A stretch of 40,090 nucleotides of DNA, taken from Gemmatimonadota bacterium. GTDB lineage: Bacteria > Gemmatimonadota > Gemmatimonadetes > Gemmatimonadales > GWC2-71-9. The notes beneath the pieces were generated by a model. It did not search any database, had not been told where the DNA came from, and worked only from the letters and a program-made list of their open reading frames with translations. This document shows, piece by piece, positions 1 to 40,090 of the stretch. Every line of letters starts with the position of its first letter. Within the stretch, counting starts at the first letter, position 1. Made by a program: the position numbers and the translations under genes. The stretch spans positions 1 through 40,090 of the forward strand of contig JAGGAG010000003.1 of assembly GCA_017889745.1 (NCBI GenBank), given 5' to 3'.

Positions 1-867
1 GTTGCCGAACGTCTCGGTGCTGGACGGAAACGCGAACACGTCCGACGACGCATATGCGGTCGCGAGCTCGATGCCGTGCAGGTAGCCCAGCAGGTGAACC
101 CCCGGGATCCGCCGGGCACGGACGCTGTCGACCAACAGCCCCTCACCCACCATCACCAGCTGCGCATTGCCCCGCACTGGCTCGAGCTGCCGCCAGGCGT
201 CGAGCAGGATATCGAGGTTCTTTTCCGGTGCGATGCGCCCCACGAAGGTCACGAGCGTGTCAGTGGGCCCGATGCCGAACCGCGCGCGCCATGCGTCGGA
301 GCGGAACTTCGGGTGGAACTCCTCTGAGTTGACGCCGCGCGTCCAGATTCCGGTATGGTGCACGCCACGGGAATGGAGATGCGCCTCGTGCACGCGCGTC
401 GGACAGAGCACCTTGTGGGCGTGCCGGTAGAACCACCGCATGTAGGCCCAGCCCGGCCGTACCGCCGTGACGAGCCACCGGCCATACGGCCGGGCGTACG
501 CTTCGTAGTCGGTGTGTGAACTCGCGATGATGGGCAGGCCGAGCGCCTTCGAGGCACGGAGACCGGGGTACCCCATCGCGAACTCGGTCGCGAGGTGCAC
601 CACCTGCGGCTGGAACTCGCGCATGTCGGCGACGAGGTCGCGCACTTTCGGGAAGGCCCACTGGACGTCGGGCGCGAGGAAGAACGGCCGCCCCGGCGAG
701 CGATGCACCTCGGGCCGCTCCACCGCTCCTGGCGGCAACTCGTAGTGTGGCGAGTACACCCGCACCGCATGCCCCCGCGCATGCAGCGCATCGACCAGCC
801 GGCGGAGCGTCAGCGCGACGCCGCTCACCATGGGCCAGTAGATCTCGGAGTAGATCGCGATGCGCAT
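1..867 (-). CDS. Glycosyltransferase family 4 (GT-B fold), truncated at window edge
   Basis: Not in the ORF track because it has no stop in the window. Translating from ATG at 867 gives MRIAIYSEIYWPMVSGVALTL...HLATEFAMG...SSHTDY...FVGRIAPEKN...AYASSDVFAFPSSTETFGN, which carries the GT4 motifs. Confidence 0.92.
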   Translation of the reverse strand, partial: MRIAIYSEIYWPMVSGVALTLRRLVDALHARGHAVRVYSPHYELPPGAVERPEVHRSPGRPFFLAPDVQWAFPKVRDLVADMREFQPQVVHLATEFAMGYPGLRASKALGLPIIASSHTDYEAYARPYGRWLVTAVRPGWAYMRWFYRHAHKVLCPTRVHEAHLHSRGVHHTGIWTRGVNSEEFHPKFRSDAWRARFGIGPTDTLVTFVGRIAPEKNLDILLDAWRQLEPVRGNAQLVMVGEGLLVDSVRARRIPGVHLLGYLHGIELATAYASSDVFAFPSSTETFGN

Positions 868-910
868 ATGCACAAAGCTTCCACGGCGCCGGGTTACAAT
901 GCAAGGGCAC

Positions 911-1351
911 ATGAATCGCCTCGGCCTGTCCCTTGCGGTCACACTCCTTTACACCCCGCCGACGCTCCTGGCGCAGGGTGCGGCCCTGCCGTCGCCCCCT
1001 GAGGGCTTCCTCGGCTACACCTTCTGCCGCAACGGTGTGGCCGAGAGCTGGGTGAGGGCCGACATCATCGGCACCCCCCAGGCCGAGGAGGTGGTGGTGC
1101 ACGAGCAGGTGCACCGTGAGGAGGCAGCCCTCTTCCCCTCGTGCGAGGCCTGGGCCGCGAGCCTCAGCAGTGCGCGCAGGGTGATCGAGATGGAGATCCC
1201 CGCGTACTGCGCGCAGTGGCGGCTGGTGGTCGCTCGCGGCGTGGACGGCGATTCCCTGCAGCGTGAGTACTCGCTCCGGATATCGGCGCAGGCGGGAGCG
1301 ATGGAGAACCGGCTGGATGTGCTGGAGATGTTCCGGCGGGACTGTACCTAG
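911..1351 (+). CDS. Small secreted protein with HExxH motif (putative minimal zinc metallopeptidase)
   Basis: Signal-peptide-like N-terminus (MNRLGLSLAVTLL...LLAQ), VVVHEQVH motif, downstream EMEIPAY helix. Confidence 0.65.
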   Translation: MNRLGLSLAVTLLYTPPTLLAQGAALPSPPEGFLGYTFCRNGVAESWVRADIIGTPQAEEVVVHEQVHREEAALFPSCEAWAASLSSARRVIEMEIPAYCAQWRLVVARGVDGDSLQREYSLRISAQAGAMENRLDVLEMFRRDCT

Positions 1352-1373
1352 CCGGGGCCCGCCAGCTGGCGTC

Positions 1374-2666
1374 CTACGTGAGCCGGATCCCGCCCGTGGC
1401 CCGGGTCAGCTTCTCGGCCGCGCCCGCCAGCGTGCTGGCCGAGGAGGAAATCTCCTCGGTGGAGGCGTTGAGCTGCTGCGCGGCGGCCGCGATTTCCTCC
1501 GCGGCCGCCGCGTAGTCTTCGGTTCCGGCCGAGACCTCCTTCATCCGGCCGGCGATCGTTTCGATCAGCCCGCGTACCTGGTCCGCCGAGGCCGAAATGC
1601 CCCGGGTCCACTGGTCGTTGGCGTCGGCATCGTTGGCCACCGTGAGGAGCCCGTCGGCCGCCGCGTGCGCGGCGTCGCGCGCCGCCATGCCCCCGCGACC
1701 GAGCCGAAGCAGCCGCTCCCGGGCCGTCTGCACCCGCTCGAGCACCATCTGCACCGTGTCGCTGGTACTGGTCGCCGCCTGCGCCGCCTGGGCCGCGAGC
1801 TTTCGCACTTCCTCGGCCACCACGCTGAATCCCTTGCCCTCATCGCCGGCACGCGCCGCCTCGATCGAGGCATTGAGGGCCAGCATGTGGGTTTGCTTCG
1901 CGATCGCCTTGGTCTGGGTGACGAACTTGCTGATCTCGCTCGACGCGAGCGCGAGCGCCTCGGCTTCGGCTGAGCCCTTGTCCACCTCTTCGGCGAGCCG
2001 CGCGAGTTCCGCTGTGCTCGCGTCGAGCCGGTCGCGATGGGAGCGCGCCGCCACCGCGAGCGCGGCGTTCCGGGTGGCGGCCTCGCCGGCCCCGCTGGCC
2101 AGCACCTTGGCGATCTCGAGGATCTTGCTGGCGTCCTCCGCCGCGGCGCGGACGATGATCGCCTGCTGCGCGGCCCGCTCGGTCAGGTCGCCGGTGGTGC
2201 CGGCCACCTCCTGCGTCGATGCCGTCATCTCCTCGGTGGAGGCCGCGATCTCCTGTGCCATGGCGGCCGCCTCGGCGGCGGTGCCGTGGATCGTCTCGAC
2301 CAGGAGTCGGAGCTGCCGCACCATCGCGAAGATGCTCTGGGTCAGCATGTCCTTGCCGTCATTGCGCGATTCCTGCTCGCTGATGGAGCGCAGGTCGCCC
2401 TGCGAGACGCGCATCGCGATGTTCGCCGCGCGTCCGGCCGGCTTCAGCACGTCGTTGATGAAGCGGCGAAGCAGGAGCCAGGTGACGACGAGGGCGCCGC
2501 CGGCCACCAGCAGCAGGCCTGACACCAGCGCCCGGGGGTTCAGCGCGACTCCCGACGCGCGCAGCAGCAGGACCGTCGCGACCAGGTGGAGCACCACGAT
2601 GACGCCGGCGCCCGAGAAGGCGGCGATGTAGAGGTTCCGGGTGAAGCGATGGCGGGCGTCGGCCAT
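1374..2666 (-). CDS. Methyl-accepting chemotaxis protein (2 TM, HAMP, signalling domain)
   Basis: Hairpin-tip motif [37 protein letters not shown]; methylation-type motifs ([19 protein letters not shown]). Confidence 0.93.
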
Positions 2667-2889
2667 GGTCGGGTGTCGGTGGTCCGGGATGGAGGTGCAG
2701 GGAAGCTACTGATCGTGACGCGGCGGGGACAGGCGGGGCCTTCACGCGCCAATACACTCCCGGTTCACAGCGAGCCGGGAGGTGTGAGGTCCACTTCGGG
2801 CGCAGGGCCGAGGGCCAGCGCACTGGATGGAACTCAGCGCGACTGCCGTGACGTCGCAGGCTCTCCAGAGGCGGGGCTCGGGATCGCGC

Positions 2890-3438
2890 TCAGCCCCGGC
2901 CCCGCGGAATGATCAATTCGCGGACCACCGCCAGCAGCAGCGAGGTCGGTCCCAGCAGCCTCGACAATCGGTGACTCCATCCGCCGCCCGCCCCTACCAC
3001 ACTCGAAAGCTGATCACGGAGCGGTTCGACTATAGGGTCCGCCGGGGCGGCCGCATGATGCCTGTCGCCAGGTCCTCGGTGCGTGTCTGGATGGCGCGGT
3101 GTCCCTGTCGACAACGCACGGTCGAGCAACTGCTGAAGGGTGTGCTCACGGAGGAACGGCGCGCCTGCCGGAAATGGTGCGGTGGTCACCGAAACCTCGA
3201 GGCTGTCGAACCGCAGGCGCCGTCCCGGGAGCACGGCCGCGTTGGGCCAGAGCGCGCGCGCAGGCGGGGCCGGCTCGACATAGACCAGCCAGGAGGTGCC
3301 GGAACCGTCGGTAAACGTCACGGAATGGGTCAACGGGTTGCCCCTGGCGAATGGCGGCTTCACCGGCGCGGGCACGGGGTCGGCGGGAAGTACGCGGGAC
3401 GCGCTGCGCTTGTTCGTCTTGGTGGTTCGAGTCTTCAT
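2890..3438 (-). CDS. Hypothetical protein
   Basis: 182-aa ORF with a globular-looking core (FTDGSGTSWLVYVE...RRLRFDS...LQQLLDRA). It fills the gap between the MCP and leuS. Confidence 0.55.
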   Translation of the reverse strand: MKTRTTKTNKRSASRVLPADPVPAPVKPPFARGNPLTHSVTFTDGSGTSWLVYVEPAPPARALWPNAAVLPGRRLRFDSLEVSVTTAPFPAGAPFLREHTLQQLLDRALSTGTPRHPDTHRGPGDRHHAAAPADPIVEPLRDQLSSVVGAGGGWSHRLSRLLGPTSLLLAVVRELIIPRGRG

Positions 3439-3713
3439 GTCACGACAATCCCTGATTGAGCGAAGGAAGGAGGTGATGATGTACCGCTCACATCCGGCGC
3501 CCGCAAGTGCGGGAATCTCGACATGCTGGCATTCGTGATTGTGATCACAGGGCGGTGCCTCGATCCTCGGGCGCCGCAGCCCGGCGCGTCACCGGCACCC
3601 GACCCGGTTCTGGCGAGGCAGTCCGCGGCCCTGGGTGGCCCCCGGGAGAGCCGAAAAGCCCCAGCCGGCGTGGTTGGCGCTAACCTCCCATGGTCTATAG
3701 ATTTGCGGGTCCT

Positions 3714-6206
3714 ATGAACCCCAGCGACAGCACCTCCGCTCCCGCCGCAATCCAACCCGATGGCCACGACGGCTACCGGCCGGACCTGGTCGAGGCCAAG
3801 TGGCAGGCCCGGTGGGCGGAGCGTCACACCAACGAGCCCGACCTCGACGGCGCCGCGCGGCCGTTCTACAACCTCATGATGTTCCCCTATCCGTCGGCCG
3901 AAGGCTTGCACGTGGGGAACATGTTCGCCTTCACCGGCAGCGACGTCTTCGGCCGGTTCCAGCGGCTGCGCGGCTTCGACGTCTTCGAGCCCATCGGTTA
4001 CGACGCCTTCGGTATTCATAGCGAGAACTACGCGATCAAGCTGGGCATCAACCCCGCCGAGCTGATCCCGCGCAACATTGCGAACTTCCGGCGGCAGCTC
4101 ACCCGAGTGGGCGGCATGTTCGACTGGCGCCACGAACTGTCCACCACCGAGCCCAGCTACTACAAGTGGACCCAGTGGCTCTTCCTGCAGCTGTTCAAGG
4201 CGGGGAAGGCCTACAAGAAGAAGGCGGCGGTCAACTGGTGCCCCAACGACAAGACCGTGCTCGCCAACGAGCAGGTGCTCAATGGTCATTGTGAGCGCTG
4301 CGGCGCCGCGGTCGAGCAGCGCTTCCTGGAGCAGTGGTTCTTCCGCATCACCGACTACGCGGAGCGCCTGCTCGACAATCTCGACGACAAGTCCAAGATG
4401 GACTGGTCGGACACGACCACGACGGCGCAGCGCAACTGGATCGGACGCTCCGAGGGCGCCGAGCTGACTTTCGAGGTGGACTGGGATCCGGATGACACGA
4501 TCACCGTGTTCACCACCCGGCCCGACACCGTGTTCGGCGCGACCTTCCTGGTGCTGGCCCCGGAGCATCCCCTGGTGGAGCAGCTCACTACCAGCGATCA
4601 GCGGCACGCGGTGGAGGCCTATCGCAAGGCGGCGGCGGCGAAGGATCTCGTCTCCCGCAAGGTCGGCGAGAAGGAGAAGTCCGGCGTCTTCACCGGCACG
4701 TACGCGATCAACCCCGCGTCCGAAGAGCGCATTCCCGTCTGGATCGCCGACTACGTCCTGATGGACTACGGCACCGGCGCCATCATGGCGGTGCCGGCGC
4801 ACGACGAGCGCGACTTCGAGTTCGCGACGAAGTACGGCCTCGGCATCGAGCGCGTCATCGCGGCCCCGGGCGACGACGCGGGCGCCCCGCTCGCGCAGGC
4901 CTATGTGGAGACGACCGGCGCGACGCTGGTCAATTCCGGCGAGTTCGACGGGATGGCGCCCGACAAGGCGAAGCGCGCCATTACCGACTGGCTGGCGAAG
5001 CAGGGACTCGCCACAGTCCGCGTCCAGTACCGGCTCTACGACTGGTGCATCTCACGGCAGCGCTACTGGGGGCCGCCGATCCCGATCATCTACTGCGATG
5101 ATTGCGGCCCGGTGCCCGTGCCCGAGAAGGACCTGCCGGTGATCCTCCCGGCCATCGACGATTTCCGGCCCGACGACACCGGCATCTCGCCGCTGGCGCG
5201 GCACGAGGAGTGGTACTTCGTGCCGTGCCCGACCTGCCGCAAGCGCGCCCGCCGCGAAACGGATGTCTCCGACACCTTCCTCGACTCGGCCTGGTATTAC
5301 CTGCGGTATCCGAGCAGCGAGCTCGATGACCGGCCGTTCGACAGGGCGCGCACCGCGAAGTGGTGCCCGGTGTCGACCTACATCGGCGGGAACGAGCACG
5401 CGGTCCTCCACCTGCTGTACTCGCGCTTCCTGGCGATGGTGCTGCAGGAACTGGGGCACGTCGCCTTCGAGGAGCCGTTCCGGAAGTTCCGGGCACACGG
5501 CCTCATCGTGAAGGACGGCGCCAAGATGTCCAAGTCCAAGGGAAACGTGGTGATCCCGGACGAGTACATCGACCGCTGGGGAGCCGACAGCTTCCGGATG
5601 TACCTGATGTTCCTCGGTCCCTTCCAGGAGGGCGGCGATTTCCGCGATGCCGGCATCAACGGCATCCGCCGCTTTCTCGACAAGGTCTGGCACCTGGTGG
5701 GGCAGAGCCTGGCCGAGGGCGAACGGGGCGGGGAGGTATTGCGCCCGGTGCTGGCCAAGTGGCACCGCACCAAGAAGAAGGTCACCGACGACGTCGAGAG
5801 CCTGGGCTACAACACGGCCATCGCGGCGATGATGGAGATGCTCAACACGATCCGCGAGAGCAGTTGCTGCGAGCATGAACTGGTGGAGGAGTTCGTGGTG
5901 ATGCTGGCTCCCTTCGCGCCTCACTTCGCGGAGGAATGCTGGGAGCGGCTGGGGCACGGCACGTCGGTGTTCGACGCGCGCTGGCCCGGGTACGATCCCG
6001 CGCTCCTGGTGGATGACACCGCAGAAGTGGCAGTGCAGGTGGGCGGCAAGACCCGCGGCCGCGTGACTGTGGCGCGCAACGCCGCCGAAGCAGTGGTCGT
6101 CGAGGCAGCGCGCGCCGAGCCGCGGATCGCCAAGTTCCTCGACGGCAAGTCGGTGCAGAAGGTAGTCTACGTGCCGAACCGGCTCCTCAACCTGGTCGTG
6201 GGCTGA
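3714..6206 (+). CDS. leuS: Leucine--tRNA ligase
   Basis: MFPYPSAEGLHVGN (HIGH equivalent), editing domain FTTRPDT...GTGAIMAVPAHDERD, DWCISRQRYWG and KMSKS. Start taken at ATG 3714 (ORF opens at 3690). Confidence 0.98.
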   Translation: MNPSDSTSAPAAIQPDGHDGYRPDLVEAKWQARWAERHTNEPDLDGAARPFYNLMMFPYPSAEGLHVGNMFAFTGSDVFGRFQRLRGFDVFEPIGYDAFGIHSENYAIKLGINPAELIPRNIANFRRQLTRVGGMFDWRHELSTTEPSYYKWTQWLFLQLFKAGKAYKKKAAVNWCPNDKTVLANEQVLNGHCERCGAAVEQRFLEQWFFRITDYAERLLDNLDDKSKMDWSDTTTTAQRNWIGRSEGAELTFEVDWDPDDTITVFTTRPDTVFGATFLVLAPEHPLVEQLTTSDQRHAVEAYRKAAAAKDLVSRKVGEKEKSGVFTGTYAINPASEERIPVWIADYVLMDYGTGAIMAVPAHDERDFEFATKYGLGIERVIAAPGDDAGAPLAQAYVETTGATLVNSGEFDGMAPDKAKRAITDWLAKQGLATVRVQYRLYDWCISRQRYWGPPIPIIYCDDCGPVPVPEKDLPVILPAIDDFRPDDTGISPLARHEEWYFVPCPTCRKRARRETDVSDTFLDSAWYYLRYPSSELDDRPFDRARTAKWCPVSTYIGGNEHAVLHLLYSRFLAMVLQELGHVAFEEPFRKFRAHGLIVKDGAKMSKSKGNVVIPDEYIDRWGADSFRMYLMFLGPFQEGGDFRDAGINGIRRFLDKVWHLVGQSLAEGERGGEVLRPVLAKWHRTKKKVTDDVESLGYNTAIAAMMEMLNTIRESSCCEHELVEEFVVMLAPFAPHFAEECWERLGHGTSVFDARWPGYDPALLVDDTAEVAVQVGGKTRGRVTVARNAAEAVVVEAARAEPRIAKFLDGKSVQKVVYVPNRLLNLVVG

Positions 6207-6208
6207 GG

Positions 6209-6679
6209 ATGTGGTATCGCATGGTCATCGCGCTGCTGGCGCTCGTCAACTCCCTCGTGGCGACGTACCTCTACCTGTGGAAGACCGGGCGCGCGGGTAC
6301 CCTGGCCTGCACCGGGAGCGGCGGTTGCGCCATCGCACAGTTCAGCCCCTACGGCTGGTTCCTGGGCGTGGACGTGGCACTCATCGGTGCCGTTGGCTAC
6401 GCCGTGCTGCTTCTGGTAGCACTGGTAAGCATCCAGCCGCGGCACCTGGAAAGCCGGCGCGTGAGCGTGGCGCTACTGGCGCTTATCGCCCCCGCCTTCC
6501 TGTTCACGGTGCGGCTCAAGTACGGTGAATGGGTCGTGCTGAAGGTGTTCTGCCCCTGGTGCTTCATCTCGACCGTGTCGATCACCACCTGCCTCATCCT
6601 CGCCTGGCTCGACTGGCGGCGGACGGCTCGGGTCGCACCAGCCCCGGAGGAATCGGCACGGATGCCGCTCGCGGCATAA
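6209..6679 (+). CDS. Vitamin K epoxide reductase (VKOR) family disulfide-bond formation protein
   Basis: Four TM segments, loop cysteine pair ACTGSGGC followed by S, and active-site FCPWC. Confidence 0.9.
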   Translation: MWYRMVIALLALVNSLVATYLYLWKTGRAGTLACTGSGGCAIAQFSPYGWFLGVDVALIGAVGYAVLLLVALVSIQPRHLESRRVSVALLALIAPAFLFTVRLKYGEWVVLKVFCPWCFISTVSITTCLILAWLDWRRTARVAPAPEESARMPLAA

Positions 6680-6701
6680 CCGCTGGCGGTGGGCCGCAGG
6701 C

Positions 6702-7874
6702 TTAATACGTCGGCACGCCCGGGTCCACGTCCTTGCTCCACCGCAAGATGCCGCCAGTGAGGTTCGACACCTTCCGAAAGCCGGCCGCGCGCAGCTGCGA
6801 CGCCGCGCGCAGGCTGCGCACGCCGCCCTTGCAGTAGACTACGATCTCCCGCGCGCTGTCGAGCGAGCCGAGTGTGGCTGGCAGCGTTGCCAGCGGCACC
6901 AGCCGTGCGCCCGGCAGCCGCGCGATGGCCCATTCCTGCGGTTCGCGCACGTCGATCAGGTCGAAATCGTCGCCGCGCCCGATGCGCGCGGCCAGCTGCT
7001 GCGGTGTCAGCTCGGGAATGGTCGCATCCACGCTGTCGTCCTCGTCGTTCAGCCCGCAGAACTGTTCGTAGTCGATCAGTGACTGTATCTCCCTGGTGCC
7101 GCACGCCGGACAGAGCGGGTCGCGCGCCAGCCTGAGCGTCCGGAACTGCATGCGCAGCGCGTCCACCAGCAGCAGCCGACCGATCAGCGGTTCGCCGATG
7201 CCGGTGAGCAGCTTGATCGCCTCCGTGGCCTGGATCACGCCGATGAGGCCGGGCAGCACGCCCAGTACGCCGCCTTCCGCGCAGCTCGGCACCATTCCCG
7301 GGGGCGGGGGCTCCCGAAAGAGGCAGCGGTAGCAGGGTCCGCTGTCGGTGGCGAGCACCGAGGCCTGTCCCTCGAACCGGAAGATGCTGCCATAGACATT
7401 CGGTTTCCCCAGAAGCACGCAGGCGTCGTTGACCAGATATCGCGTGGGGAAGTTGTCGGTCCCGTCGATGACGAGGTCGTACTCCCGTGCGATGTCGAGA
7501 GCGTTGGCCGAGGTGAACCGCGCCTCGTATGACTGCACCTCCACATGCGGGTTGAGCCCCTCGATCCGGTCACGCGCCGAGGCGAGCTTCGGGCGGCCCA
7601 CGTCGGCGGTGCTGTGGATGACCTGCCGCTGCAGGTTGGTCGCGTCGACCACGTCGAAGTCGACGATGCCGAGCCGGCCCACGCCCGCGGCGGCGAGGTA
7701 CAGGCCAAGCGGCGAGCCCAGGCCGCCTGCCCCCACGATGAGCACGCTCGAGCCCTTGAGCCGGCGCTGCGCGTCGAGGCCGAACTCCGGCAGGATCAGG
7801 TGCCGGCTGTAGCGGAGGATCTCGTCGTTGCCCAGCTCGGGCAGCGTTTCCGCGGCGATCGATGTTGCAGTCAT
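6702..7874 (-). CDS. moeB: MoeB/MoeZ-type adenylyltransferase-sulfurtransferase (ThiF plus C-terminal rhodanese)
   Basis: RYSRHLILPE, GAGGLG, TNLQRQ, DGTDNF, CYRC...CAEGG, CPAC; rhodanese domain DVREPQEW...YCKGGVRS. Confidence 0.95.
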   Translation of the reverse strand: MTATSIAAETLPELGNDEILRYSRHLILPEFGLDAQRRLKGSSVLIVGAGGLGSPLGLYLAAAGVGRLGIVDFDVVDATNLQRQVIHSTADVGRPKLASARDRIEGLNPHVEVQSYEARFTSANALDIAREYDLVIDGTDNFPTRYLVNDACVLLGKPNVYGSIFRFEGQASVLATDSGPCYRCLFREPPPPGMVPSCAEGGVLGVLPGLIGVIQATEAIKLLTGIGEPLIGRLLLVDALRMQFRTLRLARDPLCPACGTREIQSLIDYEQFCGLNDEDDSVDATIPELTPQQLAARIGRGDDFDLIDVREPQEWAIARLPGARLVPLATLPATLGSLDSAREIVVYCKGGVRSLRAASQLRAAGFRKVSNLTGGILRWSKDVDPGVPTY

Positions 7875-7878
7875 GAGT

Positions 7879-8154
7879 TCATCCCCCGGCGATGGCGGGC
7901 ACGATGATCAGCTCGTCACCGTCCCGCACCACGGTGGCGAAGCCACCGGTGAAGCGAATGTCCTCGTCGTTCAGGTAGAACGTCACGAAGGAATACGGGT
8001 TGCCCTGCTCGTCGCGCAGGCGAGGGCCAAGCTGGGGAAAACGACCGGCGACATCGGACACCACGTCGCCCACCGTGGCGCCGCTGGCCTCAATGGTGCG
8101 GGCGCCGTCCGTGAGGCGGGTCAGGACGGCCGGCAGGGACAGCGTGACTGACAT
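7879..8154 (-). CDS. MoaD/ThiS/CysO-family ubiquitin-like sulfur carrier protein
   Basis: 91 aa from ATG 8154, with SD GAGGAGG upstream; C-terminus DGDELIIVPAIAGG ends in di-glycine. Confidence 0.92.
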   Translation of the reverse strand: MSVTLSLPAVLTRLTDGARTIEASGATVGDVVSDVAGRFPQLGPRLRDEQGNPYSFVTFYLNDEDIRFTGGFATVVRDGDELIIVPAIAGG

Positions 8155-8167
8155 GATGGAACCCTCC

Positions 8168-9430
8168 TCAGCGTGAAGATGGCGACGTGCGCGCCACGAG
8201 ATCCGCGACGTCGCGGAGGCGGGGTGCCAGTACCGGTGCCTCGCCCAGCGAACCACTCAAGGCCTCGACCGTCTTGAGGCCGTTACCCGTAATGCACAAC
8301 ACGACCTCGTCGTTCGGGCGGAAGTGACCCTGGCGCGCCAGTTCGAGCGCGCTCGCCAGGGTGACGCCGCCCGCCGTCTCGGTGAAGATGCCCGCCGTCT
8401 CGGCGAGCAGCAGGATGCCCCTGACCAGCTCGGCGTCACTGACGCTCGCGGCCCATCCGCCCGACTGGCGGATCGACTCCGCCGCGTACGCGCCATCAGC
8501 CGGACTGCCGATCGCGATTGACCGGGCGATCGTGTCCGGGATCTCCGGGATGAGCTGCCCGTCGCCGCGCTCAACCAGGCGTACGATCGGCGCGCATCCC
8601 GACGCCTGGGCGCCGTAGAGGCGCGGGAGCTCTCCCTCCACCAGTCCGGCCGACAGGAACTCCCGGAATCCCTTGCCGAGCTTGCTCACCAGCGATCCGC
8701 CCGCCATCGGGGCCACCACCGCGGTGGGAAACCGCCAGCCGAGCTGCTCGGCGATCTCGAAGGCGAAGGTCTTCGATCCCTCACCGTAGTAGGAACGCAG
8801 GTTGACGTTGACGATGCCCCACCCGAAGCGGTCCGCAACCTGGGCGCACAGGCGGTTCACGTCGTCGTACGTTCCCCGGATCCGCACCAGGTTGGGCGCG
8901 TACACTGACGTGCCCACCACCTTGCCGTACTCGAGGTTGTCGGGAATGAAGATCCACGCCGGCAGGCCGGCGCGCGCCGCCTGCGCGGCGACCGCATTGG
9001 CAAGGTTGCCGGTGGAGGCGCAGCCCACGGTGTCGAGGCCAAACGCCGCCGCGGCATTAATGGCGGCGGCAACGACGCGATCCTTGAACGACAGGCTCGG
9101 GTGCGATACGGCATCATTCTTTACCCACACGCGCGCAACGCCGAGAAGCGGTGCCAGCCTCGGCACTTCGACCAGCGGGGTGAAGCCGGTGTCGGGGGAG
9201 TACGGCGGGTCGCCCTCGAGCGGCAGCCACTCGCGGTAGCGCCACAACGACGGCCCCCGCGAGGCGATCTCCTCGCGGGTGGGCAGGCGCCGGGCGGCAT
9301 CGTAGCGCGGCTCGAGGGGTCCCAGGCATTCGGCGCAGATGGCAACGGGCGCCGCATCCGTCTCGGCGCCGCAATTGCGGCAGCGAAGCGGCAGCGCGCG
9401 CACCCGGGGGGAAACAGCAACGGCGGTCAT
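8168..9430 (-). CDS. thrC: Threonine synthase-like PLP enzyme (fold type II); probably O-phosphohomoserine sulfhydrylase-type given context
   Basis: N-terminal CRNC/CAEC, PLP-lysine motif SLSFKDR, CASTGNLA, EGSKT, PMAGGSL, TGNGLKT. The family call is secure; the exact function is inferred. Confidence 0.85.
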   Translation of the reverse strand: MTAVAVSPRVRALPLRCRNCGAETDAAPVAICAECLGPLEPRYDAARRLPTREEIASRGPSLWRYREWLPLEGDPPYSPDTGFTPLVEVPRLAPLLGVARVWVKNDAVSHPSLSFKDRVVAAAINAAAAFGLDTVGCASTGNLANAVAAQAARAGLPAWIFIPDNLEYGKVVGTSVYAPNLVRIRGTYDDVNRLCAQVADRFGWGIVNVNLRSYYGEGSKTFAFEIAEQLGWRFPTAVVAPMAGGSLVSKLGKGFREFLSAGLVEGELPRLYGAQASGCAPIVRLVERGDGQLIPEIPDTIARSIAIGSPADGAYAAESIRQSGGWAASVSDAELVRGILLLAETAGIFTETAGGVTLASALELARQGHFRPNDEVVLCITGNGLKTVEALSGSLGEAPVLAPRLRDVADLVARTSPSSR

Positions 9431-9463
9431 GCCGGTATCCTTGTCGCCCGACTGGCGGCGACG

Positions 9464-9496
9464 AAAAAAAGCGCCCGCGGCAACGAGGCGCGGACG
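9464..9496 (-). terminator. Intrinsic terminator in the thrC-like leader (riboswitch expression platform)
   Basis: Minus strand reads CGTCCGCG-cctcgttgc-CGCGGGCG-C-TTTTTTT: an 8-bp stem (one G-U pair) plus a U7 tract, between the aptamer and the start codon. Confidence 0.75.
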
Positions 9497-9500
9497 TCTC

Positions 9501-9552
9501 GCTTTTTAGCATTTGTTTAACGTGGCTGCAATACGCGGCAAATGACCACGAA
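9501..9552 (-). ncRNA. SAM-II (SAM-alpha) riboswitch aptamer
   Basis: Minus strand reads TCGTGGTCATTTGCCGCGTATTGCAGCCACGTTAAACAAATGCTAAAAAGC(G). P1 is CGTGGT/GCCACG, L1 contains AUUU, and GUAUUGCA can form the pseudoknot with UGCUAAAAA. This matches the SAM-II consensus by eye. Confidence 0.85.
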
Positions 9553-9568
9553 TCAGTTGTCGTAATGA

Positions 9569-9597
9569 GAGATACGTGGAACCGGTGTGGCTGTCAA
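9569..9597 (-). promoter_or_regulatory. Putative sigma70 promoter for riboswitch-thrC operon
   Basis: TTGACA (9597-9592), a 17-nt spacer, then TATCTC (9574-9569), about 17 nt upstream of the aptamer. Confidence 0.55.
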
Positions 9598-9614
9598 GCT
9601 GGGATGCGGCAGCC

Positions 9615-10730
9615 CTATAGCAACTTCACGATCCATTCTCCCACCACGTAGCCGATCCCGGCCACGCCGAGTCCTACGAGGAACATGTCCATCCCGCTAC
9701 GGACCACGCCGCGCCCGGTAAAGAAGCTCCTCGCCGCGCCGACCGCGAAGTGGCTCAGCATCGCGAGCGCGAACGACGTCCAGATGACCAGCGGTCCGCG
9801 GCCGAAGAAGAACGGCGCCACGGGGATGAACGCACCCAATGCCGTGGCGGTACCGGTGACCCAGGCCTCCCGCCTCGGAGTGCTCGTGGCCTCGCCGATT
9901 CCGAGTTCCTCGCGCACCTTCTCGGCCAGCGCGCGCTCCGGGTCCTTCATCACTTCGGCGGCCAGCGCGTCGGCCTGGGCCGCGGGGATGCCCTTGGCCT
10001 GGTAGATGAGGCTCAATTCCTCGCCCTCGAGTTCGGGCATGAGCTTGATCTCGTCGCGCTCCATGGCGATCTCGTGCTCGAAGACCTCCCGCTCGCTCTT
10101 CGCGGCGAGGTAGCCCGACGACCCCATCGAGAGCGCATCAGCCACCATACCGGCCACGCCGGCCACCAGCACCGCATGGCTCCCCAGGTTGGCGCCCTGC
10201 GCGCCGATCATGCCGGCCACCAGGCCGAAGTTGGCGGTGAGTCCGTCGTTGAAGCCGTACACCACGTTCCGGAGGAACCCGCCGGCACCCGTCTTGTGCC
10301 ACGGCTCGGCGGCGCCCCCGCCGATGGCCGCGAGCCGTTCCGCGTGTTCCTTGGACTCGCGCGCCAGCTTGAGCGCCGTCGGCCCCGCCGCGCCCTCGGG
10401 CGCCTCGCGATAGAGCGAGAGGTAGCTCTTCACCTCTCGGCCCTCTTCCTCCAGCAGCAGCGGCAGCACCACGCCGGGGCCGATGCGCCGCGCCACCCAC
10501 GCACGGATCCGTGCGTCCCGGGAAGGTGGCGGCACTTTCACGGTGTGCCCCTGCTCGGTGAGCAGCGTCTGCCACGCTTCGACGTGCCGGTCCTCGACCT
10601 CCGCCAACTGTCCGTAAATCTTCGAGCGGCCGGGATCACGCTCGGCCTGTGCCAACTCGCGGTACAGAAACGCCGCGTCGGCCTCGTCGGCGAGGTGGTG
10701 CAGCCAGTCGGCGGGAGGAGCCTGAGTCAT
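9615..10730 (-). CDS. VIT1/CCC1 iron transporter with N-terminal rubrerythrin/ferritin-like domain
   Basis: N-terminal EADAAFLY...EVEDRH...ESKEH di-iron-like motifs; VIT1 motifs LRNVVYGFNDGL and ALSMGSSGYLAAKSE. Confidence 0.9.
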   Translation of the reverse strand: MTQAPPADWLHHLADEADAAFLYRELAQAERDPGRSKIYGQLAEVEDRHVEAWQTLLTEQGHTVKVPPPSRDARIRAWVARRIGPGVVLPLLLEEEGREVKSYLSLYREAPEGAAGPTALKLARESKEHAERLAAIGGGAAEPWHKTGAGGFLRNVVYGFNDGLTANFGLVAGMIGAQGANLGSHAVLVAGVAGMVADALSMGSSGYLAAKSEREVFEHEIAMERDEIKLMPELEGEELSLIYQAKGIPAAQADALAAEVMKDPERALAEKVREELGIGEATSTPRREAWVTGTATALGAFIPVAPFFFGRGPLVIWTSFALAMLSHFAVGAARSFFTGRGVVRSGMDMFLVGLGVAGIGYVVGEWIVKLL

Positions 10731-10836
10731 GGGCCAAATATAAGCCCCTTCGCAAGATACGTTGCGGCAACGGCTTGCCCGCTCAGCTCTGCGGAGGCCA
10801 TCCCGCTTACCGCTCACCGCTCACGCTTCTACACCC

Positions 10837-10864
10837 TGCAACGCTCCTCCCGCCTCCCGCATCT
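10837..10864 (+). promoter_or_regulatory. Possible ECF-type (autoregulatory) promoter
   Basis: TGCAAC-N16-GCATCT just upstream of the ECF sigma gene, with the AAC -35 core typical of ECF promoters. Confidence 0.35.
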
Positions 10865-10875
10865 TTATCAGTGCC

Positions 10876-11430
10876 ATGACACGAGCGCTGCTGATGGATT
10901 CACACCCGATCGCCAATGCCGAATCGGTGGTAGCCCGGGCCCGGGAGGGTGACGCGGCGGCACTCGAGGCGCTCTACCGGGCCTTCGAGGTCCCGGTCTA
11001 CAACCTCGCCCGCCGGATATGCCGTACCACCGAGGACGCCGAGGACGTGCTGCAGGAGACCTTCTTCGAGGTGTGCCGCAGCATCGGACGGTACCGGCAG
11101 GACGGCAGCCTCTGGGGATGGGTGCGGACGATCGCGGCGAGCAAGGCGCTGATGCGCCTCCGGCGGAACAAGTACCGGGATGCCGATGAGCTGCACGACG
11201 ACGTCATGGAGCACCGGCGCGAGGATACGGCCCTGCGCATGGACCTCGAGGCGGCGCTCGAGCGGCTGGGTGAGACGTCACGCGCGGTCGTCTGGTTGCA
11301 CGACGTCGAGGGCTTTACCCACGACGAGATTGCCGGGATGATGGGAAAGACCGTGAGCTTTTCGAAGTCCCAGCTGGCACGGGCACATACGCGCCTCAGG
11401 AAATGGCTGGGAGAGGAGTCGCTGGGATGA
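10876..11430 (+). CDS. ECF RNA polymerase sigma factor
   Basis: Region 2 (DAEDVLQETF...WVRTIA) and region 4 (LHDVEGFTHDEIAGMMG...SKSQLARA). Alternative start at 10894. Confidence 0.93.
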   Translation: MTRALLMDSHPIANAESVVARAREGDAAALEALYRAFEVPVYNLARRICRTTEDAEDVLQETFFEVCRSIGRYRQDGSLWGWVRTIAASKALMRLRRNKYRDADELHDDVMEHRREDTALRMDLEAALERLGETSRAVVWLHDVEGFTHDEIAGMMGKTVSFSKSQLARAHTRLRKWLGEESLG

Positions 11431-12035
11431 CACACCTGACGATGGAACAGCTGCTGGAGCTGCGCGAGCCGGGCATCGAACCCGGAACCGCTGCGCAGCG
11501 CGAGCACCTGGAGCACTGCGAGGCCTGCCGGCTCGAACTCGATCGACTGGAGCAGCGTGCCGCGCGCCTGCGCGCCCTGCCCACCCTGCGGCCGGCGCGC
11601 GACCAGTGGCCGCGCGTCGCGGCCAGGGTCAACACCGTGCGCCGGCAGCGGCGGATCCGCTGGGCTACGGCGGGCGCGATGGCGCTCGCCGCCTCGCTCG
11701 CGCTGGCGCTGCTGGTGAAACGGCCGTTGCCGGCGGCACCGGCGACGTCGTCCGAGCAGGAGCTGTCGTCGCTCATGCAGCGCTCGCGCGCGCTGGAGGC
11801 GGCGATCGGCGCGTACGATCCCGATGCACGGGTGCTGGACGGACGGACCAGCCGGGTCGCCTCCGATCTCGAGGATCGCATCGCCGACGTGGACCGGCGG
11901 CTGGAACGCACCGAACTCGCGGCGCCGCCCGGAACGGGCGGGCCCGACGTGATGCAGCTCTGGCAGGAACGGGTGGGACTTCTTGATGCGCTGGTGGACG
12001 TGCACGTCACCCGCGCCAGCAACGTCGGGCTCTGA
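11427..12035 (+). CDS. Zinc-binding (HxxxCxxC) membrane anti-sigma factor
   Basis: ATGA overlap with the sigma gene; HLEHCEAC motif; one TM segment (WATAGAMALAASLALALLV); C-terminal helical region. Confidence 0.85.
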   Translation: MTHLTMEQLLELREPGIEPGTAAQREHLEHCEACRLELDRLEQRAARLRALPTLRPARDQWPRVAARVNTVRRQRRIRWATAGAMALAASLALALLVKRPLPAAPATSSEQELSSLMQRSRALEAAIGAYDPDARVLDGRTSRVASDLEDRIADVDRRLERTELAAPPGTGGPDVMQLWQERVGLLDALVDVHVTRASNVGL

Positions 12036-12052
12036 GCCCCGAAGGAGACTTC

Positions 12053-13045
12053 ATGTACCGGACACACTGGATCGCACTCGCCCTTGGCGCCGCCGGCGCC
12101 ATGCCGCTTGTCGCGCAGGACGCCCAGCCGCAGCCCAGGTCGCAGGTGCGCATCGAGCGCCATGGCAGCCCGGGGTGGAATGGCCCGGGCGACATGGAGA
12201 TCATGATGACCCGGCGTGCCCGGCTCGGCATCAAGGTCAACCTGCAGGCGCGCGCCAGCGATTCCATCGGGGCCTACGTGGAGGCGGTCACCCCCGGCGG
12301 ACCGGCGGCCAAGGCCGGTCTCGAGGCGGGTGACGTGATCACGAAGCTCGACGGCACCTCACTGGTTGGCGGGAGCAAGCAGGGGAGTGCAGACCGGTCG
12401 CTGCCGGGCATGCGCTTGATCGAGTTGGCGGCGCGCCTGCCCGCCAACGACACCATCCCGATCGACTACCGCCGCGGCAAGGACCGCAAGAGCACGACGC
12501 TCGTGACGCAGGAAGACCCCGAGAAGGTCTTCGTGATGACGCCTGATGGTGACCGGGAGTTCTCCTTCCGCTTCGACGGCGACGGCCCGGAAGGCTTCGA
12601 GGGACAGGCAATGCCCGGCATGGGCATGCGGGTGCCGATGGCCCCCGGCATGAAGATGCGGACGCCCATGGGTGGTGGGGACATGCCGTTCAGGGTGTTC
12701 ATCTCGTCGGAACTGGAGGAGCTCGAACTGGTGCCGCTCAATCCCGACCTGGCGCCCTATTTCGGCGCCAGCGACGGTGTGCTGGTGATCAACGTGCCGC
12801 AGGGATCGACGCTGGGGCTCAAGGGCGGCGACGTGGTGCTGACCATCGACGGCCGGAAGCCGGCCAACACGGCGCAGATGCACCGCATACTCCGGTCCTA
12901 CGATCCGGGGAACACCGTGAAGTTCGAGATCCTGCGCAACAAGAAGACGATCACGGTGTCGGGCACGATCCCGAATCCGCCCGACATGAAGTGGAAGACG
13001 GGTGACAGTGTGAAGGTGAGAACAAAGGGCGCGACGGGTACGTGA
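12053..13045 (+). CDS. Secreted protein with two PDZ domains
   Basis: SD AAGGAG and a signal peptide. PDZ1: ARLGIKV...VTPGGPAAKAGLEAGDVITKLDG. PDZ2: GVLVINVP...LGLKGGDVVLTIDG. Confidence 0.85.
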   Translation: MYRTHWIALALGAAGAMPLVAQDAQPQPRSQVRIERHGSPGWNGPGDMEIMMTRRARLGIKVNLQARASDSIGAYVEAVTPGGPAAKAGLEAGDVITKLDGTSLVGGSKQGSADRSLPGMRLIELAARLPANDTIPIDYRRGKDRKSTTLVTQEDPEKVFVMTPDGDREFSFRFDGDGPEGFEGQAMPGMGMRVPMAPGMKMRTPMGGGDMPFRVFISSELEELELVPLNPDLAPYFGASDGVLVINVPQGSTLGLKGGDVVLTIDGRKPANTAQMHRILRSYDPGNTVKFEILRNKKTITVSGTIPNPPDMKWKTGDSVKVRTKGATGT

Positions 13046-13087
13046 TCGACCGCCGCCTCACTCCTCACACAGTCGTTCTTCCTCGAG

Positions 13088-14806
13088 TCAGGCGGTTAAC
13101 GGCCGCACCTTCCGGCGCTCCAGATCGGGATGGACGCGCCGGGCCAGGTCGATGAACATCGGGATGTCGAGGCTCTGCGGGCCGTCACTCATTGCCTGCT
13201 TCGGGTTGGGATGTACCTCCACTATGAGTCCCGCTGCTCCCGCCGCGAGCGAGGCCTCGGCGAGCGGCGTCACCAGGCTGGCCACGCCCGCCGCATGACT
13301 CGGGTCCACCACCACCGGCAGGTGTGACCGCTCGCGAACCAGCACCACCGCGTTGAGGTCGAGCGTGTGACGGGTGGCGCGCTCGAAGGTGCGGATGCCC
13401 CGCTCGCACAGCACCACGTTGGGGTTGCCCTCCGCCAGCACGTACTCCGCCGCCATCAGCCATTCCTCGATTGTGGCCCCTGCGCCGCGCTTGAGCAGCA
13501 CTGGCACGCCGCTCCTGGCCGCGGCCCGGAGGAGGGAGAAGTTCTGCATGTTCCTGGCACCGATCTGCAGCATGTCGGCGAAGTGCGCGACCAGCGGCAC
13601 CTCCTCCCAGCTCAGCACCTCCGTGACGATCGGCAGGCCGGTGCGCTCGCGCGCCTCGGCGAGATACCGCAGTCCCTTCACCCCCAGCCCCTGGAAGTCA
13701 TAGGGCGAGGTGCGCGGCTTGAATGCGCCGCCCCGCAGCATGTCGCCGCCCGCGCTTGCCACCGCGTCCGCTGTCTCCAGGATCATCTCGCGGCTCTCGA
13801 CCGAGCACGGTCCGGCGATCAGCACCGGGCTGGCGCCACCGAACTCCAGGTGGCGCACCTTGACGATCGAGCCCTGCGGGGCGCGCCGCCGGTCGATGAG
13901 CGGGATGTCCGGCTTCTTCACGTGGTGCGCGGGCGTCGGATGGAAGATCTGGAAGCTGGGTACGCCCTCCGTCCAGGCCTCGTAGCTGCCCAGAATGATC
14001 AGTTGCGCCGCCAGTGCCTCGACTTCCTCCAGCGCCTCGGCGACGCGCGGCTCCGTGGCCGCACCTTCCACGTCGACGTAGAACCGGTAGGTCCACGGCG
14101 CCGACGGCTCGGGCCGCGACTGCAGTGCCGTGAGGTTGACGCCCCGCGCGCTGAAGGCGAGCAGCGTGTGCGCCAGCATCCCGGGGCGGTGATCGAGCGA
14201 CACGATGAGCGAGGTCTTGAACGGGCCCGAGCCGGCGGGAGCCGCTGGCGCGCCCTGGCGGCTGAAGATCAGGAAGCGGGTCTGGTTGGTGGGATCATCC
14301 TCGATCCGTTCCGCCAGAGGCACCAGGCCATGCGCCGCGGCAGCCGGCAGTGCCGCGATCGCGGCCTCGGTCGGGTCGCCATGTGCCGCCACCATCTCGG
14401 CGCTTCCAGCGGTATCCCACGCGCTGACCAGCTCGGCATTGGGCAGGTGCTTCGAGAGCCAGCGCCGGCACTGACCCAGCGCCACCGGGTGCGAGTACAC
14501 CCGCCTGATATCCTCCACCCGTGCGCCCGGCACCGCCATGATCGTGTGGTGAACGGGCAGCAGCGTCTCGTGCGTCAGGGCCAGCGTACCGTCGCCGAAC
14601 GCCTCGTGCAGCAGGTCGTAGGTGGCGGTGACCGAGCCGATCAGGGAGTTCTCGATCGGGAGGCAGCCAGCATCGGCCCGTCCCTCACGGACCGCCGCCA
14701 CCGCGTCCGCCACCTCGCGGCAGGGGATGGCTTCGAGCTCGGGCCACCGGCGTCGTGCCGCCGCTTCACTGAAGGCGCCGTGGGTGCCCTGGATGGCTAC
14801 GCGCAT
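13088..14806 (-). CDS. pheA-aroF: Fusion: prephenate dehydratase-ACT (PheA) plus type I-beta DAHP synthase
   Basis: N-half: VAIQGTHGAFSE, PIENS, SHPVALGQC, NQTRF, and ACT with HRPGML...LQSRP. C-half: IAGPCSVES, GGAFKPRTSPYDFQG, IGARNMQN, LCERGIR, DPSH, SDGPQSL. Confidence 0.93.
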   Translation of the reverse strand: MRVAIQGTHGAFSEAAARRRWPELEAIPCREVADAVAAVREGRADAGCLPIENSLIGSVTATYDLLHEAFGDGTLALTHETLLPVHHTIMAVPGARVEDIRRVYSHPVALGQCRRWLSKHLPNAELVSAWDTAGSAEMVAAHGDPTEAAIAALPAAAAHGLVPLAERIEDDPTNQTRFLIFSRQGAPAAPAGSGPFKTSLIVSLDHRPGMLAHTLLAFSARGVNLTALQSRPEPSAPWTYRFYVDVEGAATEPRVAEALEEVEALAAQLIILGSYEAWTEGVPSFQIFHPTPAHHVKKPDIPLIDRRRAPQGSIVKVRHLEFGGASPVLIAGPCSVESREMILETADAVASAGGDMLRGGAFKPRTSPYDFQGLGVKGLRYLAEARERTGLPIVTEVLSWEEVPLVAHFADMLQIGARNMQNFSLLRAAARSGVPVLLKRGAGATIEEWLMAAEYVLAEGNPNVVLCERGIRTFERATRHTLDLNAVVLVRERSHLPVVVDPSHAAGVASLVTPLAEASLAAGAAGLIVEVHPNPKQAMSDGPQSLDIPMFIDLARRVHPDLERRKVRPLTA

Positions 14807-14845
14807 TGGGTCATGCTCCTGTGGTGTGCCGCTCGTGTCATGCCG

Positions 14846-14884
14846 AAAAAGGAAACGCCCCGCCGGCTGCTGCCGGCGGGGCGT
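14846..14884 (-). terminator. Attenuator terminator hairpin upstream of pheA-aroF
   Basis: Minus strand reads ACGCCCCGCCGGC-AGCA-GCCGGCGGGGCGT-TTCCTTTTT: a perfect 13-bp stem followed by a U-rich tail. Confidence 0.88.
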
Positions 14885-14905
14885 CGAGGGTCCGTTCAGG
14901 TCGCG

Positions 14906-14986
14906 CTACTGCACGCTACCGGAACCGGACGCAGCTCGAGCCGCGCCGGCGCTGGTAAAAAAGAAGTACCACGACCGTGTATTCAT
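14906..14986 (-). CDS. Aromatic amino-acid attenuation leader peptide MNTRSWYFFFTSAGAARAASGSGSVQ
   Basis: ATG AAT ACA CGG TCG TGG TAC TTC TTT TTT ACC...CAG TAG: five consecutive aromatic codons, ending 21 nt before the terminator and directly upstream of the aromatic-pathway gene. Confidence 0.85.
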   Translation of the reverse strand: MNTRSWYFFFTSAGAARAASGSGSVQ

Positions 14987-14993
14987 GCAGGGG

Positions 14994-15022
14994 AGTCTCG
15001 TTCCGGGGCCGCCGGGTGTCAA
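14994..15022 (-). promoter_or_regulatory. Putative sigma70 promoter producing a leaderless leader-peptide transcript
   Basis: TTGACA (15022-15017), a 17-nt spacer, then GAGACT (14999-14994). The ATG follows 7 nt later and there is no SD. Confidence 0.55.
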
Positions 15023-15079
15023 GTGCAGGACGCCTGGCGGTCGACCGAGCCGGCCCACTGGCGGAGGAACCACATCGCC

Positions 15080-15328
15080 TCACGACAGTTGGATCTGCCC
15101 TCCGGCGAAGAGGAACTGCTCCATGCTCTTGAGAAGCATTTCCTTGGCCTTGGGATCCCGCACGTTGAGGCCGTAGTGATTGATCATCTGCTGCTGGGCC
15201 TTGATCCACTCCGCCCAGCAGGTGGCACAGATTTCCTGATAAAGCCGCCGTCCCAGTTCATTCTGGAAGGGCTGGAAGCTCATCTGGTCGCGGGTCTGGC
15301 CGCACCGGGTGCAGTTGATGTGAGGCAT
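15080..15328 (-). CDS. yggX: Fe(II)-trafficking / oxidative damage protection protein YggX family
   Basis: MPHINCTRCG...PFQNELGRRLYQEIC..CWAEWIKAQQQMINHYGLN...MEQFLF matches the family pattern. Confidence 0.88.
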   Translation of the reverse strand: MPHINCTRCGQTRDQMSFQPFQNELGRRLYQEICATCWAEWIKAQQQMINHYGLNVRDPKAKEMLLKSMEQFLFAGGQIQLS

Positions 15329-15387
15329 GACGAAAAAGTAGCGTGCTCGTGCACTGGTGGCGAGGCGCCGCCGCTCCCATCGCATGA

Positions 15388-15690
15388 TCATGGGTAGAGC
15401 CTCCCTCGCGCTGACTCGGTACGCCCGAGCGCCCGCACGCCCGCGGCCGTACCCATCCCCGTGCCGACGCCGAAGACGATCGCGGTGCCAAGGGACACGA
15501 GCGGAAGGGCCGAAAGCGGCCACGCCAGCAGGAACGCCGCCGCGCCGGCCACCAGCGGGGCAAAGGGCGACCGCATCGCGTCCACGAAACGGAGCCGCCG
15601 CTGCACGAAGTTGCGTGCAAAGAAATAGCTGCCGATCGCCGATGCGGCGAAGATGAGCAGGGATGTGAGCGCCATGAGTTTGCCTACCAT
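15388..15690 (-). CDS. Small hypothetical membrane protein
   Basis: 100 aa with about three hydrophobic segments; GAGG upstream of the ATG. Confidence 0.7.
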   Translation of the reverse strand: MVGKLMALTSLLIFAASAIGSYFFARNFVQRRLRFVDAMRSPFAPLVAGAAAFLLAWPLSALPLVSLGTAIVFGVGTGMGTAAGVRALGRTESARGRLYP

Positions 15691-15826
15691 TGAGAAACCT
15701 CAGTTGAGCCTGAATCGTACCGAACGCGTTTCAGTACGGAACAACCGTCCGGCGAGTTTCATGCGTATCGCTTTGGCGGCAACCCGGCCAGTATTCCGCA
15801 CCAGCCACGTCCGGAGACGCACGGCA

Positions 15827-16246
15827 ATGAGCAGCAAGCATCCGGTGGTCAGCATCCCCGACGTGGGCAGTATGGACCACGCGTGGGATGTCCTCGGTCC
15901 CTGGGAGGTCGATTTCGAGCTCCTGGAGCAGAATGACCGCGTACCCGGCGAACTGGCCTTCAACTCGTGGGACGAGGCGGAGTTGCGCCTGGACGAGGCC
16001 CGGGCGTCGGTGATGGGCGTGCCGGCGGTGGTGCGCCTCGAGCGCGACAGCGAGATCGAGCGAACGGATGCGGGCGGGGGGGCGCTGGAGTGGATGATGG
16101 GCGCGTCGGGCGCCCCGTGGTCCTTGCGCTGCGTCATGTGGCCCGGTGACCTCTACCTTCGCGTCGAGCACGCGGAGCATGACGAGGAACTCTTCCGGTT
16201 GCGGGCGCGCCGCACCCGCGAGTACTACGCCGCCAAGTATCCCTGA
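15827..16246 (+). CDS. Hypothetical protein
   Basis: GGAG upstream of ATG 15827; 139 aa, acidic and beta-rich, with GC3-biased codons. Confidence 0.7.
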   Translation: MSSKHPVVSIPDVGSMDHAWDVLGPWEVDFELLEQNDRVPGELAFNSWDEAELRLDEARASVMGVPAVVRLERDSEIERTDAGGGALEWMMGASGAPWSLRCVMWPGDLYLRVEHAEHDEELFRLRARRTREYYAAKYP

Positions 16247-16253
16247 GGTTCCG

Positions 16254-17249
16254 CTACCAGCGGAGCGCCACGCTTCCCCACATGAAGCCGGATCCGAACG
16301 CGGTGCCGACAACGAGGTCGCCGGCCTTGAGCCGGCCCGCGCGCGCGCACTCGTCGAGCGCGATCGGGATCGTCGCCGCGGTCGTGTTGCCGTAGGACAT
16401 GATGTTGTTGTAGACCTGGTCGTCACGCAGGCCGAGGGTCTTCTGGACCATCTCGGAGATGCGCAGGTTGGCCTGGTGCGGCACCAGGAGCGTGACGCCC
16501 TCCAGTGACTCCCCCACGCCGGTGAGCACGGCGCGCACCGACTCGGGCATGCGCACCACCGCGTGGCGGAACACCTCCTTGCCGTCCATGTGGAGCCAGT
16601 GGCGTCCCTGGGCCATCAGTACCGGGCTGATCCTCGGGTGATACATCGAGCCGGGGGCGTCGACCCAGAGCTTGTCGGCGAAAGCGCCGTCCGAGTGCAG
16701 GTCGAACCCCAGGATACCGCGGTCCTCGCCAGCGGACGGCCCGAGCACGACGGCGCCGGCCCCATCGGCGAAGATCACCGCCGTGGCACGGCCGGCCGTC
16801 GAGGCGTCCAGGCCGGTCGACTGCACCTCCTGGCCCACCACCAGCACATGCCGGAACAGGCCCCCCCTGATGTAGGCATCCGCTGTCGCGAGCGCATAGA
16901 TGAACCCGCTGCATTGGGCGCGCACGTCGAGGGCGGGAATCGGCCCCAGGCCGAGCCGGTGCTGCAGCAGCACGCCATTACCGGGAGCGAAGTGGTCCGG
17001 CGTCGACGTCGCCAGGACGATGGCATCGATGTCTCCATCGGCGAGGCCTGAGGCCGCGATGGCGCGCCGGCTGGCGCGCTCCGCCAGGTCAACGCCGGTC
17101 TCGCCCTCGCGCACCCAGTGCCGCTGGCGGATACCGGTGCGTTGCGTTATCCACTCGTCGGTGGTGTCCATGACGGCGGCCAGCTCGTCATTGGTGACGA
17201 TGCGATCGGGGACGGCCATGCCGGTGCCGAGGATGACGCTTCGTGTCAT
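16254..17249 (-). CDS. fabH: 3-oxoacyl-ACP synthase III
   Basis: WITQRTGI, catalytic AQCSGF, FADGAGA, PHQAN, YGNTTAA, AFGSGF. Confidence 0.93.
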   Translation of the reverse strand: MTRSVILGTGMAVPDRIVTNDELAAVMDTTDEWITQRTGIRQRHWVREGETGVDLAERASRRAIAASGLADGDIDAIVLATSTPDHFAPGNGVLLQHRLGLGPIPALDVRAQCSGFIYALATADAYIRGGLFRHVLVVGQEVQSTGLDASTAGRATAVIFADGAGAVVLGPSAGEDRGILGFDLHSDGAFADKLWVDAPGSMYHPRISPVLMAQGRHWLHMDGKEVFRHAVVRMPESVRAVLTGVGESLEGVTLLVPHQANLRISEMVQKTLGLRDDQVYNNIMSYGNTTAATIPIALDECARAGRLKAGDLVVGTAFGSGFMWGSVALRW

Positions 17250-17358
17250 GGGTTGCTGGAAGAGGGTGGCAGGAACTGCACGGGAAAGATGTTGCCCATC
17301 GGTGCACTGATTGGCAAGAGCGGGAGGCGAAGTGACGAATCACCGGGAGAGACAGGGC

Positions 17359-17580
17359 ATGCACGAGGAAGAACGGGACGACGAGGAGCAGGCCGACACG
17401 GAGCAGGAGCTGTCCTGTCCCTATTGCGGCGAGACCGTGGCGATCACCGTCGATCCAGCCGGCGGGGCGGAGCAGGAATACGTCGAGGACTGCCCGGTGT
17501 GCTGCCAGCCGTGGCAGGTGCACGTGGAGGTCGACGCCGACGGGCGGGTCCACGTATGGGCCGACGCCGCCGACGAATGA
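17359..17580 (+). CDS. CPXCG-motif cysteine-rich protein
   Basis: CPYCGE...YVEDCPVCCQPW. Confidence 0.85.
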   Translation: MHEEERDDEEQADTEQELSCPYCGETVAITVDPAGGAEQEYVEDCPVCCQPWQVHVEVDADGRVHVWADAADE

Positions 17581-17613
17581 CCGGGTGAGGTACCCGGTCC
17601 CTGGCCGGGGTCA

Positions 17614-18825
17614 CTACTCGTAGCGCAGGGCCGTGATCGGGTCGAGCGACGCCGCCTTCCGCGCGGGCCAGATCCCGAAGAAGAGCCCGACTCCGGCGCT
17701 GAAGGCGAACGCCACGGCAATGGATGCGGGCGAGATCAGCGTGTTCCAGTGCATGAGCTTCGAGAGGGCGATGGCGGCACTGACGCCCAGGATGATGCCG
17801 ATGGTGCCGCCGCTGATGCACAGCACGAGCGCCTCGATGAGGAACTGGAGCAGGATGTTGAGCTTGGTGGCGCCGAGCGCCTTGCGCACGCCGATCTCCC
17901 GGGTGCGCTCGGTGACCGACACGAGCATGATGTTCATGATGCCGATGCCGCCCACGATGAGGCTCACGGCCGCGATCGAAGCCAGCAGGGCGGTGAACAC
18001 CTGCGTCGCGGCCTGCTGTGTCGCCAGGAACTCGCGCTGGTTCCGCACCATGAAGTCATTTTCCGCGCCGGGACGGATCTTGTGCTCCCGACGCAGCACC
18101 CGTTCCATGTCCACCATGCCCTGCTCCAGCGGCACGTTCTTGTCCACCTCGACGGTGATCGTCCGCAGCCGGTCGCTGCCGAAGACCCGGAAGCGCGCCG
18201 TCTGCAGCGGGATGAGGACCTGCTCGTCGGGGTTCTGGAAACCCTGCGAGCCCTTTTCGCTGAGCACGCCGATGATCTCGAACGGGATGCCGCGCACCAG
18301 CAGCGTCTGGCCGATCATCGCGGCGGGATTGGCCCCCAGCATCTCCGGGACCTGGGAGCCGAGCACGGCGTAGCGCTCCCGGCTCTCGTCGTCTCCCTGC
18401 GTGAACATCCGGCCGTACGGCACCGCGTAGTTGCGCACGGCGGCGTAATTGGCGGTCGAGCCCACCACGTTGACGTTGATGTTCTGGTTGCCGTACTTCA
18501 CCTGAAGCGACCGGGAGATCTCCGGCACCACGTTGGTGATCAGCTTCGCGTCGCGCTTGAGCGCTTCGGCGTCGTCCACCGTCAGGCTCACCCGCTGGTC
18601 GCTCGCCACGCCCCGCACGTTCATCTGCCCGGCGTACACGTTGAGCAGGTTCGCGCCGAGCGAATTGATGCGCTCCTCCACCGCCTTCTGCGCGCCGCTG
18701 CCCAGCGCCACCATGGTGATGACCGCGCCGACGCCGATCACGATGCCGAGCATCGTGAGCGCCGCCCGGAGCTTGTTGGCCCGGATGGACTGGAACGCGA
18801 CCGCAACCGTTTCGCCGAGCTGCAT
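17614..18825 (-). CDS. MacB-like ABC transporter permease
   Basis: LRAALTMLGIVIGV, GGIGIMNIMLVSVTERTREIGVRKALGA, PARKAASLDPITALRYE. Confidence 0.95.
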   Translation of the reverse strand: MQLGETVAVAFQSIRANKLRAALTMLGIVIGVGAVITMVALGSGAQKAVEERINSLGANLLNVYAGQMNVRGVASDQRVSLTVDDAEALKRDAKLITNVVPEISRSLQVKYGNQNINVNVVGSTANYAAVRNYAVPYGRMFTQGDDESRERYAVLGSQVPEMLGANPAAMIGQTLLVRGIPFEIIGVLSEKGSQGFQNPDEQVLIPLQTARFRVFGSDRLRTITVEVDKNVPLEQGMVDMERVLRREHKIRPGAENDFMVRNQREFLATQQAATQVFTALLASIAAVSLIVGGIGIMNIMLVSVTERTREIGVRKALGATKLNILLQFLIEALVLCISGGTIGIILGVSAAIALSKLMHWNTLISPASIAVAFAFSAGVGLFFGIWPARKAASLDPITALRYE

Positions 18826-18827
18826 GG

Positions 18828-20369
18828 CTACCGTCCTGCCGGCGCCGACGGCCGCGCGGTGGTGCCACTCGCCGACGGCGTGGTGGATTGCCGCATGCCC
18901 GGCATGCCGCCGCCCGTCATGGTCTGGATCCGGTTCTTGAACTCCTGCTGCGAGTTGATGAGGCTCGCGCTCGGCAGCACGAGCACCGAGTCACCGGCCG
19001 TGAGCCCCGAGATCACTTCGCTGTAGTCGAGATCGGTGAGCCCCGTGCGCACGTTCGCCGCCTTAGGGCCTTCCGACGTGGCCAGGAACACCACGTAGTT
19101 GCCGCCGAACTGGTAGTCGCTGCCCTGCGGCCGGGGGCGCCCACCGCCGGCCCCGCCGCCGTTGAGCGCCCGCATCTTCTGGAGCAGCGCGCGCTCCTCC
19201 GGCGTGGGCTGCTCGCCGTTCCTGAACTTGGCGAAGATGGCGCGCATCTGCGCCTCGGTGACGCCCTCCGGGAGCTTCACCACCCGGCCATCGGGCGTGG
19301 TCATCGTATTGCCCGCCGTCTTGCCGGCTGCCGCCGCGGGCGGCGCACCGCTCCCGGCACCCATCGAGACCTGGCGTGACGCCGCCGTGTCGCCCTGCGG
19401 CGGCGCCGGCTGGGCCCCGGCCAGCTGCGCGTTCACCTGCTCCATGGTGAGGCCCAGCACGCCGGCCGCCGATGCGACGTCCTTCTGGGTGCGCAGGGCG
19501 GAGTTCGGCACCGCGAGCACGCTGTCGCGCCGGCCCACATGGATCTCCACCTCGGAGTTCATGCCGGGGCGCAGCAGCCCCTCGCGGTTGTCGATGCGCA
19601 CGAGGACCGGGAACATGGTCACGTTCTGCTGCACCTCGGCCAGCGGCTCGATCTTGAGCACTTCGCCCTGGAACGGCCGGTTCGGATAGGCATCCACCGT
19701 CACCGTCGTAGCCTGCCCCGCCTTGACCTTGCCGATGTCCGTCTCGTCCACCAGCGTGCGCACCTGCACGAGGTTGAGGTCGGCCATCTTCATCAATACG
19801 GTGCCGCCGCCGGCGTTGAACGTGGCCGAGGCCACCACCTGCCCGCGCTCAACGCCCTTCTGGATGATGACGCCGGTGATCGGCGCCCGCACGTCGGTGT
19901 CCTCCAGCGCGATCTGGTTGTTCTCCACGTCAATCCGCGCCCGCACCACGGCGGCGCTGGCACTGGCGTAGTTGAGCTGGGCCGTCTCGTACTCCTGCTG
20001 CGTGATCGTCTGCGCATCGCGCAGCGTCTTCGACCGGTCCAGCTGGGTCCGGGCGTTGTCCAGCTGAGCCTGCGCCAGCGTGAGCTGGGCCTTGGACTGG
20101 TCGACCGCATTCTTCGCCTGGCGAGGATCGATGCGAATGATGAGCGTACCCCGCTTCACCAGCTGGCCCGTCTCGGCCAGGATCTGCAGCACCTCACCCG
20201 AGGCGCGGGTCTTCACCTCGACCGTCGTGTCCGGCTGGATCGCGCCCGAGGCCTGCGCCGAGACGACGATGTCGCGCTTCTCCACCGCCAGCGCCTGGTA
20301 AACCGGCTTCGGCACCGGCTTGGAACAGGCGGCTGCCAGGAGCACGACGGACAGGAAACGGATACGCAT
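18828..20369 (-). CDS. MacA-like periplasmic adaptor (membrane fusion) lipoprotein
   Basis: Lipobox LAAAC, ASGAIQP...VKTRASG, coiled-coil hairpin, RAPITG, VDETDIG, LRPGMN. Confidence 0.92.
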   Translation of the reverse strand: MRIRFLSVVLLAAACSKPVPKPVYQALAVEKRDIVVSAQASGAIQPDTTVEVKTRASGEVLQILAETGQLVKRGTLIIRIDPRQAKNAVDQSKAQLTLAQAQLDNARTQLDRSKTLRDAQTITQQEYETAQLNYASASAAVVRARIDVENNQIALEDTDVRAPITGVIIQKGVERGQVVASATFNAGGGTVLMKMADLNLVQVRTLVDETDIGKVKAGQATTVTVDAYPNRPFQGEVLKIEPLAEVQQNVTMFPVLVRIDNREGLLRPGMNSEVEIHVGRRDSVLAVPNSALRTQKDVASAAGVLGLTMEQVNAQLAGAQPAPPQGDTAASRQVSMGAGSGAPPAAAAGKTAGNTMTTPDGRVVKLPEGVTEAQMRAIFAKFRNGEQPTPEERALLQKMRALNGGGAGGGRPRPQGSDYQFGGNYVVFLATSEGPKAANVRTGLTDLDYSEVISGLTAGDSVLVLPSASLINSQQEFKNRIQTMTGGGMPGMRQSTTPSASGTTARPSAPAGR

Positions 20370-21124
20370 CAGGTGGTCCTCTCGGTCAGAAAGTCACGCT
20401 CGACGCGCCCATCCTTCAGGTGGACCTGGCGCTTCGCGTGCACGGCGATGTCACGTTCGTGTGTCACCAGGACGACGGTCTGGCCCCCTGCGTGGAGCTC
20501 GTGGAACAGGGCCATGATCTCCTCGCTCGTCGTCGAGTCGAGGTTGCCGGTCGGCTCGTCGGCCAGCAGGATGCTCGGCTGGTTCACGAGAGCTCGCGCG
20601 ATGGCAACGCGCTGGCGCTGGCCGCCGGACAGCTCGTTCGGGCGGTGGTGCATGCGGTCGCCGAGCTGCACGCGGCGCAGCGCCTCGGACGCGAGTTCCT
20701 TGCGCTGCTTCGAGGGCTTGCCGGCATACACGAGCGGCAGCTCCACGTTGTGCAGCGCAGTAGCGCGCGGCAGCAGGTTGAACGTCTGGAACACGAAGCC
20801 GATCTCGCGGTTCCGGATGCGCGCCAGCTCGTCGTCGCCCAGCTCCGAGACCCGGAACCCGTTGAGCCAGTACTCGCCCGCCGACGGCGTGTCGAGGCAG
20901 CCGATCATGTTCATCAGCGTCGACTTGCCCGAGCCCGAGGGACCCATGATGGCCACATACTCGTTGCGGCGGATGTCGAGGTTCACCCCCCGGAGCGCGC
21001 GCACCGTCTCGGTGCCCATTTCGTACTCGCGCTCGAGGTTCCGAATGACGATCACGGCATCGGCCGGGGTATCCGCCGGCAACTGCGCCATCCGCTCGGC
21101 GGTGTCGAGCAGGTGCTTGCTCAT
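20369..21124 (-). CDS. ABC transporter ATP-binding protein (MacB/LolD family)
   Basis: [37 protein letters not shown]. Confidence 0.96.
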
Positions 21125-22449
21125 AGCGGCCTCCCCACGATGGCTTCGATCTGGGCCAGCGCCTGCAGGTACCCGAACCGGGCGTTCACGACCTCCAGCT
21201 CGGCCTGGGTGAGACTCTCCTGCGACACGAGGAGGTCGACGATCGTCGCGACGCCCAGGCGATACCGCTCGGCCACCACCCGCAGGTCCTCCCGCGAAGC
21301 CTGCAGGCTCTGCTGCGAGATCTCGATCTGCAGCCGCGCCGCCTCCAGCTGTGCAAACTGGCCCAACATCAGCGACTGGACCTGGTGCTCGGCGTCGGCG
21401 GCGTTCGCCTCGGCCACCTGCAGGTTGCTGAGCTGCAGGTCGACGTTCCGCTCCCGCGTGAACCGGTTGAAGATCGCCCAGTTGAGGCTCAGGCTGGCCT
21501 GCCGCTGGTTCTGGAGGCCGAAGTTATTGGCGTTGTTCCCGTTGTAGGTCCAGCTGCCGCCCAGGGCCAGCTGCGGCCAGTAGGTGGACTTGGACGCCTT
21601 GTACTGCGCCCGGGCCTGTTCCAGGCTTGCGGCGCTGCTCTGCACCGAGGGCGACCGGCGCATTGCCTCGTCGAGGAGTACCGTCGTGTCGATGACGGCC
21701 ACCGGGTGATAGAAGGCCGAATCGTCCGCCGCGCGCACCCGTCCGTTGTACCCGATGAGGCGCGCGAGTGCCGCCTCGGCCGCGATCAGGTCTGCCTGCG
21801 CCTGTGACAGCGCCACGCGGGTATTGCCCACCGTGACCACGGACCGGAGTGAATCCGAGCGCGTCGCGGTGCCGGCATGCAAGCGTACCACCGCCGCCCT
21901 GAGCTGCTCGTCGGCGCGTTTGACGCTCTGCTCCCGCACCGACACGATCTCGCGCCCCGCCAGGGCCGTGAAGAACTGGATCGTCGTGTTGAAGCGTTGC
22001 TGGTAGCTGGCGTTCGCGAAGCTGGCCTCCGCCGCCGTGACGCCGGCCTTCGCGGCCTTGCTGTCGTTGCCGCGGCGGAACCCGGTGAACACATCCCAGC
22101 TCGTGCTGAGACCGAGGTTCACGGTCTGGGTCTCCGTGTTCGCCCCGATGAACTGGCCGGTGTTGGGGTCGACGCGCCCCGTACCCTCGGCATAGAAATA
22201 GCCGGCGCTCGAGTTCGCGTTCAGGTTCGGGAGCCAGTTGCCGACCGTCACCTTCTTCTGCGCTTCGGCATTCCGGATCGCCGCCTGGGCCTGCACCACC
22301 GAGGGCTGCACCCGGTTGGCGAGCGCGATCGCCTCCTCCAGGGTCACCTCGGGGACGGTGCCGGGCGTCACCAGCGTCGCATTGGGCTGCTGCGCATGCA
22401 GCAGCCCGGGCACCAGCGCCAGCAGCAGCCCGAGCCTGTTATGGGCCAT
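21121..22449 (-). CDS. TolC family outer-membrane efflux protein
   Basis: Signal peptide, TLEEAIALA, repeated YWPQL/WLPNL strand motifs, [14 protein letters not shown]. Confidence 0.92.
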
Positions 22450-22825
22450 TCGCACGTCCTGCCTTCCGTTCCCGCTCGTGCTTCTGCCGCATCTCGTCGT
22501 ATTCCTTCTGCTGCCGTGGGTCGAGGAAGCGCGCGATCTCCGAGCGCATCGCGGTCCGCACCGTGTCGAGCCGGGGCCGGATCTCGCTCATGAGCGAGTC
22601 CATCGCCGGGGTGTAGCGGTCGAGGACCGCCTTTACACTGTCCTGCTGCACGGGCGTCAGGGCGAGGTTGCGCGTGAGGTGATCGAGGTACCACGCCGAG
22701 CGCCCTTTTCCGGGCGGCGACGCGGGGGGGTGCGTGGCGTACGCCATCAGCGCCGCCCCCGCCGCGGCGCCGAGCACGAACGTGGCGAGCAGCAGGGCGG
22801 CCGCGCGCCGGGTCGATGAGATCAT
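22439..22825 (-). CDS. Periplasmic Spy/CpxP-like helical protein
   Basis: Membrane anchor (LLLATFVLGAAAG), LALTPVQQ and LDPRQQ (LTxxQ-like) motifs; ATGA overlap with the upstream gene. Confidence 0.7.
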   Translation of the reverse strand: MISSTRRAAALLLATFVLGAAAGAALMAYATHPPASPPGKGRSAWYLDHLTRNLALTPVQQDSVKAVLDRYTPAMDSLMSEIRPRLDTVRTAMRSEIARFLDPRQQKEYDEMRQKHERERKAGRANGP

Positions 22826-23157
22826 CGGGCCTCCAGCAGGCCGGCAAGCAGGATCTCCTGCGCCGGAACCGAATCGGACACGAGCAACTCGGCCACCGTG
22901 GCGGTGCCTGCGGCACCAGCCTTCGCTTCCTGGTACCACAAGGCCGCGACACCCAGCAGCACGATCGCGGCGGCCGCCGCGATATTCGGGCGCAACCAGC
23001 CGGCGAGCACGTCGAACGTGCGCTCCTGGCGAGTGAGCGCCACCGACGCGCGCACGCGCGCCAGGAAGCCTGCCTGGTCGGCGCCGGTCAGCGTCTCCCG
23101 CAGCAGGGCACCCAGCGCGGGGTCGCGCTCAGGGTCGAATGGGTTGATTCCGCTCAT
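22822..23157 (-). CDS. Putative anti-sigma membrane protein
   Basis: Directly follows the ECF sigma gene with an ATGA overlap; one TM segment (IAAAAAIVLLGVAALWY). Confidence 0.7.
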   Translation of the reverse strand: MSGINPFDPERDPALGALLRETLTGADQAGFLARVRASVALTRQERTFDVLAGWLRPNIAAAAAIVLLGVAALWYQEAKAGAAGTATVAELLVSDSVPAQEILLAGLLEAR

Positions 23158-23711
23158 CGCATCTCCTCCCGCACCGTCCCCAGTTGGTCCCTGAGGGCAC
23201 GTCGTGCATGAAACAACTCGGAGCGCACCGTACCCTCCGGGGCTCCCATCAGGTCCGCTATCTCGGCGTGCGAGAACCCTTCCGCGTCGAACAGCGTAAC
23301 CACCAGCCTCTGTCGCTCCGGCAAGGTCGCGAGCGCCCTGCGCAGGCGGTCGCGGAGCAGGGCCCGCTCGGTGTCCTGCTCCGGACTTGCCCCGGTGGCC
23401 GGTGCGTCGGGACTCACCATCTCGGTTTGCCGCACCGAGCGCCGGCGGGCCAGGTCGCGGGCCGCATTGACCACGATGCGCATGAGCCAGGGGCGGAACG
23501 GCCGCGCGGGGTCGAAGCGCTCCAGCGATCGCCAGGCCGCGACGAGCCCGTCCTGGGCCGCATCGTCGGCATCGTGCTCGTCGTGGAGAATCGAGAGGGC
23601 CACCCGCCGGGCGGTGTCTCCGTGGTGTTCGACCAGGAGGCCATACGCTGCCTGGTCGCCTGCCGCGGCCGCCTGGGCCAGTTCGCCGTCGTCTGCGTCC
23701 CTATTACGCAC
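23154..23711 (-). CDS. ECF RNA polymerase sigma factor
   Basis: GTG at 23711 after AGGAGG; DADDAAQDGL...FRPWLMRIVVN, LPERQRLVVTL, SHAEIA..MGAPEGTVRSELFHAR. Confidence 0.92.
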   Translation of the reverse strand: MRNRDADDGELAQAAAAGDQAAYGLLVEHHGDTARRVALSILHDEHDADDAAQDGLVAAWRSLERFDPARPFRPWLMRIVVNAARDLARRRSVRQTEMVSPDAPATGASPEQDTERALLRDRLRRALATLPERQRLVVTLFDAEGFSHAEIADLMGAPEGTVRSELFHARRALRDQLGTVREEMR

Positions 23712-23782
23712 CAGCCTCCTCAAACGTTGAGCGGGGCCCCGGCTCAGTACCGGAGGCCCCGCCGTTCCCGGTGTTGCGCACC

Positions 23783-24364
23783 TCAGGGGGTGCCGAGGCC
23801 CAGCAACCGTTCGTGTGGCCTCAGGGCGGCGATGAGGATGGTGACGAGTTCCTCGAGCGGCACCCCCAGCTCGTCGGCGCCCAGCATGACGTCCTCCCGG
23901 CTCACGCCACGGGCAAACGCCTTGTCCTTGAGCTTCTTCCGGACGCTCGACACCTCGAGGTCGGCCAGGCTCTTCGAAGGCCGCACCAGGGCGCAGGCCA
24001 CCAGGAACCCGGCAAGTTCGTCCACCGCAAAGAGCCCGCGCGCCATCAGGCTGTCCCGCGGCACGCCGGTGTAGCTGGCGTGGCCCAGGATGGCGCGCTG
24101 CATCGGCTCGGGGAGGCCGCGCTCCGCCAGGATGCGGACTCCCTCGGCAGGGTGCTCCTCGGTGGCGGAGTGCTGCGCGTTGGGGAAACGCTCGTAGTCG
24201 AAGTCGTGCAGCAGCCCGATGAGGCCCCAGTCGTCGGGATTCTCGCCATACCGCCCGGCGAGGGCCCGCATCGACAGTTCCACCGCGTACATGTGCCGGC
24301 GGAGCGGCTCGGACTGGGTGTACTCGTGAACGAGGGCGAGAGCCTGGTCGCGGGTGATCGTCAT
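23783..24364 (-). CDS. HD-domain (HDIG-type) metal-dependent phosphohydrolase
   Basis: LRRHM...GLLHDFDYE...HPAEG...ILGH...AVDELAG...KDKAFARGVSRE. Confidence 0.9.
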   Translation of the reverse strand: MTITRDQALALVHEYTQSEPLRRHMYAVELSMRALAGRYGENPDDWGLIGLLHDFDYERFPNAQHSATEEHPAEGVRILAERGLPEPMQRAILGHASYTGVPRDSLMARGLFAVDELAGFLVACALVRPSKSLADLEVSSVRKKLKDKAFARGVSREDVMLGADELGVPLEELVTILIAALRPHERLLGLGTP

Positions 24365-24471
24365 GGGTGGGGAAGTTACTGCGCCGGCGAGGGGGGGTAA
24401 GGCGCAAGGGGTGAAGGGCATCGCGCCCCTCACCCCCCGCCTCAGTCCTCGAGGGTCCCGGCTTGCGCCAT

Positions 24472-25704
24472 TTATGGCACCGCGGGGATCTCGGTGGCGA
24501 AGAACCGGTTCACCACTGCGATCATCGAGTCTGCTACCACCCGGTGGGTTGCGGAGCTCGGGTGGAACCCGTCGAGGGAGAACCAATTGCCGAAGTTGAT
24601 CGAGCCGCCGGTCGGCACCGCGGCGAGGCTGGGGAACGCCGGAATGCCGCCGTCCTGCACCTGCAGCTGGGCCAAGATCTGGCTAACGTCCACCACTGCC
24701 CAGCCGTGCAGAGCTGCCTGGTCACGAATCAACTGGTTCATCTGGTCGGTGGTGTTCCGCACGTAGGCATACTCGGCGGGAGTGACCACCTGCAGGGTGT
24801 TGCTGCAATCCAGCGCGAACGGCGTGAAGGGTGGTGACGAAGCTCGCAGCAAGCCCGCCACGCCGATGGTCCAGGGCACGAGCACCGAGTCGCCCTTCGA
24901 CCCCGGGATGGCGGCGTTGGGCGCGCAGTTGTTGTCTACCGTGACGGTGGGCGGGAACTGGGCTGGAAACCCGCAAGCACCGGTCTTGAGGCACCAGTAG
25001 GTGCTGCCCCGCGACGTGTACGGGATCAGTGTCACGTCGGGAATGGTGAAGGCCACCACCTGCGTGTTCAGCGTAGCCACGCTGTCGGCGAACTTGGTGT
25101 AGTTGTCCGCGAACACCGGGTACGGCGTGACCGAATCGGGGTCGCCGGGGTCGGGGGCGGACGTCACGGCACCGAGCACGTCGTTCGACCCGATCTCGAT
25201 GCTGAGGAGCGTCGGCTGCGCCGCTTTCACGGCGTTCCAGGGCGTCTGGCCACCGAGGAAGAAGATCTGCAACCGCTCGTAGGTGCTGGTCGGAGACCCG
25301 ATATTGGTGAAGAGGTCGGGCGTCGAGAGGCCCGGCGCCGCGAGGTTGCCGAGGTGGTACGGGATCGGCGTCTGGCGGAGGGTGCACCCGGAGGCGGTGG
25401 CACCGCCGACCCTGGCCTGTGTCACGTTGTTCGTAAACGGCGCCGGGCACCCCGGCAGGTTCAGGCTCGGGCGGGAGAAGCTCGCGCCCGCCTGCTCGGC
25501 CACGAGCACCGGGAACGCGCGCCGCTGAGTGCTGTCGTTGATGCCGGCCGACTGCAGACCGGCAGAGATGCTGGTGCCAATCGCGACGAACCGGGTGAAC
25601 AACCTGTTGTTGTTCGAGAGGTCGGGCGGGTCGAGGGTCTCATTGGTGTAGCAGCCTGCCACGACGGGCAGGGCGAGTGCAATGAGCCGGAAGCGACGGA
25701 ACAT
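24472..25704 (-). CDS. SGNH/GDSL hydrolase-family lipoprotein
   Basis: Lipobox VAGC; block I AIGTSISAG, block II NLAAPG, block III IGSNDVL, block V SLDGFHPS. Confidence 0.85.
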   Translation of the reverse strand: MFRRFRLIALALPVVAGCYTNETLDPPDLSNNNRLFTRFVAIGTSISAGLQSAGINDSTQRRAFPVLVAEQAGASFSRPSLNLPGCPAPFTNNVTQARVGGATASGCTLRQTPIPYHLGNLAAPGLSTPDLFTNIGSPTSTYERLQIFFLGGQTPWNAVKAAQPTLLSIEIGSNDVLGAVTSAPDPGDPDSVTPYPVFADNYTKFADSVATLNTQVVAFTIPDVTLIPYTSRGSTYWCLKTGACGFPAQFPPTVTVDNNCAPNAAIPGSKGDSVLVPWTIGVAGLLRASSPPFTPFALDCSNTLQVVTPAEYAYVRNTTDQMNQLIRDQAALHGWAVVDVSQILAQLQVQDGGIPAFPSLAAVPTGGSINFGNWFSLDGFHPSSATHRVVADSMIAVVNRFFATEIPAVP

Positions 25705-25721
25705 GAGCTCGGTTCTCCCGG

Positions 25722-27095
25722 TCAGAAGGTGGCGGTCAGCGTGACGCTGACCAGGTTGGCACCGGCATTGAAATACAGGCCATTGGTGATGGGGCCGCCG
25801 GGTTCGAGGGCGACCGTGCGTCCCCGGCGGTTATAGGCATCGACGAGCATGTAGGCGGCATCGATGTAGAACGTCTTCGAGATCCGGGTGCCAAAGCCGA
25901 CCGAGTAGTCGTTCCGGCTGGCCTCGGGGAGGTTTGGTATGACCGACTGATCGGGCGCAGCCGCCTCGTGGAAGATGAACCCGCCCCGGAACACCGTTCC
26001 GTGTTCCTTGTTGAGCAGGAGTTCGGCGCCGAAGCGCCAGGTCCAGACGCTGTTGTCGTTGAGCACCAGCGACTGATTTGGCAGGATCTCGAAGTCGAGC
26101 GGGATCTCGTCGAGCACCTCCCACCAGGTGTACTGCGCATCGAACATCACGGTCAGGGCCTTCACGGGGGTCACCGCGACGCCCATGACCAGCTGGTTGG
26201 GCAACCGGATCGAGGTGGACACGCCCTGGGTGACCAGCGATCCGCCGGTCTCGAACTGCGGGGCCAGCAGCGCGTCGACCGGGGTACCGGCCGGAAACCC
26301 GAGCGGGTTGCCGGCCGTGAGCACCAGGCCCGTCGGGTCCTGGGTGAACTGTGCCTCACCGCCATCCGCAGTGACCTTCTGCCGACCGAGGTAACGCACA
26401 CCCAGCGACACCTGCTTCGTGAGGTCGAAGGTGGCGCCGAGGTTGTAGCCCACGCCCCACGCGCTGCCGGTGATGTTTGCATCGGCGAAGTCGGTGCCGT
26501 AAGGAATGCCGAGCATCCCGAACGTGACTCCCGGCGCGGCAAACTGCTGCGAGAGGTCGAGCTTGCGCTCGAGGTCAACGCTCAGGTGGGTGATGTCGAG
26601 ACCGGCGCCGATCTTGAACTTGCCGAACTGCGCCGCTGCTGTGGGCTGCAGGTAGATCGCCTTCAGTGACGTCTTGTAGCCGAGGAATCGGCCCTCGAAC
26701 GTCTCTTTGTCCCACTCCGTCGTGAGGCCGTAGGGGACATAGACGCCGAACCCCAGTGCGTAGCGCTTGGCGACCGGGGCCACGAAGTACAGGTTGGGGA
26801 CCGGGTACGCCTTGCTCAGGAAGTCGGCCTGAATCTGGGTGTTGTCGTTGGACCAGGTCGTAAATGGCATGATGACCGTGCCACCGAGGGAGCCGCTTGT
26901 TGGCAGGCCCGCAATTCCCGCGGGGTTGAAGTACATGCCAGAGGCATCGGCACACGGCCTCGCCGCCGCCGTGCCGCCGCGCCCCATGGTGCAGGCCCCC
27001 TGCTCGTAGACACCGTACCCCTGGGCGTGAGACACCGCGGGTCGCGCCAGCAGCAGTGCAGCCGCCAGGGCGAAGCACACTTCGGAACGCCGCAT
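25722..27095 (-). CDS. fadL: FadL/OmpP1 outer-membrane long-chain fatty acid transporter
   Basis: Signal peptide then QGYGVYEQG..TMGRGG, YFNPAG hatch motif, VPYGL, PDQSV-P-LP, and a C-terminal aromatic beta strand (TATF). Confidence 0.88.
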   Translation of the reverse strand: MRRSEVCFALAAALLLARPAVSHAQGYGVYEQGACTMGRGGTAAARPCADASGMYFNPAGIAGLPTSGSLGGTVIMPFTTWSNDNTQIQADFLSKAYPVPNLYFVAPVAKRYALGFGVYVPYGLTTEWDKETFEGRFLGYKTSLKAIYLQPTAAAQFGKFKIGAGLDITHLSVDLERKLDLSQQFAAPGVTFGMLGIPYGTDFADANITGSAWGVGYNLGATFDLTKQVSLGVRYLGRQKVTADGGEAQFTQDPTGLVLTAGNPLGFPAGTPVDALLAPQFETGGSLVTQGVSTSIRLPNQLVMGVAVTPVKALTVMFDAQYTWWEVLDEIPLDFEILPNQSLVLNDNSVWTWRFGAELLLNKEHGTVFRGGFIFHEAAAPDQSVIPNLPEASRNDYSVGFGTRISKTFYIDAAYMLVDAYNRRGRTVALEPGGPITNGLYFNAGANLVSVTLTATF

Positions 27096-27193
27096 ACGCG
27101 AACTCCGAATAATGGGATCGACTATGAGGGAATCTTGCACAGGAGCCGGTCGCGCCGGGCTGTGAGCAACGGTAGCGCGCAGAACAGCCCGTG

Positions 27194-27598
27194 TCAAAGA
27201 GAAGCTGCCGGGGCCGCGCTTGCGGAAAGCGGAACGTCGGCCGCCGGCTCGCCATCTATGCTGAGGGCGAAGCGGTACTGGCCGGGGCGCGGCAGGGGCA
27301 CGTCGAAGGCGAGGACCGCGGCGGCCTCCACATCCGTCACGCCGGCCGGCGGTTCGCCGAACTGCACCGTGCCCTCGCCGCCGAGCAGTTCGTTGTCCTG
27401 GTCGTCGAGGAACCGGATCCGGAGCGCGTGCACGCCGATTTCATTGCGCTGCGCGCGCAACCGGATCACCAGGTGGGTGCGGGGGTGCAACGCCGGAAAC
27501 CCGCCCACCCACACATGCCGGAAGATCCCGAGCACCGACAGCTTGCCCTGCTGGTCGAACAGGGCATAGTCGGCCAGTACGGCAAAGTCGACGTGCAG
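27194..27598 (-). CDS. Hypothetical beta-sandwich protein (DUF6941-like), probable CTG start
   Basis: The frame is open upstream of the ORF-track GTG (27535), giving (L/M)HVDFAVLADYALFDQQGKLSVLGIF...PGQYRFALSIDG. Confidence 0.7.
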   Translation of the reverse strand: MHVDFAVLADYALFDQQGKLSVLGIFRHVWVGGFPALHPRTHLVIRLRAQRNEIGVHALRIRFLDDQDNELLGGEGTVQFGEPPAGVTDVEAAAVLAFDVPLPRPGQYRFALSIDGEPAADVPLSASAAPAASL

Positions 27599-27600
27599 GC

Positions 27601-28050
27601 TCAGCTCACGCGGATGGACGTCACTTCATCGCCCTGCCGGATCGCGTTCACCACGTCCATGCCCGACGAAACCTGCCCGAACACCGTGTGCTTGCGGTCG
27701 AGGTGGGGCTGCGGCGAATGGCAGATGAAGAACTGGCTCCCGCCGGTATCCTTGCCCGCGTGCGCCATCGAGAGCGTGCCGGCCACGTGCCGGTGGGTGT
27801 TCTTCTCGGTTTCGCACTTGATCTTGTAGCCCGGGCCGCCGGTCCCGGCGCGCGGGTCGCCCAGCTTCTTCGAGAGCGGGTCGCCGCCCTGGATCATGAA
27901 GTCGGAGATGACGCGGTGGAAGCGGGTGCCGTCATAGAAGTCGCTGTTGGCGAGCTTCTCGAAGTTGGCGACGGTGTTGGGCACCTCGTCGTCGAAGAGC
28001 TCCGCGACGATGGTGCCCTTGCTGGTGATGATGGTAGCGGTCTTGGCCAC
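27601..28050 (-). CDS. ppiB: Cyclophilin-type peptidyl-prolyl cis-trans isomerase
   Basis: [48 protein letters not shown]; SD GGAAGG before the GTG. Confidence 0.95.
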
Positions 28051-28086
28051 GATGCCTTCCGGAAAGGAGTGGCCGGAAATCTACTG

Positions 28087-28893
28087 CTAAGGCGACACGT
28101 TGTCCGGGTCCGTCACGATCGGGTTCACCATGTCCGGGTCGGTCGGCGATTCGTTCCCCGGCTGCTGCACGTCGACGTCCTTGGCCATGTTCACGTTACC
28201 CGGTTGCTGCACGTCGACATCCTTGGCCATGTTCACGTTGCCCGGCTTCTGCACGTCCACGTCCTTGGACACGTTCACGTTGCCCGGCTTCTGTACGTCC
28301 ACGTCCTTGCCCACGTTCACGTTGCCCGGCTGCTGGACGTCCGCATCGTTCTGGAGCCGGACGTTGTCGGGATAGGCCCCGGCGACGCCGACGATGTCGG
28401 GATCGACGACGGGTCCACGTCCCGCGATCTCCGACTGCCACGCGATCAGCTGGCCGGAGTACTTCTGGTAAAGCTGCAGGTTCGCCGCCATCGCCGGCGT
28501 GATCGCCGGCGCGCCGGGGTTCTGCTGCGAGTTCTGGTACGCCTGGGCGGTGAGCATCAGTGCCAGTTCGCTGAGCACGCCCTGGCGGGTGGTGAGACCG
28601 GCATTGTTGTACGACCGTTTCACCTGGGGGATCTGCTTGAGCCGCGCAATGACCTCGTCAACCGTCGGGTTGCCCGCCGACGCCGCGACGATCTGGTCGC
28701 CGAGTCCGGGGGTCGTGGCGATCGCGCGGGCGAGGGCGTTCCGCGCGTGCACCACCGCCTCGATCTCCGCGGCGGAGAAGCGGAAGTTGAGCGCGGCCTG
28801 GAGATTCGGGTTCTGCTGCGCCGGCGCGGGCGCTGCGGCGAGCAGCATTGCCGACAGGAGCAGCGTGCTGCGGGCGCGATCGAGCGAAATCAT
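28087..28893 (-). CDS. Secreted hypothetical protein with C-terminal 14-aa tandem repeats
   Basis: SD AAGGAG, signal peptide ending APA-QQ, helical N-domain, then DVDVQ(Q/K)PGNVN(V/M)xK repeats. Confidence 0.8.
   Translation of the reverse strand: MISLDRARSTLLLSAMLLAAAPAPAQQNPNLQAALNFRFSAAEIEAVVHARNALARAIATTPGLGDQIVAASAGNPTVDEVIARLKQIPQVKRSYNNAGLTTRQGVLSELALMLTAQAYQNSQQNPGAPAITPAMAANLQLYQKYSGQLIAWQSEIAGRGPVVDPDIVGVAGAYPDNVRLQNDADVQQPGNVNVGKDVDVQKPGNVNVSKDVDVQKPGNVNMAKDVDVQQPGNVNMAKDVDVQQPGNESPTDPDMVNPIVTDPDNVSP
28153..28347 (-). repeat. Coding tandem repeat, 42-bp unit, about 4.6 copies
   Basis: DADVQQPGNVNVGK / DVDVQKPGNVNVSK / DVDVQKPGNVNMAK / DVDVQQPGNVNMAK / DVDVQQPGN. Confidence 0.92.
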
Positions 28894-28924
28894 GTCATCT
28901 CTCCTTGCCGCGTGACCCGGTGCG

Positions 28925-29593
28925 TCAGAGTTGCGCCGAGGGACAGAGATCCACCAGCACGCATTCCCCGCACCTGGGTCGCCGGGCGATACAGGTGCGC
29001 CGTCCATGGAATATCAGCAGGTGCGACAGCAGTGCCCAGTCGCGCTGCGGGAACAGCGCCATCAGGTCGCGCTCGATGCGCTCCGGATCGGTGTTCCGCG
29101 ACAGCCGGAGCAGGCGGGAAAGCCGGCCCACGTGGGTGTCCACGGTGACCCCCTCGTTGATCCCGAAGGCGTTGCCCAGAATGACGTTAGCCGTCTTTCG
29201 CCCGACGCCGGGGAGTACCTTGAGCTGCTCCATGGACGCGGGAATGTCCCCGCCATGCCGATCGACCACAGCATTCGCCATGCCGATGAGGCTCTTCGTC
29301 TTGTTGCGGAAGAATCCGGTCGACCGGATGATCTCCTCCACCTCTTCCGGGCGCGCGGCCGATAGCGCTTCCACGTCGGGATAGCGCCTGAAGAGCGCCG
29401 GCGCCACCAGGTTGACCCGTGCGTCGGTGCACTGCGCCGAGAGGATCGTGGCACACAGCAGCTCGAACGCATTGCGGTGATCGAGCTCGCAGTGCGCGTC
29501 CGGGTAGCGCTTCTTCAGGCGCTTGAGAATTTCCCGCGCGCGCGCCTGCATGGCGACCTTCGATTCCCGGCCGCGGGGCCGCGACGCGGGCAT
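28925..29593 (-). CDS. nth: Endonuclease III
   Basis: ILSAQCTDARVN, HhH motif LPGVGRKTANV, VDTHV, Fe-S motif CIARRPRCGECVLVDLC; TGATG overlap with polX. Confidence 0.96.
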   Translation of the reverse strand: MPASRPRGRESKVAMQARAREILKRLKKRYPDAHCELDHRNAFELLCATILSAQCTDARVNLVAPALFRRYPDVEALSAARPEEVEEIIRSTGFFRNKTKSLIGMANAVVDRHGGDIPASMEQLKVLPGVGRKTANVILGNAFGINEGVTVDTHVGRLSRLLRLSRNTDPERIERDLMALFPQRDWALLSHLLIFHGRRTCIARRPRCGECVLVDLCPSAQL

Positions 29594-31341
29594 CAGTCGC
29601 GTCCCTTCGAGGCGAACGCGAGGAATCCGTCGAGGTCGCGTGCGTTGAGCACGTCGTCCGGCCCGAGCCCGCCCTTCCGCGCGATGCCGACGCCGAAGTC
29701 CGCGTAGCCGATGCCCGCGATGTTGTGCGCGTCCGCCCCGATCGACAGCGGTGCGCCGGCGGCCTTCACCGCGGGCAGCACTCGCCAGTCGAGGTCGAGC
29801 CGGTGCGGATCGGCGTTGATCTCGAGCGCCACCCCGCGCGCGGCGGCCCGCTCGATGACCGCGTCCATGTCGAGCTGGTATGGGTCGCGCGACAGCAGCA
29901 GGCGTCCCGTGGGATGCCCGAGGATGGTGAGGCGCGGGTCGTCGAGGGCGCGCAGCACCCGGGCGGTCATCTGCTCCGCGTTCATGTTGAAGCGGCTGTG
30001 CACCGACCCGATGACGAAATCGAGGCGCTCGAGCACCGGTGCCGGATAGTCGAGCGCGCCGTCCTGGAGGATGTCGGCCTCGACACCCTTGAGGACGTGC
30101 ACGCCGTCGAGGCGCGCGTTCACGGCGTCGATCTCGCCCCATTGCCGCTCGAGGTCGGCCGCCTGGAGCCCGCCCGCATAGGCGGCCGACTGACTGTGAT
30201 CCGTGATGCCGACGTAGCGGTAGCCCTGTTCGCGACAGGCGATCGCCAGCTGCTCCACGGTGTTGGTCCCGTCGCTGTAGTTCGTGTGGCAGTGCAGGAA
30301 GCCGAGCAGGTCGTCGCGCTCCAGCAGGCGGGGCAGCGCCCCGCGGGCCGCCAGCGCGATCTCGTCGCGACCCTCGCGCAACTCCGGCGGTACGAGCTGC
30401 AGTCCCAGCGCCGCGTAGAGCGTCGCCTCGTCGGGCGTGGGCACGAACTCGCTGCCGCGCCACAGGGCGGCGCCGCTGAGCGCGTATCCGAGGCTGGCGG
30501 CATGCGCCGAGAGCTGCCGCAGGTGTGCCTCGCTGCCCGTGGCGTGCAGCAGCACCGCACCGAGGTTCACCGGCGTCGTGACGATGACCTGGGCCGCGCT
30601 GCCGCCGGCGAACCGGAGCGTCACGCGGCGCTCGTCCTGGCCGGCGAACTCGCTCACCCCCGGCAGCTCGCTCAGGAGGCCGAAGATCTCCCCGGGGAGT
30701 GCTTCGCTCGTGAGCACGATCACGACGTCGCGAACAACTTCCATGCGCCGCCGCACGTCGCCTGCCACGATCGCCTGCCGCACCCCCTTGAGCTGGCCCA
30801 GTGCCGCTCGCAGGGCACCCGCTTCCTCGGCCGCGTGATGCGACAGGCGCCAGGCACTCGCCCGCCGCAGGAAGCGTATTCCCTTGAGGATGTTCTCCGC
30901 CGTCTTCTGCCCGAAGCGCGGCAGCTTCGCGAGGCTGCCATCGAGCGCGGCCTCCTCCAGTTCCGCTACCGAATCGACCCTGAGCGTCTCGTGGATGAGC
31001 CGGACCTTGGCCACGCCGAGCCCGGGAATCTGGAGCATGTCGACAAGGCCGGGCGGCACTTGGTCGCGCAGTTCCTCGAGGAGCGAGGCGCGCCCGGTCG
31101 TCACCACCTCAAGCACGATCTGCAGCGTCGCGGGCCCGATGCCCTTGGTCGCGGCGAGGGTGCCGTCGGCCAGTGCCGGCGCGAGTTCGCCCGGCAGCCC
31201 CGCGATCGTCTTCGACGCGGTGCGGAAGGCCCGGATCCGGAAGGGGTTTTCGCCCTTGAGTTCGAGGAAGGACGCGATCTGCTCGAGCACCTGCGCGGCG
31301 CTTTTCTTGTCGACGTGGGAGAGCGGGCCGGGTGTGGTCAT
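29593..31341 (-). CDS. polX: DNA polymerase X / PHP-domain 3'-5' exonuclease (polymerase site degenerate)
   Basis: GENPFRIRAF, GIG/GLG HhH motifs, PPELRE; PHP motifs HCHT.YSDG, ITDHS, GVEADI, SVHS, GHPTGR, LEINA, ADAH. Confidence 0.92.
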   Translation of the reverse strand: MTTPGPLSHVDKKSAAQVLEQIASFLELKGENPFRIRAFRTASKTIAGLPGELAPALADGTLAATKGIGPATLQIVLEVVTTGRASLLEELRDQVPPGLVDMLQIPGLGVAKVRLIHETLRVDSVAELEEAALDGSLAKLPRFGQKTAENILKGIRFLRRASAWRLSHHAAEEAGALRAALGQLKGVRQAIVAGDVRRRMEVVRDVVIVLTSEALPGEIFGLLSELPGVSEFAGQDERRVTLRFAGGSAAQVIVTTPVNLGAVLLHATGSEAHLRQLSAHAASLGYALSGAALWRGSEFVPTPDEATLYAALGLQLVPPELREGRDEIALAARGALPRLLERDDLLGFLHCHTNYSDGTNTVEQLAIACREQGYRYVGITDHSQSAAYAGGLQAADLERQWGEIDAVNARLDGVHVLKGVEADILQDGALDYPAPVLERLDFVIGSVHSRFNMNAEQMTARVLRALDDPRLTILGHPTGRLLLSRDPYQLDMDAVIERAAARGVALEINADPHRLDLDWRVLPAVKAAGAPLSIGADAHNIAGIGYADFGVGIARKGGLGPDDVLNARDLDGFLAFASKGRD

Positions 31342-32009
31342 GCCCGGAGCGCTGCCGCGGTGCCTGGATGCTGCTCGAGCGCCTGCGAACGCCAGCCGAG
31401 CTCGATCAGTTCCGCCGCGCCGGCGATCGAGTAGAGGCCGGCAGCCGCCCCGCCGGGCAGCACACTGCTGAACGGAGCGGAGTCGAGTCGTGCCGGCCCG
31501 GGCAGGCGCGGACCGGTCGCCTCGACGACGGTGAAGCCGTCGCGATCGGCATGAATGCCCAGCACGCCGAGCACGCGCAGGTCGCCCGCGGGAGCGTGGT
31601 GGACGAAGATGCCGTCGAGCGGCTCGTGCGCCGCGCCTTCGAGGGCCTGCGCCCAGACCCGGCGCTCGGGAAGCTGCAGGTACCAGGCGAGCGCGTCATC
31701 GTTCAGGTCAGGGGGCAGTTCGGTGCTCAGCAGCAGTTCCAGCCCCGCCCGGTCCAGCGACCGCACGCTCCGCGCGCCGGCCCAGAACAGGTACGCGTGG
31801 TGGACCAGCGCCGCGAGCTGGTCCATGCCCTCGCCGACGCCGCCCTCGGGCCGCAGGTCGCGGATCAGCGAGGCGCTCTCGCGAACCATGAGGAAGGCAT
31901 CCCGGTCGCGCGGGTCGCGCCCGGTCCTGGCCAGGGCGTCGCGGATGGCCGGGAAGCGGTCGTCGGCGAGGGGATCGAACACGAGGTCGGACGGGGTGGG
32001 GCGGGACAC
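31338..32009 (-). CDS. Hypothetical protein
   Basis: 223-aa ORF with GC3-biased codons, overlapping the polX start (ATGA). Confidence 0.75.
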   Translation of the reverse strand: MSRPTPSDLVFDPLADDRFPAIRDALARTGRDPRDRDAFLMVRESASLIRDLRPEGGVGEGMDQLAALVHHAYLFWAGARSVRSLDRAGLELLLSTELPPDLNDDALAWYLQLPERRVWAQALEGAAHEPLDGIFVHHAPAGDLRVLGVLGIHADRDGFTVVEATGPRLPGPARLDSAPFSSVLPGGAAAGLYSIAGAAELIELGWRSQALEQHPGTAAALRA

Positions 32010-32025
32010 GAGTCAAAGATAGGCG

Positions 32026-32820
32026 TCAGGTGAGAAACCCGGCGACCGCCTCACGGAACGCCTCCGGCTGCTCGACGTGAGGGCAATGCCCGCACGGCGA
32101 CAGCAGGTGCCACTCGGCACGGAGCAGCCGCGCGGCCTCCTCGGCCGCCCAGGCGGGGATCACGTCTTCCTTGCCGTGCAGCACCAGCGCGGGGACATCG
32201 AGCTCCGCGAGTCGCGGCCGGAGGTCGTAGTCGCCGAGGCTCGCCCAGACTTCCTGCTGCGTCCGCGCGATGATGCGGAATGCGGTGAGCTTCCGCACCA
32301 ATGTCGGATCGACGAAATACGGCACCACCGAGAGCTCGAACAGCCGGCGCTGGTAGGCGTCGGGGTCGCGCTCGCGGAGCCCGCTGTCGCGCAGGGCGGC
32401 GCGCTCCGCCTGGAGTGCCGGGCTCATGTTGCGGGCGGAAAACGTGGCCTCGAATTCCTGTCGCGCCGCGCGCCAGGCCGGCGCCGGCGACACGAGCGCG
32501 AGGCGCGCCACCCGCTCGGGGTGCTCGGTGGCATACAGCATGGCAAGGAGCCCGCCCCAGGAGTAGCCGCAGATCGTCAACTGTTCGAGGCCCCACGCCT
32601 CGCGGAGCGCGTCGAGGTCGGCGACCTGCTCGCGCCAGCCCACCGGCGTGCCGCTCGGCACCGGCGACTGGCCGCCCCCGCGCTGGTCGTAGTAGATGAG
32701 GGTGCGGCCTGTGGCGAGGAGATCAAAGCCGGGGCGGAGGTAGTCGTGGCTCGCGCCTGGGCCGCCGTGCAGCATCACTACCGGTGGTCCCTCACCGACG
32801 CGGCGCTCGAAGAGCGGCAC
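32026..32820 (-). CDS. Alpha/beta hydrolase (proline iminopeptidase-like)
   Basis: LHGGPG, YDQRGGG, nucleophile GYSWGG, HGKED, CGHCPH. Confidence 0.9.
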   Translation of the reverse strand: MPLFERRVGEGPPVVMLHGGPGASHDYLRPGFDLLATGRTLIYYDQRGGGQSPVPSGTPVGWREQVADLDALREAWGLEQLTICGYSWGGLLAMLYATEHPERVARLALVSPAPAWRAARQEFEATFSARNMSPALQAERAALRDSGLRERDPDAYQRRLFELSVVPYFVDPTLVRKLTAFRIIARTQQEVWASLGDYDLRPRLAELDVPALVLHGKEDVIPAWAAEEAARLLRAEWHLLSPCGHCPHVEQPEAFREAVAGFLT

Positions 32821-32840
32821 GCCGCGGACGACGCGCGTGG

Positions 32841-33296
32841 TCAGAGGAGCACGGCCAGCGCGTCGGCCACCTGCTTCACCGCCGCCTGTTCGTCGGCGGT
32901 GAACGGATCGGGCGCATCACTGTCCACGTCGATCTGGCCGAGGATCACGCTGCCGCGGCGGATCAGCACCACGAGCTCGGAGCGTGTCCACACGTTGCAC
33001 GCGATGTAGTTCTCCCGCGCGCGCACGTCAGGCACGTTCTGGTCGGAGGCCGTCGCCACCGCGGTACCGCAGACGCCCTGGCCCACCGCGATGCGGGTGT
33101 GCTCCGTGTCGCGACCGGCAAATGCCTCCAGTACCAGTTCCTCGCCATGGAGCATGTACATGTACACCGACGTGTACGGGCTGCCCGCCGCCTGAATCCG
33201 CTCCGCGGCCAGCCGGAGCATCGTCCCGCGATCGACCTGGCGGGTGAATGCGCCGCGCAGCGCGGCCACGATCGGCTCGGGCTTGAGCACCGCCAT
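32841..33296 (-). CDS. GAF-domain protein, free methionine-R-sulfoxide reductase (MsrC/YebR)-like
   Basis: RIAVGQGVCGTA, VPDV...NYIAC...SELVV, IDVDS...F. Confidence 0.8.
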   Translation of the reverse strand: MAVLKPEPIVAALRGAFTRQVDRGTMLRLAAERIQAAGSPYTSVYMYMLHGEELVLEAFAGRDTEHTRIAVGQGVCGTAVATASDQNVPDVRARENYIACNVWTRSELVVLIRRGSVILGQIDVDSDAPDPFTADEQAAVKQVADALAVLL

Positions 33297-34558
33297 CAGG
33301 TCCGCGCGCCCAGCGTGACCGTGACGGTCAGCGGCTTGCCGTCACGCTGCACGGTGATGGGCACGACGTCGCCCGGCTTGTGCGACCGGAGCGCGTCGGT
33401 CATGGCCTGCAGGTCGTTGACCTGCATGTCGCCAATGCGGGTGATGATGTCATCCCGCTGAAGTCCGGCCTTCTCCGCCGGGCTGCCGGGGCGGACGCCG
33501 CTGAGCTTCACACCGGTCACGTCACCCGCCATGTCGGGGACAGTACCGAGATAGGCGCCATAGCCCGGCGTCTGCGCCTGTCCCGCCGCGACCTGCGCAT
33601 GGGGCGGCTGGTCCACAAAGGTCAGCTGCGTCGGACGGTCGCCGAGTTCCCGCAGCAGCGCCGCGGCGAAATCCGACACCTTGAGCATCCCGGCCACGTT
33701 GATCTTCTGCCAGTCGTCGGTGGTGCGGTGATAGTCCTCGTGGAGGTCGGTGAAGAAGTGCAGCACCGGCTTCTTCACGGCGTAGAACGCCGACTGGTCG
33801 CTCGGGCCATAGCCGTCCCCGCGCATCTTGAGGTCGAAGCCGAACGACTTGTTGAGCGAGTCGAGGAGCGGCGTGAACTGGGTCGCGGTCTCGGTGCCGT
33901 AGATGATCAGCTTGTCGTTCCGCAGCCGGCCCACCATGTCGAAGTTGATCATCGCCATGGTCTTGGCGAGCGGCACCGCGGGTTGGCGCACGTAGTAGGC
34001 GGAGCCGAGCAGGCCGAGTTCCTCGCCGCTGAACGCCACGAACACGATCGTGCGCGCCGGTGGATTGAGGGCCATGCGCTGCGCGAGATTGATGATCGTC
34101 GCCACGCCCGACGCGTTGTCGTCTGCTCCGTTGTGTGGCTTGCCCGTGCTGTCAGGGTCGAGGGCACCGAAGGCGCCCCCGCCGAGGTGGTCGTAGTGCG
34201 CGCCCACGACGATGACTTGCTCGCGCAGGACCGGATCGGTGCCGGGCAGCAGGCCGACGACGTTGCGGCCCACGCCTCCGGCCGTCGCGACCTTCTGCGC
34301 TGCCCCGCCCTCCACCTTGAACTCCTGGAACCATCCGCCGGCGGGCGCCTGCAGGCCCACCTGCTTGAAGCGCTGCTGGATGTAGGCCGCGGCCGTGTCG
34401 GCGTCGGGCGTGCCGGTAAACCGGCCCTCGAGGCGGTCGTCCGACAGGAACTTGATGTCGTCGAGCATGCGGGGCAGTTCGACGGCGGCACTCTGCGAGA
34501 GCGCCACCGAGGGAAGCGCGGCGAGGACGAACAGGCTGCGTACAAACACTCGGAGCAC
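33296..34558 (-). CDS. M28 family aminopeptidase with C-terminal PDZ domain
   Basis: GAHYDH, GADDNASG, FSGEELGLLGS, INFDMVG, SDQ, YHRTTD; PDZ YLGTVPD...VRPGSPAEKAGL. GTG start at 34558 assumed. Confidence 0.92.
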   Translation of the reverse strand: MLRVFVRSLFVLAALPSVALSQSAAVELPRMLDDIKFLSDDRLEGRFTGTPDADTAAAYIQQRFKQVGLQAPAGGWFQEFKVEGGAAQKVATAGGVGRNVVGLLPGTDPVLREQVIVVGAHYDHLGGGAFGALDPDSTGKPHNGADDNASGVATIINLAQRMALNPPARTIVFVAFSGEELGLLGSAYYVRQPAVPLAKTMAMINFDMVGRLRNDKLIIYGTETATQFTPLLDSLNKSFGFDLKMRGDGYGPSDQSAFYAVKKPVLHFFTDLHEDYHRTTDDWQKINVAGMLKVSDFAAALLRELGDRPTQLTFVDQPPHAQVAAGQAQTPGYGAYLGTVPDMAGDVTGVKLSGVRPGSPAEKAGLQRDDIITRIGDMQVNDLQAMTDALRSHKPGDVVPITVQRDGKPLTVTVTLGART

Positions 34559-34785
34559 TGGAGACCCTTTCAGGGGAAGGACCAATGTTAGTGCCCCGCG
34601 GGGCCGGGTCTCAACCGGGAATCCGCGGATGGCAAGCGCCTTGCACATCCAGCCGGTCTGGACCGGGTGGAGTCACCCGGTCAGGTTACCCGATAACCTA
34701 TTGTGGTGCAATGTCTTAACTGGACATTGGAGGCACTGCAAGAACTGTCGTCAACGAAAGCAGCCCTGCTGTGACCGGTGCGCTG

Positions 34786-36291
34786 ATGAGTCAACCTGCG
34801 GCGGCGATTGCATCGACGTTGAGCTCCGTGCTCGCGCTGCTGCGTGCCCAGCCCCCGCGCCGCGAGGACCAGGCCCGGGCCTTCAAGGCGTTCCTCGTCG
34901 CCTTGGGGGACAGCCCGCTCGAGCTCCGGGTCACGGAGTCGGGCCTCGATCTGGGCGGTCTGTCGGTGACCACGGATCTCCCTGGCGTGGGCGAACTGGC
35001 GGCGCACCTCCGGGGTCACGGCATCGCGTCGGTTCGGCTGCCCGGCGGGCTCGCGCCAGCGGCCATGCTCTCGGTACTCCGGGCACTGTCGTCACCGGTG
35101 GGGCGCTTCGACTCGGTGGAGCATCTCATCACCGACATCGACCCGGAAACCCGGCTCCTCGTGCACATCGGCGCGGCCGGCGAGGAAGGCGGGGAGCCTG
35201 TGGATCAGGCCCAGGGTTTCATTGCGGGCGATGAGATCCTGCATGGCACGGCCATGACTGAGCGGGTCGGCGCGGCGCACAGCTACCGGCACCTGGGCCG
35301 GGTGCCCGGCGAGCAGCGGGACGAGGCGCTGCGCCAGCTCATTGCCGATCCGGCGGGTCCTGAGGCCCCCGGCCGCCTGGAGGCGGTGGTGGCAGGCGTC
35401 GATTCATCGCTCCGCGACGGCGACTACGAGGCGGTGGTCACTGCGGCCGCGGCCGTGGCACGGCTCGCGGGCGAACTCCCCGACGGCGAGCTGCGGCGCA
35501 GCTACCAGATCGCGATCCGGCGGATGCTGCCGTCCAAGGCGGTGGAACACATCGCGAAATTGACGGGGGGACCGAGGCGGCAGGATGCCCTCGAAGTGCT
35601 CAAGCACGCCGGCGCGGATGCCTCCGAGACCCTCCTGCACGAGCTGGTCGAGTCGGAATCGATGGAGCAGCGCCGCGCGCTGTACAACGCGCTGCGCCAG
35701 GTGAACACGGCGTCGCCACTCCTCGGTCGCCTCCTGCTGCACGATGAATGGTTCGTGGTGCGCAACGTCGCGGAGCTCTGCGGCGACCTGCGGGCCGAGG
35801 ACACGATTCCGCAGTTGGCGCGGCACGTGAACCATTCGGACGAACGGGTGCGGCGCGCCGTGGCCGGCGCCCTGGCCAAGATCGGCACCGCGCTCGCGGT
35901 GGAGCCGCTGCGGCAGATGCTCCATGACGCCGCGCCCCAGGTGCGGCTGCAGGCGGTCCAGGGCCTGGACGGAACCCGCTCCCGCGGCCTCGCGATGTCG
36001 CTCGCGCTCGCGGCCGAGGAGGAGACCAACTCCGACGTGCTGCGCGAGCTGCTGCTGGCACTGGGTCGCATCGGCACGCCCGACGCGGTCCAGGCGCTCG
36101 CGCGCGCGGCGGCTCCGGGCCGCCGCCTGTTCAACCGGCGCCCGCTGGCCACCCGCCTCGCTGCGATCGCGGGCCTGCGCGTCGCGGGGAGTCCCCCGGC
36201 GGCCACTGCGCTGCAGGGACTTCTCGGCGATGATGAACAGAGCGTGCGGGACGCAGCGCAGGAAGCGCTGGCGGGAATGAAGAGAGCGTAA
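34786..36291 (+). CDS. HEAT-repeat-containing protein
   Basis: C-terminal HEAT/PBS-lyase repeats: WFVVRNVAELCG, DERVRRAVAGALAKIG, APQVRLQAV, EQSVRDAAQEAL. Confidence 0.85.
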   Translation: MSQPAAAIASTLSSVLALLRAQPPRREDQARAFKAFLVALGDSPLELRVTESGLDLGGLSVTTDLPGVGELAAHLRGHGIASVRLPGGLAPAAMLSVLRALSSPVGRFDSVEHLITDIDPETRLLVHIGAAGEEGGEPVDQAQGFIAGDEILHGTAMTERVGAAHSYRHLGRVPGEQRDEALRQLIADPAGPEAPGRLEAVVAGVDSSLRDGDYEAVVTAAAAVARLAGELPDGELRRSYQIAIRRMLPSKAVEHIAKLTGGPRRQDALEVLKHAGADASETLLHELVESESMEQRRALYNALRQVNTASPLLGRLLLHDEWFVVRNVAELCGDLRAEDTIPQLARHVNHSDERVRRAVAGALAKIGTALAVEPLRQMLHDAAPQVRLQAVQGLDGTRSRGLAMSLALAAEEETNSDVLRELLLALGRIGTPDAVQALARAAAPGRRLFNRRPLATRLAAIAGLRVAGSPPAATALQGLLGDDEQSVRDAAQEALAGMKRA

Positions 36292-36369
36292 ACGGTCAAC
36301 GGTAAACGGTGAACAGGAAAAACGGGGCCCGACATGCGGCCCCGTTTACCGTTGACCGTTCACTGTTCA
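36291..36369. terminator. Bidirectional terminator / heptamer-repeat palindrome between convergent genes
   Basis: Inner hairpin AAACGGGGCC-N8-GGCCCCGTTT; outer perfect 19-bp inverted repeat AACGGTCAACGGTAAACGG / CCGTTTACCGTTGACCGTT. Confidence 0.75.
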
Positions 36370-36373
36370 TGCT

Positions 36374-37444
36374 TCATCTGGGCACGAAGTCCATCTCCTT
36401 CTTGACCCGCCTGCAGAAGGCCGCCAGCAGCTTCGCGGCGTTCTCGACATCGTCCAGCAGGACCATTTCGTTCGGGCTGTGCATGTAGCGCAGCGGCACC
36501 GACACGAGCCCCGTTGCCACGCCACGGTGGCTGTTGAAGATCGCCTCGGCATCCGTATGGGTGTCGCGCGAAGCGGCCTCGATCGAGTAGGGGATCTTCT
36601 CCGCCTCGGCGGCCTCGATCAGCTGTTCCGCGACCATGCTGCTGAGCGATGCCCCGCGCCCAATCACCGGGCCGCCGCCCAGGCGGTACTCCCCGTGCTT
36701 CCGCTTCTCGAGGCCGGGATAGTCGGTGGCATGCGTCACGTCCACCACGAGGGCCGCGACCGCCTGCAGGTCGGACGCCGAGGTCCTGGCACCGCCACCG
36801 GTGTGAGAGATCTCCTCGCGCGTCGTGGCGACCGCCGTGACCGCCGCCGCCGTGGGGCCGCCCGCCTTGAGCAGGCGGAGTGTCTCGAGTACCACGAAGG
36901 CTCCCACGCGATTGTCGAGGCTCCGGCTCACGAGGCGGCCGTTGGGCATCTCGAGCGGTCCGGCTGCGAGTACGCCAGGGTCGCCCATCCGGACGTGCGT
37001 CTCGGCTTCCGCCCTGCTGGTGGCACCGATGTCGATCCAGAGGTCCTCGATCTTCGACACCTTCTCGCGCTCGTCCTTCTCCATCAGGTGGATCGCCTTC
37101 TTGCCGACCACCCCGACAATGTGGCCCGTGCGGCCCAGCAGCGTCACCCGCTGCCCGACGAAGACCTGCGCATCCCACCCGCCGATCCCGTCGAAACTCA
37201 GATATCCCTGGTCGTCGATGTGGGTGATGATGACGCCGATCTCGTCGATATGACCGGCCAGCATGACTGCGGGCCCGCCGCTCCCCGCCAGGGTCGCGTA
37301 CGAGTTGCCCGCGACGTCGCCGCGGACGGCAGGGGTCAGCTTCCCCGCCTCCACGCGCCAGAGGCGCGCCGGCGCAATTTCGTAGGAGGATGGCCCGGGC
37401 GTGCCGAGCAGTGTCTTGAGGAACTTGAGTGAGGTGTCGTCCAT
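36374..37444 (-). CDS. M42 family metallopeptidase
   Basis: PGPSSYE, AGHIDEIG, GIGGWD, LWIDIGA, SLDNRVG, TREE, VDVTHA, TDA, VPLRYMHSPNE. Confidence 0.94.
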   Translation of the reverse strand: MDDTSLKFLKTLLGTPGPSSYEIAPARLWRVEAGKLTPAVRGDVAGNSYATLAGSGGPAVMLAGHIDEIGVIITHIDDQGYLSFDGIGGWDAQVFVGQRVTLLGRTGHIVGVVGKKAIHLMEKDEREKVSKIEDLWIDIGATSRAEAETHVRMGDPGVLAAGPLEMPNGRLVSRSLDNRVGAFVVLETLRLLKAGGPTAAAVTAVATTREEISHTGGGARTSASDLQAVAALVVDVTHATDYPGLEKRKHGEYRLGGGPVIGRGASLSSMVAEQLIEAAEAEKIPYSIEAASRDTHTDAEAIFNSHRGVATGLVSVPLRYMHSPNEMVLLDDVENAAKLLAAFCRRVKKEMDFVPR

Positions 37445-37477
37445 GGCCGGCAAAGATATCCCGATCCGCGTTGTTCG

Positions 37478-39103
37478 TCAGGCCGGTGCCGCGGGGGCAC
37501 CCAGAGTGAGGTGGCCGAGGCCCTGCCGCATCGCCTCGATGTCGAGCTCGCGCTCGATGTGGTGCATGACGTCGTCGCTGATCTCGCCGTTGTTCCGCAG
37601 CGCGATGAGCGCGCGGCGCTCCGCCGTGAGCGCCTCCTGGCGCAGCCGGCGCTGTGCGTCGGCCTGCTCCACGCTGCACTCCGGATCCAGTGCCGCGTCG
37701 GGGTGGAAGCGCTGGAGCCGGTGCTCGTAGTGCGCACGCACCTGGGTGGCGATCGACGGCGGCACCCAGTCTTCCTGCGCCACCTGATCCACCCGCGCGA
37801 TGGCGGCGCGAGCCGCCTGTTCCCGGGCCAGGCGCTGCTCCTTCTCGAAGCTGTCGTCTTCGTTCGAGAGGCCGAGCAGTCGCGCGAGGGGTGTCAGGGT
37901 GAGGCCCTGGGCCACCAGCGTGCCGAGAATCACGACGAACGTGATGAGGATGAGCTCGGATCGGTGGGGCATCGGCGCGCCGCCCGCCACCGTCAGCGGC
38001 AGCGCCAGGGCGGTGGCCAGGGAGACGATGCCGCGCATCCCCGTCCAGCCCACGATGAAGATGTAGCGCGCCGGCGGCAGGGGGTTCTTCTCCCGGTACC
38101 GCCGGCCGAGCCGCACCAGCCGCGCGCCGATCGGCATCCAGAGCAGCCGCACCACGATGGCCGCGAGCGTGATGATCACGCCCCAGCGCAACACCTGTCC
38201 CGTGCTGCTTGCGGCCAGCGAGCGGCGCAGCGGCCCGAGCTGGAGCCCGATCAGGATGAAGATCACGCCGTTCAGCAGGAAGATCACGAGTTCCCAGACG
38301 CTGCGTGCCTCCAGCCGCACTATCGGCGCTACCTCGGCACTGAAGTGCTGCCGCACATACAGCCCGCCAGTGACGCACGCGAGCACCGCCGAAGCATGCA
38401 GGCGCTCGGCCGCGATCCAGGCGACGTACGGTCCGAGAAGGGTAAGCGCGATCTGGCCGTAGCCTTCGGGCATGTGCCGGATGGCCCATCGCGTGGCCCA
38501 GCCCGCGGCGAACCCGACCAGCACGCCGACGACGGCGACCACGACGAAGTCCGCGACGGTGGCACCGAGCGAGAACGTGCCGGATACGAGCGCCACCACG
38601 GCGGCGCGGTAGAGCACGAGCGCACTGGCGTCGTTCACCAGGCTCTCCCCCTCGAGCACCGTGATGACCCTCCGTGGGACCCCGATGCGGCTCATCACCG
38701 CCGTGGCCGCCACCGCATCGGGCGGCGACACGATGGCGCCGAGGCACAAGGCCGCCGCCCAGCTGATGCCTGGAATGATCGTGTGCGCCACCCAGCCGAT
38801 CACCAGGGTGGTGAGCAGCACCAGCCCGATGGCGAGCGCGCCGATCGCCCGGAGGTTGCGCTTGAAGTCCCGGAGCGAGGTGAAGTAGGCGGCGCTCCAC
38901 AGGATCGGCGGGAGGAACACCACGAACACCAGGTCGGGTTGGAGCGCCACCTCGGGCATGCCCGGAATGAACGCGATGGCGAGGCCGCCGAGCACGAGGA
39001 GGATCGGATAGGGCACGAGCAACCGGCGAGCGAGTGCCGTGAGTCCGAGCATCGCGGCCAGGAGCACGACGAAGAGCTCGGCCCGCGCGAAGGTCTCGCT
39101 CAC
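37478..39103 (-). CDS. CPA1 family Na+/H+ antiporter
   Basis: VFLPPIL, GAIVSPPDAVA, LEGESLVNDA, GMRGIVSLA, QGLTL; GTG start overlaps the upstream stop (GTGA). Confidence 0.93.
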   Translation of the reverse strand: MSETFARAELFVVLLAAMLGLTALARRLLVPYPILLVLGGLAIAFIPGMPEVALQPDLVFVVFLPPILWSAAYFTSLRDFKRNLRAIGALAIGLVLLTTLVIGWVAHTIIPGISWAAALCLGAIVSPPDAVAATAVMSRIGVPRRVITVLEGESLVNDASALVLYRAAVVALVSGTFSLGATVADFVVVAVVGVLVGFAAGWATRWAIRHMPEGYGQIALTLLGPYVAWIAAERLHASAVLACVTGGLYVRQHFSAEVAPIVRLEARSVWELVIFLLNGVIFILIGLQLGPLRRSLAASSTGQVLRWGVIITLAAIVVRLLWMPIGARLVRLGRRYREKNPLPPARYIFIVGWTGMRGIVSLATALALPLTVAGGAPMPHRSELILITFVVILGTLVAQGLTLTPLARLLGLSNEDDSFEKEQRLAREQAARAAIARVDQVAQEDWVPPSIATQVRAHYEHRLQRFHPDAALDPECSVEQADAQRRLRQEALTAERRALIALRNNGEISDDVMHHIERELDIEAMRQGLGHLTLGAPAAPA

Positions 39104-40090
39104 TTGTGGCCGTCCCGCCGGGCACCGAACATGAGATCCTCGAGGTCGATCTCCCGCTCCGCGTCGGCGAGCGTCTGGTCCGTGATGGTTCCCGCGCGCC
39201 ACAGGCTGATCACCGCCTGGCGCTGCGCCTCGATGAGTTCGCTGCGCTGGCTGGCGAGGGCGTCACGTGACGCGTGCGCCACGTCCGGGTCTACCCCGTC
39301 GAGGCTGCGCGCGCGATCCTGCCGCGCGGCGTAGTACGCCCGGTTCATGTCCACCAGCTGGGGGTCGGAGGGGCCGGCCAGGTGGATGGCATCGAGCCGC
39401 GCCACCGACGCATCGAGTGCGGCTCGGCGGGCGAGCAGGAGTTCGCGGGCGCCCTCGCCGTCGCCCTTGAGGCCGAGCCAGCGAATGAGTGGCGCGAGCG
39501 TCAGGCCCTGGAGGACGAGCGTCACGAGGATGACCGCGAACGAGATGATGACGATGCGCCCGCGGTAGGGAAGGGACTCTCCGGTCAGGGAGACGGTGGG
39601 CACGGCCAGCGCTGCCGCCAGCGTCACGATGCCGCGCATGCCGGTCCACCCGGCCATCAGCATCCACCCCCGCGGTGGCAGCGGAGCCTGGCGCCGGCTC
39701 GGCAGGAGCAGGCGCGCTCCGTAGGTCGTGAGCGGCAGCCACGCGAGCCGGACGAGGATGACCGTGGCGCACACCGCCACGGTCGCCAGCGCGATGGCCC
39801 CGAGCCCGCCCGGCGGCAGGTCGACCGCGAGCTGCGGCCATTCGAGGCCCAACTGGACGAAGATGAACCCGTTGAGCACGAATACGAACAGTCGCCACAC
39901 CTCGTCGGTCTGCACCCGCGTCGCGGACGACCCGCCCGTGAGGAAGTGCCGTCGCATCGTGAGGCCGCAGGCCACGCAGGACAGCACCGCGGATGCACCC
40001 ACCTTTTCACCCAGGATCCACGAGATGTACGCGGCGAGCACCGTCAGGGCCACGTTGCTGACGCTGTCGCGCGTGAGCCGTGACACCAGG
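39100..40090 (-). CDS. Second CPA1 family Na+/H+ antiporter (5' part outside window)
   Basis: ASAVLSCVACGL, LNGFIFVQLG, GMRGIVTLAAAL, LVLQGLTL, EREIDLE. Confidence 0.9.
   Translation of the reverse strand, partial: LVSRLTRDSVSNVALTVLAAYISWILGEKVGASAVLSCVACGLTMRRHFLTGGSSATRVQTDEVWRLFVFVLNGFIFVQLGLEWPQLAVDLPPGGLGAIALATVAVCATVILVRLAWLPLTTYGARLLLPSRRQAPLPPRGWMLMAGWTGMRGIVTLAAALAVPTVSLTGESLPYRGRIVIISFAVILVTLVLQGLTLAPLIRWLGLKGDGEGARELLLARRAALDASVARLDAIHLAGPSDPQLVDMNRAYYAARQDRARSLDGVDPDVAHASRDALASQRSELIEAQRQAVISLWRAGTITDQTLADAEREIDLEDLMFGARRDGHK

Follow-up and report, generated by a model that had tools for sequence, protein, structure and literature searches.

The three genes at positions 6702..9430 of the window (by which we mean the whole 40,090-nucleotide stretch of DNA that was analyzed) very probably form an operon that is repressed by SAM and makes homocysteine by the MetM/MetO thiocarboxylate route, as judged from sequence comparisons. 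The system itself is already known (Streptomyces, 2024), and the window most likely holds a misannotated new member of it, to which the label "threonine synthase" has been wrongly applied. The host is a soil/wetland Gemmatimonadales bacterium represented by a MAG that is 77% complete; Gemmatimonadota are a common, poorly cultured soil phylum.

The original prediction had invoked a MetM/MetO route in Streptomyces, and such a route does exist in print. Appendix 4 of the GapMind 2026 preprint, and Table 2 of its published version, describe how Streptomyces albulus makes homocysteine from O-phosphohomoserine by a thiocarboxylate pathway, with reference to Hasebe et al. 2024 (Appl Environ Microbiol 90:e01247-24). 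In these parts of GapMind 2026, the steps are named as MetO, Mec, MoeZ, and MetM; MetM, for which the S. albulus protein is cited as UniProt A0A059WBP2, is described as "often misannotated" as threonine synthase; Mec is said to mature the terminus of MetO; and the thiocarboxylate is named as the sulfur donor. The UniProt accession of MetO is A0A059W7F4. In addition, PMC12172450 places a SAM riboswitch 5' of S. albulus metM.

The operon, its leader, and its neighbors

The operon was originally described as tightly spaced, and re-reading the sequence bore this out, with three minus-strand ORFs separated by gaps of 13 and 4 nt (Table 1).

Table 1. Features of the putative metM-metO-moeZ operon and its leader, in the order in which they would be transcribed (coordinates of the window)
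Feature	Position	Strand	Remarks
SAM-II (SAM_alpha, RF00521) riboswitch aptamer	9559-9487	minus	Rfam gathering-score match
Terminator-like hairpin and U7	9500-9464	minus	Stem 9496-9472, U7 9470-9464; consensus scan, MFE fold
AAGGA, Shine-Dalgarno-like	9442-9438	minus	7 nt 5' of the enzyme ATG; from sequence
[quoted passage not shown]
metO-like gene, ubiquitin-fold sulfur carrier	8154-7879	minus	91 aa, Pfam ThiS
metO-moeZ spacer, 4 nt	7878-7875	minus	From sequence
moeZ, ThiF-type adenylyltransferase with C-terminal rhodanese domain	7874-6702	minus	390 aa

A SAM riboswitch had been proposed ahead of the operon, and it was recovered as a match to RF00521 (40.8 bits against a GA of 36, full model 1-79) that lies 56 nt 5' of the start codon, and so just beyond the interval 6702..9430 to which the original prediction referred. 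RF00521 was the sole Rfam family to reach its gathering score across the whole 40 kb, and our lineage model, R1, scored the window aptamer at 86.4 bits. When the window aptamer was aligned with those of 11 relatives (n = 12), 39 columns were invariant, and the P1 helix was without covariation because P1 never varies in these sequences. The assignment to SAM-II is based upon the covariance-model score, the P1 helix, and the conserved core, and SAM binding is predicted. A leader hairpin with an 8-bp G+C-rich stem (-16.6 kcal/mol, by script) overlaps the Rfam match at its 3' tail, which is unstructured. Downstream of 45 of 70 related aptamers, the same script located a hairpin of this kind with a T-run. 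The hairpin-U7 element is terminator-like and is probably the expression platform. Our literature search found nothing that linked a SAM-II riboswitch with Gemmatimonad*.

To place the operon in context, we used a set of 80 loci related to it, with all counts being taken from the fetched DNA. The carrier is encoded at 73 of these loci and MoeZ at 53, whilst the lineage riboswitch model matched the window and 69 of the 80, once at each and on the operon strand every time. Judging from this conservation, the arrangement of three genes and a riboswitch is not due to chance, because both the carrier and the riboswitch recur at such a large share of the related loci.

The claim that there are no Moco or thiamine genes nearby also stood, since Pfam gave zero matches to such families when 43 of the larger ORFs were searched. 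The neighbors identified by Pfam include leuS, an MCP, ECF sigma factors, a PheA-DAHP synthase fusion, FabH, and MacAB-TolC; VKOR and VIT1 were matched as well. A promoter scan of positions 6500-9800 returned no sigma-70-like promoter, and a TTGACA occurs at 9596-9591 without a good -10 partner. Run X19, from a library flagged as "probably DNA", contains one 167-nt contig that is identical to the window over 8116-8282, across the metM-metO junction, and RNA run X20 contains one 151-nt contig that is identical over 9186-9336; neither contig shows transcription or transcript starts and ends. The runs were compared as assembled contigs, and those labelled as RNA contained 5-6% of the sampled words.

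The carrier, MoeZ, and the sulfur donor

The carrier (Pfam ThiS, 45.6 bits) terminates in ...PAIAGG followed by TGA. Among solved structures, its best match is CysO of M. tuberculosis (3dwg_C, E 2e-22), with 4n6e_B next. A Gly-Gly C-terminus is found in 70 of 73 related carriers. Identity to the carriers of Streptomycetaceae, 5 of 22 of which end in Gly-Gly-Cys, is 33-41%. It had been pointed out that the operon encodes no JAMM/Mec protease, which is correct, and that this step must consequently be supplied from elsewhere, which does not hold for exposure of the Gly-Gly end: a free Gly-Gly terminus is already present in the encoded carrier, which therefore needs no Mec/JAMM maturation step. 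A search of the genome for a JAMM gene found none of the Mec type, the only match being RadC-like at 21.9 bits, below cut-off, and the three close relatives yielded nothing beyond matches of 21-22 bits. How homocysteine would be released from the carrier without a JAMM hydrolase is a question that the operon raises.

MoeZ combines Pfam ThiF (275 bits) and Rhodanese (71 bits) domains; in NCBIfam, it scored 510 bits with MoeZ PRK07878 (cut-off 647) and 516 bits with MoeB PRK07411, both below cut-off. At E<=1e-10, neither this genome nor those of three close relatives gave any other ThiF-family match, and moaD-moaE-moaA and thiE-thiS-thiG are found at separate loci of the genome. As the sole ThiF-type E1 found in the genome, the MoeZ of the window is perhaps not dedicated to the operon, and it may serve MoaD and ThiS in addition to MetO. 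It is a puzzle that the only ThiF-type E1 found in the genome should sit behind a probable SAM-repressed terminator. MetO itself would be a third, dedicated carrier, given that MoaD and ThiS have genes of their own.

For comparison, a motif scan provided 22 Streptomycetaceae anchor loci, of which 20 are from Streptomyces species other than S. albulus, one is from Kitasatospora, and one is from Actinacidiphila. A MetO-like ORF follows the enzyme gene at all 22, SAM-I (RF00162) is located 5' of the enzyme gene at each of the 20 that were scanned, and there is no MoeZ-like match within the 4-kb loci, which cover 2-kb flanks only. With SAM-I there and SAM-II here, two unrelated SAM riboswitch classes control one gene pair in two phyla, and this difference in riboswitch class between Actinomycetota (SAM-I) and Gemmatimonadota (SAM-II) provides independent regulatory evidence that links the clade to methionine. 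In other Actinomycetota, the SAM-I-controlled homologue stands alone: only 1 of 80 loci encodes a MetO-like protein at a distance of up to about 3 kb. These loci were gathered with P0129, a Micromonosporaceae protein, as query and include no Streptomyces. Not every member of the clade therefore depends on the carrier. A search that started from representative P0124 reached Elusimicrobiota, not Streptomyces.

The rarity of the carrier at the SAM-I loci of other Actinomycetota favors a different reading, which we regard as unlikely, namely that the enzyme is an O-phosphohomoserine sulfhydrylase working with free sulfide or another small donor, and that the carrier and MoeZ function mainly in sulfur transfer for Moco or thiamine, or as an optional donor. 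The status of MoeZ as sole ThiF-type E1 of the genome and its three relatives, with the moaD and thiS loci elsewhere, and the 27 of 80 related loci that are without moeZ in the fetched DNA, also fit such a reading. However, the two short intergenic gaps resemble translational coupling, the carrier is found beside the enzyme at 73 of 80 related and 22 of 22 Streptomycetaceae loci, MetO appears as a dedicated third carrier next to separately encoded MoaD and ThiS, and the donor named in the cited parts of GapMind 2026 is the thiocarboxylate.

We consider it very improbable that the operon resembles CysM/CysO in function, with cysteine (from O-phosphoserine) or some other thio-amino acid as its product instead of homocysteine. 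CysO is indeed the best solved relative of the carrier, and MoeZ is the E1 of the CysO system, but the enzyme is ThrC-like and was rejected as a CysK/CysM-type cysteine synthase (TIGR01136, 30.8 bits vs. a cut-off of 344). Moreover, at loci L077 and L089 the ThrC-like gene is adjoined by a JAMM gene and by a CysM-like gene distinct from it, such that both enzymes coexist, and SAM control together with the homoserine kinase or hom genes of sister operons (a second homoserine kinase gene within the operon at 25 of the 80 related loci, hom or an AK-hom fusion at 4) indicates the methionine branch.

The threonine synthase homologue and the methionine genes

The enzyme belongs to Pfam PALP (211 bits), retains the PLP lysine motif SFKDR, and has a four-Cys zinc-ribbon-like motif at its N-terminus. 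Databases label it as a threonine synthase because its score with NCBIfam TIGR00260 (thrC; 231.3 bits) exceeds the equivalog cut-off of 167.1. All of its named close database homologues bear the same label, and its best solved relatives are threonine synthases. The view that "thrC" is a misannotation nevertheless gains support from orthology with Streptomycetaceae proteins, from a branch in the tree, and from the low identity to the thrB-linked ThrC of the same genome. Specifically, the enzyme is 46-49% identical, over about 390-420 residues, to 22 Streptomycetaceae homologues, other Streptomyces species serving here and in the tree as proxies for the characterized S. albulus MetM, as compared with 31% and 35% identity to the ThrC-like paralogues on contigs C141 (thrB-linked) and C55 of its own genome. 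It is also the reciprocal best hit of a SAM-I/MetO-linked Streptomyces homologue, at 315 bits, whereas the remaining two ThrC-like genes in the genome score 160 and 149 bits. In the phylogeny that had been suggested as a check, the window enzyme groups apart from other TIGR00260 paralogues: one branch (SH-aLRT 98) parts 34 labelled window-side rows from 9 such paralogues in a tree of 87 rows, which was a quick LG+G4 search without bootstraps and in which row labels follow the way of fetching rather than verified context.

Two conserved motifs of ThrC are altered in the window enzyme, where N-S-x-N-P-x-R-x-E-G-Q-K-T is replaced by N-V-N-L-R-S-Y-Y-G-E-G-S-K-T, and P-V-G-N-A-G-N by P-M-A-G-G-S-L. 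Residues R160, N157, and N188 of T. thermophilus ThrC align with Y215, R212, and G244, respectively, and within the window-side clade the R160 column is Tyr in 95% and the N157 column Arg in 93%. We take R160 and N188 of the T. thermophilus enzyme to have a role in phosphate binding. Cysteate synthase was considered as an identity for the window enzyme and dropped (TIGR03844, 65 bits vs. a cut-off of 325).

A second thrC, sought as a further check, is present beside hom and thrB on contig C141, and it is to this paralogue, rather than to the window enzyme, that the housekeeping hom and thrB context belongs. That the window enzyme is a genuine second threonine synthase, with the SAM riboswitch, carrier, and E1 as unrelated neighbors, is scarcely credible: its TIGR00260 score and the naming of its homologues and solved relatives would agree with it, but the thrC beside hom and thrB scores higher (268 vs. 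231 bits) and shares just 31% identity with the window enzyme, genes of the clade lie behind SAM riboswitches of two different classes in two phyla, and the ThrC motif residues are altered throughout the clade.

Absence of metA, metX, metB, and metY from the genome had been proposed as another check, but metX and CGS-family genes are present. We found a MetX homologue (313 bits), which lies at the end of a contig, as well as three Cys/Met-PLP enzymes of the CGS family, one of which exceeds the PRK07049 CGS-family cut-off. Consequently, the route encoded in the window would be parallel to these genes rather than the sole one, and is dispensable on paper. Another SAM-II-like element (32.8 bits with Rfam, 51.5 bits with the lineage model) precedes a metF-metH operon on contig C78, and a search of the genome with the lineage model gave no comparable match in the vicinity of metX, the CGS-family genes, or the other ThrC paralogues.

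Proposed route, sister lineages, and known systems

In the MetM/MetO route that we favor, plentiful SAM would cause the SAM-II aptamer to fold and the hairpin-U7 element to form, so that transcription would end before metM, and scarcity of SAM would permit read-through. Following the precedent of CysO and MoeZ, the ThiF domain of MoeZ would adenylate the C-terminal glycine of MetO, which would then receive the persulfide sulfur of the rhodanese domain to give MetO-COSH. O-phosphohomoserine would be supplied by the housekeeping homoserine kinase (hom-thrB-thrC, C141) to the ThrC-like enzyme, which, by analogy, would eliminate phosphate as ThrC does, and would add the carrier thiocarboxylate at C-gamma, not water at C-beta. 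Homocysteine would be obtained after release from the carrier, as in the published Streptomyces pathway, and could be methylated to methionine by the products of the metF-metH operon on C78. Unless the clade is renamed, reconstructions of the methionine pathway for Gemmatimonadota will be wrong.

Some sister SAM-II operons are larger: across the 80 loci, we counted a PanB paralogue at 25, a class I/II aminotransferase at 26, a second homoserine kinase at 25, and a tandem rhodanese at 10. We tentatively suggest, whilst thinking it rather doubtful, that the window represents a reduced core version of a methionine module that is larger in other Gemmatimonadota and in which, in the sister lineages, the PanB paralogue and the aminotransferase make homoserine from pyruvate. 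In those lineages, the PanB paralogue would hydroxymethylate pyruvate with methylene-THF to 4-hydroxy-2-oxobutanoate, the aminotransferase would convert this into homoserine, and the second kinase, followed by MetM/MetO, would take homoserine to homocysteine; alternatively, the PanB paralogue/aminotransferase pair might run in reverse, drawing C1 units from homoserine. The genome of the window is without the PanB paralogue, and its O-phosphohomoserine would come from thrB. To our knowledge, an aspartate-independent supply of homoserine has so far existed only as a synthetic "homoserine cycle". If the suggestion is true, the PanB paralogue/aminotransferase module would be a natural, aspartate-independent source of the methionine carbon skeleton. 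Although it lies outside the window, this module is our best lead, and as a possible link between pyruvate, C1 units, and homoserine it would matter more than the window operon.

Among known systems, Wolinella succinogenes reportedly has the protein-thiocarboxylate methionine route of Krishnamoorthy and Begley, with HcyS, HcyF, HcyD, and MetY. There, as predicted here, a ubiquitin-like thiocarboxylate supplies the sulfur of homocysteine, but the Wolinella route relies on MetY, which is an O-acetylhomoserine sulfhydrylase, and on a protease dedicated to it, whereas the operon described here has a ThrC-like enzyme and no protease. With ThrC (TIGR00260; solved as 2zsj, 6cgq, 1uim, and 2d1f), the enzyme shares the fold, SFKDR, and probably the substrate, O-phosphohomoserine; it differs in its separate branch of the tree, its 31% identity to the thrB-linked ThrC of its own genome, and its altered N-S-x-N-P-x-R and P-V-G-N-A-G-N motifs.

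The M. tuberculosis CysM/CysO/MoeZ/Mec+ system has a carrier of the same family and a MoeZ-type E1. In its synthesis of cysteine, the thiocarboxylate attacks a PLP-bound intermediate derived from a phosphorylated hydroxy-amino acid, which is the same chemical logic. The window departs from it in having a ThrC-like rather than CysM-like PLP enzyme, no JAMM that we could find, and SAM control.

The closest counterpart is MetM/MetO of Streptomyces, where a ThrC-homologous enzyme is likewise followed by a CysO-like Gly-Gly carrier and preceded by a SAM riboswitch, and where the E1 is also of the MoeZ type. In contrast to Streptomyces MetM/MetO(/Mec), a Mec-type JAMM was found neither in the window genome nor in its three close relatives, and the window carrier ends in Gly-Gly where 5 of the 22 Streptomycetaceae carriers end in Gly-Gly-Cys. 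In addition, moeZ is located within the window operon but is without a MoeZ-like match in the 4-kb Streptomycetaceae loci, the riboswitch is SAM-II instead of the SAM-I of Streptomycetaceae, and the phylum is Gemmatimonadota.

The operon and its SAM-II leader

The window belongs to a Gemmatimonadales bin of 2.79 Mb (251 contigs, 77% complete, 68.9% G+C), whose closest public relatives are Gemmatimonadales MAGs. The three-gene operon that had been predicted to lie under a SAM riboswitch was recovered in full by ORF, Pfam/NCBIfam and Rfam searches (see table). It encodes a ThrC-like PLP enzyme (metM-like), a Gly-Gly ubiquitin-like carrier (metO-like) and a ThiF-rhodanese E1 (moeZ), with spacers of 13 nt (containing GGAGG) and 4 nt, and AAGGA located 7 nt ahead of the first start codon. 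On one flank lie leuS and a VKOR gene, the latter convergent with moeZ at a distance of only 22 nt; on the other are an ECF sigma factor gene and VIT1. As had also been predicted, no genes for molybdenum cofactor (Moco) or thiamine synthesis were found nearby, since none of the 43 larger window ORFs searched matched a Pfam family of either kind. Elsewhere in the window, a 572-aa ORF (13088-14806, minus strand) fuses prephenate dehydratase, ACT and DAHP synthase domains, bringing together the opening step of aromatic amino acid biosynthesis and one of its late steps.

Features of the operon in the window and of related operons (L-numbers denote loci from other genomes)
Feature	Location	Strand	Remarks
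metM-like PLP enzyme, 420 aa	9430-8168	-	Pfam PALP; NCBIfam TIGR00260 thrC, 231 bits (cut-off 167)
metO-like carrier, 91 aa	8154-7879	-	ThiS family; Gly-Gly are the last residues before the stop
moeZ, ThiF-rhodanese, 390 aa	7874-6702	-	ThiF and rhodanese domains
SAM-II aptamer, RF00521	9559-9487	-	Rfam 40.8 bits; 56 nt before enzyme ATG
Hairpin (8-bp, G+C-rich) and seven U	9500-9464	-	Follows SAM-II aptamer
Sister operons with PanB/aminotransferase/kinase genes (examples)	L076:1758-7624; L030:2930-7616; L029:249-5236; L100:1464-7686		
Tandem-rhodanese sulfurtransferase gene in operon	L051:440-1324 (also L047-L054); L025:6964-7815; L059:6921-7814		

The SAM-II aptamer is the sole match at Rfam gathering score within the 40 kb. 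For comparison, we took the best 80 related loci, of which 76 carry Gemmatimonad- titles and one the title 'bacterium HR33', the remaining three belonging to other phyla. A lineage covariance model built from 12 aptamers matched the window and 69 of these loci, once each and always on the operon strand. Each matched aptamer precedes the first gene of its operon, save in L082, where an aminotransferase gene is found ahead of the aptamer; the 11 loci lacking a match include several truncated on their upstream side and two from other phyla. With a strict scripted filter (hairpin energy of at most -10 kcal/mol, then at least six T in eight), a terminator-like element follows 45 of the 70 aptamers, which makes transcription attenuation the likely mode of control. 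A weak lineage-model match (27.8 bits) also lies directly 5' of a ThrC-like gene in a Blastocatellia (Acidobacteriota) MAG (L096:3832-3904), where Rfam's own model reported nothing at gathering score.

A second SAM-II-like element was located in the window's genome, directly ahead of metF-metH (contig C78:9832-9905; L334:1501-1573). At 32.8 bits under the Rfam model it falls short of the gathering score (36 bits); the lineage model gives it 51.5 bits. Loci fetched around metX, each of the three CGS-family genes and both other ThrC paralogues gave no match to the lineage model, so that the SAM regulon seen in this genome would comprise metM-metO-moeZ and metF-metH and cover the formation of homocysteine and its methylation.

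Kinship with MetM and with threonine synthase

The pathway of Streptomyces albulus is credited to Hasebe et al. (2024), and three other sources describe it. Appendix 4 of the GapMind 2026 preprint reports for this species a thiocarboxylate pathway from O-phosphohomoserine to homocysteine through MetO, Mec, MoeZ and MetM; the same four steps recur in the published GapMind 2026 table, and one sentence of a Bacillus preprint restates the pathway. PMC12172450 places a SAM riboswitch upstream of S. albulus metM, and gives 51.6% identity between a Microcystis ThrC and MetM.

As anchors standing in for the characterised S. albulus MetM, we used proteins of other Streptomycetaceae species. A motif that is conserved among actinobacterial homologues was turned into a degenerate DNA pattern, which matched at least 120 stretches, and 22 Streptomycetaceae loci were examined among the matches listed (20 Streptomyces, one Kitasatospora and one Actinacidiphila). 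In all 22, the encoded protein shares 46-49% identity with the window enzyme along almost its entire length and is followed by a MetO-like ORF with 33-41% identity to the window carrier, while SAM-I (66.9-83.8 bits) lies directly upstream in each of the 20 loci scanned. This layout is the one in print for S. albulus. When the protein of Streptomyces sp. HUAS TT11 was compared with the window genome, the window gene scored 315 bits and the other ThrC-like genes 160 and 149 bits; within its own genome, the window enzyme shares 31% identity with the ThrC encoded on contig C141 and 35% with a third paralogue, encoded on C55.

A phylogeny, proposed with the original prediction as a check, agrees with it. 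In a quick maximum-likelihood tree (87 rows, LG+G4, SH-aLRT only, no bootstrap), 34 rows, fetched as top hits to the window enzyme, are parted by one branch with a support of 98 from nine other TIGR00260 matches (six genomes); these row labels reflect the way of fetching rather than verified gene context, and 44 unlabelled cluster representatives were left uncounted. The window side holds Gemmatimonadota, Actinomycetota including Streptomyces, Acidobacteriota, Thermodesulfobacteriota and Chloroflexota.

The window enzyme and ThrC have the PLP-lysine motif SFKDR in common. The ThrC motif N-S-x-N-P-x-R-x-E-G-Q-K-T becomes N-V-N-L-R-S-Y-Y-G-E-G-S-K-T in the window enzyme and, by HMMER alignment with Thermus thermophilus ThrC (1uim), R160 is replaced by Y215, N157 by R212 and N188 by G244. 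R160 and N188 of ThrC are presumably the binders of the substrate phosphate. Within the window-side clade, Tyr215 is kept in 95% and Arg212 in 93%. Such changes are compatible with a remodelled active site, and are no proof of activity.

The second thrC that was to be sought is present on C141, in a housekeeping cluster with thrB and (ACT-)hom, and its 268 bits on TIGR00260 exceed the score of the window gene. The C55 paralogue (C55:3325-4473; L003:1480-2628; 383 aa) scores 492 bits with PRK08197 'threonine synthase' and only 143 with TIGR00260, and shares a long branch with its homologue in G004, the genome of a more distant relative. The expected absence of metX and CGS genes did not hold: the genome contains a MetX homologue (313 bits, truncated where its contig ends) as well as three Cys/Met-PLP enzymes. 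One of the three clears the PRK07049 CGS-family cut-off, and another narrowly misses that of PRK07811 (cystathionine gamma-synthase). A conventional methionine route may therefore run in parallel. A second homoserine kinase gene occurs in 25 of the 80 related operons (TIGR00191, 223 bits for one tested) and hom or AK-hom in four, which would point to O-phosphohomoserine as the substrate.

Orthology, the tree, SAM control and the genome's own thrC elsewhere support both the claimed thiocarboxylate route to homocysteine and the view that the window enzyme is mis-annotated as threonine synthase. Judged from sequence, the operon is very probably a homocysteine operon of the MetM/MetO/MoeZ type.

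Carrier, E1 and trimming

A complete MetO-like ORF was found in 73 of the 80 related loci, ending in Gly-Gly in 70 of the 73, and a MoeZ-like gene in 53. Among the 22 Streptomycetaceae carriers, five end in Gly-Gly-Cys and one in Gly-Gly-Ala-Gly-Ala. Because the GapMind 2026 preprint assigns MetO maturation to Mec, and some Streptomycetaceae carriers extend past Gly-Gly, Mec would trim such tails. The original prediction had noted that the operon lacks a JAMM/Mec protease to release the product, a step that would have to be supplied elsewhere. In the 77%-complete bin, the only JAB-family match is a RadC-like ORF below cut-off (21.9 bits). The window carrier ends in Gly-Gly and requires no trimming; a hydrolase may still be needed to free homocysteine. 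Matches in three close relatives (3.5-3.7 Mb) are similarly weak (21-22 bits). G004 possesses a real JAMM adjoining a second, intact moeZ (C1:1735343-1736792), ~25 kb from metM; within its operon, a 75-aa moeZ remnant follows metO (C1:1711195-1711305).

The window moeZ is the sole ThiF-family match at E<=1e-10 in its genome, and the operon's MoeZ is likewise the only one in three close relatives. The genome encodes moaD-moaE-moaA and thiE-thiS-thiG on other contigs (C106:5890-6117 and C11:3775-3960). In actinomycetes, one E1 serves three carriers, and here a single MoeZ probably serves MetO, MoaD and ThiS. With the sole E1 behind a putative SAM-controlled terminator, sulfur activation for Moco and thiamine may depend on a SAM-repressed gene.

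In a Syntrophobacterales MAG (L077:1894-7089) and a Geothermocultor MAG (L089:2408-6311), a ThrC-like gene is accompanied by JAMM, CysM-like, MetO-like and E1 genes; the L077 carrier frame continues into a ThiF domain, giving a 368-aa carrier-E1 fusion. In two close relatives (L059:4001-5261 and L095:4001-5243), the window-enzyme match is in two pieces, which suggests a frameshift or a break of metM in those assemblies.

Elsewhere in the Actinomycetota (Micromonospora, Frankia, Blastococcus and others), 17 of the 18 loci scanned carry the homologue by itself behind SAM-I, and only one of 80 loci has a MetO-like ORF nearby, so that an adjacent carrier is not universal across the clade. Some members may use a sulfur donor other than the carrier, for which this missing neighbour is the main support.

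Additional genes in sister operons

Within the SAM-II-controlled operons of the 80 related loci, a PanB homologue is found in 25, a class I/II aminotransferase gene in 26 and a tandem rhodanese gene in 10. The operon PanB passes the panB equivalog model (271 bits) but is a paralogue; a higher-scoring PanB, 42-49% identical to it, is also present in four of five genomes checked, and adjoins panC in the two examined. The PanB paralogue and aminotransferase are absent from all four loci with hom or AK-hom, and tblastn (E<=1e-8) found no PanB homologue in the 77%-complete window bin. According to a preprint (10.1101/2025.02.17.638773), overexpression of PanB from Pseudomonas putida gave partial rescue of a hom deletion strain supplied with sarcosine, which makes it chemically plausible, as a hypothesis, that the operon PanB is a dedicated pyruvate hydroxymethyltransferase, forming 4-hydroxy-2-oxobutanoate that would yield homoserine by transamination. 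Alternatively, the aminotransferase could convert cysteine into 3-mercaptopyruvate, which would serve as a sulfur donor, or the PanB-aminotransferase pair could act in the opposite direction. If the pair forms homoserine, sister operons may link pyruvate, C1 units and homoserine via 4-hydroxy-2-oxobutanoate. The tandem rhodanese follows moeZ in two close relatives, with only a 90-aa fragment in L024; the best copy in the window genome is on C2 (14891-15754; 58% identity).

The MetM/MetO operon of Streptomyces is preceded by SAM-I, whereas that of the window would be governed by a different class, SAM-II, and lies in a new phylum.

Follow-up and report, generated by a model that had tools for sequence, protein, structure and literature searches.

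Our analyses point to a SAM-II riboswitch that would switch off the transcription of an operon of three genes in a bacterium of the order Gemmatimonadales. The operon would be transcribed from its own promoter, and stabilisation by SAM of P2, the pseudoknot helix of the aptamer, would lead to termination before the first gene is reached. With SAM bound, P2 (9537-9528 with 9510-9500) would hold both of its own strands, the hairpin at 9496-9472, 3 nt past P2, would then form before a U7 tract, and RNA polymerase would halt 34 nt before the start codon. We give this reading a probability of roughly three in four.

SAM-II aptamer, intrinsic terminator and leader

A search with cmscan at gathering thresholds over the window (the whole 40,090-nt stretch of DNA that was analysed) found a single Rfam family reaching its gathering score anywhere in these 40 kb. 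This was RF00521 (SAM_alpha, SAM-II), matched on the minus strand at 9487-9559 over the full model (positions 1-79 of 79) with 40.8 bits (E 5.9e-6), above the gathering cut-off of 36 bits. The original prediction, which had proposed a SAM-II-like pseudoknot aptamer at 9552-9501 and named the Rfam covariance models as the check to run, is thus borne out by an above-cut-off match, and the reading of the sequence itself agrees with it. A permissive scan limited to 9400-9640 returned the same RF00521 match again. In that region, the long-loop SAM-II model (RF01726) reached 27 bits, under its cut-off of 44, and SAM-V (RF01826) gave no match at E ≤ 1.

The aptamer has the two helices of the class. 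In P1, the 5' strand CGUGGU (9550-9545) pairs with the 3' strand GCCACG (9526-9521). The 5' strand of P2, CGCGUAUUGC (9537-9528), lies within the P1 loop and forms eight pairs with 9510-9500, the complementary A-rich tail GCUAAAAAGCG that makes up the P2 3' strand. We examined this structure in an alignment of 64 distinct aptamers from related loci, counting pairs over P1 and P2. Standard pairs filled 96.5% of the cells, a value that fell to 29-51% when the partners were slid by one to three columns, and the observed pairing and covariation score was reached by none of 500 shuffles. P1 was paired in 99.7% of cells, with five of its six pairs showing no variation at all; being nearly invariant, it speaks neither for nor against structure in this alignment. 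P2 was paired in 94.1% of cells, and its outermost pair, C9537-G9500, covaries (CG in 29 aptamers, GC in 22 and AU in one). The core blocks AUUU in the loop, UUGC, and GCUAAA in the tail are invariant or nearly so and agree with the Rfam consensus line. Judged from its sequence, the locus is a bona fide SAM-II riboswitch in which the defining features of the class are recognisable in silico, and it would be expected to bind SAM.

The score exceeds the cut-off by just 4.8 bits, which would be the argument for a chance resemblance to SAM-II next to an ordinary terminator of unrelated function. We consider such a coincidence extremely improbable, because the full model is covered, the invariant core is common to the 64 relatives and P2 covaries. 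The genomic setting also argues against it: the neighbouring genes belong to methionine metabolism, a SAM-II element scores above the cut-off in 35 of the 41 genomes of the host's order, and a putative promoter lies between the stop of the upstream gene and the aptamer.

All features of the leader are on the minus strand, in an interval bounded by the stop codon of a VIT1-family gene (9615) and by the ATG start codon at 9430. Read directly from the sequence, a -35-like hexamer TTGACA (9597-9592) is followed after 17 nt by a -10-like hexamer TATCTC (9574-9569). Among 12 leader rows of the same type as the window (four row pairs among the 12 being one sequence taken from two collections), 11 retain the motifs CTTGACA and GTATCTCT, while the spacer between them varies. 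TATCTC is a weak -10 element: it agrees with TATAAT at only three of six positions and fails the scan rule that calls for T at position 6, and a consensus promoter scan returned no sites at the leader. The conserved pair of hexamers fits the remark of Corbino et al. (2005, PMC1273637) that promoters of SAM-II leaders lie a few nucleotides before P1. The operon probably has its own promoter, with a transcription start that would fall at about 9562.

Three nucleotides after the P2 3' strand begins an 8-bp stem formed by a 5' arm, CGUCCGCG (9496-9489), and a 3' arm, CGCGGGCG (9479-9472), with a free energy of -13.8 kcal/mol, or -16.3 kcal/mol if a GAG/CUU extension is included. It is followed by a U7 tract (9470-9464), again read directly, 34 nt before the ATG. 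This GC-rich 8-bp hairpin with its U7 tract is a textbook intrinsic terminator, and it stands where the prediction had put it, at 9496-9464 and directly after the aptamer. The ATG lies 70 nt past the aptamer, the distance of about 70 nt that had been expected. The Shine-Dalgarno sequence AAGGA (9442-9438), 7 nt before the ATG, is found 58 nt beyond P2, and its sequestration by P2 was ruled out on that ground; the earlier proposal that the expression platform is an intrinsic terminator rather than a sequestered Shine-Dalgarno sequence therefore holds.

Adjoining the Shine-Dalgarno sequence is a further hairpin of 6 bp, GUCGCC-N8-GGCGAC (9462-9443), whose stem is kept and whose loop is variable in leaders of the same genus. 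Through this hairpin, or other long-range structure, SAM could alter access to the Shine-Dalgarno sequence, in which case control would be translational or dual and the terminator secondary. SAM-II translational control at a distance of 74 nt has been reported (PMC9373788), and in at least one relative (L007) a terminator is lacking and P2 is immediately followed by GGAG. We nevertheless judge this an improbable explanation for the window, in which the Shine-Dalgarno sequence lies downstream of the U7 tract as well as far from P2, and complementarity between an aptamer strand and the Shine-Dalgarno region was not found in the folds. Folding of the leader as a whole (9600-9425) was no better than that of shuffled sequences: its minimum free energy of -57.8 kcal/mol (z=-1.43) was equalled by 14 of 200 shuffles.

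Public RNA-library runs also touch this part of the window. Small shares of the stretch were found in six runs, and the four of these that we examined provide contigs only, with no ends or strand. One contig of 192 nt, from run X15, covers 9293-9484 without differences and spans both the start codon and the U tract; it is compatible with read-through, and carry-over of DNA is possible.

The downstream operon and the methionine regulon

The first gene behind the leader (8168-9430, minus strand) encodes a ThrC-family PLP enzyme of 420 aa (PF00291, 211 bits; TIGR00260, 231 bits against a cut-off of 167), which we regard as a candidate MetM-like homocysteine synthase. The second (7879-8154, minus strand) encodes a ThiS/MoaD-like sulfur-carrier protein of 91 aa (PF02597, 44.3 bits) that starts from the ATG at 8154 behind the Shine-Dalgarno sequence GAGGAGG and ends in the Gly-Gly C-terminus ...AIAGG*. 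The third (6702-7874, minus strand) encodes a MoeZ/MoeB-like adenylyltransferase with a C-terminal rhodanese domain (PF00899, 275 bits; PF00581, 71 bits). This product is a ThiF-family enzyme with its best scores from the MoeB and MoeZ models: it reached 462.5 bits with NF006444 (MoeB), over the cut-off of 449, and 510 bits with NF005902 (MoeZ), under the cut-off of 647.

All named homologues of the first gene's product are labelled 'threonine synthase', and the PDB offers ThrC structures only (best 2zsj, E 2.9e-52). The genome, which is 77% complete, contains three thrC-family loci, scoring 269 bits (contig C141), 232 bits (the window gene) and 143 bits (contig C55). Since a higher-scoring locus is found elsewhere in the genome, the ThrC-like enzyme under the riboswitch is a paralogue. 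Which of the three is the housekeeping threonine synthase we can name by inference only.

The same gene set, namely a ThrC-family PLP enzyme, a small carrier and a MoeZ-type enzyme, makes up the MetM/MetO/MoeZ homocysteine pathway of Streptomyces, which depends on a MetO thiocarboxylate (GapMind 2026, Table 2, PMC13759103; Hasebe et al., cited in PMC12172450). In S. albulus, metM is also reported to stand behind a SAM riboswitch, the class of which is unstated in the account available to us (PMC12172450). Unlike in that system, no Mec-type hydrolase gene was seen within the window's operon, and the likeness rests on gene content. By analogy with the MetM/MetO route, the three genes probably make homocysteine via a protein thiocarboxylate.

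The genes that directly follow 39 related aptamers fit a methionine regulon. Most frequent were genes for metH-type methyltransferases and for ThrC-like PLP enzymes (11 each), followed by MTHFR and PanB-like genes (five each) and aminotransferase genes (four); a MetY/Z-type gene, a homoserine dehydrogenase gene and a ThiS plus ThiF pair were found once each. At this locus, the strongest argument so far that the annotated 'threonine synthase' acts in the methionine pathway together with a sulfur-carrier protein is the riboswitch in front of it, and the routine annotation would thereby be corrected across many Gemmatimonadales genomes.

Terminators and antiterminator pairing in the window and in relatives

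We examined 84 unique aptamer instances from related loci for a downstream terminator. A hairpin with ΔG ≤ -8 followed by a T-rich tract was present in 75 of these, and in 63 of the 75 the hairpin begins no more than 20 nt from GCUAAA; a few of the distal terminator calls are probably false, such as the L007 'terminator', which falls within a coding region. The arrangement recurs more often than chance would give and is conserved across relatives, while the sequence is not. Besides L007, an exception is L030, of the same genus, which is without a good U tract. The arrangement was also seen outside the phylum, at a locus (L104) in a MAG from Blastocatellia (Acidobacteriota), where a variant aptamer and a terminator precede a ThrC-like gene.

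The proposed OFF switch needs a state in which the terminator is delayed. Without SAM, both strands of P2 would become available for pairing with segments of the terminator, and two such pairings can be drawn in the window. First, nucleotides A9503-G9498 of the tail could pair with C9487-U9482 of the terminator's apical loop, giving a hairpin that buries the 5' arm. Second, the loop strand CCGCG (9538-9534) could pair with CGCGG (9479-9475). Either decoy could delay the terminator enough for read-through, and one of them, if either, may be at work in the window's lineage.

The second pairing is the one that had been suggested originally, as competition of the aptamer's CCGCG for the terminator's CGCGG arm. 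Both motifs are present, CCGCG as part of the hexamer GCCGCG (9539-9534) of the P2a 5' strand, and they can form 5 bp. Their complementarity, however, is not above what chance would give at this locus: the pairing has -10.7 kcal/mol, against an average of -13.1 kcal/mol when the GC-rich hairpin is shuffled with its dinucleotides preserved (p=0.87), and it ranks 17th of 27 when the strand is set against other terminators.

The tail pairing, AGCGAG.CG-UCCG-CG.CUCGUU (9503-9482), joins A9503-G9498 to C9487-U9482 with an inner CG/CG. It makes use of the P2 nucleotides A9503-G9500 and buries the terminator 5' arm (9496-9489), and it is the minimum-energy element of a nascent transcript ending at 9480 (-7 to -8 kcal/mol). 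Its complementarity is likewise not above that of shuffles at the locus (p=0.23). When 27 representatives were permuted, the tail reached p=0.10 and the loop strand p=0.31; a post hoc narrowed permutation over the same number of representatives, in which the 3' half of the tail was set against the apical region, gave p=0.029 and 0.035. At this locus we rate the tail hairpin no lower as a candidate than the pairing of CCGCG with CGCGG. A terminator-like site on the plus strand (9484-9501) was rejected as the mirror of the tail hairpin and the tail A tract; no plus-strand gene ends there.

The terminator was present in the minimum-energy fold in every case, at -28.4 when unconstrained and at -22.0 with P2 blocked. 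Since it forms at equilibrium whether the P2 strands are blocked or free, any switching must be kinetic. The same result, together with the chance-level decoy pairings at the locus, favours the main rival to our reading. According to this rival, the aptamer is real and the terminator is a SAM-blind, constitutive attenuator, which would cap expression of the operon and release a small RNA containing the riboswitch, while SAM would have a different output, for instance on transcript stability, via Rho or in trans. There is a precedent in Sinorhizobium (S. meliloti) metA, for which the terminator after SAM-II was not predicted to respond to SAM and yields the small RNA RA1/RA2, with no antiterminator predictable (PMC9373788). 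We think this explanation rather unlikely for the window. The metA terminator lies after the start codon, whereas here it follows P2 by 3 nt, and there is no Shine-Dalgarno sequence at the 3' end of the aptamer that could serve a second output. Moreover, aptamer strand and terminator covary in relatives, for which a SAM-blind terminator has no need.

We assessed this covariation in a pooled set of all loci and 120 metagenome stretches that were fetched by a pattern fixing the tail as GCUAAAAAGCGA. The set comprised 182 unique instances. A T tract delimited the platform in 167, and 92 of these 167 came from the tail-fixed pattern. In each we searched between the tail and the T tract for a perfect complement of six nucleotides of the P2 5' strand, corresponding to 9539-9534 in the window. 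Aptamers with the hexamer GCCGCG were accompanied by its own complement, CGCGGC, in 89 of 99 cases and by the complement of the other class, GGCGGC, in none of 99. Those with GCCGCC had their own complement GGCGGC in 11 of 26 cases (several others having GGUGGC) and CGCGGC in one of 26. The position that covaries in the hexamer (G9534 in the window) is unpaired in P2, so that the covariation must have a cause other than P2.

Among instances to which one hairpin could be assigned, 70 perfect matches of the GCCGCG class fell within the terminator 5' arm. A perfect complement was found in 17 of 43 clusters at 80% identity, against 4.15 expected from dinucleotide shuffles, although all of these family counts come from related, non-independent sequences and overstate independence. 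When loci selected by the pattern were left out, the counts were 13/22 and 2/14. A first clustering, by single linkage, had been discarded as it merged 57 of 63 sequences into one group. A third hexamer class, GCGGCC (to which the other-class comparison is not applicable), had its own complement in none of 16 instances. In this class it is the tail that matches the terminator, an unbroken run of 14 pairs being seen between it and the apical loop (p=0.003-0.02; at L065, 14 pairs with p=0.003).

The window's own lineage (6 of 78 instances) is an exception to the family pattern, in that the complement lies in the 3' arm and is 5 nt long, whereas the pattern has one of 6 nt on the 5' side. This 3'-arm geometry is kinetically less favourable than that of the 5' arm. 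The notion that an aptamer strand competes for the terminator thus finds backing in relatives, whereas in the window itself the complement is shorter and sits on the other arm. For Gemmatimonadota as a whole, the pattern of sequences argues that free P2 strands act as antiterminator strands.

These observations can be cast, tentatively, as a 'pseudoknot swap' of terminators by SAM-II in Gemmatimonadota, encompassing lineages that swap the tail and a derived form in the window. The P2 5' strand would pair either with the SAM-stabilised tail or with a covarying decoy of 6 nt that lies in the 5' arm of the terminator. In other lineages the tail would be the swapping strand, and in the window's lineage each P2 strand would have a decoy of its own, located in the apical loop of the terminator and in its 3' arm. 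We would sooner expect this general scheme to need revision than to stand in full. If true, it would be the first comparative model of SAM-II-driven termination, and a MetM/MetO-like operon and a PanB-like gene would join the methionine regulon of the phylum. In any case, the way in which aptamer strand and terminator covary across the phylum provides a concrete and testable antiterminator model, and we see this covariation as the most useful by-product of the analysis.

Known riboswitches and distribution in Gemmatimonadota

Proteobacterial SAM-II elements offer the closest comparison. The original prediction had started from the premise that SAM-II typically sequesters the Shine-Dalgarno sequence, which proved incomplete. 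Terminators after SAM-II in Proteobacteria were already described with the metA element in the discovery paper (Corbino et al. 2005, PMC1273637), and SAM-II with a terminator was called the commonest arrangement by Barrick and Breaker (2007, PMC2258182). Scheuer et al. (2022, PMC9373788) repeat this statement and predict transcriptional control for S. meliloti metZ. Given these reports of terminator-coupled SAM-II from 2005 and 2007, the arrangement in the window is no departure. The class of the aptamer and its coupling to a terminator were already known; the locus is an added member and leaves knowledge of the class unchanged. How such elements work was stated with caution in the same sources: the mode of gene control by SAM-II was called not experimentally established in 2007 (PMC2258182), and its effects on gene expression were called not yet studied in 2022 (PMC9373788).

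The window shares with the alpha- and beta-proteobacterial elements the Rfam family with its H-type pseudoknot of P1 and P2, a promoter a few nucleotides before P1, a terminator between P2 and the open reading frame, downstream genes of methionine synthesis, and a predicted OFF logic. It differs in its host, a member of Gemmatimonadota, and in its operon of ThrC-like, ThiS-like and MoeZ-like genes. For the proteobacterial examples, neither mechanism nor antiterminator is established in the portions of their literature on which we draw. With SAM-II elements that sequester the Shine-Dalgarno sequence, the window has in common the architecture of the aptamer and the expected stabilisation of P2 by SAM. 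Those elements, in contrast, carry the Shine-Dalgarno sequence within the P2 3' strand and act on translation, whereas in the window this sequence is placed well downstream and a terminator follows P2.

A second comparison is with a riboswitch of another class. In the queC leader of B. subtilis, the preQ1-I riboswitch has a terminator/antiterminator layout. The preQ1-I aptamer is a small H-type pseudoknot, and binding of the ligand sequesters its 3' tail (Barrick and Breaker 2007, PMC2258182). As proposed for the window, one strand of the pseudoknot becomes available when no ligand is bound and then pairs with part of the terminator. The two riboswitches differ in ligand, family and sequence, and the analogy is one of mechanism only.

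The host is represented by a Gemmatimonadales MAG of 2.79 Mb from a soil or wetland bacterium. The closest named relatives of the protein downstream of the riboswitch are from uncultured Gemmatimonadales (93, 92 and 90% identity), and the 93% identity to MAGs of this order confirms that the host is non-proteobacterial, as had been supposed. Among the 80 best loci, 77 are from Gemmatimonad*. We found no report of SAM-II in Gemmatimonad* in the literature searched, a search that did not extend to the Rfam species lists, and the name is absent from the accessible text of McCown 2017 (PMC5473149), its distribution figure aside. In the literature searched, both the host phylum and the regulated operon are thus unreported for SAM-II.

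Of 151 genomes sampled evenly across the phylum, 107 had a SAM-II match at E ≤ 0.001 and 101 had one above the cut-off; these tallies include two unpublished genomes (G086 and G124), without which they are 105/149 and 99/149. The matches are concentrated in two families, f1 (65/71) and f2 (31/31), and are nearly absent from two others, f7 (1/16) and f10 (0/13). The terminator-coupled SAM-II elements of the phylum form a large and varied group that is not described in the literature searched. In the MAG of the window, a second, weaker copy of SAM-II (32.8 bits, below the cut-off) is found before an MTHFR gene.

A further SAM-II-like element and leader features

The window's own genome carries a further SAM-II-like element (G000:C78:9832-9905, plus strand; positions 1501-1574 of the extracted locus L002), which scored 32.8 bits, under the cut-off of 36. 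It is followed by a terminator and then by an MTHFR (metF-type) gene, and the loop of this terminator is complementary to the tail of the element over 6 bp (p=0.003 against shuffles). In the window itself, a 6-bp hairpin, GUCGCC-N8-GGCGAC (9443-9462, minus strand), separates the U tract from the SD; in leaders of the same genus its stem is conserved while its loop is variable.

A 778-nt RNA-library contig (run X17, record 6) matches window positions 9511-9550 with 4 differences. The likeness is confined to the aptamer core, with dissimilar flanks on either side, and the contig is presumably a SAM-II leader from a different organism.

Leaders with deviating expression platforms

Several related leaders have other arrangements downstream of the aptamer. 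In a relative from the window's family (L007:1508-1640), a SAM-II aptamer without a terminator precedes a metH-type gene, for which a CTG is apparently the only in-frame start nearby; because GGAG lies directly 3' of the P2 pseudoknot, this leader looks like an SD-sequestering variant. A ThrC-like leader of the window's genus (L030:1508-1620) is unlike that of the window, with a long hairpin whose base is formed by the tail sequence AGCGA paired with UCGCU, which lacks a good U tract and whose 5' arm contains the CGCGGC complement of the majority type. In one family (L036, L038, L075 and L098-L100), two tandem hairpins follow the aptamer (66-94 nt past the tail), the U tract of the first being interrupted and the second being a strong terminator, GCGGCCGCUCAGCUGAGCGGCCGUUUU; the same arrangement was found in many metagenome stretches, which had been retrieved with a pattern that fixes the tail sequence.

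A variant aptamer followed by a strong terminator was also found in a Blastocatellia (Acidobacteriota) MAG (L104:2839-2891 and ~100 nt downstream), ahead of a ThrC-like gene. Its tail reads UCUAAAC, versus the usual GCUAAAA, and UAGGCAG in the terminator complements 7 nt of the tail, CUGUCUA.

Genes behind SAM-II and gene order

At five Gemmatimonadales loci the first gene after the SAM-II element is a homologue of PanB (ketopantoate hydroxymethyltransferase, PF02548; L036:700-1605, L043:1923-2912, L069:465-1454, L090:2117-2995 and L094:2084-2980), with a ThrC-like gene further 3' in each. A PanB homologue would not have been expected in an operon under SAM control.

Several Gemmatimonadaceae loci (L055-L062), in which the gene order is the reverse of that in the window, carry 7-nt tandem repeats, with units such as GAGTTGG or GGTTTGAC. 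These repeats occupy the spacer from the MoeZ-like stop to the ThrC-like start, in the 200 nt upstream of position 3001.

Follow-up and report, generated by a model that had tools for sequence, protein, structure and literature searches.

What controls a gene that joins the entry step of the common aromatic pathway to the Phe branch step, and which amino acids does that control report? The question is raised by a short open reading frame rich in aromatic codons, followed by a hairpin and a run of T, that lies just upstream of such a gene in the window, i.e. the whole stretch of DNA analyzed here (40,090 nucleotides). The source is an uncultured Gemmatimonadales bacterium whose genome is assembled to 2.79 Mb in 251 contigs (77% complete), and the related records used for comparison are MAGs named Gemmatimonadales. 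The gene encodes a fused protein in which Pfam recognizes prephenate dehydratase (PDT; 1.2e-55, residues 3-184), ACT (8.3e-9, residues 198-263), and DAHP synthase (DAHP_synth_1; 6.6e-78, residues 323-554) domains. This agrees with an earlier reading, made from the sequence only, of a gene for DAHP synthase and the Phe-specific step. Because the next downstream gene is convergent, the fused gene is monocistronic. Its upstream neighbor on the same strand (15523-15080) is an Iron_traffic/YggX-type gene.

The features of the locus are collected in Table 1. The 2 promoter hexamers are separated by a 17-nt spacer and the leader ATG follows GAGACT after 7 nt, with no Shine-Dalgarno sequence; the sequence-only reading had described this same arrangement, and every element of it was found at the minus-strand position given there. 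GAGACT matches TATAAT at 3 of 6 positions, and a consensus promoter scan of positions 13000-17000 called 0 promoters, so the promoter call rests on conservation. The leader ORF, with its ATG at 14986 and its TAG at 14908-14906, encodes MNTRSWYFFFTSAGAARAASGSGSVQ, and the W-Y-F-F-F peptide proposed earlier was recovered as described. At 26 codons this ORF escapes gene callers, and the covariance model introduced below (R1) can annotate it. The motif CTCGAC begins 17 nt past the leader stop, and the terminator hairpin starts at its fourth base, 14885.

Table 1. Positions, in window coordinates, of the elements of the leader and of the gene downstream
Feature	Position	Strand	Basis
-35 hexamer, TTGACA	15022-15017	-	Direct read and ortholog conservation
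-10 hexamer, GAGACT (nAnnnT type, weak)	14999-14994	-	Direct read and conservation
Leader ORF, 26 codons plus TAG, without Shine-Dalgarno	14986-14906	-	Read directly, conserved
1:2 hairpin (putative anti-antiterminator, possibly a pause hairpin)	14979-14896	-	Fold; conserved apex
Regulatory codons 6-10, TGG TAC TTC TTT TTT (W-Y-F-F-F)	14971-14957	-	Direct read
Segment A, antiterminator 5' strand, GCCGGCGCGGCTCGAG, leader codons 13-18	14950-14935	-	MFE pairing, covariation
Segment 3, antiterminator 3' strand (terminator 5' arm plus 3-nt extension), CTCGACGCCCCGCCGGC	14888-14872	-	
Intrinsic terminator hairpin, 14 bp (12 G-C), loop 4	14885-14854	-	Computed; conserved
Terminator T-tract, TCCTTTTT	14853-14846	-	Direct read
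Shine-Dalgarno AGGAG of the main gene, 9 nt before its ATG	14820-14816	-	Direct read
Fused prephenate dehydratase-ACT-DAHP synthase (type I beta), 572 aa	14806-13088	-	Pfam

The same layout precedes the fused gene in relatives. A full-length fused ortholog occurs at 16 loci in 41 related genomes, and the leader is present upstream of all 15 that retain upstream DNA, the remaining locus (L011) being cut. A wider contig scan yielded 24 PDT-first fused orthologs (L031-L053 and L089), and the layout is found in 24 of 24; one of these records (L052) carries an Acidobacteriota label. The resulting 39 loci are alike throughout: TTGAC[AG] is followed about 30 nt on by a start codon, an ORF of 23-29 codons, a terminator, and a T-tract. 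The aromatic run mostly ends in F-T (TTT ACC), the terminator takes the form GCCCCGCCGG…CCGGCGGGGC with a T-tract, and conservation of the main gene's GGAG reaches 90% or more in the alignment (A1).

We built the covariance model R1 from these 39 leaders and used it to search further genomes. The window's own genome (77% complete) contains one true copy, i.e. this locus, while the other matches there (E of 0.03 or weaker) fall in coding sequence or on plain terminators. Of 151 genomes sampled evenly across the order, 20 have strong matches (E <=6.6e-10), all of them in one family, a count that takes in the window's genome and an unpublished genome (G098). Leaving out the window's own locus (L111), the locus of G098 (L120), and 2 loci from genomes already counted (L130 and L134), we find that 16 of 16 further matches sit 14-62 nt before residue 1 of a fused ortholog. 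This gives a total of 55 loci with 52 distinct leader ORFs, all with the same layout, although these counts overstate the independent support because the sequences are related. Alignment of the upstream regions shows that an ORF with Phe codons is kept in all but one of the distinct leaders, and that compensated stems are kept over the 39 leaders. Weak matches in the sample of the order (E 1e-6 to 1e-2), of which 9 were examined (L136-L144), are not attenuators; these are generic GC-rich terminators that follow tRNAs or coding genes.

The spacing of the promoter bears on how the leader would be translated. TTGAC[AG] is present in 55/55 loci, and the distance from its end to the ATG is 30 nt in 42/55 and 29-31 nt in 49/55. 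In 48/55 loci there is an nAnnnT hexamer whose end lies 6-7 nt upstream of the ATG, and an SD-like word occurs no more than 16 nt upstream of the ATG in 3/55. This geometry predicts a transcript start at the A of the leader's ATG or no more than about 1 nt away from it, and the mRNA would therefore be leaderless. The counts (42/55 and 48/55) thus lend support to the leaderless start suggested earlier. Five loci have spacings of 32-33 nt and one of 36 nt, which implies a leader of 2-6 nt in these cases. In the minimum free energy (MFE) fold of the window's leader, the first 7 nt are unpaired.

The leader can adopt alternative structures. Specifically, the fold of the full 187-nt leader (-87.2 kcal/mol, z -3.74; 0/200 shuffles equally stable) consists of the long 1:2 hairpin, whose 5' arm includes both the regulatory codons and segment A, followed by the terminator. 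Folded separately, the 1:2 region (14896-14979) reaches -43.6 kcal/mol (z -4.14; 0/200 shuffles) and the antiterminator region (14872-14950) reaches -48.3 kcal/mol (z -4.16; 0/200 shuffles). When the leader is cut before segment 4, the MFE structure pairs 14950-14935 with 14888-14872 and is extended by an inner hairpin. The antiterminator shares a strand with the terminator, and the 2 pairings are mutually exclusive. Folding the alternatives therefore recovers the terminator, the antiterminator, and the 1:2 helix. The GC hairpin with a U-rich tail to 14846 noted in the sequence-only reading is present, with a stem of 14 bp and not 13, and the antiterminator pairing proposed there is the MFE once segment 4 is absent.

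Pairing is also kept in relatives. Over the 39 leaders, 89.5% of cells in the antiterminator helix are paired, and 4 pairs have changed on both sides in a compensatory manner. Covariation is seen, for example, at column pairs 69/131 (AU 26, GC 6) and 70/130 (GC 15, UA 10, CG 2), and the segment 3 extension (columns 130-133), which lies outside the terminator, covaries with ORF columns 66-70. The apex helix of the 1:2 hairpin is 82.1% paired with 6 pairs altered on both sides, while its lower helices, which hold the aromatic codons, are just 37-74% paired. In the terminator, 94.8% of cells are paired and the core is nearly invariant, so there is little covariation in it. Slid controls gave 36-47% pairing; the structures were taken from the window's own sequence and fold, and are therefore favored over these controls. 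Terminators like GCCCCGCCGG also follow unrelated genes in Gemmatimonadales, and because the weaker R1 matches are ordinary terminators, the near-invariant stem represents a habit of the lineage and is not peculiar to this element.

The regulatory codons stand at a fixed distance from these structures. From the first nucleotide of the last aromatic codon to segment A there are 10 nt in 37/39 leaders, and the end of the leader stop lies 16-24 nt from segment 3 in 37/39 leaders (17 nt in the window). To model the ribosome, each leader was folded up to segment 3 with a mask covering -18 to +11 nt around the A site. In these masked folds, segment 3 is paired upstream with a median probability of 0.80 while the A site is on the aromatic run; at codons +2 to +8 past the run the median is 0.42. 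This probability is greater over the run than after it in 39/39 leaders, and by at least 0.2 in 38 of these (the exception being L043). With the A site on any of codons 6-10, the antiterminator stays available. By contrast with these masked folds, which end at segment 3, the terminator is in the MFE at every ribosome position when segment 4 is present, and the antiterminator is the MFE even without a ribosome when segment 4 is absent. As the MFE follows the presence of segment 4 and not the position of the ribosome, the switch must be kinetic. In the model, the placement of the regulatory codons fits an attenuator in which a stall would free the antiterminator strand and a ribosome moving onward would cover it.

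Taken with the anatomy and conservation of the locus, the alternative pairings and the geometry make it likely that this is a classical ribosome-mediated transcription attenuator on a leaderless mRNA, controlling the fused pheA-aroF-like gene, and they support the leader-peptide attenuator with terminator and antiterminator that had been read from the letters. Under this mechanism, RNA polymerase would begin the transcript on the A of the leader ATG or on a neighboring base, and a ribosome would load on the 5' end without a Shine-Dalgarno sequence. When Phe-tRNA is plentiful, the ribosome would cross segment A and reach the TAG, 17 nt before segment 3, where it would separate segment A from segment 3; with segment A blocked, the 3:4 hairpin would form and RNA polymerase would stop at the T-tract. 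When Phe-tRNA is scarce, the ribosome would stall on codons 6-10 with its front edge just short of segment A. The stalled ribosome would melt the lower 1:2 stem, segment A would pair with segment 3 (-48 kcal/mol), and polymerase would read through into the gene. Without translation, the 1:2 hairpin would presumably form first and the terminator next, as in the trp model. The Tyr and Trp codons of the window's leader lie in the same stall-competent zone, and shortage of those tRNAs could also lead to read-through.

Given this mechanism, we asked which amino acids the leader senses. At least 2 Phe codons are present in 51/52 distinct leaders, the exception being L052, which has none and reads Y-W-Y. 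On a tree of the fused proteins (FastTree; 54 rows, with L089 omitted as too short, and a midpoint root for drawing only), the window's clade of 39 rows has F in 39, Y in 37, and W in 32, whereas a sister clade of 15 rows is near Phe-only (F 14, Y 2, W 1). Presence on the tree changes once for F, 4 times for Y, and 7 times for W. The position of Tyr shifts among subclades, yet the codon is nearly always present in the window's clade, and its being kept at differing places is a hint of selection for a Tyr codon. At the Trp position the codon is either TGG or CGG/CGA, with the first base pairing to a G (U-G 17, C-G 9), so that the RNA, and not tryptophan, may be what is conserved here. Based on these comparisons, sensing of Phe, which appears to be the conserved and primary signal, is rated as the function of the leader. 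Tyr sensing is plausible, with selection for the Tyr codon moderately supported, and Trp sensing is doubtful, with selection for the Trp codon weakly supported.

Codon choice within the run is also unusual. In 944 long high-GC3 ORFs taken from this genome, TTT accounts for 8.4% of the Phe codons, compared with 62/169 Phe codons in the 52 leaders and 2 of 3 in the window's leader, which bears out the earlier remark that TTT is atypical for this GC-rich genome. TTT is nearly always the choice for the final Phe codon, of which 2 bases pair in the apex helix. The bias could reflect structure, slow decoding, or both.

The sequence-only reading had gone further, proposing that one leader reports Trp, Tyr, and Phe charging. 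The Phe part of this proposal is supported, Phe being universal apart from the exception given above, while the Tyr and Trp parts are not established, as the sister clade is near Phe-only and W toggles with CGG. In its full form, i.e. a selected three-way sensor in which the charging of each of the 3 tRNAs controls read-through to match a bifunctional gene, we consider the proposal improbable. The numbers of changes on the tree and the G-paired Trp position argue against it, as does the presence of a single Trp and a single Tyr codon in the window's leader, even though all 5 aromatic codons lie where a stall leaves the antiterminator available and it is mechanistically possible, in the model, that a stall on W or Y should act as well as one on F. 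The high frequency of Tyr and Trp in the window's clade speaks for such a sensor, as do their totals in the run, where, Phe apart, Y (44) and W (31) are the most frequent residues and G is next with 14. Leaders that mix W, Y, and F are also found before unfused DAHP synthase genes in other families (e.g. L025). From general knowledge, the ACT domain could restrain the PDT half when Phe is plentiful, and with PDT restrained, extra enzyme would mainly lift flux through the common pathway. By contrast, for the closest analogue that has been studied, the Phe-Tyr-Phe leader aroR before aroF of Corynebacterium glutamicum, a review reports that Phe limitation raises transcription and that Tyr availability has no effect (PMC11802643).

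A change of specificity within one lineage is possible, if unlikely: a Phe-only leader may have turned, in the window's clade, into a bi- or trivalent leaderless sensor (Phe and Tyr, perhaps Trp). If so, a single ribosome stall would signal the charging state of more than one aromatic tRNA to a bifunctional enzyme, one that combines entry into the common pathway with the Phe branch step, and the sister clade would retain the Phe-only state. These leaders, along with the different aromatic ones before unfused DAHP synthase genes in other families, would make up a natural series in which codon composition evolves with the wiring of the pathway.

We also considered whether the ORF is translated at all. 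A terminator switch controlled by a ligand or a protein, with the aromatic codons as a by-product, would account for the nucleotide-level conservation of much of the ORF past codon 10 and for its location in helices. This seems very improbable, however, given that the aromatic bias is specific to one frame: across the 52 distinct leaders, aromatic residues make up 17.1% in frame 0 vs 2.5% and 6.7% in the other frames (F+Y+W in the proteome, 6.8%). The leader ATG is invariant among orthologs and sits at the predicted 5' end. The order of the aromatic residues varies among relatives (WYFFF, WFYFF, YWFFF, WFFYF, FGFFF…), i.e. codons are reshuffled or swapped for synonyms, while frame, position, and the 10-nt spacing are kept. 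Furthermore, the run falls in the least structured part of the leader, and the RNA matches no Rfam family. That no attenuation takes place, the ORF encoding a small protein with its own function or the hairpin serving as terminator of the upstream gene, has the least to recommend it and is highly improbable: the peptide is well conserved over its C-terminal half (…AGAARAASGSGSV) among members of the genus and the hairpin lies about 195 nt past the Iron_traffic gene, but the C-terminal codons that are conserved fall in the paired segments and differ where the partner strand compensates, the promoter sits between the upstream gene and the hairpin, and the upstream gene differs among loci while promoter, ORF, and terminator stay with the fused gene.

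A ribosome-mediated attenuator of this kind can be set beside known systems. Multivalent attenuators include those of ilvGMEDA, for Leu/Val/Ile, and thr, for Thr/Ile; like the leader described here, each has in a single leader codons for several amino acids of a shared pathway, but those carry several codons of each kind, compared with three Phe, one Tyr, and one Trp in the window. The C. glutamicum aroR transcript is leaderless. Leader-peptide attenuation is established for pheA and pheST of Escherichia coli and for trp and aroF of C. glutamicum (PMC11802643, PMC4046766). Close parallels are E. coli pheL-pheA and pheM, which share with the present locus a Phe-rich leader, 1:2, 2:3, and 3:4 pairings, a terminator, and control of prephenate dehydratase (for the mechanism, see PMC11802643). 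The present leader differs from pheL and pheM in that it lacks a Shine-Dalgarno sequence and starts at the predicted 5' end, encodes a longer peptide (26 aa) with Trp and Tyr codons, and shows no sequence or covariance-model similarity to them, with no Rfam leader family matched (E up to 10); the enzyme, unlike that of pheL-pheA, is fused to DAHP synthase and not to chorismate mutase. In aroR, a mixed Phe/Tyr leader, a DAHP synthase gene, a GC-rich host, and ribosome stalling are all found (PMC4046766, PMC11802643). That system belongs to another phylum, however, and reads Phe-Tyr-Phe only.

Leaderless leader peptides have precedents as well. Those described include 8 Streptomyces lividans genes in which they are accompanied by hairpins (e.g. 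leuL, trpL, and ilvL; PMC8079986), C. glutamicum ilvBNC (PMC11857589; see also PMC4046766 for C. glutamicum), and the polycysteine short ORFs of mycobacteria (bioRxiv 10.1101/834739). The actinobacterial attenuators resemble the present one in having an ORF at the 5' end, hairpins, often a U-tract, and genes of amino-acid metabolism downstream (PMC8079986, PMC11857589). They differ in that no Phe leader is among those listed there, and here leaderlessness is deduced from promoter geometry. A full-text literature search, which left most subscription journals uncovered, returned no description of leader-peptide attenuation for Gemmatimonadota, and the literature on leaderless genes in Gemmatimonadetes, with the same coverage, held nothing on attenuators.

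Judging from sequence conservation, the locus is thus very probably a strongly conserved attenuator of an established type, in a phylum that is new for it and upstream of an unusual fused gene. General understanding of attenuation is unchanged by it. It adds a well-supported, unannotated family of cis-regulatory RNA to Gemmatimonadota, an abundant soil and wetland phylum that is barely cultured and whose gene regulation is almost unstudied. It also suggests that Gemmatimonadota, in addition to the Actinobacteria for which it has been described so far, use leaderless leader-peptide attenuation, and the occurrence of Phe-only and mixed leaders on the same gene offers a natural comparison for the evolution of attenuator specificity.

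The amino-acid leader families of Rfam include Phe_leader. A cmscan of positions 13000-17000 against Rfam (E up to 10) found no leader family; its 5 weak matches were to other families and stayed under the gathering threshold, and the strongest (ctRNA_pGA1, 28.6 bits vs a gathering score of 45) covers the terminator hairpin. No leader was found at fused genes of other phyla matched through the PDT N-terminus (L070, L096, L101, L106, and L110; another near full-length gene, L093, was left out); the DAHP synthase part comes first in L096, L101, and L106. In 3 single-contig genomes of a related genus (G052, G094, and G107), DAHP synthase and PDT are divergent genes and no aromatic short ORF was found, so there is no obvious cultured host with the element. 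Within the window's genome, scans for leaderless short ORFs with a terminator and for aromatic or Trp-rich leaders revealed no other convincing aromatic leader. The same scans turned up 2 further candidates, which are unrelated. The second DAHP synthase gene of this genome (contig C51) has no leader upstream, and its product carries an N-terminal regulatory-type domain in place of one.

The gene that the predicted attenuator precedes in the window, a fusion on the minus strand (Table), places its prephenate dehydratase portion first, and among the loci sampled this arrangement occurs only within part of a single Gemmatimonadales family. The DAHP synthase portion leads the fusion in some MAGs of Spirochaetia (L096, L101, and L106). 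Antisense to both the fused gene and its leader lies an open frame of 676 codons. The 70% G+C content most likely produced this frame as an artefact, because the gene on the minus strand is strongly supported by Pfam.

In three single-contig genomes of a related genus (G052, G094, and G107), the DAHP synthase and prephenate dehydratase genes are adjacent and divergently transcribed. Their six DAHP synthase loci (L146–L151) yielded no aromatic short ORF that passed the filter, so the predicted attenuator is not common to the whole order Gemmatimonadales. For G052, the stretch between the two protein matches, which takes in the N-terminal part of the DAHP synthase gene itself, was also read in all six frames.

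The leader also occurs in an altered form. At L052, a locus from a MAG labelled Acidobacteriota, a leader at positions 1050–1127 of that locus, with the same architecture as in the window, precedes a fused gene that is 67% identical, and its run reads Y-W-Y-S-P-L, with zero Phe codons. This locus forms a long branch in the fused-protein tree, and its putative attenuator has either been retuned or else is decaying.

Unfused DAHP synthase genes from Gemmatimonadales lineages different from that of the window have short ORFs of their own at three loci (L018, L022, and L025), each located 6–9 nt past a TAnnnT hexamer, with a terminator after it. Of 14 loci, 3 passed a strict filter.

Table. Coordinates of the genes and open frames discussed (G000, the window's own genome)
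Feature	Location	Strand	Description
Fused gene	window 13088-14806	-	one 572-aa protein: prephenate dehydratase + ACT + DAHP synthase; predicted attenuator-regulated
Antisense open frame	window 13367-15397	+	676 codons; antisense to fused gene and leader
L018 short ORF	nt 1321		peptide MQIARAAAFFFYFSYRTPG…
L022 short ORF	nt 1111		peptide MTPRQTFVAFHFFFPF…
L025 short ORF	nt 1153		peptide MTRNWFSTTYYFGAFGYNRW…
Second DAHP synthase	G000 contig C51, about 19165-20160	+	56% identical to the fused one
Leaderless-type short ORF	G000 contig C65, ATG at 170	-	MQRICMCPQMCIGHS…; TTGACA-N18-TAGGCT promoter before, terminator after
Short ORF	G000 contig C219, ATG at 17994	+	MLIDRLQAATAIIVNSPRSLGAVG; promoter-like site and terminator

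The second DAHP synthase of the window's genome carries a ferredoxin-like N-terminal extension of regulatory type; it has no leader ORF, and a large SMC-like gene stops a few bases before its start. Elsewhere in this genome, the short ORF on contig C65 contains a Cys/Met-rich run, similar in make-up to the metL leader given for S. lividans in PMC8079986, and the contig ends before a downstream gene is reached. Downstream of the short ORF on contig C219 is a gene with an N-terminus that, judged by eye, resembles the large subunit of glutamate synthase.

Across the order, (A)CGCCCCGCCGG-loop-CCGGCGGGGCG-TTTT terminators recur downstream of tRNA genes and also of unrelated coding genes (L136–L145, and further weak matches to the covariance model built from the orthologous leaders), and this looks like a terminator sequence typical of the lineage.
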